NCBI GenBank assembly: GCA_045863395.1
Contig: BTVJ01000012.1
Coordinates: 1-64,000, forward strand
Reading direction: 5' to 3'
Length of the DNA: 64,000 bases
Source: Myxococcales bacterium
GTDB taxonomy: Bacteria; Myxococcota_A; UBA9042; JABWCM01; BTVJ01
Shown: piece by piece, positions 1 to 64,000 of the stretch
How the letters are laid out: each line of letters starts with the position of its first letter
How positions within the stretch are numbered: the first letter of the stretch is position 1
Made by a program: the position numbers and the translations under genes
The notes under the pieces: generated by a model
What the model was told of the DNA's origin: nothing
Database searches by the model: none
The model's input: only the letters and a program-made list of their open reading frames with translations

Positions 1-5
1 GCGCC

Positions 6-929
6 TCAGAGCAGATACGGAGTCAGCTCGTCGTCGCCCCAGCGCTCCAGGTAGTCTCGCCGCGCCCCGAGGCAAGCCCCTCCCCGAAAGGCGCACCCCT
101 CGCAGCGGCCGGTGTACGTGGACGGGCTGATCACCGAGTCCCACAGCGCGAAGCGGGACCCCGGAGTCACCACGAGCACGCGGTCGTCTCGCAGGTCGTG
201 CACGTGGTCCTCATAGCCCCGCAACATGCACCGCGGGATGTGGCGGGAGACGACCCGCACGCCCAGCGCGCGGCCCCGATCCATGGCTCCCGTGATCCCC
301 GCCCGCATCTCGGAGACGCGCGGAAGTGACTCCGGGAAGGCAGCGTTCCGATCCGTGAGGGACACGAGCCACAGGGCAAAGTCCCCCACACCCCTCGCAG
401 CCCAGAAGTCGACCATCGCGGGCAGGTGCTCCCAGGTGTCGCGCTTGACAATCAGGTCCGCGACTGGTCTCTGTGCCGCCGCCACGAGATTCTCAACGCC
501 GCGGACAGCCAGCTCGAACATCCCTGGCCGCCGCATGATGGCCTCGTAGAGCGCCGCCGTGTGCCCCATGAGCGAGACATTGAAGCGGGTGACCCCCGCC
601 TCGACCGCCTCCCTGACATAGTCCGGGTAGGAGTACATCAAGGCGTTGGAGGAGACCTTGACGCTGGTGAACCCCCGGTCTCGGCACCACCGCACGAGGG
701 GCAGCAGGTCCTTGCGCATGGTCGGCTCGCCCCCCCCGAACGCAGCGGCCCGGGCGCCCGCCTCCCAGGCACCCCGCAGCTCACCGAGGATCTGCGCGGT
801 GGTCATGTTCGTCTGCCGCTGCGCGTCGTGGATGGAGCAGTAGTCGCACCGCACGTTGCACTCGTAGCCCATGATGACGTCCACCATGACGTCGCTCATG
901 TCCCGAGAGAGAGCCCTCGCCTCAGACAT
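6..929 (-). CDS. Radical SAM protein (HxsC-like, single domain)
   Basis: CNVRCDYC motif, GGGEPT, later RHIPRC and C-terminal CEGCAFRGGACLG. Start moved from the track's 1046 to ATG 929 (MSEARALS), which overlaps the upstream stop at 922-924. Confidence 0.9.
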   Translation of the reverse strand: MSEARALSRDMSDVMVDVIMGYECNVRCDYCSIHDAQRQTNMTTAQILGELRGAWEAGARAAAFGGGEPTMRKDLLPLVRWCRDRGFTSVKVSSNALMYSYPDYVREAVEAGVTRFNVSLMGHTAALYEAIMRRPGMFELAVRGVENLVAAAQRPVADLIVKRDTWEHLPAMVDFWAARGVGDFALWLVSLTDRNAAFPESLPRVSEMRAGITGAMDRGRALGVRVVSRHIPRCMLRGYEDHVHDLRDDRVLVVTPGSRFALWDSVISPSTYTGRCEGCAFRGGACLGARRDYLERWGDDELTPYLL

Positions 930-3204
930 TGGCGGCCTCCACGGGGATCGGCGGCGCATACTCCCGCCCGAAGTCGAAGAAGCCGCCGCACCCCAGGCTG
1001 TGGGCGCAGGTGGCACACTCGGGCACGCGCACCCGCCGCTCCCCAAGGTAGTTGCCGAGATTCACCTGCTCGTCCCACACGAAGACCATGGTCCGCCCAA
1101 GCTTCTGCAGGTCCGCGAGCACGTACCGCTCCAGACCAGGGAAGAGGCACGGCTGCGCGTTGACCACGAAGATGCGCGACCTCTCCCCGTACCGCTCGAT
1201 GATCCGCCTCACCTCGGCCGCCGCCTGCTGCGGGGGTGGGACGATGTCCGACTGCGCGTTGCCAAAGGGCGTCAGGAACTGGTAGTTCACCTTGCGCACC
1301 CCGAGCTCCCACAGGAGATCCGCATACTCCTGCAGGTGCGCCACGTTGTTCTTCGAGATGGTGATGTTCACGCCGAAGTCGACCCCGGCGGGCAGCACCC
1401 GCACAGCGGTCCGGATCCCCGCCACGGTCTCGTCGAAGGACCCGGGCGCGCGCGTGATCCGATCATGAATCTCCGCCGTGTGCCCATGCAGCGAGATGAG
1501 CAGGCTCGTGACTCCGCTGCTCAGGAGGCGCAGCGCCTGAGACTCGTCCCCGAGCTTGCGCCCGTTGGTCGTCACGTTGACCTGCGAGTACCCCAAGGAC
1601 CGCGCCAGGGCCACCGTGTCGTTGAGCTGCGGGTGCAGCGTGGGCTCGCCGCCGTCGATGTCCAGAGACCGGATCCCCGCCTCCCGGTGCTCCCTCAAGA
1701 TGCGCTCGATGCGCGGCCACGCCACGAACTTGCGGATGCGGTCTCCGGTGGCGCAGAACTCGCAGTTGTTCACGCAGCTATAGGTGATATTGAAGATCAC
1801 CTTGCGCTGGCGCGACGCCTGGATGGTCTCCTCCAAGGCACCGGTCGCCGCCTCCAGCCACCCAGGCGGGATCGCCGGCGGCACGAAGGCGGGCCGGTGC
1901 TGAAACAAGGAGCCGTCGGTGGAGTCGGCGCCGTCCTCGGTGGTGAGCCCCAGCTCCAGGCACTGATCGTGCAGCGGCGTCCCCTTCAGGGGGGTGGCGA
2001 ACTGTACGGCGGGCTGGGCGCCGTAGCTCTCGTGCAGGTGCCAGGCGTAGCGCAGAGTCTCGAGGACGTCCTCCCGCGTCTCCCACGGGAAGCCCACGAT
2101 GAAGTGCACGAGGAGCGGCACCCCCACCCGGGCGCACGTGGCGGCGACCCGCTCCACCTCCCGGGGGTCGAGCCGCTTCGCGATGGGCCCCTGGAGGGCG
2201 CCGGCGTTGCCGCTCTCAACGCTCACGGACAGCAAGGTCACGCGGCCGGCCATCTTCTCGATGGCGGAGTCTCTGAGGTAGTCCGCCCGCAGCCCGTTCG
2301 GGAAGTCGTAGCGCAGGTCGTATTGCTCGAACAGCCCGAGGAGCTCCTCGAAGTCGGGGCGAAGGTTGGCTATCTCGTCCATGACGAGCAGCTTCTTCGC
2401 GCCCAGCGCCCGCGCCATCAGGAAGACCCAGTGCCGGAGCGCGGCCAGTGGGACCGCCCGGTAGGGTTTGCGGCCCGTGAGCTGCCACCCCGGGTTGCTC
2501 GCGCAGAAGATGCAGCGGTGGACGCACCCGCCGCTGGTCATGAGCGGCAGGGTGGTCGCGTCGACGCCGAAGGGGTTGGACCAGCGGTCCCTGAAGCAGC
2601 TCCGCACGAAGGCCCGCAGGCGCCCGGTGTCGATGGCCTCGAGGAGGGGCATCGGCGGCGCATGGCCGCTGGGCCACGGCCTCGCCGGCTCGTCCAGGCA
2701 GCGGCGCGAGCCGGCGAGGTCGAGCAGGCGCTCCGGCTGGCTGAAGGTCTCGTCCCCCGCGTAGCGGATGATGGCGTCGAGCCCCGGCAGGGCCTCGAAC
2801 ACCCGCTCGGGCTCGTACCCCATGACGTGCATGCCCCCGAAGTGGCAGTCCGCGAGCACCAGGGGCGCGGACGGGAACCGCGCGCGCAGGGCGGCGACCA
2901 GCTCCACCGTGTGCGGCTCCGGGCGCCAGGCCCGCAGGAACGGCGTGTTGCCGATGACCACCACGTCCGCCGTCGGGGGCAGCGCGGCCAGCACCGCCTC
3001 GTTCGGCACGCCGAGCAGGAACCGGTCGCCGTCGTAGTGGCGCGCGGAGCCTGGCAGCGCGAAGGCGTCCACGACCCGCACACCCCACCCGGCCCGGGCG
3101 ACGAGGGCGGCGCTGGCGAGGAGGCCCCAGTCCGCGAAGTACGGGTAGTCGATGAAGTCGCTCCCGATGGAGAGCGGCGGGTTCACGAACAGGGCGATCC
3201 TCAC
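922..3204 (-). CDS. B12-binding radical SAM fused to a second, HxsC-like radical SAM domain
   Basis: N-terminal cobalamin-binding-type region (VNPP...GLL...VRVVDA...FGGMH), TSGGCVHRCIFC and FIVGFPWET (class B pattern). Second domain ITYSCVNNCEFC, DGGEPT, NAQPC, CATCAHSLGCGG. GTG start with GGAGGG RBS. Confidence 0.9.
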   Translation of the reverse strand: MRIALFVNPPLSIGSDFIDYPYFADWGLLASAALVARAGWGVRVVDAFALPGSARHYDGDRFLLGVPNEAVLAALPPTADVVVIGNTPFLRAWRPEPHTVELVAALRARFPSAPLVLADCHFGGMHVMGYEPERVFEALPGLDAIIRYAGDETFSQPERLLDLAGSRRCLDEPARPWPSGHAPPMPLLEAIDTGRLRAFVRSCFRDRWSNPFGVDATTLPLMTSGGCVHRCIFCASNPGWQLTGRKPYRAVPLAALRHWVFLMARALGAKKLLVMDEIANLRPDFEELLGLFEQYDLRYDFPNGLRADYLRDSAIEKMAGRVTLLSVSVESGNAGALQGPIAKRLDPREVERVAATCARVGVPLLVHFIVGFPWETREDVLETLRYAWHLHESYGAQPAVQFATPLKGTPLHDQCLELGLTTEDGADSTDGSLFQHRPAFVPPAIPPGWLEAATGALEETIQASRQRKVIFNITYSCVNNCEFCATGDRIRKFVAWPRIERILREHREAGIRSLDIDGGEPTLHPQLNDTVALARSLGYSQVNVTTNGRKLGDESQALRLLSSGVTSLLISLHGHTAEIHDRITRAPGSFDETVAGIRTAVRVLPAGVDFGVNITISKNNVAHLQEYADLLWELGVRKVNYQFLTPFGNAQSDIVPPPQQAAAEVRRIIERYGERSRIFVVNAQPCLFPGLERYVLADLQKLGRTMVFVWDEQVNLGNYLGERRVRVPECATCAHSLGCGGFFDFGREYAPPIPVEAANV

Positions 3205-3216
3205 GGTCCCTCCATC

Positions 3217-4047
3217 TCAGACGCTTGGGGCGCAGGCCAGCCACGCGACCGCGCCGGCGACGAGGCCAGCAAGGCGCTGCCACCGGCGGAGCACCGCAGC
3301 GCGCATGGCCAGGGCCGCGGGCCCGGCGGCGAGCGTCACGGCGGCGAGGGGAGCCGCGGCCAGCGCGACCGCCAGCGTCGGCGCCGCAGCGAGCAGGGCG
3401 ATGATCGCACCGGCCCCGAGCAGCGCGACCAGGGCAGACACCACACGTGGCCCGAAGCGCAGCCAGGTCGTCCGGATCCCGTCCGCGCGATCCGCGACGC
3501 CGTGGGCCGCCTCGTGCACGAGCTGGTTCTGCAGCAGCACGGCGACGAAGCCCGCCAGCAGGAGCGCTCCGTCGCGGGTGAGCTGGGCGCCGCCGAGCAA
3601 CGCGAGGGGGGCGAAGATCCACCCGTTGGCCAGGGTGCCGATCACGGGGCGGCGCTTCAGACGCGGCCCGGCGGAGTAGAGCAGGCCACCGGCAAGCGAC
3701 CCCAGCGCGGCGAGTGCGGGCCCCAGCCCGTTGAGCGCCGCGGCGGTGAGGGCCCCGGCAGCCGAGACCCCCAGCGTCCCCTTGAGCACCGCGGCGCTCG
3801 CTCCCCACGGGGTGCTCCTCCCCCCGCGCGCGCCCCCCTCGTCCTCCCACTCGTTGACGCCATAGGCGAAGGCCAGACAGCCAGCCGCTGCCACCAGGGC
3901 CGCAGAGAAGGTCGCCAGCGGCGGACCGTCTCCAACCGACAGGAGTGGCAGGGGCAGGAAGTGAACCCAGTCGCGCACCCGCACGAAGCGCACGAGCGCC
4001 AACGCCGTTACGGGCGCCTCCCGCGCGGGAGCCATGGGTTCCGTCAC
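3217..4047 (-). CDS. UbiA prenyltransferase-family membrane protein with degenerate Asp motifs
   Basis: Multi-TM; FVRVRDW, YGVNEWED, LLYSAGPRLKRRP and ADRADGIRT follow the UbiA layout. Start at GTG 4047 (GTGA overlap with upstream stop) or ATG 4035; the track's extension to 5403 is spurious. Confidence 0.75.
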   Translation of the reverse strand: MTEPMAPAREAPVTALALVRFVRVRDWVHFLPLPLLSVGDGPPLATFSAALVAAAGCLAFAYGVNEWEDEGGARGGRSTPWGASAAVLKGTLGVSAAGALTAAALNGLGPALAALGSLAGGLLYSAGPRLKRRPVIGTLANGWIFAPLALLGGAQLTRDGALLLAGFVAVLLQNQLVHEAAHGVADRADGIRTTWLRFGPRVVSALVALLGAGAIIALLAAAPTLAVALAAAPLAAVTLAAGPAALAMRAAVLRRWQRLAGLVAGAVAWLACAPSV

Positions 4048-5093
4048 CACGACAGCGCCTCCCAGACCGCCGAAAGGTCGGGCTTCAGCAGCAGGTGGTT
4101 CTCCACGTAGGGCGAGATGGTGCAGTCGCCGCAGGGCGGGGTCGTCAGCAGCGGGTGGGTCTTCGCGGGCCGGTCCAGGTCGGCGATGGGCACGCCGTCC
4201 TCGAACGGGACCATGCAGCAAGGCGTGGCGCGCCCGTCGGGGAGGATGGTCACCACATACCGCCCGGCGGGACACACCTCCCGGAGCCGCGGCCTCACGC
4301 CCGCGGTCATGAGCCGCAGATACGCAGTGGAGTTGCCCACCGGGCGGCCCGCCTGCTTCCACGCCAGGAGCCGCCGGAACACGTCGGTCGCCTGCTCCCA
4401 CGTCAGGCGCCCGTCGAACGCCCTGCCCTTCCAGCCGTCCCGGACCTCCACGGGCTGGAAGAAGGCTCTCATGCCGAGCTGCTCCGCGACCCGCAGGGGC
4501 TCTTCGATGGCGTGGAGGTTGCCGGTGTGCACCGGGCAGATCACCGCGAGCCGTGGGCCGCCTCGCCGCCTCAACGCCTCCAGGCCCGCGAGGGTCCGAG
4601 ACCAGGACCGCTTGCCCCGGATGCGCTCGTGGGTCGCCTCGTCCCCCTCCACCGTGGTCAGCACGAACTGGGCTGGTCCTACGTCGTCCAGGCGGTCGGC
4701 GAGGGTCAGCGCGTTGGTGACGACGCTCGTCACGAAGCCCAGGTCCACCGCCCGCCGGACCACTGCGCCGAGGTCCTCTCGCAGGAGCGGCTCCCCACCG
4801 GAGATGCTCAAACGGAACGTACCGCCCCGACGGAGCCCGGCGAGCAGGCGCAGGGTCGCCTCCGTGTCCAGCTCCCGGTCCGCGTGCCGCGGGAAGTCGC
4901 AGTAGCGGCACCGCAGGTTGCATCGCAGCGTGATGAGAAAGGTGACGGCGGACCACACGTTGCGCCCGGTGACCCGTGCGGCGGCGTGGCGCAGCAGCCC
5001 GTGCCCCAGTGTGAGCGGCCGCTGCAGCGCGCCTCGCAGATCGCCGTCCCCCAGCCCCACTGTCTCCGCCAGCCCCATCGGTGTGCCTGCCAT
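4044..5093 (-). CDS. Radical SAM protein with twitch/SPASM-type C-terminus
   Basis: ITLRCNLRCRYC, ISGGEPLL, C-terminal CPAGRYVVTILPDGRATPCC...CGDC. Confidence 0.9.
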   Translation of the reverse strand: MAGTPMGLAETVGLGDGDLRGALQRPLTLGHGLLRHAAARVTGRNVWSAVTFLITLRCNLRCRYCDFPRHADRELDTEATLRLLAGLRRGGTFRLSISGGEPLLREDLGAVVRRAVDLGFVTSVVTNALTLADRLDDVGPAQFVLTTVEGDEATHERIRGKRSWSRTLAGLEALRRRGGPRLAVICPVHTGNLHAIEEPLRVAEQLGMRAFFQPVEVRDGWKGRAFDGRLTWEQATDVFRRLLAWKQAGRPVGNSTAYLRLMTAGVRPRLREVCPAGRYVVTILPDGRATPCCMVPFEDGVPIADLDRPAKTHPLLTTPPCGDCTISPYVENHLLLKPDLSAVWEALSW

Positions 5094-5194
5094 GCCTGGT
5101 GAACCACCCGGAGGAGTTGTGCATCTGACTACCGGCGCATGAGGCCGGCGAACTCAGCCTAACACAGTGCGGATTCCCAGGACAGCGCCCCAAA

Positions 5195-6457
5195 TCACGG
5201 AGCTGGCGCCGCTGGGGCCACCGGCTCCCAGGAACACTCGGTCCCGGCGAGCACCACGGGCTTCGACCGGATCCCCTCGAGGGGCCACGTGAGAGACCGC
5301 ACGCCACTGCCGGGTGGGAGCTCCCCCATGTCCTTCTCCATGGCGATGTCCTGCCCGCCGTGGCGCACGCTGAGCACCGCCTTGCAGCGCCCCAGGTCTC
5401 CATACAGGTTCAGCGCCTTCATGTGCAGCTCGTAGCGCGGACCCTCCGGGCCCTCCACCTCGACGACGTCGGAGGACATCATCACCTGGCGACAGGACGC
5501 TGGCAGGCGGCCACCACCGGCGCACTTCGTCGGGTCTCCGGTGGCGATGCCGACGCAGTGCTGGCGGATGGCCTCCGACGGGACGCGCGCGCACACCGCT
5601 GCGTCCTGCTTCGCCATGCCGTGCAGGATCCAGAAGCTGGCGCACACCTCGGCGTCTGCGCTGCCCTCCTCGCAGGAGGGCTCGCCGCCCGCGGCAAGGA
5701 GCCGGCAGGTGCGGCCCACATTGGAGGCGTCCGCATCGTCACAGTCGTACTTGCCGGTAGCCCCGCCGACGCACAGCGCCCGGAGCGTGCCTGCCGGCAC
5801 GCCCGCGCAGGCGCCCCCATCCTTTGCGAGCACCGCCCGCCGGAGCGTGGCGAGGGTGAGACACTCCTCGGAGCTCCCGACCCCCTTGGCGGACGCACAC
5901 CGCTTGGGGTCACCCGTCGACGCCCCCACGCACCCGAGGTCCAGCGCCCCCGCCTTGCACTCCTCCGCCTGGCGTTTGAGGGCGTCAATCAAGATCGCCT
6001 CGACCTCTCCCTCCTTCTCTTCGACCTTGGCACGCGCCTGCTCCGCCTCCCGGCGGGCCAACGCGAGCTGCTGCTGCGCCAGGGAGAGCCGGTCGAACTG
6101 GATGCCGCTCTCACAGTCGGAGGTGCCCCCTTCGGGAGTTGCGGCGGGTGGCAGGGCTTTGCGCTGCGCCTCCAGCTCCCGCGCCCTGGCGGCCCGCTCC
6201 GCTGCCACGAGGTTGGCCGGCTCCGGCTCGGCCTCGGGGGCCGCAGGCGCCGCCGCGGCACCCGCCGGGGATGCTCCCACCGCGGCTCCCTCCGCCGGCG
6301 TGCCGTCCGTCGAGGCTCCCGCCGCGGGGGCTCCCTCCAGGGACGGCCCCTTCGCCACGGGTGCGACCGGAGGCGGCGCCGGAGCCTCCGCCTTCTTGCA
6401 CGCAGCGAGGGACGCCACCAGCCCGAGGGCTGCCAGGCAATGCACGGGGTGTCTCAT
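5195..6457 (-). CDS. Cys-rich lipoprotein
   Basis: Lipobox LAAC after a hydrophobic leader, Ala/Pro linker, coiled coil, repeated D-x3-C-x2-V-x5-R-x2-C units. ATG 6457 overlaps the upstream TGA (ATGA). Confidence 0.8.
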   Translation of the reverse strand: MRHPVHCLAALGLVASLAACKKAEAPAPPPVAPVAKGPSLEGAPAAGASTDGTPAEGAAVGASPAGAAAAPAAPEAEPEPANLVAAERAARARELEAQRKALPPAATPEGGTSDCESGIQFDRLSLAQQQLALARREAEQARAKVEEKEGEVEAILIDALKRQAEECKAGALDLGCVGASTGDPKRCASAKGVGSSEECLTLATLRRAVLAKDGGACAGVPAGTLRALCVGGATGKYDCDDADASNVGRTCRLLAAGGEPSCEEGSADAEVCASFWILHGMAKQDAAVCARVPSEAIRQHCVGIATGDPTKCAGGGRLPASCRQVMMSSDVVEVEGPEGPRYELHMKALNLYGDLGRCKAVLSVRHGGQDIAMEKDMGELPPGSGVRSLTWPLEGIRSKPVVLAGTECSWEPVAPAAPAP

Positions 6458-8328
6458 GAGGAGCCTCCTGGGGGCGCAACTGCACGGATCTCGATGGTCG
6501 CAGAGTCGTGCCCGCCCGTCGGGGCGGCCACCGAGGGCGGGTGGGTCAGGCGCCGGATCCCCCGCCCGCCGAAGCGCGCAACATACCCTCGCTGGATCCC
6601 TCTGCAAAGCCCGCGGTGCGAGCACCCGTCACACTCCTCGACCCAGCGGAACGCGGCGCCGTCCGGGTGGTCCGGCGAGAAGCCGTGCTGGACGAAGCGC
6701 GGGTCCCCCCCGAGCACGCAGGGAGGCACCCCGCACGTGCCGTCCTGCCCGCCGAAGGGGACGCCGAGGGCGACGCACTGCTCCAGGGCGGCGCGGAGGG
6801 CGGGGCCGACCGCGTCGAATGGGGCCACCCCGTCGTCGTAGCGGGTCGCCGCCTCCGTGATGGCCGCCGCCGCCGACCACACGATGCGCACCCTCTCTCC
6901 CCACCGCTCGTGCACGAACGCGGGGAAGCCCGGGGTCGTCTCCAGGTTGAGGCCCGTGATCACGTGGTTGACCAGCAGCTCCAGCTCCGTCTCGCGCACC
7001 ATGCGGTCGAGGGCGCTCACCGTGCGTGCCCAGTACCCGTCCGCCTGGGTGATCGCGTCATTGACCCTCGGCGCCTGGCTGTGGAGGCTCACGAGCGCCC
7101 GGGTGAGCCCCGCGTCCACCAGCCGCGGCAACAGGTCCCCCGCCGCCAGGTGCACGGCGTTGGTCTGGAGCTCCACCCGCACCATCCCCAGCATGCGCGC
7201 CTCCCGCACCACGTCGGGCAGCCACGGCACCAGGGTCGGCTCCCCACCCGTCAGGTTCAATGACAGAGCACCCTGGGCCCGCAGCGCCGCGACCTGCGAG
7301 AGCACCTGCTCCCGGGTGGGCGGCGTCCAGTCGAAGTCCACCCAGCAGAAGCGGCAGCGCTGGTTGCAGGCCCAGTTGACCCGGAGGTTCGGCTCGTCCC
7401 CGTCCAGCGGAGACTCCGGCGCCTGGACGACCGTGAGCTGCGTCCGCTGGCCCCGGTCCACGCCCCCGAGCTGCCCCCGGATGGCCGCCGTGGCCTGCTC
7501 CCCGGGCGGCTCCGTCGGGAGGCCGCCACCAGCGTACCGTGCGGGGAAGCCCGGGCACCGCGAGACCAGGGCACACTTCGCGCAGGCCGGGGCACGCACG
7601 CGGCCGCCGTCCGTGGACCCGGGCGACGGCCCGAGGCTGGCGAAGAGCGCCGTATGGACGGCGACGAAGCGGTCGGAGAAGGCGCACGGGGGCGGGCACC
7701 ACGCGGGCTCGAAGCGGTGATCCATGCGGTGCTTGCGACACCGGGCCGCGGCCCGCGCCAGGGGTGCCTCGAAGCGCGCGTAGGCGGCGCCCTCGACGGG
7801 TACGAAGAGCCGCACGGCGTCGGCCCCCGCCTCCGCCGCGCGGTCCACGAGGGCGCCCAGGCCATCCACCGTGTCGGCGGTCACGGGCAGACAGATGCCG
7901 ATGCGAGCCCCGAGGCGCGCCAGGTTGGAGAGGCCCTCCCACGTCCTGCGGAACCCGCCCGGGTCGCGCGAGAGCCGGTCGCTCTCCTCCTCCGCCGCCG
8001 ACAGCAGCGTGACCCACGCCCGCGTGAGCCCGGCCTCGACCAGCGCGCGTGCGCCCGGCTCCCAAGACGCCACGGTCGCGTTCGTCTCGACCTCCACCCC
8101 CTCGAAGCCCAAGCGGACGGCGGTCTGGATCAGGGCGGGGAGGCGACGGTCCAGCAGCGGTTCGCCTCCGGTGAAGCGCACGACGATGGAGCCGTCCTCG
8201 CGGCCTTGGCGAAGCTGCTGCTCGACCTGCTCGGTGGGGATGGCGCTCGGGCGTGTATCACGCAGGGTGCAGAAGGTGCACGCCTGGTTGCAGAGCCGGT
8301 GGAGGCGGATTGTCAGGACCAGAGACAC
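6454..8328 (-). CDS. Tandem double radical SAM protein (paralog A)
   Basis: Two CxxxCxxC motifs ([18 protein letters not shown]), each followed by TGGEP, a PPC motif and CxxCxxxxxCxG. Confidence 0.92.
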
Positions 8329-8400
8329 CGAGGGCTCCTCGCCGCCATCACCCGGGGAGCGGTGGAACGGCCAGCGGGGCGGCAGACGGCGTTGACGACG

Positions 8401-8709
8401 CTACCAGGAGCCGTGGGACCCGTGGCTGCCGTGGGACCCGTGGGAGCCGTGGGACCCGTGGGAGCCGTGGGACCCGTGGGAGCCGTGGGACCCGTGGCTG
8501 CCGTGCGACCCGTGGGAGCCGTGGCTCGCGTGGGAGCAGTGCTGCGCCAGGAGGGGATCGGCGTCCGGGTTTGCCCCGTTGAGGAGCTGGCTGCCGTTGA
8601 GGTCATCCGCCTGCTTGCGGACGATCTTCTCCTCCTCGCGGGAGAGGAACGCGTCGACTCGGCGCTCGCGCACCGGGAGCTTGCTGCTCGTCTTCCGAGA
8701 CTTCGTCAT
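8401..8709 (-). CDS. His-Xaa-Ser repeat RiPP precursor (HxsA-like)
   Basis: 102 aa: 56-aa leader ending DPLLAQ, then HCS-HAS-(HGS)13-W. GAGGA RBS, ATGA overlap with the upstream stop, flanked by radical SAM genes. Confidence 0.9.
8407..8541 (-). repeat. 15 x 9-bp coding tandem repeat (HxS triads)
   Basis: Plus-strand units ggagccgtg / ggacccgtg / gctgccgtg and variants, counted directly. Confidence 0.95.
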
Positions 8710-10616
8710 TCGGATTCCTCCGCCCTCACGCTGGAACCTGTCGCCTGAACTGTGCGCTTGCTGGACGCCGCCAACTGAACGGGGAGTCTAGCAGCGCCGT
8801 CCGGACGCGTCAATGCGGGCGGATCGATCAGCGGTCGAATGCCACGGTCACCGAAGGTGGCGACGTAGGACCGCTGGAGGCCGCGGCAGATCCCTCGGTG
8901 GCTGCACCCGCCACAGGCCTCCGGGAACACGAAGGAGCCGCTGTCCTCGTGGCCCGGCTCGAACCCGCGGGTGACGAAGCGGGGGTCGCCACCGAGGACG
9001 CAGGGAGGCACCCCGCAGGTGCTGTCCTGCCCGCCGAAGGGGACACCCAGCGCGACGCACCGCTCCAGGGCCTCGCGGAGCACCGGGCCCGCCTCGTCGA
9101 AGGGCACGATGGAGTCGTCGTAGCGCTGGGACGCCTCGGTGATCGGCGCCGCGACGGACCAGGTGATCTTGACGCGCCCTCCCCAGCGGCCGTGCACGAA
9201 GTCCACGAAGGACACCGTCGTCGCCAGGTTGCGGCGCGTGATGACGTGGTTGACCTCCAGGAGGAGCGTCGTCCCGACGAGCCTGTCCACCCCCGCGACG
9301 GTCCGCACGGCGTCGCCAGGGCTCTGCGTGATGGCGTCGGCGACCTCTGGAACATGGGAGTGCAGGCTGACCAGCACGTCCGTGAGCCCTGCGTCCACGA
9401 GGCGCTGTACGAGCGCGTCGGTCAGGTGTGTGCCGTTGGTCTGGAGCTCGATGCGCTCGAAGCCTAGTGCGGCCGCGAGGCCCACGGCGTCCGGGAGCCA
9501 CGGGACCAGCGTGGGCTCGCCTCCGGTCAGGCTGACGGCCCGGGCCCCCCTCGCCGCGAGCTCCCCGAGCTGTGCCAGCACCCGCTCCCGGGTCGGCGGG
9601 GTCCAGTCGAAGTCCACCCAGCAGAAGCGGCACCGCTGGTTGCAGGCCCAGATCAGACGCACGTTGGGCTTGTCACCGCCCGGATCGTCCATCTGGACGT
9701 GGCGCACCTGGTTGCGCGCCCCCCGGTCCACTCCGCCGAGCTGCCCGCGGATGGCGGCCACGGCCTCCTCGCCGGGGGGCGCCCCCGGGAGGTCGCCTGG
9801 ACGGGCCGCCACGTACCGAGAGGGGAAGCCGGCGCAGCGGTCGGCGATGCCACAGGCCGCGCAGGCGGCCACACGGACGCGCGGATCGTCGGTCCCGCCG
9901 GGGTCTGCGCGCAGGCTCGCGAAGAGCGGCGAGTGCACCCGCACGAAGCGCTCGGAGAACGCACAGGGCGGCGGGCAGTACGCGGACTCGAAGCGGTGAT
10001 CCAGGCGGTGCTTGCGGCACCGGGCGGCGGCCTTGCCCAGCCCTGCCTCCAAGGCGGAGAGCGCCGCCTCCCCCCGGTCCGTCACCGCGTAGAAGCGCAC
10101 CGCGTCCAGCGTCGGCAGCTCCGCCGCGCGGTCGATGAGCGCCGCCAGCGACGCGACGGTCCCCGGGAGCACCGGCGTACAGAGCCCGATGGTGACACCC
10201 GCGGCGGCGAGCGCCCGGGCGCCGGCCCAGGTGCGCGCCGCGCCCCCTTCATCGCGCGTCACCTGGTCGTTGAGCGCGTCGTCCGCCGCGTGCAGAGTGA
10301 CCCAGGCCCTGTCGAGCCCCGCCTCGACGAGCGCCCCGAGGACCGCCGGATACGTGAGCAGCACCGCGTTGGTCTCGATCTCGACGTGCTGGTAGCCCAG
10401 GTCTCGGGCGCGCCGCACGAGCCCCGGCAGGCGCCGGTCGAGGGTCGGCTCGCCCCCGGTGAACCGCGCGATGGTCGCACCCCCCGCTCGCGCGGAGGCC
10501 AGCTCCGACAGCACCTGGGGCGTGGGGAGCGCTTGGGGCACCGAGTCGCGCAGCGTGCAGAACGTGCAACCCTGGTTGCAGAGGCGATGGAGGCGGACGG
10601 TGCAGACGAGACCCAC
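8706..10616 (-). CDS. Tandem double radical SAM protein (paralog B)
   Basis: LCNQGCTFC and ACNQRCRFC motifs; colinear with 6454..8328, sharing [22 protein letters not shown] and [16 protein letters not shown]. Confidence 0.92.
   Translation of the reverse strand: MGLVCTVRLHRLCNQGCTFCTLRDSVPQALPTPQVLSELASARAGGATIARFTGGEPTLDRRLPGLVRRARDLGYQHVEIETNAVLLTYPAVLGALVEAGLDRAWVTLHAADDALNDQVTRDEGGAARTWAGARALAAAGVTIGLCTPVLPGTVASLAALIDRAAELPTLDAVRFYAVTDRGEAALSALEAGLGKAAARCRKHRLDHRFESAYCPPPCAFSERFVRVHSPLFASLRADPGGTDDPRVRVAACAACGIADRCAGFPSRYVAARPGDLPGAPPGEEAVAAIRGQLGGVDRGARNQVRHVQMDDPGGDKPNVRLIWACNQRCRFCWVDFDWTPPTRERVLAQLGELAARGARAVSLTGGEPTLVPWLPDAVGLAAALGFERIELQTNGTHLTDALVQRLVDAGLTDVLVSLHSHVPEVADAITQSPGDAVRTVAGVDRLVGTTLLLEVNHVITRRNLATTVSFVDFVHGRWGGRVKITWSVAAPITEASQRYDDSIVPFDEAGPVLREALERCVALGVPFGGQDSTCGVPPCVLGGDPRFVTRGFEPGHEDSGSFVFPEACGGCSHRGICRGLQRSYVATFGDRGIRPLIDPPALTRPDGAARLPVQLAASSKRTVQATGSSVRAEESE
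8785..8813 (-). promoter_or_regulatory. Putative sigma70 promoter for the precursor, internal to the upstream gene
   Basis: Minus-strand TTGACG (8813-8808), 17 bp, TAGACT (8790-8785), ending 75 bp before the precursor ATG. Confidence 0.65.
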
Positions 10617-10628
10617 GCTGACTCCCGC

Positions 10629-13223
10629 TCAGGGCTTGACGATTCGGTATCTGATCGCGTGCTTGCCGCCGTCGTGGGCCTCCCAGGCGACGGCCACGAC
10701 GCCGTCGGTCCGCCGGACCAGCGCCGGGTGCTGGTGCGAGCCGGGCAGCCCGAGCGAGGCTTGGGACGGATCCGTGAGGACGGCGCCGTCCGTAGCCACC
10801 CGCCGGGTGTAGACGGCCCGGTCTGGCCCGGCCCCCGGCCGCGCGGCCCACGCGACCACGAAGCTGCCGTCTCCCTGAGGAGCGACGGCGGCGCCGACGG
10901 GCTCGCTCCCGCCCCCCTTGGAGACGATCTGCGTGGCGCAGGCGTCCCCCACCTGGGACTCCAGGCAGGCGAAGCGGACGCCGTTCGCCAAGGAGCTCAA
11001 GTCCCCCACCCAGACTGCGCGCGCCGCCCCCGTGGCCGGGCTCGGCGCCACGGACGGATCTCCGAGGCCGGACAGCGCCGTGCTGTCCAGGGTGACCGGG
11101 GGCACCGTCAAGGACCCGTCCGGGGCCAGGCCGACCGCCGCCAGGGCCTGGACGACGCCCGTCTCCTGGCAGCAGGGCGGCTCGAGGCAGTCGCCGACGC
11201 ACACGGCTGGCTGCGCAGTGAGGCGCCGGCCCACGACCCAGGCGCCACCGTTGGGCGTGACGGCCAGCGCAGGGTGGAGCGCTTGCTCCTTGCCCCCCGG
11301 GTCGAAGGCGAGGGCGACCTCGGTGACCGGGGAGCCGTCCGGCCCCAGGCGTCGCTGGAGCAGGCAGCGCTCGCCGGTGCACTTGGCCCCGGTGGACTCC
11401 CACACGACCAGGTAGCCCCCCCCAGGGAGGGCACCGACCGCGGGACGCCGGTTCTCGCCACCCGGGGCGCTGACCGCCGTGGGCCCGGCGCTCGCTCCGC
11501 CGAGGACGACGGCCCGGACCGCTGAGCCCTGATCCATGGAGGTCCAGGCGACCACGTACCGGCCGTCTGGGGATCCGGCGACAGCGGCCTCGTCCTGGTT
11601 CGTTACGCCGTCCAGGCTGGTGACGGCCTGCTCGGCGCCGAGCGGGTTGGCGGCCGCGTCGACCGTGCGCGTGACGACGACGCTCGTGGCGGCGACGGTG
11701 CGCGTCCATGCGATCACCGCCCCCCCGCCCGGCAGGGCCCCGGCGGCCGGACGTGAGACCTCGAGGAGCGGGTCGGCGTTGACCTGGACGGGCCCATCGG
11801 GGACGCAGCCGACGCTCCCGAGGCAGAAGCTCCCGGCCGGGCAGGCGAAGGGGGCGCTCCACTCCAGGAAGCCAGCGCTGCCGAGCTCGCAGACCCGGAT
11901 GGCCGTGCCGTCGATGCACTCCGCCTGGCCGGCCACGCAGGCGTCCTTGCCGCAGACCCCCGCGCCCTTGCACACCTGGCCGAGCTCGCACGTCCCGGCG
12001 GGCGCCCACTTCATGAAGCCGCTCGGCTCGAGGACACAGACCAGCGTCTGGTTGCCCTCGACCGTGCTGCACACCTTGGTCCCCTCGACGAGGCACTGGT
12101 TGGAGCCGCAGGATCCCGCACCCTTGCACACCTGGCCCGGGGGGCACGGCGACGGGTTGCTCCACGCCGGTTCGCCGGCGAGGTCGAGGCAGGTGACGGT
12201 GGAGGACGCGCCGCTGCACTGCTTTGCCCCCGGCGTACACACGTCCCCGCAGCCGGCGTCCGGCTCGCAGAGGCCCTCGCAGACCAGGGGGTCGCCCCAA
12301 CGCAGGAAGCCGCCATCGCCCTGCTCGCACACCGAGACGTGGCCATCGTCGATGCAGGTGACCTGCCCCGCGAAGCTGCACTCGTCCTCGCCGCAGGCGC
12401 CCCCCTTGCAGACCGCGGCACCACCGCACGGCGACGGCGCGCTCCACGAGAGGAAGCCCGCCGCGTCGGCCTCGCACGTGATGCTCTGGGAGACTCCGTA
12501 GCAGGCGGACATGCCAGCGTGGGGGCACGCATCCTTGCCGCACTGGCCGTTGCCCTTGCAGACATTGCCTGCGGGACAGGCTTGCTGAGGGCCCCAGGTC
12601 AGGAAACCATCCTCGGCGGCAGCGCAGATCGTGTAGGCAAGGGAGTCCAGGCTGCAGGCCAGGGAGCCCGAGGCGGGGCACTCGTCGACGCCGCAGACGC
12701 CGCTCCGACAGAGCTGCCCCGGCTCACAGGCGGTCTCCACGAGCCACGTGAGGCACCCGTCCTGGCCCTCTCCGCACACCAGGACCACGGGGATGGCGTC
12801 GGGCGTGCACACCCGCAGCCCGGGGGTCACGCAGGGCTCCGCGGGGCACGGGTCGACCACGTCGATGGAGGCGTCCGGGACGTCCGGCGTGTCCGGTCCG
12901 GTCTCCGCAGCGTCGTGCGCATCCCCGAGCACATCGGGGTCCGGCACGTCCGGGGTGGGACCCACGTCCGCGCCGTCGTCCACGTCGAGGAGGGCGTCGC
13001 CGCCGTCCGGCTGTGGCGCCACGTCCTGGCCGTCGGCGCCCCCGTCGGCAACGACGTCGGGCGCAGCGTCAGCACCGGCGTCGGCGGTGCCATCCGCGCC
13101 CTGGGCGTCAGCCTCGGACTGCGTGCCGTCCGCGCCGGCGTCGGCGTTCCGGGTGAAGGTGGTGCACCCTGCGGCGGCGCCGAAGAGGACTCCGGCGAGG
13201 ATGCACTGGATGACTTGCCTCAT
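10629..13223 (-). CDS. Large Cys-rich repeat lipoprotein
   Basis: Lipobox AAGC, acidic linker, about 7 repeats of W-x5-C-x2-G-x2-C-K-G-x-G-x-C-G-x-D-x-C, C-terminal beta-rich domain with repeated (V/I)-x-W strands. Start moved to ATG 13223 (MRQVIQC). Confidence 0.8.
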   Translation of the reverse strand: MRQVIQCILAGVLFGAAAGCTTFTRNADAGADGTQSEADAQGADGTADAGADAAPDVVADGGADGQDVAPQPDGGDALLDVDDGADVGPTPDVPDPDVLGDAHDAAETGPDTPDVPDASIDVVDPCPAEPCVTPGLRVCTPDAIPVVLVCGEGQDGCLTWLVETACEPGQLCRSGVCGVDECPASGSLACSLDSLAYTICAAAEDGFLTWGPQQACPAGNVCKGNGQCGKDACPHAGMSACYGVSQSITCEADAAGFLSWSAPSPCGGAAVCKGGACGEDECSFAGQVTCIDDGHVSVCEQGDGGFLRWGDPLVCEGLCEPDAGCGDVCTPGAKQCSGASSTVTCLDLAGEPAWSNPSPCPPGQVCKGAGSCGSNQCLVEGTKVCSTVEGNQTLVCVLEPSGFMKWAPAGTCELGQVCKGAGVCGKDACVAGQAECIDGTAIRVCELGSAGFLEWSAPFACPAGSFCLGSVGCVPDGPVQVNADPLLEVSRPAAGALPGGGAVIAWTRTVAATSVVVTRTVDAAANPLGAEQAVTSLDGVTNQDEAAVAGSPDGRYVVAWTSMDQGSAVRAVVLGGASAGPTAVSAPGGENRRPAVGALPGGGYLVVWESTGAKCTGERCLLQRRLGPDGSPVTEVALAFDPGGKEQALHPALAVTPNGGAWVVGRRLTAQPAVCVGDCLEPPCCQETGVVQALAAVGLAPDGSLTVPPVTLDSTALSGLGDPSVAPSPATGAARAVWVGDLSSLANGVRFACLESQVGDACATQIVSKGGGSEPVGAAVAPQGDGSFVVAWAARPGAGPDRAVYTRRVATDGAVLTDPSQASLGLPGSHQHPALVRRTDGVVAVAWEAHDGGKHAIRYRIVKP

Positions 13224-13280
13224 GGTCCAGCTCCGGTCACGAGCGGACGATCCTACCCCGAGCCGCCCCGCGTTGCCAGC

Positions 13281-13310
13281 TTGACCGATCCGCGAGACCC
13301 GACATAGGCT
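13281..13310 (+). promoter_or_regulatory. Putative sigma70 promoter of serC
   Basis: TTGACC-18bp-TAGGCT. Confidence 0.45.
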
Positions 13311-13362
13311 GGGCGCCGTGTGCGAGCCACGAGGGCAGAGCAAGGAGCCAGAGGAGGACGCC

Positions 13363-14448
13363 ATGGGTCGAAAGCACATCTTCAATGCCGGACCGGGGGC
13401 GCTGCCGGTGCCGGTGCTCGAGCAGGCGCAGGCGGAGCTGGTGGACTTCCGCGGCAAGGGGCTCAGCGTGCTGGAGATGAGCCACCGCAGCTCCGACTTC
13501 GAGGGGATCCTGGGGCGGGCAAACACGGCGCTCCGCGAGCTGCTGGCCATCCCGGACACCCACGAGATCCTCTGGCTGCAAGGCGGCGCCAGCGGCCAGT
13601 TCGCCCAGGTCCCCCTCAACTTCCTCAAGCCTGGCCAGACCGCCGCCTACGCGGTCACGGGCGTCTGGGGCCAGAAGGCCATCAAGGAGGCGAAGCTGCT
13701 CGGTGACGCGGTGGTGGCCGCCTCCACCGAGGAGGGCGGCTTCCGGCGCGTGCCGGACCCGTCGGAGCTGCGGGTGCCGCCCGGGGCCGCCTACCTGCAC
13801 ATCACGACCAACAACACCATCTACGGCACCCAGTGGCGGACGATCCCGGACGCCGGTGACGTGCCGCTCGTGGCGGACCTCTCGTCGGACTTCCTGAGCC
13901 GCCCCGTGGACGTGGGGCGCTACGCCCTGATCTACGCGGGCGCCCAGAAGAACCTGGGGCCTGCTGGGGTGACCATCGTCATCGTGCGCAAGGACTGGGT
14001 GGCACAGGCGCGGACCGACATCCCCGTGATCTGGCGCTACGCGACCCACCTGAAGGAGAACTCCCTCTACCACACCCCGCCGGTGTTCGCGATCTACCTG
14101 TCCGGCCTGGTGCTGGACCTGCTGGTCGCCCAGGGAGGCCTCGCGGCGGTGGAGGCGACGAACGAGCGCAAGGCGCAGCGCCTCTACGGCGTCATCGACG
14201 GGTCGCAGGGCTTCTTCCGGGGTCACGCGGAGCCGGGGAGCCGGTCGCGCATGAACGTCACGTTCCGCCTCCCGACCGAGGAGCTGGAGAAGGAGCTGCT
14301 CGCCGAGGCGTCGGCGGCGGGGATGATCGGCCTCAAGGGGCACCGCTCGGTCGGCGGAATGCGCGCGTCTATCTATAACGCAGTCCCGGAGGCTTCCGTG
14401 GAAGCCCTCGCCGACCTGATGCTGGACTTCGCGCGGCGCAGGGCCTGA
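13363..14448 (+). CDS. serC: Phosphoserine aminotransferase
   Basis: FNAGPGALP, EMSHRS, LQGGASGQF, YAGAQKNLGPAG, GHRSVGGMRASIYNA; GAGGAGG RBS before ATG 13363. Confidence 0.97.
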   Translation: MGRKHIFNAGPGALPVPVLEQAQAELVDFRGKGLSVLEMSHRSSDFEGILGRANTALRELLAIPDTHEILWLQGGASGQFAQVPLNFLKPGQTAAYAVTGVWGQKAIKEAKLLGDAVVAASTEEGGFRRVPDPSELRVPPGAAYLHITTNNTIYGTQWRTIPDAGDVPLVADLSSDFLSRPVDVGRYALIYAGAQKNLGPAGVTIVIVRKDWVAQARTDIPVIWRYATHLKENSLYHTPPVFAIYLSGLVLDLLVAQGGLAAVEATNERKAQRLYGVIDGSQGFFRGHAEPGSRSRMNVTFRLPTEELEKELLAEASAAGMIGLKGHRSVGGMRASIYNAVPEASVEALADLMLDFARRRA

Positions 14449-14463
14449 TCCCCGGGAGCGCCG

Positions 14464-14835
14464 TCACCACGTACAACGGTCCGCCTCATCCAGCGTCGTT
14501 GCCTCCAGGAGACACCGGATCCGCTCGCCGCTCCCCCACCGCCGGCAGATCGTGATGCACTCGTCGAGGCCGCCGCCGGTCGCCGCCAGCGCCCGCAGGT
14601 GGCGGCAGGCGCGGCGGCACCAGGGCCGATCGGCGGTCGCGTCGCTTGGGGACGGAGCCGCGGCCAGGGAGCGACGCGCCTGGACGTCCTCCACGGCGGG
14701 TGGGGGCCTGGGCGCTGGCGGCGAAGGCGCCGTGGCACAGGCGGAGAGGGCGAGGAGCAGCCCGCAGAGCGGCGCCCACCAGTGGAGGGGCCCGGGAGGC
14801 TCGGACCACGCATGGTCGAGAGACCGCCAACGCAT
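14464..14835 (-). CDS. Small putative lipoprotein with CxxxC motifs
   Basis: LLLALSAC lipobox-like segment; C-terminal CRRAC...CITIC...CLLEA...C. Start uncertain. Confidence 0.5.
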   Translation of the reverse strand: MRWRSLDHAWSEPPGPLHWWAPLCGLLLALSACATAPSPPAPRPPPAVEDVQARRSLAAAPSPSDATADRPWCRRACRHLRALAATGGGLDECITICRRWGSGERIRCLLEATTLDEADRCTW

Positions 14836-14994
14836 GGGGCTGGTTACCACGGCCGGCGGGGGGGACGCAACGGAGACGACCTCCACGGCGACCGGACGGC
14901 TGGCCGTGAGGGAGGACCCGAGGCCCGACCACAGGCCGCGACCAGCGGAGCCCTTTCGAGTATACTGCGCCGCCACGTCACCGGAGGTCCGCCC

Positions 14995-16212
14995 ATGAGC
15001 CGTCTCACCGCTTACGCCCTCACCGCGCTGCTCTGCGCCGCCCTGGGAGGTGGGTGCAAGTCGAAGGCGCCGCCCAGACCCGCCGAGGAGCCCCCGCGCC
15101 CCGCCACCGAGTGGACCCCCCTGGAGGCTGCCCTCGCGCGCCTGGAGGTGCGCCTGCCCCACGTCGTCGGCAGCCCCACGACGCCGCCCGTGGACCCGGA
15201 TGGGCGGTGGACGACCAGGGCCCTCCAGGTCTCGACAGCGGGCGTGTTCGTGGGCGGCGAGCTGGCGCAGGAGCTGCAGTGCCCGGATGGCGCCGCGAGC
15301 TGTGAGGCACCCGAGGGGGGTCGCGCCGGCTGGGCTCCCGCCGTCGAGGCCCTCGGCGGACGCCCCCCTGCCCTGCTGGCCGTGGACCGTGGCATCAGCG
15401 TGCGCCTGGCCGGGAGCCTCCTCGCGGCCTTGCGCCCGGCGGCGGGCGTGACCTGGCTCGTGCAGGGCGCCGTCCCTGGCACCGTGCGCCTGGACCCGGG
15501 TCCAGGGCTCGCGCCGAGCCTGCTGGACGCGAGCCTCTCTGCCGCACCCATCCCCCGGGGGGAGCTTCGCAGCCGCCTGGGCGCGACGGGGGTCCTCCCC
15601 GACGCCGAGCCACCGCGGGCACCCGGCCGGCTGGTGCGCGTGACCACCGGGGCGCTGGTCGTGCCCGACGCGTGCGGTGGGCTCGACGCCGCTCGCGTGA
15701 TCCGCGGCCGGATCAGCGCCCTGCGCGGCTGCTACCGGGAGGCCCTGCAGCGCACGCCCACTGCGGCGGGCACGCTGGACCTCTCGTTCCGTATCGCGGG
15801 GGACGGGCACGTGACGGCCGCAGCGGCCGACGCCAACACGACGGGCGACGCGGCCATCGCGGCGTGCGCCACGGACGCCCTCGGCGCAGTGAAGGTTCCT
15901 CCGCACGAGTCCGAGCCCTGCCAGGTGACCTGGCGCCTCACCATGCGCCCGGAGGAGGACTCCCAGGCTACCCCGGCCTCACCGGCGGTGCTCGCGCTGC
16001 CTCTGCTGCGGGGCGGTGTGGTGCTCCAGGGCAAGGGAGAGGTCTCGGTGGACGCGCCCTCCCTGACGGACGCCCTGCGTCTCGCTGCGGCCGGTCGCAC
16101 GCGGGCGGTGATCACCGCTGACGGGGCGCTCCCCGTCGAGGAGGCCCTGCTGCTGGCCGCCGCCGCCCACGCCGCGGGCCTCACCGAGGTGGAGCTGGAG
16201 GTGAGCCCGTGA
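14995..16212 (+). CDS. Lipoprotein with AgmX/PglI (TonB-C-like) domain
   Basis: GGGC lipobox; VIRGRISALRGCYREALQRTPTAAGTLDLSFRIAGDGHV...AAC; ExbD-like C-terminal segment; GGAGG RBS. Confidence 0.75.
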   Translation: MSRLTAYALTALLCAALGGGCKSKAPPRPAEEPPRPATEWTPLEAALARLEVRLPHVVGSPTTPPVDPDGRWTTRALQVSTAGVFVGGELAQELQCPDGAASCEAPEGGRAGWAPAVEALGGRPPALLAVDRGISVRLAGSLLAALRPAAGVTWLVQGAVPGTVRLDPGPGLAPSLLDASLSAAPIPRGELRSRLGATGVLPDAEPPRAPGRLVRVTTGALVVPDACGGLDAARVIRGRISALRGCYREALQRTPTAAGTLDLSFRIAGDGHVTAAAADANTTGDAAIAACATDALGAVKVPPHESEPCQVTWRLTMRPEEDSQATPASPAVLALPLLRGGVVLQGKGEVSVDAPSLTDALRLAAAGRTRAVITADGALPVEEALLLAAAAHAAGLTEVELEVSP

Positions 16213-17312
16213 CCGAGCCATGGGTTCTGACGGCGTGCGACGGCGACGCGCTCCCGCTCGTGACGGCGGACCTGCCGGGCATCGGTGGCCGCATCAAGGG
16301 CTCTCCCGAGGACTTCGTCGTGGACGAGCTCCCCGCCTACACGCCGTCGGGGGAGGGGGAGTTCGTCTATCTGCGCGTCGAGAAGCGCGACATGAGCGCC
16401 GAGGAGCTGCTTCGCACCGTCAGCGGGGTCCTGGGCGTCCACCGCTCGGACATCGGGCAGGCGGGCATCAAGGACCGTTGCGCCGTCACGCGCCAGTGGC
16501 TGTCGGTGCCGCAGGCCGCCGAGCCGCGGGTGGGGCTGCTCGAGGGAGCCGGCGTGCGGGTCCTCGAGACGGGCCGCCACACCAACAAGCTGAAGACGGG
16601 GCACCTGCGCGGCAACGCCTTCACGGTGGTGATCCGGGAGGTGGACCCCGGCGCACTCTCGCGCGCGGGCGCCATCGTGGAGCGCCTGGGCCGGGCGGGG
16701 TTCCCCAACTTCTTCGGGCCCCAGCGCTTCGGAGCCGACGGCAGGACGGGCGTGGTCGGGCTTGACCTGCTCCGGGGGGCGCGGACCCGCGAGACGCGGC
16801 GGGTGGTCGCGGACCGGTTCCGCAAGCGCCTGTACCTCTCCGCGGCCCAGTCGGCGCTGTTCAACGCGGTGCTCATCGAGCGCATGGGCGCCCACGGCCT
16901 CGGGCGGGTGCTGGACGGCGATCTCCTCGCGCGCACCGACAGCGGCGGACCGTTCGTCTCCGTGGACCGCGACGTGGACCAGGCGCGCTTCGACGCGGGC
17001 GAGGTGGTCCACACGGGCCCCATCTTCGGCCGGAAGATGCGCAGCGCGGCGGGTGAGGCGCTCGCCATGGAGCAGGCCGTCCTTGCGCTCGCCGCGCTGC
17101 CTGACGACGCCTTCACCCGCTTCGGGCGCCTGACGCTGGGCACGCGGCGGCCGAACGTGGTGCGCCCCCGGGGCCTGGAGGCGGAGGCCATGGACGGCGG
17201 CCTGCGCCTGCGCTTCGAGCTGCCGCGAGGGTGCTACGCGACGGTGCTGCTCCGCGAGCTGACGCGGGCGGCGGTGATCGACGGCGAGGACGAGCTGGAG
17301 GACGACGCATGA
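16209..17312 (+). CDS. truD: tRNA pseudouridine(13) synthase
   Basis: PEDFVVDE, AGIKDRCAVTRQW, GHLRGNAF, PNFFGPQRFG, SAAQSALFN, FELPRGCYAT. Confidence 0.95.
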   Translation: MTEPWVLTACDGDALPLVTADLPGIGGRIKGSPEDFVVDELPAYTPSGEGEFVYLRVEKRDMSAEELLRTVSGVLGVHRSDIGQAGIKDRCAVTRQWLSVPQAAEPRVGLLEGAGVRVLETGRHTNKLKTGHLRGNAFTVVIREVDPGALSRAGAIVERLGRAGFPNFFGPQRFGADGRTGVVGLDLLRGARTRETRRVVADRFRKRLYLSAAQSALFNAVLIERMGAHGLGRVLDGDLLARTDSGGPFVSVDRDVDQARFDAGEVVHTGPIFGRKMRSAAGEALAMEQAVLALAALPDDAFTRFGRLTLGTRRPNVVRPRGLEAEAMDGGLRLRFELPRGCYATVLLRELTRAAVIDGEDELEDDA

Positions 17313-18193
17313 CCGACCGCTACGACAGCATCTTCCGACCGGGGCTGTTCGCCGGGCAGGTGGCGCTCGTCACCGGAGGCGGCACGGGCATCGGGCGCTG
17401 CATCGCCCACGAGCTGGCGTCCCTGGGCGCGCTGGTCGTGTTGGCTGGCAGGCGCCCGGAGCCCCTGGCCGCCACGGCGGCCGAGATCGTGGCCGCCGGG
17501 GGCCGCGCGGACACGGAGCCCCTCAACATCCGCGACGAGGAGGCCGTGGACCGGGCCGTCGCCGCCATCGTGGAGCGACACGGCCGCCTCGACGCCCTCG
17601 TCAACAACGCGGGCGGCCAGTTCGCCTCGCCGGCCGCCCATATCAAGCCGAAGGGCTGGCGCGCGGTCATCGAGACCAACCTCACGGGCACGTGGTTCAT
17701 CACCCAGGCGGCGTTCACCCGGTGGATGTCGAGGAACGGCGGGGCCGTCGTGAGCATCGTCGCGGACATGTGGAACGGCTTCCCGGGCATGGCGCACACC
17801 GGGGCAGCCCGCGCGGGCGTGGTCAACCTGACCCAGACCCTGGCCATCGAGTGGGGGAGCGCCGGCGTGCGGGTCAACGCGGTGGCGCCAGGCTTCGTGC
17901 TGTCGAGCGGGCTGTCCAACTACCCGGCGCCGGTCCAGAAGATGGCGGCGCAGCTCATGCCCCAGAACCCGTCGGGGCGCATCGGCACGGAGAGCGAGGT
18001 CTCGGCGGCGGTGGCGTTCTTGCTGTCGCCTGCGGCGGCTTATGTCAGCGGGGTCACCCTGCGGGTCGACGGGGGGGCGTCGCTCCAGAAGGCCCCCCTG
18101 GTGCCCACGGGCGCCCACCCTCGCCTCCCCGCCTGGGACGGCTTCCACCTGGCCGCGGAGGTGCCCGACGCGTTCCGGCGCAAGCCGGGGTGA
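17309..18193 (+). CDS. SDR oxidoreductase (AtuB / enoyl-CoA reductase-like)
   Basis: TGGGTGIG, NNAGGQF, HTGAARAG; ATGA overlap with truD. Confidence 0.9.
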   Translation: MTDRYDSIFRPGLFAGQVALVTGGGTGIGRCIAHELASLGALVVLAGRRPEPLAATAAEIVAAGGRADTEPLNIRDEEAVDRAVAAIVERHGRLDALVNNAGGQFASPAAHIKPKGWRAVIETNLTGTWFITQAAFTRWMSRNGGAVVSIVADMWNGFPGMAHTGAARAGVVNLTQTLAIEWGSAGVRVNAVAPGFVLSSGLSNYPAPVQKMAAQLMPQNPSGRIGTESEVSAAVAFLLSPAAAYVSGVTLRVDGGASLQKAPLVPTGAHPRLPAWDGFHLAAEVPDAFRRKPG

Positions 18194-18619
18194 TCATCGC
18201 CGCCGGGGCGCGTCGACGAGGCTCCCGACCGTCAAGGGAGCGCGCGGGGGCGACGGCTCGCCGGTGCGAGTGCTCGGGGGTCGCGGGACCGTAGAGCGGG
18301 ACATGGCGGGCAGGTCGATGAGGGTGCCGCCGCCGGGGTCGGTCGCCTCGGCCGCCAGAGTGACGTCCGTGGTCTCGTGGGACTCGGAGAGCTCTCTCTC
18401 CTCCGCCTCGGTCGGCTCGGTCTCCACCCCTCCGCCCAGCACGGTGGCGATCTCTGTCCAGCGCGCCGCCTGCCCCTCGAGGAGCCCCGCCAGCGCCGCC
18501 CCGCGAGCCCCGCCAAGCTCCACCGCGTGGGCCTCCAGGGACTCGATGAAGCGGAAGAGGTAGCCGAGGTCTCGACTGAACTGGCCGTCCGACTCGGGCA
18601 TCGCGCGCTCCTCCGTCAT
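18194..18619 (-). CDS. Hypothetical protein
   Basis: ATGA overlap with the upstream gene (alternative start 18601 with GGAGGAG RBS); helical FSRDLGYLFRFIESL segment. Confidence 0.6.
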   Translation of the reverse strand: MTEERAMPESDGQFSRDLGYLFRFIESLEAHAVELGGARGAALAGLLEGQAARWTEIATVLGGGVETEPTEAEERELSESHETTDVTLAAEATDPGGGTLIDLPAMSRSTVPRPPSTRTGEPSPPRAPLTVGSLVDAPRRR

Positions 18620-19500
18620 GGGATGGGTTGGGACTGGATGCTCCGCGGCTCCGACTCCACGGCGGCACCGCCGGGCGCCGGCTGCGGGCGGGCGGGCGGA
18701 GCGGGAGCGGGGGCCGCAGGAGCGGGGGCCGGCACGATGACCCGCGTGACGGTCGGGGCAGGCGCGACACCCTCGGGAGCAGTGGCCGGCGCACCCTGCG
18801 GGGCGGTCGGGGGCGCAAGCAGCTCTGGAGCCGGGGCCACCCCTTGGTCCCCTTTCGCCGCCCATGCCGCCATCTCCGCGAGGCACCCGCCGGGCTCCGC
18901 CGTGAACACGGCCGCCCCGGCCACCGCGAAGGTCTGCCCCCCGCGCCTGCGGGCAGCGTAGCCCTCCATGCAGGCGGCGGGGCAGCACGGCGGCGGCCCG
19001 GTCACGGTCGGGGAGGTCAGCTCGCAGCGCATGATGTCACGGACGCAGACGTCGGTATCCCACCCCTTGCCGCGGCACTTGCCATAGAGGGTCAGGCAGC
19101 GCTGGACGGGGCTCGGGGGAAGCGCCAGGGCTGGCGGCTCTGCGACGGCAGGCTCGGGGACGCCCCGCGCCACGGCCCCGAGGTCCACCTGATCGTCGAT
19201 GACCCGGGCAGCCAGAGGCTCCGTGGGGACCATGGGGGGCGGCTCGGGCTCCCGCACGCGCTCCTCTACGAGGACACCGGGCGGCAACCGAGGCTTGTCC
19301 GGCAGCGCCTCCAGGTCGACGGGCGTCTCAGCCGCCATGACCTGCTTGACGGAGGGCGCCCGGGCGACCTCGCTCTGGAGGCGCCGCAGCTCCATGAGCT
19401 CCGGGTCCGGCCCCTCGCGCCGCGGCTCCTCACGCGACTCGCAGGCCATGGCGCTGACCACCATTGCGGCAAGGAAGCTCACTGTGGCTCTGGTCGGCAT
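18616..19500 (-). CDS. Hypothetical lipoprotein, Pro-rich with a Cys cluster
   Basis: SAMAC lipobox-like leader, GGAGGAG RBS, TTGACC-18-TAAGGT upstream. Confidence 0.7.
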   Translation of the reverse strand: MPTRATVSFLAAMVVSAMACESREEPRREGPDPELMELRRLQSEVARAPSVKQVMAAETPVDLEALPDKPRLPPGVLVEERVREPEPPPMVPTEPLAARVIDDQVDLGAVARGVPEPAVAEPPALALPPSPVQRCLTLYGKCRGKGWDTDVCVRDIMRCELTSPTVTGPPPCCPAACMEGYAARRRGGQTFAVAGAAVFTAEPGGCLAEMAAWAAKGDQGVAPAPELLAPPTAPQGAPATAPEGVAPAPTVTRVIVPAPAPAAPAPAPPARPQPAPGGAAVESEPRSIQSQPIP

Positions 19501-19550
19501 CGACTCCTCCGGTGGAACTCGCCCACCTTACTCCCGGCCCCGGTCGACGG

Positions 19551-20066
19551 TCAACGCAGGGGTCGCCGTCGCGTCAGCTCCCCGCTCGGATCCAGGTGCT
19601 CCAGGAAGCCCTCGCAGGCCCCGTGGATCAGCTCGAACACGTTCCTGAAGCCCTCTGGCCCACCGTAGTAGGGGTCAGGGACGTCCCGGAGCTGGGGGTC
19701 TGCGCCGAACTCCAGGAGCAGCCGCACCCGGTCACGGGCCCTCGCCGGTGCCATGTGCAGCAGATCGGCCTGGTTCGAGCGGTCCATGGCCAGGATCCAG
19801 TCGAAGTGGTCGAAGTCCGCCGCCCGGACCTGCCGCGCCCGCTGCCGGGAGATGTCGATACCGTGTTCCCTGGCAACCGCCTGGCTGTGGCGGTTCGGGG
19901 GCTCGCCCTCGTGCCAGGGGCCGGTGCCGCAGGAGTCCACCTCGAACCCGGTCAGTCCACGCTGCCTGACCAGGTGCTCCAGGATCCCGTGCCCGAGGGG
20001 CGAGCGGCAGATGTTCCCCAGGCACACGAAGAGGACCCGCGTAGGGACGATGCTCTGTGCGCTCAC
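19551..20066 (-). CDS. Low-molecular-weight protein-tyrosine phosphatase
   Basis: FVCLGNICRSP P-loop and DVPDPYYG. Confidence 0.95.
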   Translation of the reverse strand: MSAQSIVPTRVLFVCLGNICRSPLGHGILEHLVRQRGLTGFEVDSCGTGPWHEGEPPNRHSQAVAREHGIDISRQRARQVRAADFDHFDWILAMDRSNQADLLHMAPARARDRVRLLLEFGADPQLRDVPDPYYGGPEGFRNVFELIHGACEGFLEHLDPSGELTRRRPLR

Positions 20067-20289
20067 TTCCTCTCCTCCTGTCTGCGTGGGGTCCAGTGTG
20101 CCTTCATCGGCGCCCCATGTTCAACGTGGCGCGCCCCGCCGATCACAAGCCTGTGCCGCCCGTGGGAGCGTTCACGGGTTGCCTAAATTTTCAGCATGTG
20201 CTTAGTTGCGCACCCAAGCCCTCGATTTTACGAGGGAATCTACGTTTGGCAATAGCCATGTATGGCAACTTTGAAAGTGAGGTAACCAA

Positions 20290-21009
20290 GTGACTCAACG
20301 CAAGTGGCTGATTGCGTTGACCTCCGCCCTCGCGGTGGTCATCGGACCGGCGACAGGCGCCGAGGCCAAGGGACACCCGGTCGACGTCCACATCCTCGAC
20401 GACGCGACGCCCGAGGTGGTGGTGTCCGTCATCCAGTACCTCAACCCCGAGGCCCTCCGGCCCGGCACGAAGCTCTACAAAAAGTATTACACCCCCGAGA
20501 AGCTGACCCGCATCGCCAACGCGATCATCGATACCTGCCGTGAGTACGACCACCCTGTCGCACTGTACGTCGCCTACCTCCACGAGCAGAGCCGCTTCCA
20601 GGACGACGCCGTGTCGCGGTACAACGGCTGCGAGCCCGGAGAGCCCCACTGCACTCAGGTCGGCGACCAGTGGTACAGGCGCGTGCCCAACGAGGTCGCG
20701 TGGAAGAAGCCCGTCCGCGGGCTGGACTACGGCATCGCCCAGATCCACTGGCCGGCCAACCGCCTGATTACGCAAGATGACGTGCGGAAGCTGCGGGACC
20801 CCGTCTACGCGGTGCGCACCTTCGCCCGCTGGCTGGAGCGCAACACCGCGTGGTGCGAGCGCAACCGGTCGGCGCAGTGCCGCGAGATGGAGAAGCTCAC
20901 CGGCTGGTCCTGGAACCGGCGCCCGGGCGGGATGAGCATCTACCTCCGTCAGATCATGAAGGCCGTCGGGACGCCCCCAGGGGACACGGCCCAGGCAGAA
21001 GAGGGCTGA
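20290..21009 (+). CDS. Secreted protein, possibly lytic transglycosylase/lysozyme-like
   Basis: Signal peptide ending AEA; HEQSRF and DYGIAQI resemble SLT motifs I and II. Confidence 0.6.
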   Translation: MTQRKWLIALTSALAVVIGPATGAEAKGHPVDVHILDDATPEVVVSVIQYLNPEALRPGTKLYKKYYTPEKLTRIANAIIDTCREYDHPVALYVAYLHEQSRFQDDAVSRYNGCEPGEPHCTQVGDQWYRRVPNEVAWKKPVRGLDYGIAQIHWPANRLITQDDVRKLRDPVYAVRTFARWLERNTAWCERNRSAQCREMEKLTGWSWNRRPGGMSIYLRQIMKAVGTPPGDTAQAEEG

Positions 21010-21010
21010 G

Positions 21011-22555
21011 TCAGATGGCGTGCAGCTTGCGGATGCCCCGCTTGTCCATCACCACCCGCAGGCGCTGAAGCGTCTCGGGGGGCTTGCGGGGCTCCGTGCT
21101 GAACCCGTAGACCACGTTCAGGTGGTAGACCTTGTTGCCCTCGAGCTCCACGATCTCGTCGCGGACCGTGTCGTAGTAGTGCAGCGGGGCGATGTGGTCG
21201 TCCATGTGGATCAGGAACTGGGACACGTTGAACCGGATGATGTCGTTGATGTCCGACACCCGGCGCTTGTCGCCGATGACCCGATCCGTGCGGATCGACA
21301 CGTCCTTGCGGTAGCGGATCACGTTCTCGGGCTTGCCCTCCGCTTCGACGACGCTCAGGCTGGTCCGGTTGCGGGCGCGGACCACGTCCGAGGGCATGGA
21401 CTCGCCCCGCACGAAGGTCATGGACTCGCGGCAGGAGCCGATCTCCTGGCGCGTGCCCGGATCGATGATGCGCACCCGGTGGTCCGCCAGGGTGCTGCCC
21501 AGCTTGTCGAAGAAGTACAGGCGCAGCCCATCCTTGAGCCGGTCCTTCACCATGTAGGTCAGCACGGCGAGGGTCACGAAGGCCATGCTGTCCATGGCGT
21601 AGTGACGCTGCGTGACGATGGTCGCGACGACCGCGAGCAGCATGGCCACGCCGGCGGCCACGGCGGCGATGAACTGCGCGAGCCGCTGCCCCTCCCGCTC
21701 CACGCGCACGTTGAGGAACAGCACGCCCGTCACGAACTTCTTGAGCACCCCGCGGCGGTAGATGTACTCCTCGTTGGTCCCCTCCCGCGAGATGAGCGAC
21801 GGGTAGCCGGCGCGCGCCCGGTGACGCCGCTCTGACGCGATGCGCTCCCGGGCGGCCTCGTAGGGGGCAGCGAGGGCCTCCCGGATGCGCGCGTCCTCCC
21901 GCGTCGCCTTGATCAGCCGCGCCAGGTGCGCCTCCAGGCTGATGCTGACGAACTCGTCGACGTAGGCATGGGCCTCCATGACCTCGGCCGTGAAGCCGGC
22001 GGCGAGCAAGGTGGGGCGCAGCTCCCGCAGCGCTGCGAGCACCGGCTCCAGCTCCGCCATCATGCGGCTCCACAGCGCGCAGGCGTCGGAGACGTCCAGG
22101 CTCTCGGCCTCTCGCGCCTCCTTCGCCCCCAGGATCTTCGCGTGGATCAGGGTCGCCTGGTCCCGTGACTCGGCGCGCAGCGCGGCGCCCAGCAGGCGGA
22201 CCTCGTAGATCAGCCGCGAGACGGCCTCCTCGGAGCGCGGGTCGTTCTGGAAGCGGTTGGCGAGCTTGCGGATCCGCACGAGCGGGGACCGCTTGTTCTG
22301 GGTGTCCGTCAAGCTCTGCAGGGTGTAGCGCGGGGTCTTGAAGCGGATGTAGGTCTGCGTGTCGGCGTAGAACTGGTCCCGCGTGTACGTGTACGGGCCG
22401 ATCCCGAGGCTCTTGGGGACGAAGAACCAGATGTCGGTCCGGTAACGGTTGACCCTCTTCTCGGGGTGGACCTGGTAGTCCAGCTTCATCTCGAACTGGT
22501 TGCGGTCATGCACCCCGATGCGGGGGTCGATGGGCTCGTTGTTGGTCCAGATCAA
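21011..22555 (-). CDS. Hypothetical membrane-anchored protein
   Basis: 514-aa ORF with protein-like composition and a two-helix hydrophobic hairpin; no family recognised. Confidence 0.75.
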   Translation of the reverse strand: MIWTNNEPIDPRIGVHDRNQFEMKLDYQVHPEKRVNRYRTDIWFFVPKSLGIGPYTYTRDQFYADTQTYIRFKTPRYTLQSLTDTQNKRSPLVRIRKLANRFQNDPRSEEAVSRLIYEVRLLGAALRAESRDQATLIHAKILGAKEAREAESLDVSDACALWSRMMAELEPVLAALRELRPTLLAAGFTAEVMEAHAYVDEFVSISLEAHLARLIKATREDARIREALAAPYEAARERIASERRHRARAGYPSLISREGTNEEYIYRRGVLKKFVTGVLFLNVRVEREGQRLAQFIAAVAAGVAMLLAVVATIVTQRHYAMDSMAFVTLAVLTYMVKDRLKDGLRLYFFDKLGSTLADHRVRIIDPGTRQEIGSCRESMTFVRGESMPSDVVRARNRTSLSVVEAEGKPENVIRYRKDVSIRTDRVIGDKRRVSDINDIIRFNVSQFLIHMDDHIAPLHYYDTVRDEIVELEGNKVYHLNVVYGFSTEPRKPPETLQRLRVVMDKRGIRKLHAI

Positions 22556-22693
22556 GGCGAAACAGGCCCTCCACGGGGAAGCGGGGCGGACACCGCCCGA
22601 CCCCGCATCATGGCGCCCTGCCCGAGACAGCGCAAGTTCCCGGACACCGGATCGTCACAGTCCCGTCACGACCGAGTCACAAGGCGCGGGGGG

Positions 22694-24250
22694 TCAGTTC
22701 TGAGCCGTGTCGGGCGGAATGGCGATGCGGATGTGGCGCCCCTCCCGCTTGTCGTGGCCATAGAGGTCGGGCTTGAAGGCGAGGCGCCCCTGCTCATCGG
22801 GAACCACGGTCACGTACTCGAGGAACGCCGGGAAGGGGGTCGCAAGGTCGATCCATACCGTCTTCATGGAGTTGAGCTTGCGATCATACTCCTCGGCGGT
22901 GACGGCGCCGTCCGCGACGGCGAGCTCCCTCCCCAGATCGATGGCGCCCTCGATGTTGACGCAACCGTGGCTGAATACGCGGCGCACAGCCTGGAAGCGC
23001 TCCTTGAACGGGGTATCGTGGATATAGATGTTGCCGCCGCCCCTCCAGCGGAAGATCACGCGCCCGAGCCAGTTGTCGGGCCCCGAGGGCATCCACACCC
23101 GCTCGTGGCCCTCGGAGTCCACGAAGCGCCGAAAGCCGTTCTCCTTGTAGAAGTCCGGGTTCAGCTCGGCGCGGCGGTCGAGGTCGAAGCGCTTGACGCC
23201 AGGGGGGACCCACCAGGGAGGGTTGAGCTGGACGCGGGTGATGGCCCGGTCGAGGCGGTCCGTCTGACCGCCGAGGGTGCCGACGATCGCCAGAGGGCGG
23301 GAGCGCAGCTCGCCATCGCGCCACAGCTCCGCCGTGAACGCCGGGATGTTGACGCGGAGGTACGACGGCAGGTTTCGGGTCGGGCTGCCCTGCCACCGCT
23401 GGATGGCCAGCAAGAGCGAGCGGAGGCGCTCGTGGGCGGGCTCGGCGAGGGCCTTGGTCGTGGGCTTGTCCAGCTCGCCCGTGGGCTCGACGACGTGCGC
23501 CCGCTGCCAGGCACGCAGCGCGGCGTCCAGCGCCTCGGGGTCTCCCTCCCCTTCGAGCCACCCCTCCCAGCGCAGCCGCTCGGCCAGCGTCATCTGCCCG
23601 AAGCCGCCCTGCGCGACCAGCTCCCGGTAGCGCGGCAGCGCCTTCAACAGGCCAGCATACTCCGCGTGGGCGGGCACGAGCTCGCTCCACCAGCGGTCCG
23701 GGTCGGCCAGGGCGAGGCGCGCCCGCTCTGCGAGCCACGGCGCCTTGGGCCGGTGGGTGCGGGTGGCGAGGCGGACCTCCAGGCGGACCACGGCGAGGGT
23801 GGCGGCAACCTCGGCCTCCCGGGTCGCCTCCCGGGCGGTGGTCAGTGCCAGGGTGAGCGTCGCCTCGTCCACGTTCCCCGCCAGCGCCGCCATCAGCGTG
23901 GTCAGGGTCGCGTCCGCCCGCCCGATGGCCTCCAGAAGCGGCGGTCCACCGACCTCCGCCGGGTCGATGGCGTGCTCGGGGAGCGACTCCACGCGCGCGG
24001 CCAGGGACCGGAGCGCCGGCCCGGGCCAGAGCGGCGCCCGGGTTCGAGGGGCGCGCCCGTAGACCGCCCGCAGCACGTCACGCTCGACGGAGTCACGCAC
24101 GGCGGGCGGAGCCCAGGGACCGGAGACCTCCGCGGCGACGTGGGCGGCGGCGACGCGCGCGACGGTGTCGGAGAGCTCGGCGGCCGACGCGGAGGCGCAG
24201 GCGCAGAGCACCATGCACAGGAGCGTGGTCTGTCGTGTCCGGGCGAGCAC
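22694..24250 (-). CDS. L,D-transpeptidase (YcbB/LdtD-like)
   Basis: RVNIPAF, NPPWWVP, YIHDTP...FSHGCV catalytic His/Cys, PG-binding segment, DLYGHD. GTG 24250 with GAGGAGG RBS; the track's extension to 27118 is antisense to the Slt gene. Confidence 0.9.
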   Translation of the reverse strand: MLARTRQTTLLCMVLCACASASAAELSDTVARVAAAHVAAEVSGPWAPPAVRDSVERDVLRAVYGRAPRTRAPLWPGPALRSLAARVESLPEHAIDPAEVGGPPLLEAIGRADATLTTLMAALAGNVDEATLTLALTTAREATREAEVAATLAVVRLEVRLATRTHRPKAPWLAERARLALADPDRWWSELVPAHAEYAGLLKALPRYRELVAQGGFGQMTLAERLRWEGWLEGEGDPEALDAALRAWQRAHVVEPTGELDKPTTKALAEPAHERLRSLLLAIQRWQGSPTRNLPSYLRVNIPAFTAELWRDGELRSRPLAIVGTLGGQTDRLDRAITRVQLNPPWWVPPGVKRFDLDRRAELNPDFYKENGFRRFVDSEGHERVWMPSGPDNWLGRVIFRWRGGGNIYIHDTPFKERFQAVRRVFSHGCVNIEGAIDLGRELAVADGAVTAEEYDRKLNSMKTVWIDLATPFPAFLEYVTVVPDEQGRLAFKPDLYGHDKREGRHIRIAIPPDTAQN

Positions 24251-24385
24251 GGTGGGGACCTCCTCGGGAGCAGCGGATGATAGCGGCGCCTCCGGGGTTG
24301 CACAACAAAGTGATTCGAGATGCGGTGACGGCCCGTCGCCTGGCGTGCCGGGCGGCGAACTTGACCGTCCGCGGGGGTTGCCGCC

Positions 24386-26638
24386 ATGCTCCACGGCATG
24401 TCTACCGCACACCGCGCCCTCCGGGGCCTCGTCGTCACCGCCCTGCTCCTGGCCCTCGCCCCGGCCTCCGCCGAGCCTGGTCCCACCCCGGAGGCCTACG
24501 CCCGAGGCCTCGCCCTCGCCCGCCTCCGCTACGACGCCGACGCCCGCAAGGCGGTCGAGGGATTCCTGGCCACGAGCCCGGCGCCCCCGTGGCAGCGGCG
24601 CGCCCGGTTCCTGCGCGGCGCCCTGGAGCGCCGCACCGGCGACGCGGCCCGCTCCGTGGAGACGCTCCGGGCGCTGCTCCAGGAGCGCGTCAGCTTCGAC
24701 GCCCATGTGCGCCTGGAGCTGGTGCGCTCCCTCCACGCGGCGGGCAAGGCCGCCGATGGCCTGACGGAGCTGCGCGAGCTGGAGAAGCGGAGCCCTGGCT
24801 TCGAGCGGGAGCGGGTGGCGCTGGAGGAGGCGCGGCTTCTGACCCTCGCGGGCGGGAAGGAGGCGGCGGCCGCCTGGGAGCGGGTGCTGTCCATGGAGAG
24901 CAAGGCGCTGCCGAAGGACGAGGCGCGGCGTGAGCTGGCGCTGCTCCACGCAAAGGCGGGCGACGCCGCGAGGGCGAAGGAGCAGTGGCGCCACCTGGTG
25001 CTGCGCATGCCCGAGAGCGTGTACGCCGAGGAGGCCCTCACCCACGTCCCGCTGGCGTCGCTGACCCCCAAGGAGCGCATGGAGCGGGCGGAGCTCCTGT
25101 TCGTGAGGCGCGAGTACCTGGTGGCCAAGGTCGCTTACGAGTCCCTGCTCGGCGAGGCCGCGTTCCGTGACAAGGCCCACCTGATGCTGGGCGCGCTGCT
25201 CAGCGAGCGCCTGCGCACGAGCTACGACGAGGCGCGGGACCACTTCGAGGCCGCCAGCCGCTCCAAGGACCCTGCGGTGGCAGGCCCGGCCACCTACAAG
25301 CTCGGGATCGTCCACGGGAAGCTGGGGCACCACGACAAGGCGGTGAAGGTCCTGCGCACCTACCGCAAGAAGTACAAGAGCGACAAGTCCCACAGCGAGG
25401 CGGGCTTCGAGATCGGGCGGCAATTGCTGGACGCCGGGCAGCACCGCAAGGCCGCGCAGGAGCTCGCCTCGTGGCTGGCGGGCGAGCGGAAGCTCGCGGA
25501 CCGCTCCATGTACGAGTGGTTCGTCGGCTGGGCGCTCTACCGCGGGGGCCACTACGCGGACGCCATCGGCGAGTTCAAGAAGCTGGCTGGGTCGGGAAAG
25601 ACGCTGGTGGGGGACAAGGCTCTGTTCTGGACCGGCAAGGCGCAGGAGGCCCAGGGGAAGCGCAAGGAGGCGACCGCGACACTGAAGAAGGTCATCGCGC
25701 GCTTCCCCCACGGCTACTACGCGTGGCTCGCCGAGCGTCAGCTCTCCGACTGGGGTGTGGAGACGGGCGTGCCCGTGCGCGACTTCTCGGCAAGCGCCGG
25801 GTGGCCGGCCGATCCCTGGGGAGCGGTGAAGCCGGCCGGCAAGGGGAGCGTCACGGCGCTCGACCGGGTTCGCGACCTGGTGGAGATCGGGGCCGTGGAC
25901 CACGCGCGCAGGGTGTGGAAGGACGTGGCGCCGGGCATTCGGGCGGACCTGGGCGCCGCGAAGATGGCCGAGCTCGAGGACGCGCTGGACCCCGTGCTCG
26001 AGCGGTTCCGCGACCGTCGCGCAGCGCGGGTCGGGGCGGCGGCGGGGGCGTTGGCAAAGTATCCCACCAAGGACACGGTGGGCGCGTGGCGTGACGTGTT
26101 CCCCCGGGCATGGGCGCCGCTGGTCACCGTGGCAGCGGAGAAGGAGGGCGTGCCAGAGATGCTCGTCTACGCCCACATGCTCCAGGAGAGCCGCTTCAGC
26201 CCCCGGGCGGTGTCCAACGCGCCGGCCTTCGGGGTGCTCCAGCTCCTGCAGCGCACGGCCCATCGCATCTGCGCGGAGACTGGCGTCGACTACGACCCCC
26301 ACGACCTCTACGACCCGGGCACGAACATCCGCCTCGGGGTGTGGTACCTGGGGGCGCTCAAGCGCCGGTTCAAGGAGCAGACCCCGCTGGCGGTGGCGTC
26401 CTACAACGGGGGTCCGAAGCTCCTGTCCTTCCACATGGACACCCACCCGGGCCTCGACCTGGAGACGCTGCTCGAAGACCTCCCCACGCACCAGTCCCGC
26501 AATTATGCAAGGAAGGTCATCGAGCACTTCCACCGCTACCTGGCCGCCTACGCGACGCCGGCCGAGCGCAAGGCGCAGATGGAGGCGCTGTTCCCGCTGC
26601 CCTTCGACAACGCCTACGAGCAGGAGCCGAGCTACTGA
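24386..26638 (+). CDS. TPR-containing soluble lytic murein transglycosylase (Slt-like)
   Basis: Signal peptide, TPR helices, QESRF, GVLQL, NIRLGVWYL, ASYNGGP. Alternative start 24398. Confidence 0.9.
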   Translation: MLHGMSTAHRALRGLVVTALLLALAPASAEPGPTPEAYARGLALARLRYDADARKAVEGFLATSPAPPWQRRARFLRGALERRTGDAARSVETLRALLQERVSFDAHVRLELVRSLHAAGKAADGLTELRELEKRSPGFERERVALEEARLLTLAGGKEAAAAWERVLSMESKALPKDEARRELALLHAKAGDAARAKEQWRHLVLRMPESVYAEEALTHVPLASLTPKERMERAELLFVRREYLVAKVAYESLLGEAAFRDKAHLMLGALLSERLRTSYDEARDHFEAASRSKDPAVAGPATYKLGIVHGKLGHHDKAVKVLRTYRKKYKSDKSHSEAGFEIGRQLLDAGQHRKAAQELASWLAGERKLADRSMYEWFVGWALYRGGHYADAIGEFKKLAGSGKTLVGDKALFWTGKAQEAQGKRKEATATLKKVIARFPHGYYAWLAERQLSDWGVETGVPVRDFSASAGWPADPWGAVKPAGKGSVTALDRVRDLVEIGAVDHARRVWKDVAPGIRADLGAAKMAELEDALDPVLERFRDRRAARVGAAAGALAKYPTKDTVGAWRDVFPRAWAPLVTVAAEKEGVPEMLVYAHMLQESRFSPRAVSNAPAFGVLQLLQRTAHRICAETGVDYDPHDLYDPGTNIRLGVWYLGALKRRFKEQTPLAVASYNGGPKLLSFHMDTHPGLDLETLLEDLPTHQSRNYARKVIEHFHRYLAAYATPAERKAQMEALFPLPFDNAYEQEPSY

Positions 26639-28119
26639 GGCTCGGTCGGGGCGTGGCGCGCGACGCGCAGGAGGCGCAGGTCCCCATCCTCGGCGACAGG
26701 CTCCAGGGACCAGCCAACCCCTTGCTCGGGGATGTGCCCCGGTGGCGCGTCGGTGAGCACCCAGTCGGCCAGGGGTGCTGTGCGCTCGACGAAGCGGGCC
26801 GGCGTGGAGCCGGCCGAGCTCGCCACGGGCTCCCGCCACCTCACGGGCATGTGCGGGTGCCCGTACTGCCCGATGACCGCGCCCCGACGCTCGGCCTGGA
26901 ACCGAAAGGCGTCGTTGGCGACGAGGGTGCGGGCGACGGGCGAGCGTGGGTCGCTCGCGTAGGACACGGCGTTGAGCAGCACGGCCCCCGCGGGCACGCG
27001 GGCGAGCAGCCGCTCGACGGGCGCGGGCTTGGCCCCCCAGGAGACGAGGGAGGCGAGGAGCAGGGAGCCCGCGAGCAGGGCCCCGATGGGGGGGATCAGC
27101 AGCAGGCGGCGGCGCCACCCGTCGAGGCTGACCCCGAGGGCGACGGGCAGGAGCAGCGCAACTGGCAGCAGAAAGCGCTCCGCGAGCTGGAAGATGGGGG
27201 GCGCCGCGACGTGCTCTGGGAGCGCGAGGGCGAGGCCGAGCACGACGGCGCTGCCAACCGCGTGGCCGCGCCAGGCGGTGGAGGTCCGGCGGCCGATGGA
27301 GAGGACCGCGGCGCCCAGCGACACGAGGACGGCCACCGTCGCCAGGTCCGTGTCCACGGACGACGCCATCACGTCGACGACCCGCCCCAGCGCGAGGCCG
27401 AGGCGGGTGAGCGGCCCCTCACGCCAGGAGAGGCCCCGCGCGGCCTCGCCCGTGAGCGACGTGACCACGGTGAGCGCCGCCGCGGGCGCGGAGAGCAAGG
27501 CCACCCGGACCGCCGCCCGCCAGCCCCGGCCCACGAGCGCCGCGACCCCGCCACAGAGCGCCGCGACGACGAAGCCGAACGCGTGGAGCCCATAGGTCGC
27601 AAGGAAGAGGGCGGCGGTGCGCCAGGAGGGGCGCCCGCTGAGCGACGCGAGGGTCAGCAGACACAGGGGCATGGAGGCCATGAAGGGCACGTAGGCCATC
27701 ACCACGGGCACGCTCAACAGGAATGGCGCGCAGAGGGCCGCGCCGGCGCGGGGGAGCCCGACGGCGCCCAGCAGCCGCGCGAGGGCAGCGGGAATCGCCG
27801 CCACCGACACGGCCAGGAGGAGCCGCTCTGCGCCGACGGGCCCGAGGAGCAGCCCGAGCGGCCACGCGACCAGCTCGTAGAGCCAACCGTGGACGGGCCA
27901 GGGGTTGGCGCAGAGCAACGGGTCAGTCCCGGCGATGGCAGCCCCGACCGCGTCGCTGAACGCCGCGCGGGCCATGAGGTCCTGAAACGGGAGCCGCGTG
28001 GGGAGGAGGATGCAGGCGGCGGCGATGGCCGTAGCAGCCACGGTGGCAGCGACGACCAGGAGCTCCGTGCGGTCGTGGGCGGCCCTGGCCGGCGGCGCGT
28101 CCCCCAGGCCGTGGGTCAC
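26632..28119 (-). CDS. Polytopic membrane protein (possibly GT-C-like)
   Basis: Many TM segments, LPFQD loop after TM1; GTGA overlap with the upstream gene. Confidence 0.65.
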   Translation of the reverse strand: MTHGLGDAPPARAAHDRTELLVVAATVAATAIAAACILLPTRLPFQDLMARAAFSDAVGAAIAGTDPLLCANPWPVHGWLYELVAWPLGLLLGPVGAERLLLAVSVAAIPAALARLLGAVGLPRAGAALCAPFLLSVPVVMAYVPFMASMPLCLLTLASLSGRPSWRTAALFLATYGLHAFGFVVAALCGGVAALVGRGWRAAVRVALLSAPAAALTVVTSLTGEAARGLSWREGPLTRLGLALGRVVDVMASSVDTDLATVAVLVSLGAAVLSIGRRTSTAWRGHAVGSAVVLGLALALPEHVAAPPIFQLAERFLLPVALLLPVALGVSLDGWRRRLLLIPPIGALLAGSLLLASLVSWGAKPAPVERLLARVPAGAVLLNAVSYASDPRSPVARTLVANDAFRFQAERRGAVIGQYGHPHMPVRWREPVASSAGSTPARFVERTAPLADWVLTDAPPGHIPEQGVGWSLEPVAEDGDLRLLRVARHAPTEPQ

Positions 28120-29579
28120 ACGGCGCTCCTGCGCCGCAGCCACGAGACCACCACGAGCAGGGCGAGCCACGCGACCGGTGCCCCGGTGCCGCAGCCCTCG
28201 CCGGCGCCCCCAGCGGGGGCCGTGTCAGCCCCGGGGGCGTCCCCCGATGCCACGTCCGCTGTGGTATCCGCGCCCCCCGTGTCTCCCTGGGCGGGCCCAG
28301 CGTCGGGCTGAGTGGGCCCCGCGTCCTCGTCGGGCGTCACGACCGGGGGCTCATACGGCGTGACTCCCCGCACCCGGACGCGGTAGGCGGGCCCGTCCTC
28401 GTCCACCTCCCGCACCTGGTCGATGCGGATCCCCGAGTAGCTCCCGTCATACCAGTTGGAGTTCCAGTAGACGGTCTTCGCCTTGGCCGCGCTCTGCTGG
28501 TCGCCCGTGTAGTTCGGCAGGAACTCGTCCCCGGGGCGGAACAGGCGCGGCTCCGCCTGATTGTTGGTCGGGCGCTCGTTCATGATCAGGGGGTGCCAGG
28601 GTGGGTAGTTGGACTGGGCGATGATCGGGGCCTCCTTGTTCTCGTCGACGTGGTAGACGGCGACCCCGTCGAGCCCCACGTCCACGGTCGAGTTCCCGAA
28701 GGTGGCCTCGCGCCGCATCTCCAGAAGGAAGTACTCCTTCGGGTCCGCCCCCATCACCCGGACGACCTGCTTGGACGAGGTCGCGGGGCGCAGCAGCACG
28801 TCCATCAGCTCGCCGGGCGGGACGTCCAGCGCCTCCGCCCACCCGATCTTGAGGCGGCTCTGGGCGTCGAGCATGCAGTCCGAGCACCAGCTCATCATGG
28901 AGAAGCGCAGATCGAAGTTGTAGAGGTCGGCGAAACCGAGCAGGTGACCGAACTCGTGGAGGATGGTCTCGGCGTCCGTGTTGGAGATCGCGATGGCCCC
29001 CACGGTGACCCCGTCCCACACGTTGGCGGGCTTGCCGTCCTCGTCCTTCAGGAACGGGTAGATGGGGGGCGCGATGCCGCCGGTGTAGTTGGGCACGAGG
29101 AAGATGATGCCGTCGCAGAAGCCGTCGGGCTTCCCGTCCGGCCCGTTCGTGTCGTACTTGGTGAAGTCGACGCCCAGCTCGCCATCCAGCCGCTCGAACA
29201 CCGCCCGGACCGCCTCGATGGCAGAGAACCCGTTCTGCGGGGTGAACTCGCACTTCGGGTTGTTCGGTGCGGGGCAGCTGTCGAAGTGGACGACGGGAAG
29301 CACGTCCACCGTCACGTCGAAGGCACCGTAGCTGTTGATCTGCCAGTACTTGCGGAACGAGTACTTCGCGCCGTCGGAGTTGTCGAAGAACGTGTCCAGA
29401 TGGGCGAAGTCGGCCGTCATGCCAAACTCCACCGGGACGACCAGCACCCGGCTCTTGCCGAAGTGGGGCACCTTGTCGAGGCCGATGTCTCCGTTCTTGA
29501 ACTGGTCGCCGTACTTCTCGACCCCGGCCTGCGCCGTGGACACGAGCAGCGTAGCCGCGAGAGCCGCGAGGCGCCTCAT
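28116..29579 (-). CDS. M6 (immune inhibitor A)-like zinc metalloprotease with MYXO-CTERM-like tail
   Basis: Signal peptide, [28 protein letters not shown]-terminal GEGC...hydrophobic...RRR. Confidence 0.85.
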
Positions 29580-30052
29580 CGGAAGATCACGTCCACGATC
29601 TCATACTCCCGGTCGCCGCCCGGGGCGCGCACGGTCACCTCGTCACCGCGGCGCTTGCCGATGAGCGCCCGCGCGATGGGGGAGCTGATGCTGACCTTGG
29701 ATGCCTTGGGGTCCGCCTCGTCCACCCCGACGATCTGGTAGGTGACCTCGTCATCGGTCGACAGGTCCAGGAGCAGCACCGTCGCGCCGAAGACCACCTT
29801 GTCGCCGGTGAGCGTGGACGGGTCGATGACCTGCGCGCGGGCGATGCGATCCTCGGTCTCCCGCATCTGGACGTCCAACATGGACTGGCGCTCCTTGGCG
29901 GCGTGGTACTCGGCATTCTCCGAGAGGTCGCCGTGGGCCCTGGCCTCCTCGATGTCGCGGATGTTCTTGGGGCGCTCGAACTCCTTCAGGTACTTGAGGC
30001 GCTCCTTGAGCTTCGCGAAGCCCTCTACCGTGATCGGGACCATGTCTGCCAT
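29576..30052 (-). CDS. greA: Transcription elongation factor GreA
   Basis: [17 protein letters not shown] and [10 protein letters not shown]. Confidence 0.97.
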
Positions 30053-30113
30053 GGGAAACCCTCGTGGGCCCGCTTGGCGCGTGCCGCCTGGAGTGAGTGT
30101 GCCGTGCCGCGGT

Positions 30114-30848
30114 CTACTTGCGGCGCACGACCCCTGTGCCGTCGATGAACATGTTGTCGGGGATCACCTCGGCCAGCTCACTACGATGGTGGCCCATGTC
30201 GATGCCCCGGTCAACGAGGATTGTCCACAGCGTGTTCTTCACGCGGCTGGTCTCCTCGGGATCGAGCAGCTTCCGCAAGACCACCGCCGCGACCCGGGGA
30301 TCGGCGGTCTCGCAGAGCGCGTCGAGGGACTGGACCCGCACCTCCTCGTGGGGGTCGTCGACCAGCTCCACCAGCTTGTCCAGAGCCCGAGGGTCTTCCA
30401 GGTACTCCCGCAGGTTGGCGACGAGCTGCTCCTTGCGGTCCATGTCCGCGTTGTAGCCGTGCTCGACCCCCTTGAGCGCGCCCAGGAGAGTGTCCACGGC
30501 TACGGTCGCCCCGGCGATCTCGGTCAGGGCCCGCAGCGGCCAGTAGACCGCGTCCTGGGTCGAGATGAAGCGCTGGATGGGCTCGACCGCTACGTCCCCG
30601 AGCTGGATGAGCGACCGGAACACCATGTTCTTCTCGTCCTCGTCGACGATGGACCCAGGCGTCCTCATGGAGAAGCGGCCCAGCATGGCGAACACTGCCT
30701 CGGGCGTCCCGATGTCGGTCAGCACCTCGATCTGGCGCTTGCGCTCGTCTGTCTGGTGGTGCGGGTTCTTCAGCTTCTTGGCGGCGCGCTCGATGGTCTT
30801 CGCGCGCTTCGTGTCCGAGCTGCCAAATACGCTGTCGAGAAAGCCCAT
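30114..30848 (-). CDS. HEAT-repeat protein
   Basis: Helical repeats ([17 protein letters not shown]); start MGFLDSVFG with GGAGGG RBS. Confidence 0.8.
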
Positions 30849-30937
30849 GGGTCCCTCCGGGGAGCTGCGGGTGCGGCCACCTCCGTTCAGAAGGCGCGGG
30901 AATCTACCACAGGCGCCCTGACCCCACAAGGCGCGGT

Positions 30938-30967
30938 TTGACACACCCTCCGGCGCTCTCCTATCCT
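30938..30967 (+). promoter_or_regulatory. Putative sigma70 promoter of maf-yggS
   Basis: TTGACA-18bp-TATCCT. Confidence 0.6.
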
Positions 30968-31000
30968 CCCGCCGCACCCGCTGCGTAGAAGGAGCGCCCC

Positions 31001-31651
31001 ATGGCCATCCAGGTGATCCTCGCCTCGTCATCCCCCCGCCGCAAGGACCTGCTGGAGCAGCTCGGCTTCGCGGTCAAGGTGATCCCTGCCAACGTGGAAG
31101 AGAAGCGGCGCGATGGCGAGGAGCCCGAGATGTACGTCAAGCGGCTGGCCCGCGAGAAGGTCCTCTCGGTCGTTCAGCGGGTGCAGGCGACGCAGACCCC
31201 CCAGTCGGAGACGGCCCGCGCCCTGCGTGGCGCCCAGCGGGACGAGCCCGCCCGCTGGGTCGTGGGCGCCGACACGGTGGTCGTGCTCGACGGGCACATC
31301 TTCGAGAAGCCCGCGGACACCCACGACGCCTTCGAGATGCTGCTGCGTCTGGAGGGGCGGCAGCACGAGGTCATCAGCGGCTTCTGCGTATACGACCTCA
31401 AGAAGAACAAGGAGGGCTTGCAGGCGGTGCGCACGGGTGTCACCTTCAAGGCCATGTCGAAGACCGAGATAGAGCGCTACATCGGGGTGGGCGAGGGGGC
31501 GGACAAGGCGGGCGCCTACGCCGTGCAGGGCGTCGGCGCCTACATGGTGGAGCGCCTCGACGGCTCCTATACCAACGTGGTGGGTCTGCCGCTGTGTCAG
31601 GTGGTCGAGATGATGCAGGAGATGGGGGCCAACGACCTGCTCCCGTTCTGA
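31001..31651 (+). CDS. maf: Maf family nucleotide pyrophosphatase
   Basis: ILASSSPRR, GADTVV, DKAGAY, NVVGLP. Confidence 0.95.
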   Translation: MAIQVILASSSPRRKDLLEQLGFAVKVIPANVEEKRRDGEEPEMYVKRLAREKVLSVVQRVQATQTPQSETARALRGAQRDEPARWVVGADTVVVLDGHIFEKPADTHDAFEMLLRLEGRQHEVISGFCVYDLKKNKEGLQAVRTGVTFKAMSKTEIERYIGVGEGADKAGAYAVQGVGAYMVERLDGSYTNVVGLPLCQVVEMMQEMGANDLLPF

Positions 31652-31656
31652 CTGCC

Positions 31657-32355
31657 ATGCATGATGACGCCCTCGCGGCGAAGATTCAGGCTGTCCGCGC
31701 GCGCATCGCGGCCGCGTGCGCGCGCGTCGGACGCTCCCCCGACGAGGTCACGCTGGTCGGCGTCACCAAGACCCACTCGGCTGCGGTCGTGAGAGGCGCC
31801 CACAGGGCCGGGCTCCTGGACCTGGGCGAGAGCTACGCCCAGGAGTGGCGACTGAAGGCGGACGAGACGGCCGACCTGGAGCCCGCCGTCCGCTGGCACT
31901 TCATCGGGCACCTCCAGTCCAACAAGGCGCGTGTGCTTGTGGGGCGGACTCACCTGGTCCACTCAGTCGACCGGGTGTCGGTGGCGGACGCCCTGGCGGA
32001 GCGGTCGGAGCGCAGCGGCGTGGTGACCCGCGTGCTCATCGAGGTCGGCGTGGCCGGAGAAGCGCAAAAGAGCGGGTGCTCCCCCAGCGACCTGCCCTGG
32101 CTCTCCCGTCATGTGATGGCGTCCCCTGGCCTCGAGCTGTGTGGTCTGATGACCGTCGCCCCCGACGTCGAGGACCCGGAGGAGGTGCGGCCCGTGTTTC
32201 GAGCCCTGCGCCAGCTCCGGGACCGGCTGCGCAGCGAGGACCCGCGGGGGGCGGTCACGGAGCTGAGCATGGGGATGTCGGGGGACCTGGAGGTCGCCGT
32301 GGAGGAAGGGGCGACCCTCGTGCGCGTCGGCACGGCGCTGTTCGGCGTCCGATGA
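31657..32355 (+). CDS. yggS: PLP homeostasis protein
   Basis: GVTK, GESYAQE, WHFIGHLQSNK, LSMGMSGD, VRVGTALFG. Confidence 0.95.
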   Translation: MHDDALAAKIQAVRARIAAACARVGRSPDEVTLVGVTKTHSAAVVRGAHRAGLLDLGESYAQEWRLKADETADLEPAVRWHFIGHLQSNKARVLVGRTHLVHSVDRVSVADALAERSERSGVVTRVLIEVGVAGEAQKSGCSPSDLPWLSRHVMASPGLELCGLMTVAPDVEDPEEVRPVFRALRQLRDRLRSEDPRGAVTELSMGMSGDLEVAVEEGATLVRVGTALFGVR

Positions 32356-32978
32356 ACCCGCTGGCGGAGCTTCCCCGCGCCCTCTCGGACCTGTACGGCA
32401 CGGACCCCCGCGGGCGGTGGATGCTGCAGCGCGCGGGCCTGCCCGGTGCTCCCGCGGACGGCCACGAGGCCCTGGCGATCTGGACGCAGGTCACCCTGAC
32501 GGCCATGTTGCGGGGACGCCTGCTCCCGCTCCTGACCGCCGTGCTCCAGGACCACCCTGATCACCCGGTGGTCGTGGCCGCCATCCTCGAGGTCCAGACC
32601 CGCATCGTGCGACGGCGGCGGCGGCGCCTCGCCTGGTTCTTCGGAGTCGGGATCCTGATGGGGGGAGCGCTCGCAGCCCTCGTGGAGCTTCCGCGGGCGG
32701 GGCGCGTCGAGGGGCGCGTGCTCGGACTGCCCCTGGATCTGGCAACAGAGGCCACGGTGCGCATCGATGGCTGCCTGCGCGCCGAGCCCGTATCGCCGAA
32801 CGGCGCCTTCGCCCTGTCGTGCCCCCGCCTCGACAAGGACGTCGATCAGGTCCTGGTGTTGGAGGTGGCTGGGGCTGTGGGGGAGGCCCCCCTGCCCTCC
32901 GGGGTGCTCACGAGCTCCCCACTGCGGGTCGCGTTCTCCCCCCGGGGAGCCCGCCTGCGCCCCCCCGGGCTCCGCTGA
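32352..32978 (+). CDS. Membrane protein with EAD1-like N-terminal domain
   Basis: ATGA overlap with yggS; helical N-terminus (ALSDLY...AGL...W...A...GRL..LL..V..DHPDHP), RRRRRR then one TM, beta-rich C-terminus. Confidence 0.6.
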   Translation: MNPLAELPRALSDLYGTDPRGRWMLQRAGLPGAPADGHEALAIWTQVTLTAMLRGRLLPLLTAVLQDHPDHPVVVAAILEVQTRIVRRRRRRLAWFFGVGILMGGALAALVELPRAGRVEGRVLGLPLDLATEATVRIDGCLRAEPVSPNGAFALSCPRLDKDVDQVLVLEVAGAVGEAPLPSGVLTSSPLRVAFSPRGARLRPPGLR

Positions 32979-32994
32979 CCGTCGCGGAGGTGGG

Positions 32995-34038
32995 CTAGAG
33001 CCCCGTGCAGTCCTGGTGCTGCGACGAGCAGTCGTGGTTCTTCGCGAAGTCCTTGCAGGCGAAGTCCGGCGTGGTCCCGCAGGACTGCTCCAGGCACGCC
33101 CAGTAGCGGGCCGCCGCGAGCTGATCGTGCAGCTTGGCCTGCCCGAGGCATGCATAGATGCAGGCGTCATTTCCCTCGCAGGGGAGGACGCAGTCATCGA
33201 AGACCGCGATGCAGGTCTTGGTGCCGGCGGGGGCGCAGGTCTCCGCCTGAGACTTGCACGAGGCGGCGTCGCCGATCTTGTCCAAGCGACATGACTGCGT
33301 GACCGGCGAGGGGCACTTGCCGCCGAGGCAGCTCTGAAGGGCCTCGAACTGGCCCTGCGCCGCGCCATCGCCCAGGTAGCCACAGCCGTCACGGCAGTCG
33401 GCGGTCCCGCACATGAGGTCGCAGTACCAGATGTGCGCACAGGTGCCATCGCCCGCCGTGCATGCATCGAAGGAGTCCGCGCACTTGTCTGCGAGGCAGG
33501 GCGCGAGATCGTCGCCCGTCGCCGTGGAGCAGTTGGCGGTGTAGCAATCGAGCAGCGCGCTGAACTCGGCGCCCTCCGCCTCGTTCTTCGCACCGCCGAT
33601 GCACCCGGCGATGCAGGCGCCATCCGCGCTGTCGCAGCCGAGGGCGCAGAGCATCACCTGGCCGCAGACCATGCCCTCCTCCACCGGCGGCGTGGCCGTG
33701 TCCGCCGTGCCGCCGGTGTCCGTCGTGCCGCCGGTGTCCGTCGTGCCGCCGCCGGTGTCCGTCGTGCCGCCGCCCGTGTCCGTCGTGCCGCCCGTGTCCG
33801 TCGTGCCGCCCCCGGTGTCCGTCGTGCCGCCGCCCGTGTCCGCCGCGCCGCCGCCGGTGTCCGCCGTGCCGCCGCCGGTGTCCGCCGTGCCGCCCGTATC
33901 CGCCGTGCCGCCCGTGTCCGCAACCGAGGCGTCGCCGCCTCCCGACGTGTCGTCGCCGCTGTCGCACGCCGCGCCGCCGAGGGCGACCATCGACCACACC
34001 GCCGCGGCGCCGGCAATCCGAATGAATCCGCTCTTCAT
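32995..34038 (-). CDS. Cys-rich lipoprotein with DTGG linker
   Basis: GAAC lipobox, 11 DTGG(G) repeats, repeated CxxxC helical units; GAGGAGG RBS favours ATG 34038. Confidence 0.85.
   Translation of the reverse strand: MKSGFIRIAGAAAVWSMVALGGAACDSGDDTSGGGDASVADTGGTADTGGTADTGGGTADTGGGAADTGGGTTDTGGGTTDTGGTTDTGGGTTDTGGGTTDTGGTTDTGGTADTATPPVEEGMVCGQVMLCALGCDSADGACIAGCIGGAKNEAEGAEFSALLDCYTANCSTATGDDLAPCLADKCADSFDACTAGDGTCAHIWYCDLMCGTADCRDGCGYLGDGAAQGQFEALQSCLGGKCPSPVTQSCRLDKIGDAASCKSQAETCAPAGTKTCIAVFDDCVLPCEGNDACIYACLGQAKLHDQLAAARYWACLEQSCGTTPDFACKDFAKNHDCSSQHQDCTGL
33697..33921 (-). repeat. 18/21-bp coding tandem repeat (T-[AT]-DTGG[G])
   Basis: Units such as gtgtccgtcgtgccgccg read directly. 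Confidence 0.9.
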
Positions 34039-34214
34039 GAACATCCTCCTCAGTGTCGTCCCCGGTCACCGGGGACGTTGGGCTCCATATGTGCGAAGAG
34101 CCCGCCGGGAGACGCGCAGTCGCGCGCTCCGGCAGGCTCCCTTGGCGTCATGGAGGGCCGGCCCGTCCTCCCGGCGAGGTCGCTCGGTCGGCAGGGTCGG
34201 CCCCGGGCTCGCTC

Positions 34215-35933
34215 CTACTGGCAAACAGAGGCGTCCGCGCAGTCCTCGTCGTCGCAGTCGGTCTTCTCGTCTCCGTCGTCATCCTGGCCATTGTCGCAGA
34301 TCTCGTCCGGGATGCAGGCCGGGAACGCTGCGCAGTCGGTGTCGGCGCAGTCGATGGCTCCGTCGCCGTCGTCGTCCGTCGTGTTGTCGCAGATCTCCGC
34401 CACGACCTTGCAGGTCGCGTGGTCCGCGCAATCGCTGTCGGCGCAGTCGATGGCGCTGTCGCCGTCGTTGTCGATCTTGTCCGTGCAGTTCTCGACGGGA
34501 GCGACGGTGTAGCCACAGGCGGTCGCCTCGGCCGCGCACTCGTTGGCCAGCGAGGCCTCCACGCACGCGGTCGTGATCGCGTCCGCCGTCGTGCCGCAGG
34601 CGCCGATCGCGCAGGCGAACACGTCGCTCACCGTGGCCAGCGCGGCGGCGCTCATGTTGGTGAGGCAGCCGTCGATGCAGGTGGAGGCGTTGTTGCCGAA
34701 GCCGCCGCAGCCGATGATGCAGTCGGTCGTCGTGTTGCAGCCCTCGGCGCCCGTCCAGTCGACGCCGCAGGAGCCCATCACGTCGGAGCACGCCAGGAAG
34801 GAGGCGACCAGGCAGTCAGTGCTGTCCGCCTTGCCATCGTCGTCCGCGTCGCACAGGCCGAAGCGGCAGCCGTCCCAGTTGAACAGGTCGTAGGCGCCCT
34901 GCGACGAGAGGCTGCGGATGCAGTCGCGCTGGCAGTCCTGGTCACCGGTCGGGCAGTCCACGTAGCAGCCGAAGAAGCCCTCGGCGCAGGTGGCATCGCC
35001 GTTGTAGAGGCACTGGGTGGCCTCGGGCAGGCACGCGTCGAAGTAGCAGGACGACAGGTCCTCCTCCTGCGACAGGCCCTGGCACTCGGCGGTCGTACAG
35101 TCGACGAGCGCCTGCTTGTTCGCCTTCGGGTCCTTGCTCGGGGGGGTCGTGTCGCCGCAGCCGAAGAAGCAGCCCGCATACTCATTGAGGCACTGCCCGA
35201 CGTAGCACGACTCGAAGGCGTCGCCGCTCACCTGGGCGCAGTTGGCGCTCAGGCACTGCTGCCAGTTGCCCCAGGCGGTCTGCGTGTCCAGGGTCAGCTC
35301 GCCCAGGCACCCGTTGTAGCAGTCCTGGTCGCCGTAGCAGGTCTGGAGGCACGGGCCCGTGCCCTCGCCCTCGGGGCAGTCGACGCCGAGGGTGCAGTCG
35401 CAGCCGACCTCGATGAGGCAGACGTACATGTTGTTGCAGGTCTCGGGCGAGTCGTCGCAGACGGCAGCCGCAGCGCAGTCCGAGTCGTCGCAGTCGACGT
35501 CCCCGTCACCGTCGTTGTCCTTCTCGTCGTCGCAGTCCTCGACGCAGGCCGGGCTCGTGGAGCAGTCGCTGTCCTCACAGTCGATCTTGCCGTCGCCGTC
35601 GTCGTCCTTGCCGTTGATGCAGTTCTCCTGCGTGCCGGTGCCGCCGCCGTCGTCGCCACCGCCGACGTCGGTCCCGCCGGTGCCGCCCGTGTCCGTGGTG
35701 CCGCCGCCCGTGTCCGTGGTGCTGCCGCCGCCCGTGTCCCCGGCAGTGGCACTGTCGCCGCCGCCGCCCGTGGTGTCGGAGCCGCCGGTCGTGTCCGAGC
35801 CGCCGCCGCCGCCGTTGCCGCCCTCACCGCCGTCGTCCGAGCCGCAGCCCGCCGTTGCCAGCGCCAGGGCCGCCATCAGCATGATGGCGGTCGAGCCGAG
35901 GCGCTTCGCCGCGTTCATCGCTCTCATCTTCAT
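34215..35933 (-). CDS. Cys/Asp-rich lipoprotein
   Basis: TAGC lipobox, Gly/Thr linker, five E-x-C-x4-D-[ND]-D-G-D-x3-D-C-x-D-x-D-C repeats around a CxxxC-rich core. Confidence 0.85.
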   Translation of the reverse strand: MKMRAMNAAKRLGSTAIMLMAALALATAGCGSDDGGEGGNGGGGGSDTTGGSDTTGGGGDSATAGDTGGGSTTDTGGGTTDTGGTGGTDVGGGDDGGGTGTQENCINGKDDDGDGKIDCEDSDCSTSPACVEDCDDEKDNDGDGDVDCDDSDCAAAAVCDDSPETCNNMYVCLIEVGCDCTLGVDCPEGEGTGPCLQTCYGDQDCYNGCLGELTLDTQTAWGNWQQCLSANCAQVSGDAFESCYVGQCLNEYAGCFFGCGDTTPPSKDPKANKQALVDCTTAECQGLSQEEDLSSCYFDACLPEATQCLYNGDATCAEGFFGCYVDCPTGDQDCQRDCIRSLSSQGAYDLFNWDGCRFGLCDADDDGKADSTDCLVASFLACSDVMGSCGVDWTGAEGCNTTTDCIIGCGGFGNNASTCIDGCLTNMSAAALATVSDVFACAIGACGTTADAITTACVEASLANECAAEATACGYTVAPVENCTDKIDNDGDSAIDCADSDCADHATCKVVAEICDNTTDDDGDGAIDCADTDCAAFPACIPDEICDNGQDDDGDEKTDCDDEDCADASVCQ

Positions 35934-36041
35934 CGCTTCACTCCGTCCGGTTGAAGAAGACCCAAGAAAATCAACCACAACCCGCGGCCACCTGCGCGGC
36001 GTTCACCGGGGGCCTGGCGTCCAGGCATCGACAAGGGCGGG

Positions 36042-36070
36042 ACGCTAACCAACAAATTCCGTCCCGTCAA
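36042..36070 (-). promoter_or_regulatory. Putative sigma70 promoter of the Cys-rich lipoprotein genes
   Basis: Minus-strand TTGACG-17bp-TAGCGT. Confidence 0.55.
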
Positions 36071-36248
36071 GCATCTATGCGCCTTGAAGCGTGCAGGCCC
36101 GTTCGATTTCTCTGGTGCTGGGCCTGCACCCCTTCATGCACGAAGCGTCTTTGTCTCACAGCACGTCCAGGGCTTGAAGGGATCGATCCTTCCAGGCGCC
36201 ACTGCTCCCCGATCTCGCACCCAGTCCGTGCGGATTCAACGCCCCCTG

Positions 36249-36277
36249 TTGACGGCGTCCCCCCCGTCACCTAGCCT
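36249..36277 (+). promoter_or_regulatory. Putative sigma70 promoter of the 36309 radical SAM gene
   Basis: TTGACG-17bp-TAGCCT. Confidence 0.55.
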
Positions 36278-36308
36278 GCCGGGCCCACGGGATCCCTACG
36301 GAGGCACC

Positions 36309-39068
<2,760 letters not shown>

Positions 39069-39103
39069 CGCGAGCCCGGTGCCCGCGCCCCGGCGCCCGC
39101 TGC

Positions 39104-40624
39104 CTACGCCCACTCCGCCGCGAGGCGCGACGTCAGGTACCGCGACACGGTGATGATCGGCGTCATGGTGTGGCTCGACGCGCTGCTCGGGAACCCCGAC
39201 GAGTCGAAGGCGTAGACCCCTCGCGTGCCGTAGACCTGCCCTGCCGGGTCCGCCGCTCCGGCCCGCGGTGAGGACGCGAAACGCACCGACCCTTGTTGAT
39301 GCGCCGAGAGCAGCGGCGCGGTGGCGGGCAGAAACGGGATACGGTCCACTTGCACGAGGTCCGCCTCGCCGCGGATCACCACCGGGGGCACCACGGGGAC
39401 CACCACCTGCTCCGCCCCGGCCGCGAGGTAGGCCCGCGCCCCGGCCTTGACCGCAGCCCGCAAGCGCTCCTTGTGGTTGTCCTTGTGCTCGTAGTGGATG
39501 CGGGGACGCCCGTCGTCGTGCAGCTCGACGCGCCCGGAGGGCTCGTCCGGGACCAGCAGGAGCGACGCGGCGAGGCGCGGGTACAGCGTCATGAGCCGCT
39601 TCGCCTCGCCTCCGACGAACGGGAGCAGCGACGCGACGATGCCCGGCGTTCCCATGACCCCCTCGATGCGGAAGCCCCACAGCCCGTGGTCCGGGTCGTC
39701 GTCCCGCTCGAACTCGGTGAGGGCATAGGACTGGGGGATGCCCTCGAACGGGCGCACCTGCTCGCGGAACAGGGCCACGAGCGGGAGCTGGGGCTGGAGC
39801 ATCAGGTGCCGCCCCACCTGCTCGTTGCCGATGCCCGAGCGCAGCAGGAGCTGCGCCGTACCCACCGCGTTGGCCGCGATGACGACCACGCGCGCCCTCA
39901 CGGTCAGCCCGCCCCGCTCGTGGTAGCCCCTCGCGTCCAGCGCGCGGACCCGCACCCGCTTGAGCTCTGCGCTCGAATCGTCGATGCGCACCGCCCGCGC
40001 CCGGGTGAAGAAGCGCGCGCCGGCGGCAATGGCCGCAGGGATGGCCACGAAGCGCGGCCCCTGCTTCGCATCGACGGGGCAGCCGATGAGGCAGGTGCCG
40101 AGCCCCACACACCCGACCCGGTTGTGCATCATGACCTCGCCGCGCCACCCGTGGGCCTCCGCCCCGGCGCGGAGCAGGCCGTTGGCGCGGTTGACCATGT
40201 CCTCGGGGATGCGCGAGGCCCGCAGGTCCGCGAGCGCCGCCTCCACGTGGGGGCGCAGGGCGGCCTCCGTGAGATCCGTGAGCCCGTGGGCGCGGCGCCA
40301 GTGGGCCAGGACCCCCGCGGGGATGGGCACCACGTCGCCCATGTTGATGGCGGGGCCGCCCCCCAGCGCCCTCCCCTGCAGGACCGAGATGGCCAGATCA
40401 TCGGTCGCCCTGCCGCCCCGGTCCATGTAGAGCTGGTCGTACATGGCGGCCTCGCGCTGGGTGAGGCGGTCGCCCGTCAGGTCGCCGCCCTCCTCCAGCA
40501 CGATGACGTCCCGCCCTGCCTCCGCCAGCAGCCGGGCTGCCGTGCCGCCCCCGCAGCCCGATCCGACGACGCAGACCTCGCATGTGAGGTCGCCAGGCTC
40601 GGCGCTGGACAGGTCGACGATCAC
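39104..40624 (-). CDS. GMC family flavoprotein oxidoreductase
   Basis: VVGSGCGGG, GRALGGG, CxGxGxCxxGC, SAHQQG; GTGA overlap. Confidence 0.9.
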   Translation of the reverse strand: MIVDLSSAEPGDLTCEVCVVGSGCGGGTAARLLAEAGRDVIVLEEGGDLTGDRLTQREAAMYDQLYMDRGGRATDDLAISVLQGRALGGGPAINMGDVVPIPAGVLAHWRRAHGLTDLTEAALRPHVEAALADLRASRIPEDMVNRANGLLRAGAEAHGWRGEVMMHNRVGCVGLGTCLIGCPVDAKQGPRFVAIPAAIAAGARFFTRARAVRIDDSSAELKRVRVRALDARGYHERGGLTVRARVVVIAANAVGTAQLLLRSGIGNEQVGRHLMLQPQLPLVALFREQVRPFEGIPQSYALTEFERDDDPDHGLWGFRIEGVMGTPGIVASLLPFVGGEAKRLMTLYPRLAASLLLVPDEPSGRVELHDDGRPRIHYEHKDNHKERLRAAVKAGARAYLAAGAEQVVVPVVPPVVIRGEADLVQVDRIPFLPATAPLLSAHQQGSVRFASSPRAGAADPAGQVYGTRGVYAFDSSGFPSSASSHTMTPIITVSRYLTSRLAAEWA

Positions 40625-41163
40625 GCGACGGGCCCCCCGTAGCCGAGGCGCGGCCACACCGCGGGCTGGTCATAGAAGACGAGGTACAGGAACTTGCGGA
40701 AGGCGACGGCCACCTTGCGCCGGGTCAGGCTGTCGCTGGTCATCCACCCCTCGAAGTGGGTGAGGCGCTCCTCCGGCGTGAGGTTCGAGAAGGTGCGGAA
40801 CCGGAGGTCGTAGAGCACGGGCCCGAACTCCAGCAGGTGGAGGGCCATCGCCAGATCGCTCTGGTTCTGCTCGGGCTCGTCGGCGAGGTACCCATCGAAG
40901 AGCCGGGCCATGTCGATGGTGCTCGCCCCCTCGGGGAAGGCGCCGCCATCGGGGAGGACCACGTGGGCGAGAGCGGTCAGCGTGCGGTAGCCGTGGTCCG
41001 AGAGGACGGTGAGGCCGTCGACGCTCGGGGCGCACCCACGCAGCGCCAGCAAGGACCCGCCCGTGGCGCCGGCCAGCGCCGTGACGCCGGCCAATCCCCG
41101 AAGCGTCCACTTCAGGAAGCGCCGCCGCGTCAGCCCTTGCGGGGTCCACGCTCCACCAGACAT
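40621..41163 (-). CDS. Tat-signal partner subunit (gluconate 2-dehydrogenase subunit 3-like)
   Basis: TRRRFLK twin-arginine motif; C-terminal FY...W..LGYGGP; coupled to the GMC gene. Confidence 0.75.
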   Translation of the reverse strand: MSGGAWTPQGLTRRRFLKWTLRGLAGVTALAGATGGSLLALRGCAPSVDGLTVLSDHGYRTLTALAHVVLPDGGAFPEGASTIDMARLFDGYLADEPEQNQSDLAMALHLLEFGPVLYDLRFRTFSNLTPEERLTHFEGWMTSDSLTRRKVAVAFRKFLYLVFYDQPAVWPRLGYGGPVA

Positions 41164-41284
41164 CCACCACCTCCGTGCGGGGCATGGTGCATGGCGCCGA
41201 GGGGAGCGTCAACGGTAGAGCGAGGGGCATCGAAGTCGGATCGGCCGGCACACCTGCGACAGCCCCCCAAGGGCCCTCGGCGCC

Positions 41285-42259
41285 TCAGTACGCCGAGGCG
41301 CGGCGCAGCGGCGTCACCTTTCCACCCTTGTCCGCCTTCTCGTCCTTCTTGCCCGTGACGATGGCGACGCTGGCGCTGGCGCCGATGCGGGTCGCGCCGG
41401 CCTCGATCATCTTCTTGGCGTCGTCGGTGGTGCGGACGCCGCCCGACGCCTTGACCTCCATCTCTGCCCCCACCACCTGCCGCATGAGCCGCACGTCCTC
41501 GACCGTGGCCCCGCCGGGGCCGAAGCCGGTGGACGTCTTGACGAAGGCGGCGCCCGCCACCTTGGAGAGGGCGCAGGAGATGATCTTCTCTTCCTGGTCG
41601 AGGCCCCCCGTCTCCAGGATGACCTTCACCGGGTGCGGGCGCGACGCCTCGACCACCTGCTGGATGTCGTCGAGGACGGTCGCGTAGTCCCGCGACTTGA
41701 GGGCCCCGATGTTGATGACCATGTCGATCTCGGTGGCGCCGTCCCGGATGGCCTCCTTGGCCTCGAAGGCCTTGGCCCGGGCGCTGGTCGCCCCGAGGGG
41801 GAAGCCCACGACCGTGCACACGCCCACGCTGCTCCCGCGGAGCTGCCCGGCGCAGTAGCGCACGTTGGAGGGGTTCACGCACACCGTCGCGAACTGGAAC
41901 TGCCGCGCCTCGGCGCACAGCTTGGCGAGCTGGTCCCGCGTCGCGTCGGCCTTGAGGAGCGTGTGATCGATGTGGCGCGCCAGATCGTGGTCCACCGCGC
42001 CGATGTCCGGGGCAGCTCCGACCCGTGCGGCGCCGTTCTGGACGATGGCGCGCACGTCCACGGGGCGCCGCCGAGCGCTCCACCCGCAGCCCGTGCACTC
42101 GTGCTTTCCCGCCTTGCAGGGCCCGTCCCCATGGCCGTGGCCATGGCCGTGGGCGGGCGCTGCCTTGCCGGTCAGCTGCGCCTTGACGCGCTCCGCGATG
42201 ACCTCGACGAGGCGGTCCATGTCTCCGCCCTGGTCTCCCTGCGAACCCCGCTGCGACAT
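41285..42259 (-). CDS. deoC: Deoxyribose-phosphate aldolase with N-terminal extension
   Basis: IDHTLLK, VVGFPLG, EIDMVIN, KVILET, FVKTSTGF, KASGGVR, RIGAS. Alternative start 42220. Confidence 0.95.
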   Translation of the reverse strand: MSQRGSQGDQGGDMDRLVEVIAERVKAQLTGKAAPAHGHGHGHGDGPCKAGKHECTGCGWSARRRPVDVRAIVQNGAARVGAAPDIGAVDHDLARHIDHTLLKADATRDQLAKLCAEARQFQFATVCVNPSNVRYCAGQLRGSSVGVCTVVGFPLGATSARAKAFEAKEAIRDGATEIDMVINIGALKSRDYATVLDDIQQVVEASRPHPVKVILETGGLDQEEKIISCALSKVAGAAFVKTSTGFGPGGATVEDVRLMRQVVGAEMEVKASGGVRTTDDAKKMIEAGATRIGASASVAIVTGKKDEKADKGGKVTPLRRASAY

Positions 42260-42261
42260 GC

Positions 42262-44613
42262 TCAGTCCTCCAGGTGCTTGGCGATGGCCGAGACGGTCGC
42301 CCCGGGCTGCTCCACGAAGGGCCAGTGCCCCGCGTCGTCGATGGTGCGAAGGCTGAGCCTCGGGTTCGCCCGGGCCAGCTCCTTGAGCTCTGAGACCTCG
42401 GAGGCCGGAAGCCCGGTGCTCCCGACGAGCATGAGCAGGGGCGCCGAGGCACCCCGCAGCACATCTCGAAGGTCGTAGTCTCCCCAGGCAGCAGAGATAC
42501 GGGCGGCCGCCGCCAGGTCCGGCCGCGCCTCCACCTCGATGAGCGGGAGCCAGCTCGTTGCCGCCAGGAACGCCGGCAGCAAGAGCCGCCCCGTGTACGC
42601 CTGGAGCGCCGCCGGGTCGTAGCGCCAGCCCTCGGCCCGCAGCGCCGCCAGGTCTCCTCGCCAGGGCTCGGCGAGGCGCTGCTCGGCGGCCCCCAGACGC
42701 GCGGCGCCCTGGCTGGCCGGCACGCCCGTGGACATCAGGACGACCCGCCTCACCCGCTCGGGGTGCGCGCGAAGGTACGCGAGCGCCACCACTCCCCCGA
42801 AGCCGTGCCCCAGCAGGTCCATCTTGTCCAGGCCCAGCGACGACCGCAGGGCCTCCAGGTCGGCGAGGTCCGTCTCCGGCGTGAACCCGTCGAGCTGCGC
42901 GATGCTCCCGTCGGGCCCCACGCCACGCCGATCATAGGTGATCAGCCGCAGGTCGGAGGCGAGGGGGTCCAGGTCGGGCACGAGCACCGCCGAGTCGAAG
43001 CCCGGGCCGTCGTGGAGCACCACGAGCGGGTGGCCCTCGCCGAGCGAACGCCAGCGCAGGCGAGCGCCGCCCACGTCCACCGTCCCCTCCCGGGAGGTCT
43101 CCGTCTTCGTGAGCGCCCGCCGCTCGACCCGCTGGGCCATGGAGGCCACCCAGTCCGCCCACCCGGACGCCGAACGCTCGCCGGACTCGCCGGAGAGGCG
43201 TGAGAGGGTGTGCCGCGCGGCGGAGCGGACCTCCTCGTTGTTCATCTGAAGGGCCGCAGCGATGGCGGGCACCTGGGCAGGGGCCCCGAGATCCGCCAGG
43301 GCCCGCAGCGCCACCACCCGCACCTGGGCGTCCTCGTACTGGGCCATCTTCTCGAGCAGCGGAAGCGCAGCGCTGGCGCCCATGCGGTGGAGCGCCACGA
43401 CGGCCCGGACGCGGACCGAGGGCTCCGCGTCCCGCTCTGCGATGTCCAGCAGGGCGGGCACCAGCTCCCCGGCGGCGACGGCCGCCACCTGCTCGATGGC
43501 GTCCTCCCGCAGCTTCTGCACCCGCGAGCCCATCATGGCCTGGAAGGCGGGAACGATCTCTGGCCCTGGGTGCTGCGCCAGGATCTTGAGCGCGTCCTGA
43601 GGGGCGTCGAGCTTGCCGGAGACGACCAGATCGGCGACGGCCCGCACGATGGTCGGATCATCCGCGGCGATCAGCAGGTCGCGGACCAGCGCGGCCACCT
43701 CGGGCTTCTTGAAGCGCAGCGCGTCGACGAGATGGGGGGTAGCCCGGGTCCCGAGGCCGCGCAGCGCCTGGACCGCGCCCCCCAAGCGCGCCATGTCGCC
43801 GGTCTTCACGATGAGGCTCAGCGGCGAGACCGCCGGCTCACCCACCTTGATGAGCGAGTCCACCGCCACGGCGCGCTGATCGTCGCGGCTCAGCGCCTCC
43901 ACCAGCGGCGCAACCACCTCGGTGCTGCCGATCTCGCCGAGCGCCCACAGCATGGAGCGGCGGGCCGGCAGGTTCTCGGCGCTCGCCCGGTTCAGCTCCT
44001 CGCGGAGCGCCAACATGATGGGTGTCGCGAAGTCCTGGCGCGGGAGCTCCCCGAGGGAGCGGGCGGCAGCGTCCCGGGTGCGCGGCCCGCCGGTGCGCAG
44101 GGCGTCGAGCGCCACGTTGGTAGCGCCGGACAGGCGCCGCTCGCCGATGAGGCGCACCACCCGGGCGCGGGCGGCGTCATCCTTCAGCGCGGCGCCCGCC
44201 AGGGGCACGAGCCGGCTCGACGCCTCCTCGGGCTCCAGCCGGACCACCGTGTCGGCCAGGGACGGCTCGTGGGTGGGGCTCTTGAGCAGCTCCTTGAGCA
44301 GCCCCTCGGCGGCGCCGCCAAAAGCCAGGGCCGTCCGCGCGGTCTGCTCGCCGACCACCGCGTCCTTGCGACCGCGCTTCCACCACGCGGCGAGCGCCTT
44401 GAGGCCGTCGGCGCCGTGTGCGGGCAGGCTCTGGAGGCCAAGGTCGCGGGTCCCCGGCTTGGCCAGCGCCTTGACGGCGTCCTTGAGCGGGAGCGCCGAG
44501 GGAGTCGGGGCCGTGGCCTCCTCGGCGCGCTGGGGCAGCGCGTCTGGCGCAGGCTGCGCCAGAGCCGCGGTCGCCAGGGACACGAGGAGCAGGCCGACGA
44601 GGTGTGAACGCAT
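42262..44613 (-). CDS. Secreted HEAT-repeat + alpha/beta-hydrolase-fold fusion
   Basis: Signal peptide, HEAT repeats, then HDGPG, YDRRGVG, LLGHGFGG, DAGHWPFVE; TTGACA-18-TAGCGT upstream. Confidence 0.85.
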   Translation of the reverse strand: MRSHLVGLLLVSLATAALAQPAPDALPQRAEEATAPTPSALPLKDAVKALAKPGTRDLGLQSLPAHGADGLKALAAWWKRGRKDAVVGEQTARTALAFGGAAEGLLKELLKSPTHEPSLADTVVRLEPEEASSRLVPLAGAALKDDAARARVVRLIGERRLSGATNVALDALRTGGPRTRDAAARSLGELPRQDFATPIMLALREELNRASAENLPARRSMLWALGEIGSTEVVAPLVEALSRDDQRAVAVDSLIKVGEPAVSPLSLIVKTGDMARLGGAVQALRGLGTRATPHLVDALRFKKPEVAALVRDLLIAADDPTIVRAVADLVVSGKLDAPQDALKILAQHPGPEIVPAFQAMMGSRVQKLREDAIEQVAAVAAGELVPALLDIAERDAEPSVRVRAVVALHRMGASAALPLLEKMAQYEDAQVRVVALRALADLGAPAQVPAIAAALQMNNEEVRSAARHTLSRLSGESGERSASGWADWVASMAQRVERRALTKTETSREGTVDVGGARLRWRSLGEGHPLVVLHDGPGFDSAVLVPDLDPLASDLRLITYDRRGVGPDGSIAQLDGFTPETDLADLEALRSSLGLDKMDLLGHGFGGVVALAYLRAHPERVRRVVLMSTGVPASQGAARLGAAEQRLAEPWRGDLAALRAEGWRYDPAALQAYTGRLLLPAFLAATSWLPLIEVEARPDLAAAARISAAWGDYDLRDVLRGASAPLLMLVGSTGLPASEVSELKELARANPRLSLRTIDDAGHWPFVEQPGATVSAIAKHLED

Positions 44614-44858
44614 GCGGGCGCCTCCCTGAGTTGCGCGACGGAGCACCGGAAGCGCGCCAACGCTAAGGGATCCCCGGCGTTCGTGTCAACGTGAAGGGTG
44701 AGCGCCTCGCTGCTTGCGCGGCGGCGGGGGCCGTCCTATGATGCGGCGCCCGTGACGGAGGCGACGCCGCTGCCCGCCCGTGCCAGGACGAACGAACACC
44801 CGGGCCAGGAACCCACCGAAGGAGCGCCTGGCCCCCCATAGTGTAAGGAGGAGGTCCC

Positions 44859-46115
44859 ATGACTCGCACGCTCGTCGCGGTCGCCATCGCAGCCCTGCTC
44901 GCGGCTCCGGTCGCCGCCGGCCCCAAGGAGGACAAGGCCTACGCCGCCGCCGTCGCGAAGGCAAAGGCCGCCCAGGAGGCCGGCAAGCACGAGGCGGCGC
45001 TCGCCGAGCTCGAGAAGGCCTTTGCCGCGAAGCCCGAGCCCGAGCTGGGGCTCTGGCGGGCGACCAGCTACCTGGGCCTCGGCAACGCGGAGCAGGCGCT
45101 CAAGGAGCTGAACGTGGTGCGCTCCCAGCTCCCGGGCGACCTCAAGGGCGCCGCCGACGACCTGTGGAAGCGCGCCGCCACCGCCCACGGTCCCATGGAG
45201 CTCAACGTCAAGTCCAACACCGAGGCGACGCTGGCGGTAGACGGCGCGGCGGTGGGCAAGGCGCCGGGGGCCGCGAAGGTCGAGGCCGGCGAGCACACCG
45301 TCACGGTGTCGAAGGACGGCTGGTCCACCTTCACGACGACGGTCTTCGTCGCTCCGGGCCTCCCCAACATGGTCGACGCGAAGCTGTCGCAGCAGAAGGC
45401 GGCGCTCACCCTGGAGACGGACACGGACGGCGTCGTCGCGGTGGTCGAAGGCCAGAAGTACGCCCTCGCCATCGGCAAGCCCGTCACGGTGGAGCGTGGG
45501 CTCGGGGTCGTGAGCGTAGACTTCTACGTGGGCGACGCCAAGGTGATGACGAGCAGCACGAGCGTCACCGGGTCCGGCGGCACGGCGTCCTACACGGGCT
45601 TCGGCAAGCTGGCCATCGCGGCGCCCGCGGGCCGCACGCTCAAGGTCAAGGTCGCGGACAAGACGCACACGGTGAGCGCGGGCGCTGACCCCATCACTCT
45701 GGCGGCAGGCGAGTACGACGTCGAGATCACGAGCGACGGCATGACGCCCACCACCGGCAAGGTGACCATCGAGCGCGGCCGCACGCTGAAGGTGGAGCCC
45801 GTGGTCGACGAGCTGCCCGACCTCAGCGAGCAGCAGACCCACGGGTGGATCGCGTTCGGCACGGGCGTCGGGCTCATCGTGGCGACCATCATCATCGACC
45901 AGACCGTAGACTTCGACGATCCGACCACCCGCGACGCCCTGGAGTGGAGCATGGCGGGCGTCGGCGGCTCGCTGACCATCCTCGGGGGCATTCTCCTGAA
46001 GGATGCCTGGGACTCCACCAAGTCCCCCGAGACGAAGAGCGTGGTCTACCCGACCTCCGTCGGCGTTGCCCCCGTCGAGGGCGGCGCCATGGTGTCGGGC
46101 GGCATCTCGTTCTAG
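44859..46115 (+). CDS. TPR + PEGA domain protein
   Basis: Signal peptide, TPR-like helices, VDG...GKAP...GEHTVTVSKDGW, C-terminal TM hairpin; AAGGAGGAGG RBS. Confidence 0.85.
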   Translation: MTRTLVAVAIAALLAAPVAAGPKEDKAYAAAVAKAKAAQEAGKHEAALAELEKAFAAKPEPELGLWRATSYLGLGNAEQALKELNVVRSQLPGDLKGAADDLWKRAATAHGPMELNVKSNTEATLAVDGAAVGKAPGAAKVEAGEHTVTVSKDGWSTFTTTVFVAPGLPNMVDAKLSQQKAALTLETDTDGVVAVVEGQKYALAIGKPVTVERGLGVVSVDFYVGDAKVMTSSTSVTGSGGTASYTGFGKLAIAAPAGRTLKVKVADKTHTVSAGADPITLAAGEYDVEITSDGMTPTTGKVTIERGRTLKVEPVVDELPDLSEQQTHGWIAFGTGVGLIVATIIIDQTVDFDDPTTRDALEWSMAGVGGSLTILGGILLKDAWDSTKSPETKSVVYPTSVGVAPVEGGAMVSGGISF

Positions 46116-46129
46116 GCGACGGCGCCGCG

Positions 46130-46600
46130 ATGATCGATGAGCTCGCCTGCGACCTCGTCTTCGAGCGCCTGTGGGTGGGCCGCTACCCGCACTCGCCCGA
46201 GCACGTGGACGCCCTGCAGCGCATGGGCGTGAGCGCCGTCTTGAACCTCCAGTCGGACGAGGATCTGCTCGATCGCGGCGTGAGCTGGCCCGCGCTGTGG
46301 GGCCTCTACACGGCGAGGGGCATCACGGTGGAGCGGGTGCCCATCCTGGACTTCTCCCGGCGTGACCTCCAGAAACATCTGACGGCCGCGGTGGATCGAC
46401 TCCAGGCGCTCCACCGCCAGGGGCGCACCGTCTACCTCCACTGCAACGCGGGCCTCAACCGCTCCCCCACGGTGGCCATCGCGTGGCTGGTCGCCCACCA
46501 GGGCCTCGAGCCCGCTGCAGCCCATGCACACGTAGAGGAGCGCCACCACTGCATCCCCTATCTGGACGTGGTCGAGCGGTGGCGCAAGAAGGGGCGGTAG
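46130..46600 (+). CDS. Dual-specificity phosphatase (laforin/SEX4-like)
   Basis: VYLHCNAGLNRS CX5R loop, SAVLNLQ, PILDF. Confidence 0.85.
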   Translation: MIDELACDLVFERLWVGRYPHSPEHVDALQRMGVSAVLNLQSDEDLLDRGVSWPALWGLYTARGITVERVPILDFSRRDLQKHLTAAVDRLQALHRQGRTVYLHCNAGLNRSPTVAIAWLVAHQGLEPAAAHAHVEERHHCIPYLDVVERWRKKGR

Positions 46601-46676
46601 TCCACCAGCCGGTGTGGGGCCCGTCGGTCGCTGTCCCAGATCCGCCGGGGCGCTTGGATCGACGCCCGGAAGGTGC

Positions 46677-46706
46677 TTGACGGCCGCACCGATGCAACGT
46701 TAGTCT
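46677..46706 (+). promoter_or_regulatory. Putative sigma70 promoter of the FHA-TetR pair
   Basis: TTGACG-18bp-TAGTCT. Confidence 0.5.
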
Positions 46707-46737
46707 CCGCCAGACTTTTCCTGCCAGGAGGTGGGCC

Positions 46738-47937
46738 GTGCACCAGGTCGAGGTTCACGTCGAGGGCGAGAACATCGGGGCACTCGCGACGCCGTTCACG
46801 GTGGGGCGGGATCCCGAGTGTGACGTCATACTCCCCGACTCGTCGGTGTCCCGCCGGCACCTCAAGGTGACCCTGACCGGCTCGGGCCTTCTGCTGGAGG
46901 ACATGGGGTCGTCCAACGGGACGTGGCTCGACGGCCGGCGCATCACCCGCGAGGTGGTGCCGACGGGGCAGTCCTTCGTGGTTGGCCGGGTGTCCATGGC
47001 GCTGCGTGCCCTGGAGGCCGGATCCACGGCCGCCCCCTACGTCCCACCGCGGGCCAACGGCGACGGGGCCCAGCGCATGAACACCCTGGCGGTGGACATC
47101 CCCCAGGGCTACTTCGATCCGGCCCCCCCTCCCATGAGGACCTTCGACTGCCCGGGCTGCGGCCGCAAGCTGCGGTGTGCGACGCGCACCAAGCGGGTCA
47201 AGTGTCGCAACTGTGACGAGATCATCCGCTTCGAGGGCGAGAAGCCGCTCCTCGAGCGCCTGATCGCGGCGCCACCGTCGGCCCCCCCTCCGCCAGCCCA
47301 CGTCCAGCGGCCCCACGCGCCGCCGGCACCTCCTGCACCGCCGGCTGCCCCGCAGTCCGCGCCGCCGCACCAGGCTGCCTACGCTGCGCCTCAGGCGGCG
47401 CCCCAGCCGCCGAGGCAGCAGGTTGCCCCGGCACCTGCACCCATCGCGCCCGAGCCGCGAGAGGCCCTGGTGCCCCAGCGCCCCCTCGGGCAGCCAGGCG
47501 GCACCACCGGCTGGGTGGAGCCCCGAGCGGACCTGGGCCGCCCGCAGCACCGGGAGGACCCCTACGGGGCACGCAGCGGCTACTTCCCGGCGGGCACTTC
47601 GGCCGAGCCCAGCATCCTCCAGACGCTCCCCCAGGCGAGCGGTGGCAAGGCGGCCCTGGGCGTGCTGGTCGTCGGCGCAGGCATCGCCGCGGTCAGCATG
47701 TTCATCTACATCGCTGGCGTCGACCGCATGCTGCCGTTCATCATCATCGGCTGCGTGCTCGCGCTCGCGGGCTTCGTGTACGCCGCGGCAGCCTGGATCC
47801 GCAGCAGCGGTGGCGGCGGGCGCTCGGGCGGCACCGCCGAGGAGCGCCTGCACCGCCTGAACCGGCTGCGCGGGGAGAACCTGATCAGCGACGAGGAGTA
47901 CCAGATCCGCCGCCGCGACATCCTGCGAGACCTGTAG
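46738..47937 (+). CDS. FHA + zinc-ribbon + Pro-rich + 2TM + SHOCT-like protein
   Basis: VGR...VSRRH...DMGSSNGT; CPGC/CRNC; LNRLRGENLISDEEY. Confidence 0.85.
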   Translation: MHQVEVHVEGENIGALATPFTVGRDPECDVILPDSSVSRRHLKVTLTGSGLLLEDMGSSNGTWLDGRRITREVVPTGQSFVVGRVSMALRALEAGSTAAPYVPPRANGDGAQRMNTLAVDIPQGYFDPAPPPMRTFDCPGCGRKLRCATRTKRVKCRNCDEIIRFEGEKPLLERLIAAPPSAPPPPAHVQRPHAPPAPPAPPAAPQSAPPHQAAYAAPQAAPQPPRQQVAPAPAPIAPEPREALVPQRPLGQPGGTTGWVEPRADLGRPQHREDPYGARSGYFPAGTSAEPSILQTLPQASGGKAALGVLVVGAGIAAVSMFIYIAGVDRMLPFIIIGCVLALAGFVYAAAAWIRSSGGGGRSGGTAEERLHRLNRLRGENLISDEEYQIRRRDILRDL

Positions 47938-47940
47938 GAC

Positions 47941-48597
47941 TTGGACGAGGCAGAGACACCCACGCCCGACGAGCCCACCGACGGACGCGTGCGGCGCGCC
48001 CGCGCGCTCCGGGAGGAGCGCCGCTCCCAGATCCTCGACGCCACGCGCAGGGTCTTTGCGGCAAAGGGCTACCACGCCGGGTCCATCAAGGACATCATCG
48101 ACACCGCCGGTATCGCCCGCGGCACCTTCTACCTGCACTTCGAGGGGAAGCGCGCCGTCCTCGACGCGCTGCTCGACCAGTTTCTGGAGCAGCTCCGCGG
48201 CATGGTCCGCCGGGTGGACGTCACCTCTCCCATCCCCGCCGAGGAGCAGCTCCTCGACAACGTGACCCGCGTCATCTCCACCTTCGTAGCCAACGACGAC
48301 CTGACCCGCATCCTGCTCCGGGAGGCGGTGGGCCTGGACGTGGAGTTCGACCAGAAGCTGACCCACTTCTACGCCCGGGTCCTCGACCTGGTGCAGCGCT
48401 CCATCCGCACGGGCATGGCCCTCGGGTTGGTCCGCCCGGTGGACTCCCGCCTCGCCGCCTTCTGCGTCCTCGGTGGTTTGAAGGAGGTCATCGTCCAGCT
48501 CATGGAGGCCGGCGGCCCGCCGCCCGACGCGCGGGAGCTCGCTCGCGCGGTGCTGGACCTGAACCTGCGGGGGCTCCTGGTGCCGACGGTGCGATAG
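47941..48597 (+). CDS. TetR/AcrR family regulator
   Basis: ILDATRRVFAAKGY...AGIARGTFYLHFEGK. Confidence 0.92.
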   Translation: MDEAETPTPDEPTDGRVRRARALREERRSQILDATRRVFAAKGYHAGSIKDIIDTAGIARGTFYLHFEGKRAVLDALLDQFLEQLRGMVRRVDVTSPIPAEEQLLDNVTRVISTFVANDDLTRILLREAVGLDVEFDQKLTHFYARVLDLVQRSIRTGMALGLVRPVDSRLAAFCVLGGLKEVIVQLMEAGGPPPDARELARAVLDLNLRGLLVPTVR

Positions 48598-48644
48598 GCG
48601 CCCGGAGCTCGACAACCCGTGTCGGGGCCCCAGGGCGTTGCCCC

Positions 48645-50912
48645 CTACTTCACGAACCCGAGCAGCGCCTCGTGGGCCACACCCGGGAGCCAGGTCGGGC
48701 AGGACTCGGCCAGCCAGTGGAAGTGGCGCTGCGCCGTCACATTGTGGCAGCGGCACAGGGGGCGAGGGGTGTGGCTGGTGCGGGTCACGGAGAGATGCCC
48801 GAGGAGCCCCTCTCCCTGCGTGCCCTCGCAGGTGGGCGACGTGCTGACGAAGTGGTCGATGCCGGTGAAGCAGCGGTAGAGCGCCACGCGGCCCGGCCCC
48901 GGCTGGGTCAGGAGCTGGAAGGGCGCGTCGCCGCTCAGGTTCCCGCCCGTGCCACAGGTGGACGGCGGACCGTAGAAGGGGTTGCACACCTGCTCCCACG
49001 CGCCGGTGCCGAGCAGCGCCAGCACCTCGTTGAAGGACGTGGTCGGCACGTGGTCCGTGTCCATGTCCTGCTCCGGGTCCTTCAGGCGCATGCTGTGGAC
49101 CAGCGTGTACTCCTGCTGGATCTGGCAGCAGGCCTCACCCGGCGCCGCGCCGCAGCCGCCAGCCTTGTAGGCCGAGATGCACGACTTCATGAGCTGGTAG
49201 GGGCCGGCGCCATACTCGACGGTCGGCTCCAGGTCCCGCGCGAACTCGGCTCCATACGTGTCCACCCACAGCCACTCGGTGCTCGGGTCCGCGCTCGGCA
49301 CGATGCCCATGCTGCGCGCGAGGGGCCCCTGGCCGGTCACGGCGGCGTTGCTCTGAGGTTGGGCGACGAGCTCGTTCCACGAGTTGATCAGCAGCCAGTC
49401 GGGCTTCACGGAGAAGGCGGTCTGGAACTGCTTCTTCAGCGTGAGCCCCCCGTTGCGCCCCGATGCCTGCATGGGGAGGCTCGCGTAGCCCACCTGGTAG
49501 CTCGCGCTGACGGAGAGCACGGTGCCCAGCTTGCTCGTGGTCGTGTAGCGGTTGAGGCACGGGTTGTCGTGGGCGACCAGCGTCGTGAAGGTCAGCGCCC
49601 CGTCGGGCGGCCCCGGAGCCTCGCAGGGCTGCATCCATGACGCGCGCCCGCCGGCGAGCTCCGCTGCGCCGAGGTTTCCCCACATGGGCACGACGAGCAC
49701 GTCGTGCTTGCCCCCGTTGGACTCGGCGGCCGCCACGGCCCCAGGGTCGAGGGGGAAGCCGCCGTTCTCCACCGCGAAGAGCACCTTGCGGCCCGACTTC
49801 TCGTCGCGCAGCACGAGGTCGTCGTAGGCCGGGTGGTCGTAGAGCCCGGAGAAGACCTTCTCCCACGTCCACGTGGATGGGCCCGTCTTCGGCGGCATGG
49901 GTACCCACGCAGCGATCTGCGGCGTCATGCCCCCCTGGTCGCGGATCTTGCGCCACTCCTCGGCCAGCACCTCCAGGGGACGCACGCCCAGGACATCGGC
50001 GAAGGGGGAGTAGAAGGGGATGTTGGTCAGGTCCACGAACACGAAGTCCACGCCCGCCGACCAAAGGAGGCTCGCGTGGGTGGCGGCCACCTCGGCGATG
50101 TTCGGGCACGGGCCGACGGCGTCGGGCTCCGGGTAGCCCCCCTCTCCCGGGCGGGACCGGACCAGGCAGTAGAAGCCGAGCTGCGGCTCCACGGAGTAGT
50201 GGAAGGCCGCCGCCTCACCGAACAGCCCGTGGTCGAGGAGCATGGCGGACGGCTGGACGGCCGGGGCGCGGATCACGTCCTCCATGGTCAGGCGCTGGCT
50301 CGGCGGCAGCGCGCGGATGGCGTCGCTCGCGTAGGCGTGCCACGCCAGGTAGAAGATGCCGACCCGCTTGGCGGGGTAGAGGTCGGTGCAGACCCCGCCG
50401 GCGCAGGACTGCTGGTTGGTGCAGGGCGGGGCGCCTGGGCTGCACCCGACCCCCGGCGCACACGTCTCCACGCCGTTGCACGGGTTGCCGTCGTCGCACA
50501 TCACCGCCGAGTGCGTGCACTGCTCGCCCTCGCACGCGTCGGCCGTGCAGGGGTCTCCGTCGTCGCACGCGCTTGGGTCAGCAACGCAGCCCTGGCAGGC
50601 GTCCGGGCACCCGTCGCCGTTCTGGTCCATGGCGACGCTCAGGGGCAGGTCGAGGACGAGGCGGATGCCCGCGACCACGTCCACGACGTCGACGACACCG
50701 CTGCACTCCAGGTCCGCGGTGGCGGGGGGGCCCGCCAGGCACGTCGGCACCTCGCCACCCGCCAGGGTCCAGAGCGTCGTCAGGATCAGGCACTGGACGT
50801 CCACCACGTCGGTGGCGCCGCTCCCGTTCACGTCCCCGGGGGGACTCAGGCAGGCCGCCCGCGCCTCCGGCGAGGGCAGGGTCAGGACGACGAGGACGAG
50901 CAGCCAGCGCAT
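48645..50912 (-). CDS. Secreted multidomain protein: dockerin-like + Cys-rich + GH99-like domain
   Basis: Signal peptide, GDVNGSGATDVVD, CDDGDPCTAD repeats, VGIFYLAW, AGVDFVFVDLTN, NSWNE; start ATG 50912. Confidence 0.7.
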   Translation of the reverse strand: MRWLLVLVVLTLPSPEARAACLSPPGDVNGSGATDVVDVQCLILTTLWTLAGGEVPTCLAGPPATADLECSGVVDVVDVVAGIRLVLDLPLSVAMDQNGDGCPDACQGCVADPSACDDGDPCTADACEGEQCTHSAVMCDDGNPCNGVETCAPGVGCSPGAPPCTNQQSCAGGVCTDLYPAKRVGIFYLAWHAYASDAIRALPPSQRLTMEDVIRAPAVQPSAMLLDHGLFGEAAAFHYSVEPQLGFYCLVRSRPGEGGYPEPDAVGPCPNIAEVAATHASLLWSAGVDFVFVDLTNIPFYSPFADVLGVRPLEVLAEEWRKIRDQGGMTPQIAAWVPMPPKTGPSTWTWEKVFSGLYDHPAYDDLVLRDEKSGRKVLFAVENGGFPLDPGAVAAAESNGGKHDVLVVPMWGNLGAAELAGGRASWMQPCEAPGPPDGALTFTTLVAHDNPCLNRYTTTSKLGTVLSVSASYQVGYASLPMQASGRNGGLTLKKQFQTAFSVKPDWLLINSWNELVAQPQSNAAVTGQGPLARSMGIVPSADPSTEWLWVDTYGAEFARDLEPTVEYGAGPYQLMKSCISAYKAGGCGAAPGEACCQIQQEYTLVHSMRLKDPEQDMDTDHVPTTSFNEVLALLGTGAWEQVCNPFYGPPSTCGTGGNLSGDAPFQLLTQPGPGRVALYRCFTGIDHFVSTSPTCEGTQGEGLLGHLSVTRTSHTPRPLCRCHNVTAQRHFHWLAESCPTWLPGVAHEALLGFVK

Positions 50913-51019
50913 GGGGCACTCCCGACTCCACGACAGCCGCCTGGGGCGTGTCTCCGTGCGTCGGAGTCTACCCCACGGGCACCGCCTGGACCACCCTGCG
51001 GCCGGTGGAACCCCGTCGG

Positions 51020-51089
51020 GCACGGCATGGCGTCAAAGGGGCTTGCAATCCCCGCCATGCCGTGCGACATAGACTGCACTTCCAGTCTA
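51020..51089. promoter_or_regulatory. Two inverted repeats in the divergent intergenic region
   Basis: 13-bp perfect IR GCACGGCATGGCG (51020-51032) / CGCCATGCCGTGC (51053-51065); TAGACTG-N6-CAGTCTA (51070-51089). Confidence 0.6.
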
Positions 51090-51109
51090 ACGCAATGAGA
51101 GGCGACGGG

Positions 51110-54781
<3,672 letters not shown>

Positions 54782-54865
54782 GTCTCGCGGACGGGCGCAA
54801 GAACAGAGGGGGTCACAGAGATTGAGCGTCCGCGGGGCGCTGAGCCGACCATTGGGAGTGACGCC

Positions 54866-56557
<1,692 letters not shown>

Positions 56558-56590
56558 CGGGCGGAGGGGGGCGGGGCGCCCGATCGTGGG

Positions 56591-58270
56591 CTACCGACCG
56601 ACGCGCGTGGCGACGGCGAGCAAGTGGACCGCCGTGTCGGCGGGCAGGTGCCGGGTCGCCACCTCCCGCAGCCGGGGCGCGTCCGCTGGGCCCGCCAGGC
56701 GCTCCAGGGCGACGGCCGCCCAGAACCGGAGGTCCGCCAGCTCTTCGTGGGCGGCGGCCTCGTAGACCGCGGCCGTCGCCTCCCACGCTCCCTCCGGGCG
56801 GTCGCGTGCGGTCCCCAGGAGCGCGCGGAGCGCCCCCACCCTCGCTGCCTCGTGGGCGTCGATGATCGCCTGGAGCGGCGCCAGCGGGGCGAACAGCTCG
56901 TCACGGCGGCGGCGCAGCGCGTCCATGGCCGCCTTGCGGACCTCCGCAGTGGCCGCCCCCTCGGCGTCCTCCGCAGCGTGGAATGCCTTGGTCTCCCGCT
57001 CGATGGCGGCCTCCGCTTCCTGGCGCGCCGCGTCGTGGGCATCCCGCGCCGCCGCGAGGGCCGGGCCCAACGCCGGGAGCGACGGCGCGGCAGCCTGAAG
57101 CTGGGTCACCCACGGCCGCTCGGGACTCTGCCGGAGGGCCGCAACGGCGGCCGCCGCCTGCTCCCCGGCCTCGCGGACGAGGACCGACGGGCTCTTCACG
57201 ACATCGGTCTCCCAGCGCGGCAGGTCGCTCGCGGGGATCGCGAGCGCCAGCGGACCCACGAGCGCTGCCCGCGAGGCGCCGGCCTCGGCGGCGAAGCGCT
57301 CCCACAGCGCGGCGGACTGCCCAGCGAGTCCCAGCGCGTCTGCGACCTCGGCGCGGCGGTGGGGGGCCGCAACGAGGAGCTCACTCAGCGGCTCGGCGGA
57401 CGCCCCCAGCGCCACAGACGCCGCCGCGCACTGGAGGAGCCGGCGTGGCGTGGCCTCCTCGGCCCGCAGGACCGCGGCCGCGTGCGCCACGACGGGCCCC
57501 GTGACCCCCGCGTCCCAGAGCACCTCTGCGATCAGGGGAGCCGCAGCGGCCTCGTCGGGCAGCGCCGCCACGAGGGGCCCCGGATCCGCGAGCCCGAGCC
57601 GGGCGAGGGCGAGGCGCAGCGAGGCCCCCGCGACGTCCGCGCGCAGCGGGGCCCGCAGCAGCCCCTCCACCGCCAGGGCGCTCAAGCGCGCCCGGCTCTC
57701 ACGGGGACCAGCGCCGGCGCCCTCCGCCAGCAGCGCCGCGGCGCGCCGGCTCACCTCCATGCCCTGCGTCGCCGGGTCTGCCGCGGCGACGGTGGCGATC
57801 TCATCGAGGAGGGCCGCGGTTCCGCCGTCCGACAGGGCGAGGGCGGCGTCCAGCAGGGCGCCACGCCGTCGCTCGGCGCCGGGCGCGACCAGCGCGGCGC
57901 GCAGCGCGTCCACAGGATCGCGCCACTCCACGAGCACCCGCGCGGCGGCCTCCGCTGTGCGCTCGTCGACGAGCGCGGCTCGCAGCGCAGCGCGCGCCGC
58001 ATCGTTGGGCCCGAGCGCCCCGAGCGCCGCCACGACCTCGCCTGGGACGCGGCTCTTGGGCAGGTGGGCGGCGAGGGCCTCGCTGGCGCCCGCGCAGCGC
58101 TGCTCGGCGAGGGCCCTCACAGACGCCAGCTCATCCGTCTCCGAGGTGAGCCTGCCCGACCAGAACTCACAGGAGCCGGCCTCCGTCTTCCTGCAGGCGC
58201 TCCCGGCCGCCAGCGCGACCGCAATCGCGCCTACGATGAATCTCGCGAGGATGCAGCGCTTCAAGCCCAC
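56591..58270 (-). CDS. Ala-rich helical-repeat putative lipoprotein
   Basis: GSAC lipobox-like leader and HEAT-like helices; fills the gap between confident genes. Confidence 0.6.
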   Translation of the reverse strand: MGLKRCILARFIVGAIAVALAAGSACRKTEAGSCEFWSGRLTSETDELASVRALAEQRCAGASEALAAHLPKSRVPGEVVAALGALGPNDAARAALRAALVDERTAEAAARVLVEWRDPVDALRAALVAPGAERRRGALLDAALALSDGGTAALLDEIATVAAADPATQGMEVSRRAAALLAEGAGAGPRESRARLSALAVEGLLRAPLRADVAGASLRLALARLGLADPGPLVAALPDEAAAAPLIAEVLWDAGVTGPVVAHAAAVLRAEEATPRRLLQCAAASVALGASAEPLSELLVAAPHRRAEVADALGLAGQSAALWERFAAEAGASRAALVGPLALAIPASDLPRWETDVVKSPSVLVREAGEQAAAAVAALRQSPERPWVTQLQAAAPSLPALGPALAAARDAHDAARQEAEAAIERETKAFHAAEDAEGAATAEVRKAAMDALRRRRDELFAPLAPLQAIIDAHEAARVGALRALLGTARDRPEGAWEATAAVYEAAAHEELADLRFWAAVALERLAGPADAPRLREVATRHLPADTAVHLLAVATRVGR

Positions 58271-58558
58271 GGTTCACAGACCTCCGGCTACGGTGCCACG
58301 GCGCGCCTCCCCCGCTGCGGGACCACATAGCACAGCGGCCGGCCCTCCGTCGCGGCGCAGGGCCGGCGCGATGGGGCGGTCCCAGCAGGCTCGGACCGCT
58401 GCCACGTCGGAGGTGTCCAGGTCCGTGGCGGCCGCTGCACACGTCACGCAGCCACCGGTCGAGGGCGCTCGGCGGCGGCCCCTGCGTCGGCCTCCCGCGC
58501 TCCCCTCCGAGGCGCGGCGTTGGGGGGAGGGCCGGGTCAGTTGCCACCCGAGTCGGCT

Positions 58559-58581
58559 AGTGATAAGTTATCACTTATCAC
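58559..58581. promoter_or_regulatory. Palindromic operator upstream of the antiporter operon
   Basis: Perfect AGTGATAA-G-TTATCACT plus an extra TTATCAC half-site. Confidence 0.7.
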
Positions 58582-58599
58582 AGTCTCCATTGTCGGAGG

Positions 58600-60744
58600 G
58601 TGTCCATGGGGCTCATCCACGACCCGTTGACGCGCTTCATCGCCCAGATGGTCTCCATCGTGGTCGTCTCGCGGAGCCTCGGGCTGCTCCTCCGGCGGAT
58701 CGGCCAGCCGCAGGTCATCGCCGAGATCGTCGCGGGCATCGTCCTCGGGCCGTCGCTGCTCGGGCTCCTGCTGCCCGGCGTCACGGCCACGCTGTTCCCG
58801 CCCGAGTCGATCCAGACGTTGCAGCTCGTCGCGCAGCTCGGGCTCATCCTGTTCATGTTCCTGGTCGGCCTCGAGCTCGACCTCTCGCTGCTGCGCGGGC
58901 GCGCCCACTCGTCCGTGGCCATCTCGCACACGAGCATCATCGTGCCGTTCGCCCTCGGCGCCGCCATCGCTCCGCTGCTCTGGGACTACGCGGGCGGCCC
59001 GTCGGTCTCCCACACGGCGTTCGCGCTGTTCCTCGGCGCCGCGATGAGCATCACCGCCTTCCCGGTGCTCGCGCGAATCCTGTCGGAGCGGCGGCTGCTG
59101 TCCACGCCCATCGGCGCCATCGCGATCGCCTGCGCCGCAGTCGACGACGTGACGGCGTGGTGCCTGCTGGCGTTCGTCGTCGCCACGGCGCGGGCGACCG
59201 GCCTCGGCGCCGCCGTGGTCACGACGGTGCTCGCCGTCGGCTACATCGCGCTGATGTTCGGTGCCGTCCGCCCCCTGATGCACCGCCTGGCCGCGCGGAT
59301 GGGCGAGCGGGAGACCATCTCCGCGAACGCCATCGCCGCCGTGCTCGTGCTCCTCTTCCTCTCGGCGTGGTCCACCGAGCTCATCGGCATCCACGCGCTG
59401 TTCGGGGCCTTCCTGTTCGGCGCCATCCTCCCGAAGGACGGGGGCTTCGCGCGCCGTGTGGCCGAGCGCCTCGAGGACCTCGTGCTCGTCGTCCTGCTGC
59501 CGCTGTTCTTCGCCTACAGCGGTGTCCGGACGGAGATTGGGCTGCTCGACACAGGAGAGGACTGGCTCCTGTGCGGGCTGGTCATCGCCGTCGCCTGCCT
59601 CGGGAAGTTCGGAGGCAGCACCGTCGCCGCACGGCTGACGGGGCTCGGCTGGCGGGACGCGACCGCCATCGGGGTGCTGATGAACACGCGCGGCCTCATG
59701 GAGCTCATCGTCCTCAACATCGGCCTCGACCTCGGCGTCATCTCGCCGACCCTGTTCACGATGATGGTCCTCATGGCGCTCGTCACGACCTTCATGACGA
59801 CGCCCGTCCTCCACGTGATCTATCCACCTGGTGGGGTCGCCAGCGCTCCCGAGCCTGCGCCTCCCCTGCGGCACGCCTTCACCGTGCTCGCCTGCGTCGC
59901 GAAGCCCTGGTCGGGGCCCGGGCTGGCCCGGCTGGCGGCGGCGCTCGGCGGTCGCGACGAGACGCGGCTCGTGGCGCTCACGCTGGTCCCGACGTCCACG
60001 CGCGCGTCCTTCTACACCGGCGCGCACGACGAGCCCGCGCCCGGGCCGGGCGACGCCCCCGACGCCGCGCTCGGGCCGCTGCTCGCCACGGCCGCGGAGG
60101 TCGACCTGGACGTCCACCCGGTGGCCTTCGTGTCCCCCGACCCGGCGGAGGACATCTGCGCGGTCGCGGCGACCGCCAGGCCCGACCTGATCCTGATGGG
60201 GTGGCACAAGCCGGTCGTGGGGCGCAGCATGCTCGGCGGGGTCGTCAAGCGCGTCCTGACGGAGGCACGGACGGACGTCGCGATCCTGATGGAGCGGGAC
60301 CTCACGGCGATCCGCCGCGTGCTCGTGCCCTTCCAGGGCTCGCCCCACGACCGGGCGGCCCTCGAGCTGGCGCAGCGCGTGCTCCGCCGGACCGGCGCCG
60401 ACGTCACCATCCTGCACGTCCACCCGCCGGAGGGCTCCCACGGGCTCGGCGCGCGCCAACTGACGGAGGAGACGTTCCAGGAGACCCCCGACGCGAAGGT
60501 CACGGTGCGGGTCGTGGTCGACCCGTCGCCGGAGGACGCTGTTCTCGCCGAGGCCCACAAGGGCTATGATCTGGTGATCGCGGGTGCAGGCAGCGAGTGG
60601 GGCCTCGAGCAGCGCGTGTGGGGTCTCGAGGCCGAGCGGCTCATGCGCGACCTCCGCACGTCGCTGCTGGTCGTGCGGGCGCGCGCGCAGGAGCAAGACG
60701 GTGACAGCGGGAGCGGCACGACACGGGGAGGACGGGCGGGATGA
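58600..60744 (+). CDS. CPA2 cation:proton antiporter with USP-like C-terminal domains
   Basis: GQPQVIAEIVAGIVLGPS, ITAFPVLARIL, DDVTAW, MNTRGLMEL; C-terminal ILMGWH / VLVPF. Alternative start 58606. Confidence 0.93.
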   Translation: MSMGLIHDPLTRFIAQMVSIVVVSRSLGLLLRRIGQPQVIAEIVAGIVLGPSLLGLLLPGVTATLFPPESIQTLQLVAQLGLILFMFLVGLELDLSLLRGRAHSSVAISHTSIIVPFALGAAIAPLLWDYAGGPSVSHTAFALFLGAAMSITAFPVLARILSERRLLSTPIGAIAIACAAVDDVTAWCLLAFVVATARATGLGAAVVTTVLAVGYIALMFGAVRPLMHRLAARMGERETISANAIAAVLVLLFLSAWSTELIGIHALFGAFLFGAILPKDGGFARRVAERLEDLVLVVLLPLFFAYSGVRTEIGLLDTGEDWLLCGLVIAVACLGKFGGSTVAARLTGLGWRDATAIGVLMNTRGLMELIVLNIGLDLGVISPTLFTMMVLMALVTTFMTTPVLHVIYPPGGVASAPEPAPPLRHAFTVLACVAKPWSGPGLARLAAALGGRDETRLVALTLVPTSTRASFYTGAHDEPAPGPGDAPDAALGPLLATAAEVDLDVHPVAFVSPDPAEDICAVAATARPDLILMGWHKPVVGRSMLGGVVKRVLTEARTDVAILMERDLTAIRRVLVPFQGSPHDRAALELAQRVLRRTGADVTILHVHPPEGSHGLGARQLTEETFQETPDAKVTVRVVVDPSPEDAVLAEAHKGYDLVIAGAGSEWGLEQRVWGLEAERLMRDLRTSLLVVRARAQEQDGDSGSGTTRGGRAG

Positions 60745-61559
60745 AGTTCGGGGCTGTGCTGCGGCTGCTGCGGATGGATGCGAACCTGAGCCTGCGGGAG
60801 CTCGCCAGGCAGGTGGGCGTCTCGAGCGCATACATCAGCCGCATCGAGAACGGGCGCGACCCGTCGCCGACGCCCGAGAGGCTCCGGGCCATCGCGGACA
60901 CCCTCGGCGTACCGCGGGTGCTCCTCTTCGAGCTCGCCCACCAGACGGGGCCGGTGCTCGGCGCCTACCTGGCGCGCGTCCCGGCGGGCGGGGCGCTGAT
61001 GCTGGAGATCGCGCGGAGGGACCTCGACCAGGACCAGCTCCGCGAGCTGCGGCAGCTCCTCGACGCGAGATTCCCCCGGCCGGACAGCGGGTTGCGCCCG
61101 CGCAGCTTCGGAGAGCTGATCCGGCCGGAGCGCGTGGTGCTCGACCTGGCGTGCACGACCCTCGAGGACCTCGTCATGGTCGCCGTAGCCCGCCTGCCGG
61201 CCATGGACGAGCTCGGGGGTCCCTCGCGCGAGGTGCTTGCCGAGCGGATCCGGCAACGCGAGCGGGAGGCCTCGACCGCGCTCGGCGGCGGCCTCATGGC
61301 ACCGCACGCCATCGTGACCGGCGCCACCCCGAGCGCGGCGCTGCTGACCCTGGCGACGCCACTCGATGTGCCGACGCCCGACGGAGCCCCGGTCCGGCTC
61401 GCCATCGTGCTGGTGAGTGACGCGCCCGGTGAGCTCCACCTGCGCGCCCTCGGCCGCATCGCCCGGCTGGCCGCATGGGACGCCGTCCCGGAGCTCGTCG
61501 CCCAGCGGACGGCCGAGCACGTGCTCGCGGTATTGGAGCGGCTGGAGAGTCACTGGTAG
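60741..61559 (+). CDS. XRE-family HTH fused to PTS EIIA(Ntr-type) domain
   Basis: SLRELARQVGVSSAYISRIENG; RE...STALGGGLMAPHA, TPDGAPV, HLRALGRIARL; ATGA overlap. Confidence 0.88.
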   Translation: MKFGAVLRLLRMDANLSLRELARQVGVSSAYISRIENGRDPSPTPERLRAIADTLGVPRVLLFELAHQTGPVLGAYLARVPAGGALMLEIARRDLDQDQLRELRQLLDARFPRPDSGLRPRSFGELIRPERVVLDLACTTLEDLVMVAVARLPAMDELGGPSREVLAERIRQREREASTALGGGLMAPHAIVTGATPSAALLTLATPLDVPTPDGAPVRLAIVLVSDAPGELHLRALGRIARLAAWDAVPELVAQRTAEHVLAVLERLESHW

Positions 61560-61861
61560 GGCTGGAGATCCCCCCCAATGGCCCGCTCGGCACTCGTAGG
61601 TCGTCGGCTCGCGGGCCGGCTCGCGGCGGCGACTCCCGCGCGGTGCGGGCGCGGCTGGCCCCCCAAATCGTTGGCCGGGCGCGAGGCGCGGGCTCCGTCA
61701 TCCCCAGCGCGCCCTCGTCGAGGCTGCCCAAGGGGGCCAGTCCACGGGTGGAGCGCCTCTGTTGCCGCCCGGGGCGAGCCGTGGCATCTTGGCGCCTCCG
61801 GGGCGCCGTGCGCGGTGAGCGGGGCATGACGCGGCAGCCTGAGCGCCGCGGGGAGAGGCGG

Positions 61862-63139
61862 ATGGTGGCTCGCGACAGGCTCCTCCCGTGGGCGGTCGGC
61901 CTTGTGCCCGCCCTGGCGGTGATCGCCCGGACCCCCGAGGTGAGCCCCGACACGGCCTCCTACCTTGCGAACAGCAGCTCACGGCCGCCGGTCTACCCCC
62001 TCCTGCTCGATCTGGCGTCGGTCCTGCCCGCGCCGGTGGAGCTGCGGGCCGTGATCGCCGCCCAGGTGCTCCTCACCGTGTGGGGGGCGGTCCGCCTCGC
62101 GCGCTGGTTCGCGCGCAGCGTCGGGACGAGCCGGCTGACCGAGGCGCTCGTGGTGCTCGTGGCGGCCATGCCCGCGGTCCTCCTCGGCACCTGGGTGCTG
62201 ACCGACGTCCTGGCCTACGCGCTGCTGCTCCACGCGGTGGTGCCGCTCCTGGAGGCCCTGCGGACGCGCGCGGCGCGGCCCCTGATCGAAGCGGCGACCC
62301 TCCTGGCGCTGGCGACGATGACACGGCCCCACTACCTCTTCGCCGTCCCGCCGCTGCTCGCCGTCGCAGGCGCCCTGCTCATGTGGCGTCGCCGGGCGGC
62401 GGTGGCGAGCGTCGCCTTGAGCATCGCCATCCTGCTCGCGATCGGCCCGGTGCAGCGCCTCTACCACCTGGCCGCCTCCGGCGAGGCCCGGTCGAGCTCG
62501 CTGCTCGGCATCCAGCTCCTGACCGTCGCTGCCTACGTGTCCGCCCCGGAGGATGCAGCGGCCGTCCAGGACACGGCCGCTCGCGCCCTCACCTCCGAGG
62601 TCCTCGCGGCCATCCGTGCGGAGGGCCTGACGCCGGAGCAAGCGGTCCACTCGCTGTCCCCGTACTCGCACTTCCGCGCGGTCTACAACGACATCTGCTG
62701 GGGGATCGTGGTGCCCCGGTGGAAGGCTGCGCACGCCCCGGACCGGCGCTCCACGCTGGACGACCTCGACGCCATGAATCGCGCCACCACCGGAGCCGCG
62801 CTCGATCTGTTCCGCGCCCACCCGCTGCGCCTGCTCGCGCACATGGGGCGCCAGCTCCAGGCGGCGGAGGGGCTCCTGCTCGTGCTGTTCGCGGCCTTCC
62901 TGCTCGTCGCGGCGACCCGCGCGGTGGCGTCCCGGGGCCGCGACCCCTACTGGACGGCTGCGCTGGCCGTGGGGCTCCTTCACGCGTGCAACCTGTGCCT
63001 CGTCGTCCTCGTCGAGCCGCCGATGCCGCGGTACACCTTCCCGACGGGGACGCTCCTCGTCGTCACCCTGCTCGCGGGGCTCGCGCGCTCGGCATCCCTG
63101 CCCCCCGCCGGGAGCACCCCACTGGAGGGAACGACCTGA
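61862..63139 (+). CDS. Polytopic membrane protein (GT-C-like)
   Basis: SPDTASY...RPPVYP after TM1, VLTD, MTRP, PRY. Start uncertain (61826 or 61862). Confidence 0.65.
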   Translation: MVARDRLLPWAVGLVPALAVIARTPEVSPDTASYLANSSSRPPVYPLLLDLASVLPAPVELRAVIAAQVLLTVWGAVRLARWFARSVGTSRLTEALVVLVAAMPAVLLGTWVLTDVLAYALLLHAVVPLLEALRTRAARPLIEAATLLALATMTRPHYLFAVPPLLAVAGALLMWRRRAAVASVALSIAILLAIGPVQRLYHLAASGEARSSSLLGIQLLTVAAYVSAPEDAAAVQDTAARALTSEVLAAIRAEGLTPEQAVHSLSPYSHFRAVYNDICWGIVVPRWKAAHAPDRRSTLDDLDAMNRATTGAALDLFRAHPLRLLAHMGRQLQAAEGLLLVLFAAFLLVAATRAVASRGRDPYWTAALAVGLLHACNLCLVVLVEPPMPRYTFPTGTLLVVTLLAGLARSASLPPAGSTPLEGTT

Positions 63140-64000
63140 TGTGCGGCATCGCCGGGATCGTGGGACGTCACGCCGCAGGGGCGGTCCCCGTCGTGGAGCG
63201 GATGGTGGCCCGGATGCGGACGCGGGGCCCTGACCACGCGGCCACCCGCGACGCAGGCGGGGCGGTGCTCGGGCACGCGCGGCTGTCGATCCTCGACCTG
63301 AACCCCCGGTCGCACCAGCCGATGTCCGACCCGTCCGGGCGGTTCACGATCACCTACAACGGCGAGGTCTACAACTTCCAGGACATCGCCCGGGACCTGG
63401 AGACGGCGGGCCACCGGCTGCGCACGACGTCCGACACGGAGGTGGTCCTCCGCGCCTTCATGGAGTGGGGCACGGCCGCGTTCGCCCGGTTCAACGGCAT
63501 GTTCGCGCTCGGCATCTGGGACCGCGCCGAGCGCACCCTCGTCCTCGCGCGGGACCGCTTCGGCAAGAAGCCCCTCTACTACTCCACCTCCGACGGCGTG
63601 GCCTTCGCGTCCGACCTCGCTGCGCTGCGGGAGGACCCGGCCGCCGCGGCCGCGCCCGTGAGCGTCGAGGCCGTCAACCACTTCCTGGCCATGGGGTACG
63701 TCCTCGGCCCCCTGACCCTCTACGAGGGCATCGCGCGCATCCCGCCGGCCACCGTCGCCGTGTTCCGGGACGGACACGCGCGCATGGAGCGCTTCTGGGA
63801 CTACGGCGCCGCGTTCCGCCGCCCGTACCGGGGCTCTCCGGCGGACGCGGCGGCAGACGTCCGCGACGCCCTCGAGCAGGCCGTCCGCCGCCGCCTCATC
63901 AGCGATGTGCCCGTCGGGTGCTTCCTCAGCGGCGGGGTCGACTCGAGCGCGGTCACGGCGTTCGCCCGGCGCCACCTCGCCTACGACGTGCACTCGTTCT
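63139..64000 (+). CDS. asnB: Asparagine synthase (glutamine-hydrolysing), truncated by the window edge
   Basis: MCGIAG, RGPD, LGHARLSILDL, YNGEVYNF, SDTEV, RDRFGKKPLYY, SDVPVGCFLSGGVDSS; absent from the track because it has no stop in the window. Confidence 0.93.
   Translation, partial: MCGIAGIVGRHAAGAVPVVERMVARMRTRGPDHAATRDAGGAVLGHARLSILDLNPRSHQPMSDPSGRFTITYNGEVYNFQDIARDLETAGHRLRTTSDTEVVLRAFMEWGTAAFARFNGMFALGIWDRAERTLVLARDRFGKKPLYYSTSDGVAFASDLAALREDPAAAAAPVSVEAVNHFLAMGYVLGPLTLYEGIARIPPATVAVFRDGHARMERFWDYGAAFRRPYRGSPADAAADVRDALEQAVRRRLISDVPVGCFLSGGVDSSAVTAFARRHLAYDVHSF

Follow-up and report, generated by a model that had tools for sequence, protein, structure and literature searches.

One of the closest described systems is the canonical HXS system of Escherichia coli, which carries the genes HxsD-HxsB-HxsC-HxsA (TIGR03976-03979) and acts against phages by preventing their DNA from entering (Li et al. 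2026, PMC13128918). The initial annotation had described His-Xaa-Ser systems as bioinformatically defined, a view outdated by this characterisation. Anti-phage action is the only function demonstrated for any HxS-repeat protein. HxsA needs both its signal peptide and its peptidoglycan-binding domain, and genetics showed a requirement for HxsB and HxsD. Maturation adds 8 Da (+C/-4H) on SHRSS, for which both Ser and His are needed; the chemistry is unsolved and reconstitution in E. coli was not achieved. Canonical HXS presents the four-gene set in >99.8% of cases and occurs in 27% of Klebsiella. In E. coli it is mostly chromosomal, with 77% outside prophages (PMC13128918).

A second group of models is the HxsA4 family (NF038313) with its companions NF038332 and NF038315. 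Our literature search, with subscription journals mostly outside its coverage, found no paper naming HxsA4 or HxsC4 and, in agreement with the initial annotation, none on a cluster of the architecture reported here. Triceptides are RiPPs with three-residue cyclophanes that SPASM radical SAM (rSAM) maturases form in aromatic-Xaa-Xaa triads, at -2 Da per simple cyclophane. The present system has such triads and rSAM maturases as well. It differs in its HxsC-like enzymes and in the type of change, which for HxS was measured as +8 Da and not -2 Da in E. coli. No NCBIfam triceptide maturase model was top-ranked for any of the enzymes studied here.

The window (the whole stretch of 64,000 nucleotides that was analysed) has nine co-oriented open reading frames, g1 to g9, on its minus strand. 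From g1 to g9, the intergenic gaps are 12, -4, 72, -4, 101, -4, 12 and -8 nt. Recomputed coordinates and gaps reproduced the genes, order and spacing of the initial annotation. Its count of eight rSAM domains was likewise borne out by eight intact CxxxCxxC motifs (two each in g2, g4 and g8, one each in g6 and g9) and by PF04055 matches over the cut-off in all five proteins in a Pfam profile search. Since g2 and g4 are paralogs, the eight domains stem from four distinct rSAM proteins. The HxsA4 precursor and the extra rSAMs confirmed that the locus is His-Xaa-Ser RiPP-like and has more enzymes than the four-gene system. A continuation past the left edge had been suspected. An exact and unique match links the contig's first 55 nt with the beginning of contig C96. 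Across this join, for which the 55-nt overlap is the sole basis, the adjacent gene codes on the opposite strand for a membrane protein, RarD-like by sequence reading. The cluster therefore ends within the window. A 14.5-kb scan of the cluster region found no terminator-like site, and NCBIfam and Pfam profiles recognised no protease or transporter among the cluster genes. RNA-library contigs overlap the precursor gene as well as segments of g1, g2, g4, g5 and serC, which is neither an expression ranking nor proof of transcription.

The precursor g3 (8401..8709, minus strand, 102 aa) is a member of the HxsA4 family, with 119.4 bits on NF038313 (cut-off 55, model positions 1-93). Canonical HxsA TIGR03979 gave 23.1, below its cut-off of 121.65. 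A leader of 56 aa lies upstream of the core (8404-8541, minus strand), which reads HCS-HAS-(HGS)13-W and comprises 15 H-x-S triads. The motif S-H-x-S, site of the +8 Da change in canonical HXS, occurs in 14 overlapping copies. Hydropathy revealed no hydrophobic signal stretch in g3 (best 13-residue window 0.1); the leaders of some relatives' precursors have one, with values of 1.3-2.0. No peptidoglycan-binding domain was found by Pfam, which gave only a Collagen match from the repeat. By NF038313 profile search, g3 is the sole HxS precursor of the genome. A second precursor was dismissed after a looser scan, which gave only shadow frames among the matches listed. The core is nearly invariant in 72 precursors: 64 start with HCS, 55 end with W and 11 end with HGQW. 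A match to the sigma-70-like promoter consensus (8785..8813, minus strand; TTGACG-17-TAGACT, TG before the -10 box) sits 76 nt ahead of the g3 start, still inside the 3' end of g2. It is the one such site in 14.5 kb, compared with 0.1 +/- 0.4 in shuffles. Sites of this type precede 12 of 50 precursors (five from one family, one g3's own) versus a mean of 1.7 and a maximum of 5 in 30 resamplings.

Genes for double HxsC-like rSAM proteins lie on both sides of g3. In the protein g2 (8706..10616, minus strand, 636 aa; best NCBIfam match HxsC4, 121.7 vs 500), both halves carry CxxxCxxC together with GGE and, C-terminally, CxxC...C.G. The second, g4 (6454..8328, minus strand, 624 aa), is 61% identical to g2 and probably a local duplication. 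The two genomes of the same order have one double-rSAM ortholog each, with 49-50% identity. In the tree, the two do not resolve as sisters. Of 107 genomes from the Myxococcota-like class concerned, 38 have the family. A single HxsC-like rSAM is encoded by the last gene, g9 (6..929, minus strand, 307 aa; best NCBIfam match HxsC4, 90.6 vs 500). Its orthologs often adjoin g8 in relatives (L152, L154, L157, L171 and L175), and a predicted complex of g9 with the HxsD of contig C15 scored 0.31 against a mark of 0.32. On HxsC4 NF038332, g2, g4, g8 and g9 score 90.6-130.7, below the cut-off of 500.

Fold model and motifs identify g8 (922..3204, minus strand) as a fusion: about aa 1-465 form a cobalamin-dependent-type rSAM (class B fold), about aa 466-750 an HxsC-like rSAM. 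The AlphaFold2 model (pLDDT 93.8) has an N-terminal Rossmann-type domain and a CxxxCxxC barrel, in common with the Class I cobalamin-dependent rSAMs TokK, TsrM and MgmA/QCMT and with AprD4. Foldseek gave AprD4, MgmA and TokK as best matches and also TsrM and CysS. The fusion to an HxsC-like domain and an identity of 13-17% distinguish g8 from these enzymes. A profile match to TokK covers positions 79-385 (E 9.7e-6), and Pfam B12-binding PF02310 did not match at E 0.01. A review lists AprD4, the best fold match, as an unrelated dehydratase and gives no clear structural feature distinguishing methylating from non-methylating members (PMC12931638). The fusion has 606 database relatives and occurs in 76/107 class genomes, mostly distant from the precursor.

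The Hxs core genes are located on other contigs. Two copies of HxsB (TIGR03978, cut-off 370) are on C121 (529) and C89 (464), and HxsD (TIGR03976) is on C15 (58.7 vs 50). The HxsA4 companions pass elsewhere in the genome: an HxsD-like protein (NF038315) on another contig (67 vs 41) and a true HxsC4 (NF038332) on C9 (536 vs 500). HxsC TIGR03977 found no gene in the genome above 267.9 (best 101-111). The window enzymes remain below every Hxs cut-off in NCBIfam and lack dedicated models. Pathway parts are dispersed over contigs C12, C9, C15, C89 and C121, and a compact hxsD-B-C-A operon is absent. At least 16 HxsC-like domains are encoded in the genome, 6 in the cluster and at least 10 elsewhere. 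With HxsB, HxsD and HxsC4 outside and similar enzyme sets recurring across the phylum, the initial view of a self-contained, exceptionally equipped cluster is not supported. Like E. coli HXS, the genome has H-x-S repeats with S-H-x-S, true HxsB and HxsD, and HxsC-like enzymes. Unlike it, the precursor is short, with 15 contiguous triads and without signal (by hydropathy) or peptidoglycan-binding domain; a true HxsC is missing, the genes are dispersed, HxsC-like domains number at least 16, a class-B fusion and a UbiA module are added, and the distribution is near-core.

In the class, HxsA4 was over the cut-off in 83/107 genomes and HxsB in 90/107, in a set with 70 genomes from three families, whose kin are not independent. 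HxsB was detected in 63/68 high-quality genomes and in all 17 other families; none of 14 control genomes was above the cut-off for either HxsA4 or HxsB. Two families have HxsB in just 3/8 genomes each, and a 97%-complete genome on one contig (G064) has neither HxsB nor an above-cut-off HxsA4. The system is therefore dispensable. Two families are single clades in the HxsB tree (f3 with 6/6, f5 with 8/8), and f11, f17 and f18 show paralogs and mixed families.

Among 202 sampled genomes beyond the class, HxsA4 was found in 40 and g8 in 14. All 14 g8 carriers have a precursor: 12 are among the HxsA4 genomes, and the precursors of the other two lie on short contigs or at the end of a contig. In 5 of the 14, g8 and the precursor are within 25 kb of each other. 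Of these 202 genomes, 3 have the UbiA subfamily of g7, all HxsA4-positive, and 8/10 hand-picked UbiA-bearing genomes are above the HxsA4 cut-off. No credible precursor was found in two class genomes that carry g8 and are 67% and 77% complete. The initial annotation would have been refuted by homologous enzymes routinely occurring without an HxS peptide; for the most part, g8 and UbiA instead track HxsA4 genomes. The double rSAM, UbiA, g6, g8 and a g9-like gene lie together in L270 and L261. Cultured carriers include Paraliomyxa miuraensis, with HxsA4, g8, double rSAM and the g6/g7 pair, and two Nannocystis species and Polyangium jinanense, with HxsA4, g8 and g6/g7; a double rSAM was not found in the latter three with the query used. 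Tailoring genes next to relatives' precursors code for a carbamoyltransferase (L089, L101) and an HExxH hydroxylase. In L013 and L016, HxsA has a neighbouring gene that looked prepilin-peptidase-like by eye; it was rejected, as it has no Pfam or NCBIfam match, and none is in the present genome.

The rSAM g6 (4044..5093, minus strand, 349 aa, start uncertain) has a short twitch-like Cys tail (SPASM 17.6 vs 21.5) and is not HxsC-like, as its 63.5 bits on the HxsC-like profile are background level. It occurs in 28/107 class genomes and shares its locus with g7 in 39/46 loci, which makes it a fixed partner. The UbiA-family membrane protein g7 (3217..4047, minus strand, 276 aa) is of a type found in 19/107 class genomes; its PF01040 score (38.7 vs 34.2) was taken on a 728-aa open frame ending in g7. 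Two acidic Mg/diphosphate motifs are expected in UbiA prenyltransferases. An alignment with 14 orthologs, which keep NxxxDxxxD..KNP and HExxDxxED, showed degenerate motifs in g7: the first lacks its second Asp and KNP, and two acids are missing from the other. Across 46 related UbiA loci, no precursor lies inside 8 kb, and only 11 of them have a strong Hxs-family rSAM. Lipid anchoring or prenylation of the peptide, as initially proposed, is unsupported. We infer that g6 and g7 form an optional accessory module.

Both putative lipoproteins, g1 (10629..13223, minus strand, 864 aa, 54 Cys, Cys-rich repeats) and g5 (5195..6457, minus strand, 420 aa, 19 Cys), have lipobox-like N-terminal signals by eye and no Pfam or NCBIfam family. 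Atlas searches gave sub-threshold leads only. A repeat paralog of g1 is on contig C21; paralogs of g5 are on C11 and C153, outside Hxs loci. The lineage-restricted g5 has two database matches, one being g5 itself, and is found in 3/107 class genomes. In L013 and L018, HxsA has exported proteins next to it, which were unconvincing as g5 homologs (best E 0.0055 among 28 sequences). In the window, each double rSAM adjoins a lipoprotein gene. The two genes are co-oriented with the cluster, and their membership in the pathway, assumed at first, is doubtful given no sign of conservation.

Gene content, core genes in trans and distribution lead us to read the window, with moderate confidence, as the precursor-plus-accessory part of a genome-dispersed, near-core HxsA4 maturation pathway of the class. 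A service of g2, g4, g8 and g9 in the HxsA4 pathway is likely. A sigma-70-type promoter of its own would drive bulk production of the precursor. In keeping with the genetic requirement in E. coli, HxsB and the HxsD pair, encoded on other contigs, would engage its leader. HxsC-like domains, here and elsewhere, may then modify His and Ser repeatedly over the 14 S-H-x-S motifs. The predicted product, by analogy to +C/-4H on SHRSS in E. coli, is a ladder-like core with multiple cross-links. A further change, most likely methylation, could come from the class-B-fold domain of g8, with the unique HCS Cys and the terminal Trp as candidate sites, and g6 and g7 would act as an optional module. The weakest step is the role of the product, tentatively a constitutive component of the cell, for example a putative rigid poly-imidazole metal-binding scaffold.

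A defence effector is less probable than a constitutive component, and we consider it unlikely. A constitutive anti-phage system on the pattern of E. coli HXS would have the mature poly-His core bind incoming DNA and reach the envelope by a dedicated route or by the lipoproteins. The only function shown for an HxS-repeat protein points there, together with HxsB and HxsD in the genome, the S-H-x-S copies and the hydrophobic leaders of some relatives, but g3 lacks both the signal and the peptidoglycan-binding domain that E. coli HxsA needs, and its His-Gly-Ser core has no Arg or Lys. A chromosomal location is shared with most E. coli HXS; the dispersed, near-core and family-congruent genes contrast with the canonical four-gene set and its presence in a minor part of Klebsiella. 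A defence-island signature is absent: PADLOC matched 0/22 window and flank proteins and, in raw counts without background control, 8/96 neighbours of other precursors, scattered over six loci and of types read as generic domains.

Many paralogs for one near-homopolymeric core are hard to explain in a single pathway, and some may act on other substrates. The neighbouring Cys-rich lipoproteins could be cross-linked by the double rSAMs, and g6 and g7 could make a membrane lipid or a small prenylated compound, all merely clustered with the precursor. The lipoprotein genes abutting both double rSAMs fit this, as does an ortholog after a gene for a large exported protein (L045); another ortholog (L046) has no lipoprotein gene directly ahead, and g5 is far rarer than the double rSAM. 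The distance of UbiA loci from precursors, their few strong Hxs-family rSAMs and the unrelatedness of g6 to HxsC speak for separate substrates, against the genome-level co-occurrence of g8 and UbiA with HxsA4. Such substrates are about as unlikely as phage defence. A self-contained cluster for a lineage-unique, cross-linked, methylated and prenylated specialised metabolite would suit the tight co-orientation of nine genes, the class-B fold, the UbiA protein and the tailoring genes beside relatives' precursors. It is highly improbable in view of HxsB and HxsD elsewhere, widespread enzyme families, a nearly invariant core, degenerate UbiA motifs and no recognised protease or transporter.

The HxsA4 pathway is catalogued in NCBIfam yet unstudied; of interest is its near-core, dispersed distribution. 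Going beyond the dispersed-pathway reading, HCS-(HGS)n-W may, rather speculatively, be the precursor of a housekeeping ladder-like, poly-cross-linked His/Ser polymer that many Myxococcota would make in bulk, a putative metal scaffold or cofactor made with about twenty scattered rSAM domains, of which E. coli HXS would be a slimmed-down, repurposed offshoot. The pure repeat substrate and several unnamed rSAM families provide an inroad to the unsolved +8 Da chemistry, and cultured carriers make the pathway testable. That the majority of genomes in an entire class retain it suggests a so far unrecognised basic role.

The nine genes g1-g9 lie at positions 6-13223 of the window, the start of contig C12 in an 8.8 Mb genome that is 97% complete. 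Among named organisms, its nearest relatives are Myxococcota. All nine genes are on the minus strand, with gaps from g1 to g9 of 12, -4, 72, -4, 101, -4, 12 and -8 nt and eight CxxxCxxC motifs. Gene calls, gaps and motif count thus agreed with the initial annotation of nine co-oriented genes with eight radical SAM (rSAM) motifs. The continuation that it proposed beyond the left edge was not borne out. The first 55 nt of C12 are identical to the start of contig C96, which beyond this overlap carries an unrelated gene on the opposite strand, and the cluster therefore ends at g9. On the other side, serC flanks the cluster.

The precursor g3 exceeded the NCBIfam HxsA4 cut-off (119.4 vs. 55). It was compared in a set of 72 distinct precursors, its own sequence included and a few truncated. 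An HCS start was present in 64 and a W or HGQW end in 66 of them; the number of H-x-S triads ranged from 8 to 58 with a median of 16, and of the 1292 middle positions, 1171 were glycine. A different rSAM type adjoins precursors that have 49-58 triads and end in HGQW (L102:4878-5594, L014:9723-10355, L183:9586-10257). The window leader has no hydrophobic stretch (hydropathy 0.1); some relatives have one (1.3-2.0). A sigma-70-like site is located 76 nt upstream of the precursor start. Sites of this kind were present ahead of 12 of 50 precursors vs. 1.7 expected, five of the 12 coming from one family. An RNA-library contig across the precursor (window 8450-8766; one run, contigs only) ends at 8766 near the promoter-like site, which is no proof of a transcription start.

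For the double HxsC-like rSAMs g2 and g4, the fusion g8 and the single rSAM g9, HxsC4 was the top NCBIfam match, yet with 91-131 bits vs. a cut-off of 500. The twitch-like g6 resembled generic rSAM families. g2 and g4 share 61% identity and have 45-50% to their nearest orthologs. The predicted fold of g8 is confident (pLDDT 93.8), and residues 1-465 match class-B rSAM structures, with AprD4 at the top, followed by MgmA and TokK. Methylation by g8 is therefore plausible but unproven; structure is reported not to tell methylating from other class-B members (PMC12931638). g7 exceeded the UbiA Pfam cut-off and lacks acidic residues that its orthologs retain in the alignment. No family was assigned to the lipoproteins g1 and g5.

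Other contigs of the genome hold orthologs of proteins from related Hxs loci. Of the 35 proteins scanned, 18 were own-genome candidates; among these, HxsB (C121 and C89), HxsD and an HxsD-like protein (both C15), HxsC4 (C9) and an HExxH hydroxylase (C66) exceeded their cut-offs, and no gene of the genome exceeded that of HxsC. A profile made exclusively from relatives' enzymes detected 16 HxsC-like domains that scored over 100 bits, spread over 13 ORFs; six of the domains are inside the window, and one further C9 gene was left out by the ORF filter. g6 reached 63.5. The genome has one HxS precursor. The window probably provides the substrate, together with accessory maturases, for a pathway with its core in trans.

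Directly after the true HxsB on C89, an HxsB-like protein (L039:2761-4143, G000:C89:7760-9142; 234 bits) lacks CxxxCxxC and is a possible pseudo-enzyme partner. Behind the C15 hxsD pair, a Twin-arginine-like exported protein (L036:11808-12377) without family match is a candidate export or carrier partner. Genes of similar look adjoin hxsD in L001, L011, L014, L168 and L184; the L001 protein as tblastn query had no match in the own genome. The cluster of HxsC-like genes on C9 begins with a gene for a SAM-dependent methyltransferase (L035:10837-12576, G000:C9:153836-155575).

Within the class, 83 of 107 genomes had HxsA4 over cut-off (99 at E 0.001) and 90 had HxsB; 70 of the 107 come from three families. 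Single-protein queries with self-chosen thresholds (1e-80, 1e-45, 1e-30, 1e-8, 1e-6), whose negatives hold for the query used only, detected g8 in 76, the double rSAM in 38, g6 in 28, g7 in 19 and g5 in three genomes; by this sequence survey, g5 is lineage-restricted. Beyond the three large families, HxsB was present in all 17 others; it was patchy in two families (3/8 genomes each), and one single-contig genome lacks it. In a tree of 53 HxsB sequences, families f3 and f5 stay whole and paralogs are located in other parts.

In 202 genomes of the phylum outside the class, HxsA4 occurred in 40 and g8 in 14; 12 of these 14 were HxsA4-positive and two carried below-cut-off precursors. The UbiA subfamily occurred in three, all HxsA4-positive. 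None of the 46 UbiA loci, which overlap the surveyed genomes and take in six Nannocystis, had a precursor; g6 was present at 39 of them and a strong Hxs-family rSAM at 11. All five enzyme types found in the window occur together in L270 and L261, with no precursor within the fetched stretch. Among the matches listed, precursors were often solitary, surrounded by housekeeping genes.

Several neighbourhoods differed in content. A carbamoyltransferase is encoded directly 3' of HxsA4 in two relatives (L089:10250-11881, L101:1800-3404), followed in L089 by serC, as found beside the window cluster. One genome has a double rSAM-HExxH-like fusion and another a triple rSAM (L047:9917-12709, L142:10308-13130). 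In two relatives, the gene immediately before HxsA4 (L093:7479-9590, L101:4099-6276) encodes a lipoprotein with repeats of the MopE type (PF11617), which are putatively metal-binding; the association is weak because these repeats are common in Myxococcota. In Omnitrophota and Elusimicrobiota, a membrane protein that by eye is prepilin-peptidase-like adjoins HxsA (L013:12245-13399, L016:1968-3188; no family match), and the HxsA leaders contain FLxSEEG, resembling a Flp-pilin leader.

The HxsA4 family is already catalogued and the E. coli form characterised. HxsA processing in E. coli is reported to require HxsB, HxsC and HxsD, all three; SHRSS gains 8 Da (+C/-4H), with both Ser and His required (Li et al. 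2026, PMC13128918). That article places 99.7% of HXS systems in Pseudomonadota, and its main text mentions neither Myxococcota nor HxsA4. A literature search largely confined to journals without subscription found nothing on the Myxococcota HxsA4 branch. In contiguous repeats, every Ser is common to two S-H-x-S motifs, so that the E. coli-type change would yield a continuous cross-linked ladder.

The product may be a constitutive component of the cell, for instance a metal-binding scaffold, a tentative assignment that we favour over phage defence. Three points argue against this assignment: defence is the sole tested function, some lineages can dispense with the system, and the large number of paralogs may mean other substrates. 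In E. coli, the block of phage DNA entry is reported to require a signal peptide together with a peptidoglycan-binding domain (PMC13128918); in contrast, the window system lacks such export and anchoring parts. Together with near-core retention, dispersal and PADLOC matches for 0/22 window and flank proteins and 8/96 neighbours of precursors elsewhere (without background control), this makes defence the less likely of the two roles. The single window cluster is not special; the part worth study is the dispersed near-core pathway with its unnamed enzymes and cultured carriers.

Follow-up and report, generated by a model that had tools for sequence, protein, structure and literature searches.

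Results

The precursor gene and its family

The window, that is, the whole stretch of 64,000 nucleotides analysed here, carries on its minus strand an open reading frame at 8401–8709 that encodes 102 aa: a 56-aa leader, then HCS-HAS-(HGS)13-W and a stop codon. Translation agrees to the residue with the leader and triad array described by the first-pass annotation, from which the strand was absent. The features of this gene, hxsA4, are as follows.

8401–8709, minus: hxsA4 precursor gene, 102 aa (reading frame translation and match to model NF038313)
8404–8406, minus: terminal Trp codon, conserved
8407–8541, minus: core array of 15 H-x-S triads (HCS, HAS and 13 HGS)
8542–8709, minus: leader, 56 aa, ending DPLLAQ
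8716–8721, minus: Shine-Dalgarno sequence GGAGGA, 6 nt before the hxsA4 ATG
8785–8813, minus: predicted sigma-70-like promoter with an extended –10, within the 3′ tail of the upstream rS1 reading frame

We are highly confident that hxsA4 is a real gene and a real precursor of a type 4 His-Xaa-Ser system. Its GC3 is 0.95, and the sigma-70-like site (8813–8785) was found once against 0.0 expected from shuffles; such sites lie upstream of the precursor in 5 of 16 regions, this one included (0.85 expected), and in all three regions of its own order. No terminator-like site was found after the gene. RNA-library contigs cover the reading frame in the four runs examined (4 studies; 20 runs listed), which speaks to presence only. 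The bin holding the precursor had the highest summed RNA contig depth in 3 of these 4 runs, a measure that cannot rank genes, and the predicted start near 8778 lies a little beyond the ends of two RNA contigs, at 8733 and 8765, contigs being unable to show starts. For a related strain with about 8% differences, no indel is listed within the array in RNA-library contigs. hxsA4 is the sole run of at least four H-x-S triads in the six frames of the 8.77-Mb genome, where one other run of three lies at a contig end, and neither the six-frame triad scan nor a profile search found a second HxS precursor in this genome. The core holds 15 His among 46 residues and no Lys or Arg, and no two adjacent 9-nt units of the array are identical.

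The product scores 119.4 bits against the HxsA4 model NF038313 (cut-off 55; model positions 1–93 of 93) and falls below the cut-offs of the HxsA, HxsA2 and HxsA3 models. It has the traits of the family, namely a conserved leader (LP..FL..EE), a C-terminal HxS array and a terminal aromatic residue, and is a typical member of this already catalogued family, ordinary within it. A database search gave 232 relatives, of which 120 were listed, a few of them unrelated low-complexity matches. Among these 120 listed homologs, 26 have at least 15 HxS triads, 96 have a W or Y within four residues of the end and just 4 open with HCS. NF038313 matches exceeded the cut-off in 32 of 41 genomes (this one and its relatives) and in 0 of 14 controls, and in one further relative the precursor gene is split by an assembly gap. 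In a phylum sample of 251 genomes, 79 carry a match over the cut-off, with 39 of 47 genomes of the same class and 41 of 203 other genomes positive. Named HxsB homologs and Atlas clusters also point to Myxococcota; the Atlas search returned Myxococcota clusters only, labelled hypothetical or collagen. A search of the open literature, which excludes subscription journals and supplements, found no paper on HxsA4 or HxsC4; the family is chemically unstudied, and radical-SAM modification of its HGS repeats is expected. The present member is of a Myxococcota type, with a pure HGS array opened by HCS and a leader free of a hydrophobic stretch; it differs in being flanked by duplicated double-domain radical SAM genes and in having its canonical partners on other contigs, outside the precursor's operon.

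The leader is basic in its N-terminal part (+5) and acidic in its C-terminal part (–3), with conserved P12, L22 and E26 and a predicted helix at residues 24–45; AlphaFold leaves the core unstructured (pLDDT ~55). The highest 13-residue hydropathy in the leader is 0.09 against a median of 1.95 in the 120 homologs listed, 82 of which have a hydrophobic, signal-like stretch. In Flp/Tad prepilin-like substrates, cleavage takes place at a Gly that precedes a hydrophobic helix. Prepilin-type cleavage was rejected for this member, which lacks the hydrophobic stretch and, like its two closest relatives, the Gly of the family's EEG motif.

Genes around the precursor

The precursor lies in a run of minus-strand genes, five of them for radical SAM proteins (rS1–rS5).

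6–899, minus: rS5, single-domain HxsC4-like radical SAM (HxsC4, 90.6 bits)
922–3204, minus: rS4, HpnJ-like radical SAM region fused to an HxsC4-like radical SAM domain (HxsC4, 130.7 bits)
3217–4050, minus: UbiA-family prenyltransferase (PF01040)
4044–5078, minus: rS3, SPASM-type radical SAM, forming a module of its own with the UbiA gene
5195–6457, minus: Cys-rich probable lipoprotein of no family (start inferred from sequence), with a paralog on contig C11
6454–8328, minus: rS2, paralog of rS1 (61% identical) with the same double-domain layout (HxsC4, 125 bits)
8706–10616, minus: rS1, double-domain HxsC4-like radical SAM (best model HxsC4, 121.7 bits, cut-off 500)
10629–13223, minus: large Cys-rich probable lipoprotein, upstream

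The stop codon of rS1 overlaps the hxsA4 ATG. rS1 contains two CxxxCxxC motifs, and each of its domains has a C-terminal Cx2Cx5C motif. Both rS1 and rS2 open directly with the radical SAM motif, and no RRE or other leader-binding domain was seen at their N-termini. HxsC4 (NF038332) is the best-scoring model for rS1, rS2, rS4 and rS5 alike; with scores below its cut-off of 500, they are HxsC4-like paralogs and not HxsC4. Double-domain rS1/rS2 orthologs occur in 14 of 41 genomes, as single copies in the two closest, and were not beside the precursor in the five loci inspected; the duplication around the precursor looks local. An RNA contig from a related strain passes over 566 nt of rS1 (9676–10243), a length that is not a multiple of three, which suggests that the duplicate is dispensable there. 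Homologs of rS4, in which no Pfam B12-binding domain was detected, lie near the precursor in 2 other loci. The contig ends 5 nt past rS5, so the cluster may continue. UbiA is found in 10 of 41 genomes, beside an rS3 homolog in 9 of 9 other loci and often next to membrane proteins. UbiA and the SPASM enzyme form a separate pair, and UbiA is unlikely to prenylate the Trp or otherwise tailor the precursor. Elsewhere in the window, 33692–33916 is another low-complexity repeat, rich in His, Gly and Arg in minus-strand frames.

Repeat number in relatives

For comparison of the arrays, 81 precursor loci were taken from the best matches in relatives and the phylum sample, not from all matches. They gave 75 intact arrays, 8 loci being without one (gaps, contig ends, irregular tails). 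The His count of the intact arrays has a median of 16 and a range of 7–59, with at least 15 in 66 of them, so the 15 triads that had been singled out as exceptional are usual for HxsA4. The accompanying statement that HxsA-type proteins carry only a few repeats is right for canonical HxsA, to which Li et al. ascribe five (PMC13128918), and wrong for the family to which this precursor belongs. HCS is the first triad in 73 of the 75 intact arrays, and the array ends with W in 60 and with HGQW in 15. Such strong conservation makes the first-triad Cys and the terminal Trp probably functional, as their designation as unique handles had implied. The middle position is Gly in 1215 of 1243 cases within the phylum (7 partial or irregular rows included) and in 674 of 1324 across the 120 listed homologs.

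Homologous loci might have conserved another frame of the repeat, a possibility raised by the first-pass annotation, but relatives retain the H-x-S frame: their Ser codons alternate between TCN and AGY, a switch that alters the opposite-strand residues and leaves H-x-S intact. An opposite-strand collagen-like reading frame (7654–8748, plus) was rejected because its residues are lost when the Ser codons switch.

The repeat count tends to be fixed within lineages, with exceptions, as if the product needed a set length. Family f7 has exactly 16 triads in 16 of 16 intact arrays, from 7 genera and with 16 different DNA sequences; the share of positions at which their Ser codons differ is 0.53, where saturation would give 0.62. 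In family f8, 6 of 8 intact arrays have 16 triads, the others having 7 and 32, and in the order studied here each of three genomes has a 15-triad gene, with Ser codons differing at 0.78, one of these genomes having in addition a 59-His paralog. Exceptions include f11 (17, 18 and 23), f5 (20 and 25) and a count of 50 in another family. Equal counts occur in 154 of 208 same-family pairs against 334 of 2567 between-family pairs, and without f7 in 34 of 88 against 142 of 1623, pairs of kin not being independent in either comparison. At the DNA level, shuffled arrays contain more identical adjacent 9-nt units (mean 232, sd 11, against 156 of 1109 observed) and fewer identical units two apart (216 against 349 observed). 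Either slippage-prone neighbours are selected against, or turnover in 18-nt steps returns the array to the same count. The fixed count could also be inertia of a codon-diversified repeat, and assembly may have failed preferentially for long arrays. Three loci (L018:4878–5594, L091 and L092) hold very long paralogous arrays of 50–59 His that end in HGQW; these are probably not assembly artefacts because their codon use is non-repetitive.

Dispersed partner genes

The models for the Hxs partners (HxsC4 NF038332, HxsD-like NF038315, HxsD TIGR03976 and HxsB TIGR03978) have matches over their cut-offs in the same genome, on separate contigs: HxsC4 on C9 (534.5 bits, cut-off 500), HxsD (58.7, cut-off 50) and HxsD-like (67, cut-off 41) on C15, and HxsB as two genes, on C121 and C89 (529 and 464 bits, cut-off 370). 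Together with the NF038313 match, these partner families bear out the earlier proposal of an HxS-repeat precursor tied to radical SAM enzymes. The genome has 13 genes with HxsC4-like radical-SAM domains, on several contigs, against one precursor. HxsA4-positive genomes have 4–17 HxsC4-like matches, numbers that do not equal gene copies, and four genomes with 0, 0, 0 and 1 such matches also lack HxsD-like and an HxsA4 over the cut-off. A fifth genome without precursor and HxsD-like, 77% complete, has 4 HxsC4-like matches, and in two genomes the enzymes and HxsD-like are present and the precursor was not found. An arrangement of one enzyme per triad is not supported, as the 16-triad f7 genomes have 7–14 HxsC4-like matches, and the many HxsC4-like enzymes could act on other substrates.

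The neighbours of the precursor vary among relatives: HxsD, HxsD-like or HxsB in some, sets of HxsC4-like genes or a NodU-like carbamoyltransferase in others, and elsewhere housekeeping genes alone. Inspection of 20 neighbourhoods by eye showed neither a dedicated peptidase nor a transporter next to the precursor. PADLOC gave generic viperin radical SAM matches only. The structural model of HxsB (pLDDT 90.9) begins with three strands and three helices and has CteB (5WGG) as its best match (TM 0.69). When HxsB (C121, 83-row alignment) and precursor residues 6–65 (81-row alignment) were modelled as a complex, the score was 0.02 against a mark of 0.32, which is informative neither way.

Several partner loci have further features. 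C15 holds a second Hxs locus (L036:6954–12377), in which three HxsC4-like radical SAM genes face those for HxsD, HxsD-like and a protein of 189 aa whose start is twin-arginine-like; proteins of this kind are also found by hxsD in L024 and L033. On C89 (L042:7760–10713), HxsB is followed by a degenerate copy (234 bits; CxxxCxxC missing in the gene call), possibly an inactive partner subunit. Two radical SAM genes of equal length and scores, C62:39076–40368 and C145:1298–2590, are either a recent duplicate or an assembly double.

Discussion

In the reading that we propose, a ‘type 4’ His-Xaa-Ser maturation system with dispersed genes has hxsA4 as its only substrate gene. This gene would be transcribed from its own predicted promoter, and its leader would be recognised by a maturase, for which the unlinked HxsB is the likeliest candidate, given that rS1 and rS2 have no leader-binding domain and that HxsB has an RRE-like N-terminus and a CteB-like fold in its model. 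HxsB and the HxsC4-like enzymes, including rS1, rS2, rS4 and rS5, would then act with HxsD and HxsD-like adaptors on the array; that most triads are modified is a view towards which we lean slightly. Radical chemistry would alter the His and Ser of the triads by closing rings, perhaps with incorporation of a carbon like that in the canonical HXS system, and the first-triad Cys and last Trp may be handled separately. After removal of the leader, the product would be one molecule of lineage-specific length, which we consider fairly probable, shaped as a stiff rod with one imidazole per three residues. Its role might be that of a routine metal-coordinating structural or spacing element, neither a diffusible antibiotic nor a mobile defence cassette; the class-wide presence of the gene and its stand-alone copies among housekeeping genes fit a routine function, and the putative coordination of metal is a tentative and rather doubtful part of the proposal. 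Taken as a whole, the reading of hxsA4 as a RiPP-type precursor matured into a defined-length, imidazole-lined, possibly metal-binding rod seems to us evenly poised.

The nearest system of known function is the canonical HXS anti-phage system HxsA/B/C/D, described by Li et al. (Nat Commun 2026, PMC13128918). As given there, HxsA has 214 aa, a signal peptide, five basic repeats and a peptidoglycan-binding domain; the genes keep a fixed HxsD-HxsB-HxsC-HxsA order, are 99.7% from Pseudomonadota and are carried by 27% of Klebsiella genomes, as a unit of four genes (PMC13128918). HxsC binds HxsD, all three proteins are required for processing and non-canonical export, the His and both Ser of SHRSS are essential, and every repeat is needed (PMC13128918). 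HxS repeats, HxsB, HxsD and HxsC-type radical SAM enzymes are common to HXS and the HxsA4 system, and hxsA4 could accordingly encode an anti-phage effector that is modified at one or a few triads, exported by the Hxs machinery and able to block DNA entry with its multivalent array. The need for every repeat in HXS would also explain a constrained count (PMC13128918), and the single HxS change mapped there, +8 Da (+C/–4H) in one motif and not a simple cyclophane, means that most triads of that system may be unmodified (PMC13128918). However, the hxsA4 product scores 23.1 bits against HxsA (TIGR03979; cut-off 121.65) and, unlike HxsA, has no signal-like stretch (hydropathy 0.09), no peptidoglycan-binding Pfam domain and no basic core residues. 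The HxsD-HxsB-HxsC-HxsA order is not found either: the genes lie in other contexts on separate contigs and are near class-wide, in contrast with the four-gene HXS unit. No PADLOC model covers the precursor, a weak argument as the PADLOC library predates HXS. On these grounds of protein make-up and distribution we rank a routine metal role above an anti-phage role, both being improbable and the latter unlikely.

The array could also be a multi-core RiPP, each H-G-S being cyclised (His C2 to Ser C-beta, as in a triceptide) and the array cut into numerous identical small units, or a 15-fold cyclophane secreted as a bioactive product. In the His triceptides made by HtkB, HaaB and YhhB, the third residue of the motif (Lys, Ala or Arg) is bonded through its C-beta to His C2, with a change of –2 Da (Phan and Morinaka, 2024; PMC11499958). 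These triceptides have in common with HxsA4 a His-x-x motif, processed in triceptides by a SPASM-type radical SAM enzyme, and HxsB, a relative of CteB and ChlB, is likewise of the SPASM type; the triceptide aromatic-x-x motif is present in the hxsA4 core as 15 His-x-Ser motifs. In the poly-cyclopropylglycine peptide of TvgA/TvgB, a radical SAM enzyme acts repeatedly on a core made of repeats (PMC9062424). Yet triceptides have one to three motifs and one maturase, with no His-Ser link reported in the accessible text (PMC11499958), and TvgA/TvgB, unlike HxsA4, has a TVGG unit, Val chemistry and a compact five-gene cluster with transporter and peptidase (PMC9062424). Within HxsA4, no spacer or cleavage residues separate the triads, no dedicated peptidase or transporter adjoins the precursor in the neighbourhoods inspected, and the copy number, which should be free, is fixed by lineage; in addition, the measured HxS change is +8 Da (PMC13128918). 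We consider a multi-core product improbable, and the His-to-Ser cyclophanes first suggested for this locus remain an analogy to His triceptides.

The Gly periodicity of the core raises the further idea of a collagen-like or polyproline-II protein, a (Gly-Ser-His)n core that trimerises through the leader helix and is stiffened by the enzymes in place of proline. The product does match Pfam Collagen (PF01391, 30.4 bits, cut-off 27.2), the nearest Atlas clusters are labelled Collagen, and Gly predominance within the phylum and fixed length are as expected. But the Pfam match is due to Gly periodicity alone, the family-wide invariants are His and Ser, with Gly in just about half of the middle positions of the listed homologs, there is no Pro, and the core is unstructured in AlphaFold, so that this explanation seems quite improbable. 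A poly-His metal sponge or store, left unmodified or modified only lightly and with loosely linked radical-SAM genes, would suit 15 His in 46 residues, an own predicted promoter and a gene often found alone, but it is very improbable, as Ser and exact three-residue spacing are invariant when His-rich stores need neither, the leader is conserved, presence of the precursor tracks HxsD-like and the expansion of HxsC4-like enzymes, and no metal-response genes were noticed beside it.

The pure, soluble, 15-fold HGS core offers a clean substrate for working out HxS chemistry, including that of the sole system with known function. Returning to the proposed modified rod, if the fixed count reflects selection, the product would be a modified peptide of defined length, and these bacteria would be making their largest standing commitment of radical-SAM enzymes to a routine job. 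The lineage-fixed count and the layout of one substrate and many enzymes, both testable, set this member apart from the routine. A bolder version, which we think unlikely, is that an entire class of Myxococcota, for the most part uncultured, devotes 10–20 radical-SAM enzymes to one ribosomal peptide of 15–18 ring-closed HGS units, a rigid, Cys/Trp-anchored poly-imidazole rod of genetically fixed length that some core structure of the cell would use as a metal wire or molecular ruler. If that were true, a RiPP would here be a length-defined structural polymer and not an antibiotic, signal or cofactor.

The true HxsC4 on C9 (L037:8958–15576) stands with a double-domain radical SAM protein, a third radical SAM protein and a methyltransferase-domain protein, and another radical SAM-methyltransferase fusion lies at C3:213154–214869. 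A NodU-like carbamoyltransferase adjoins or lies near the precursor in L016, L018 and L025, which makes Ser O-carbamoylation a candidate tailoring step.
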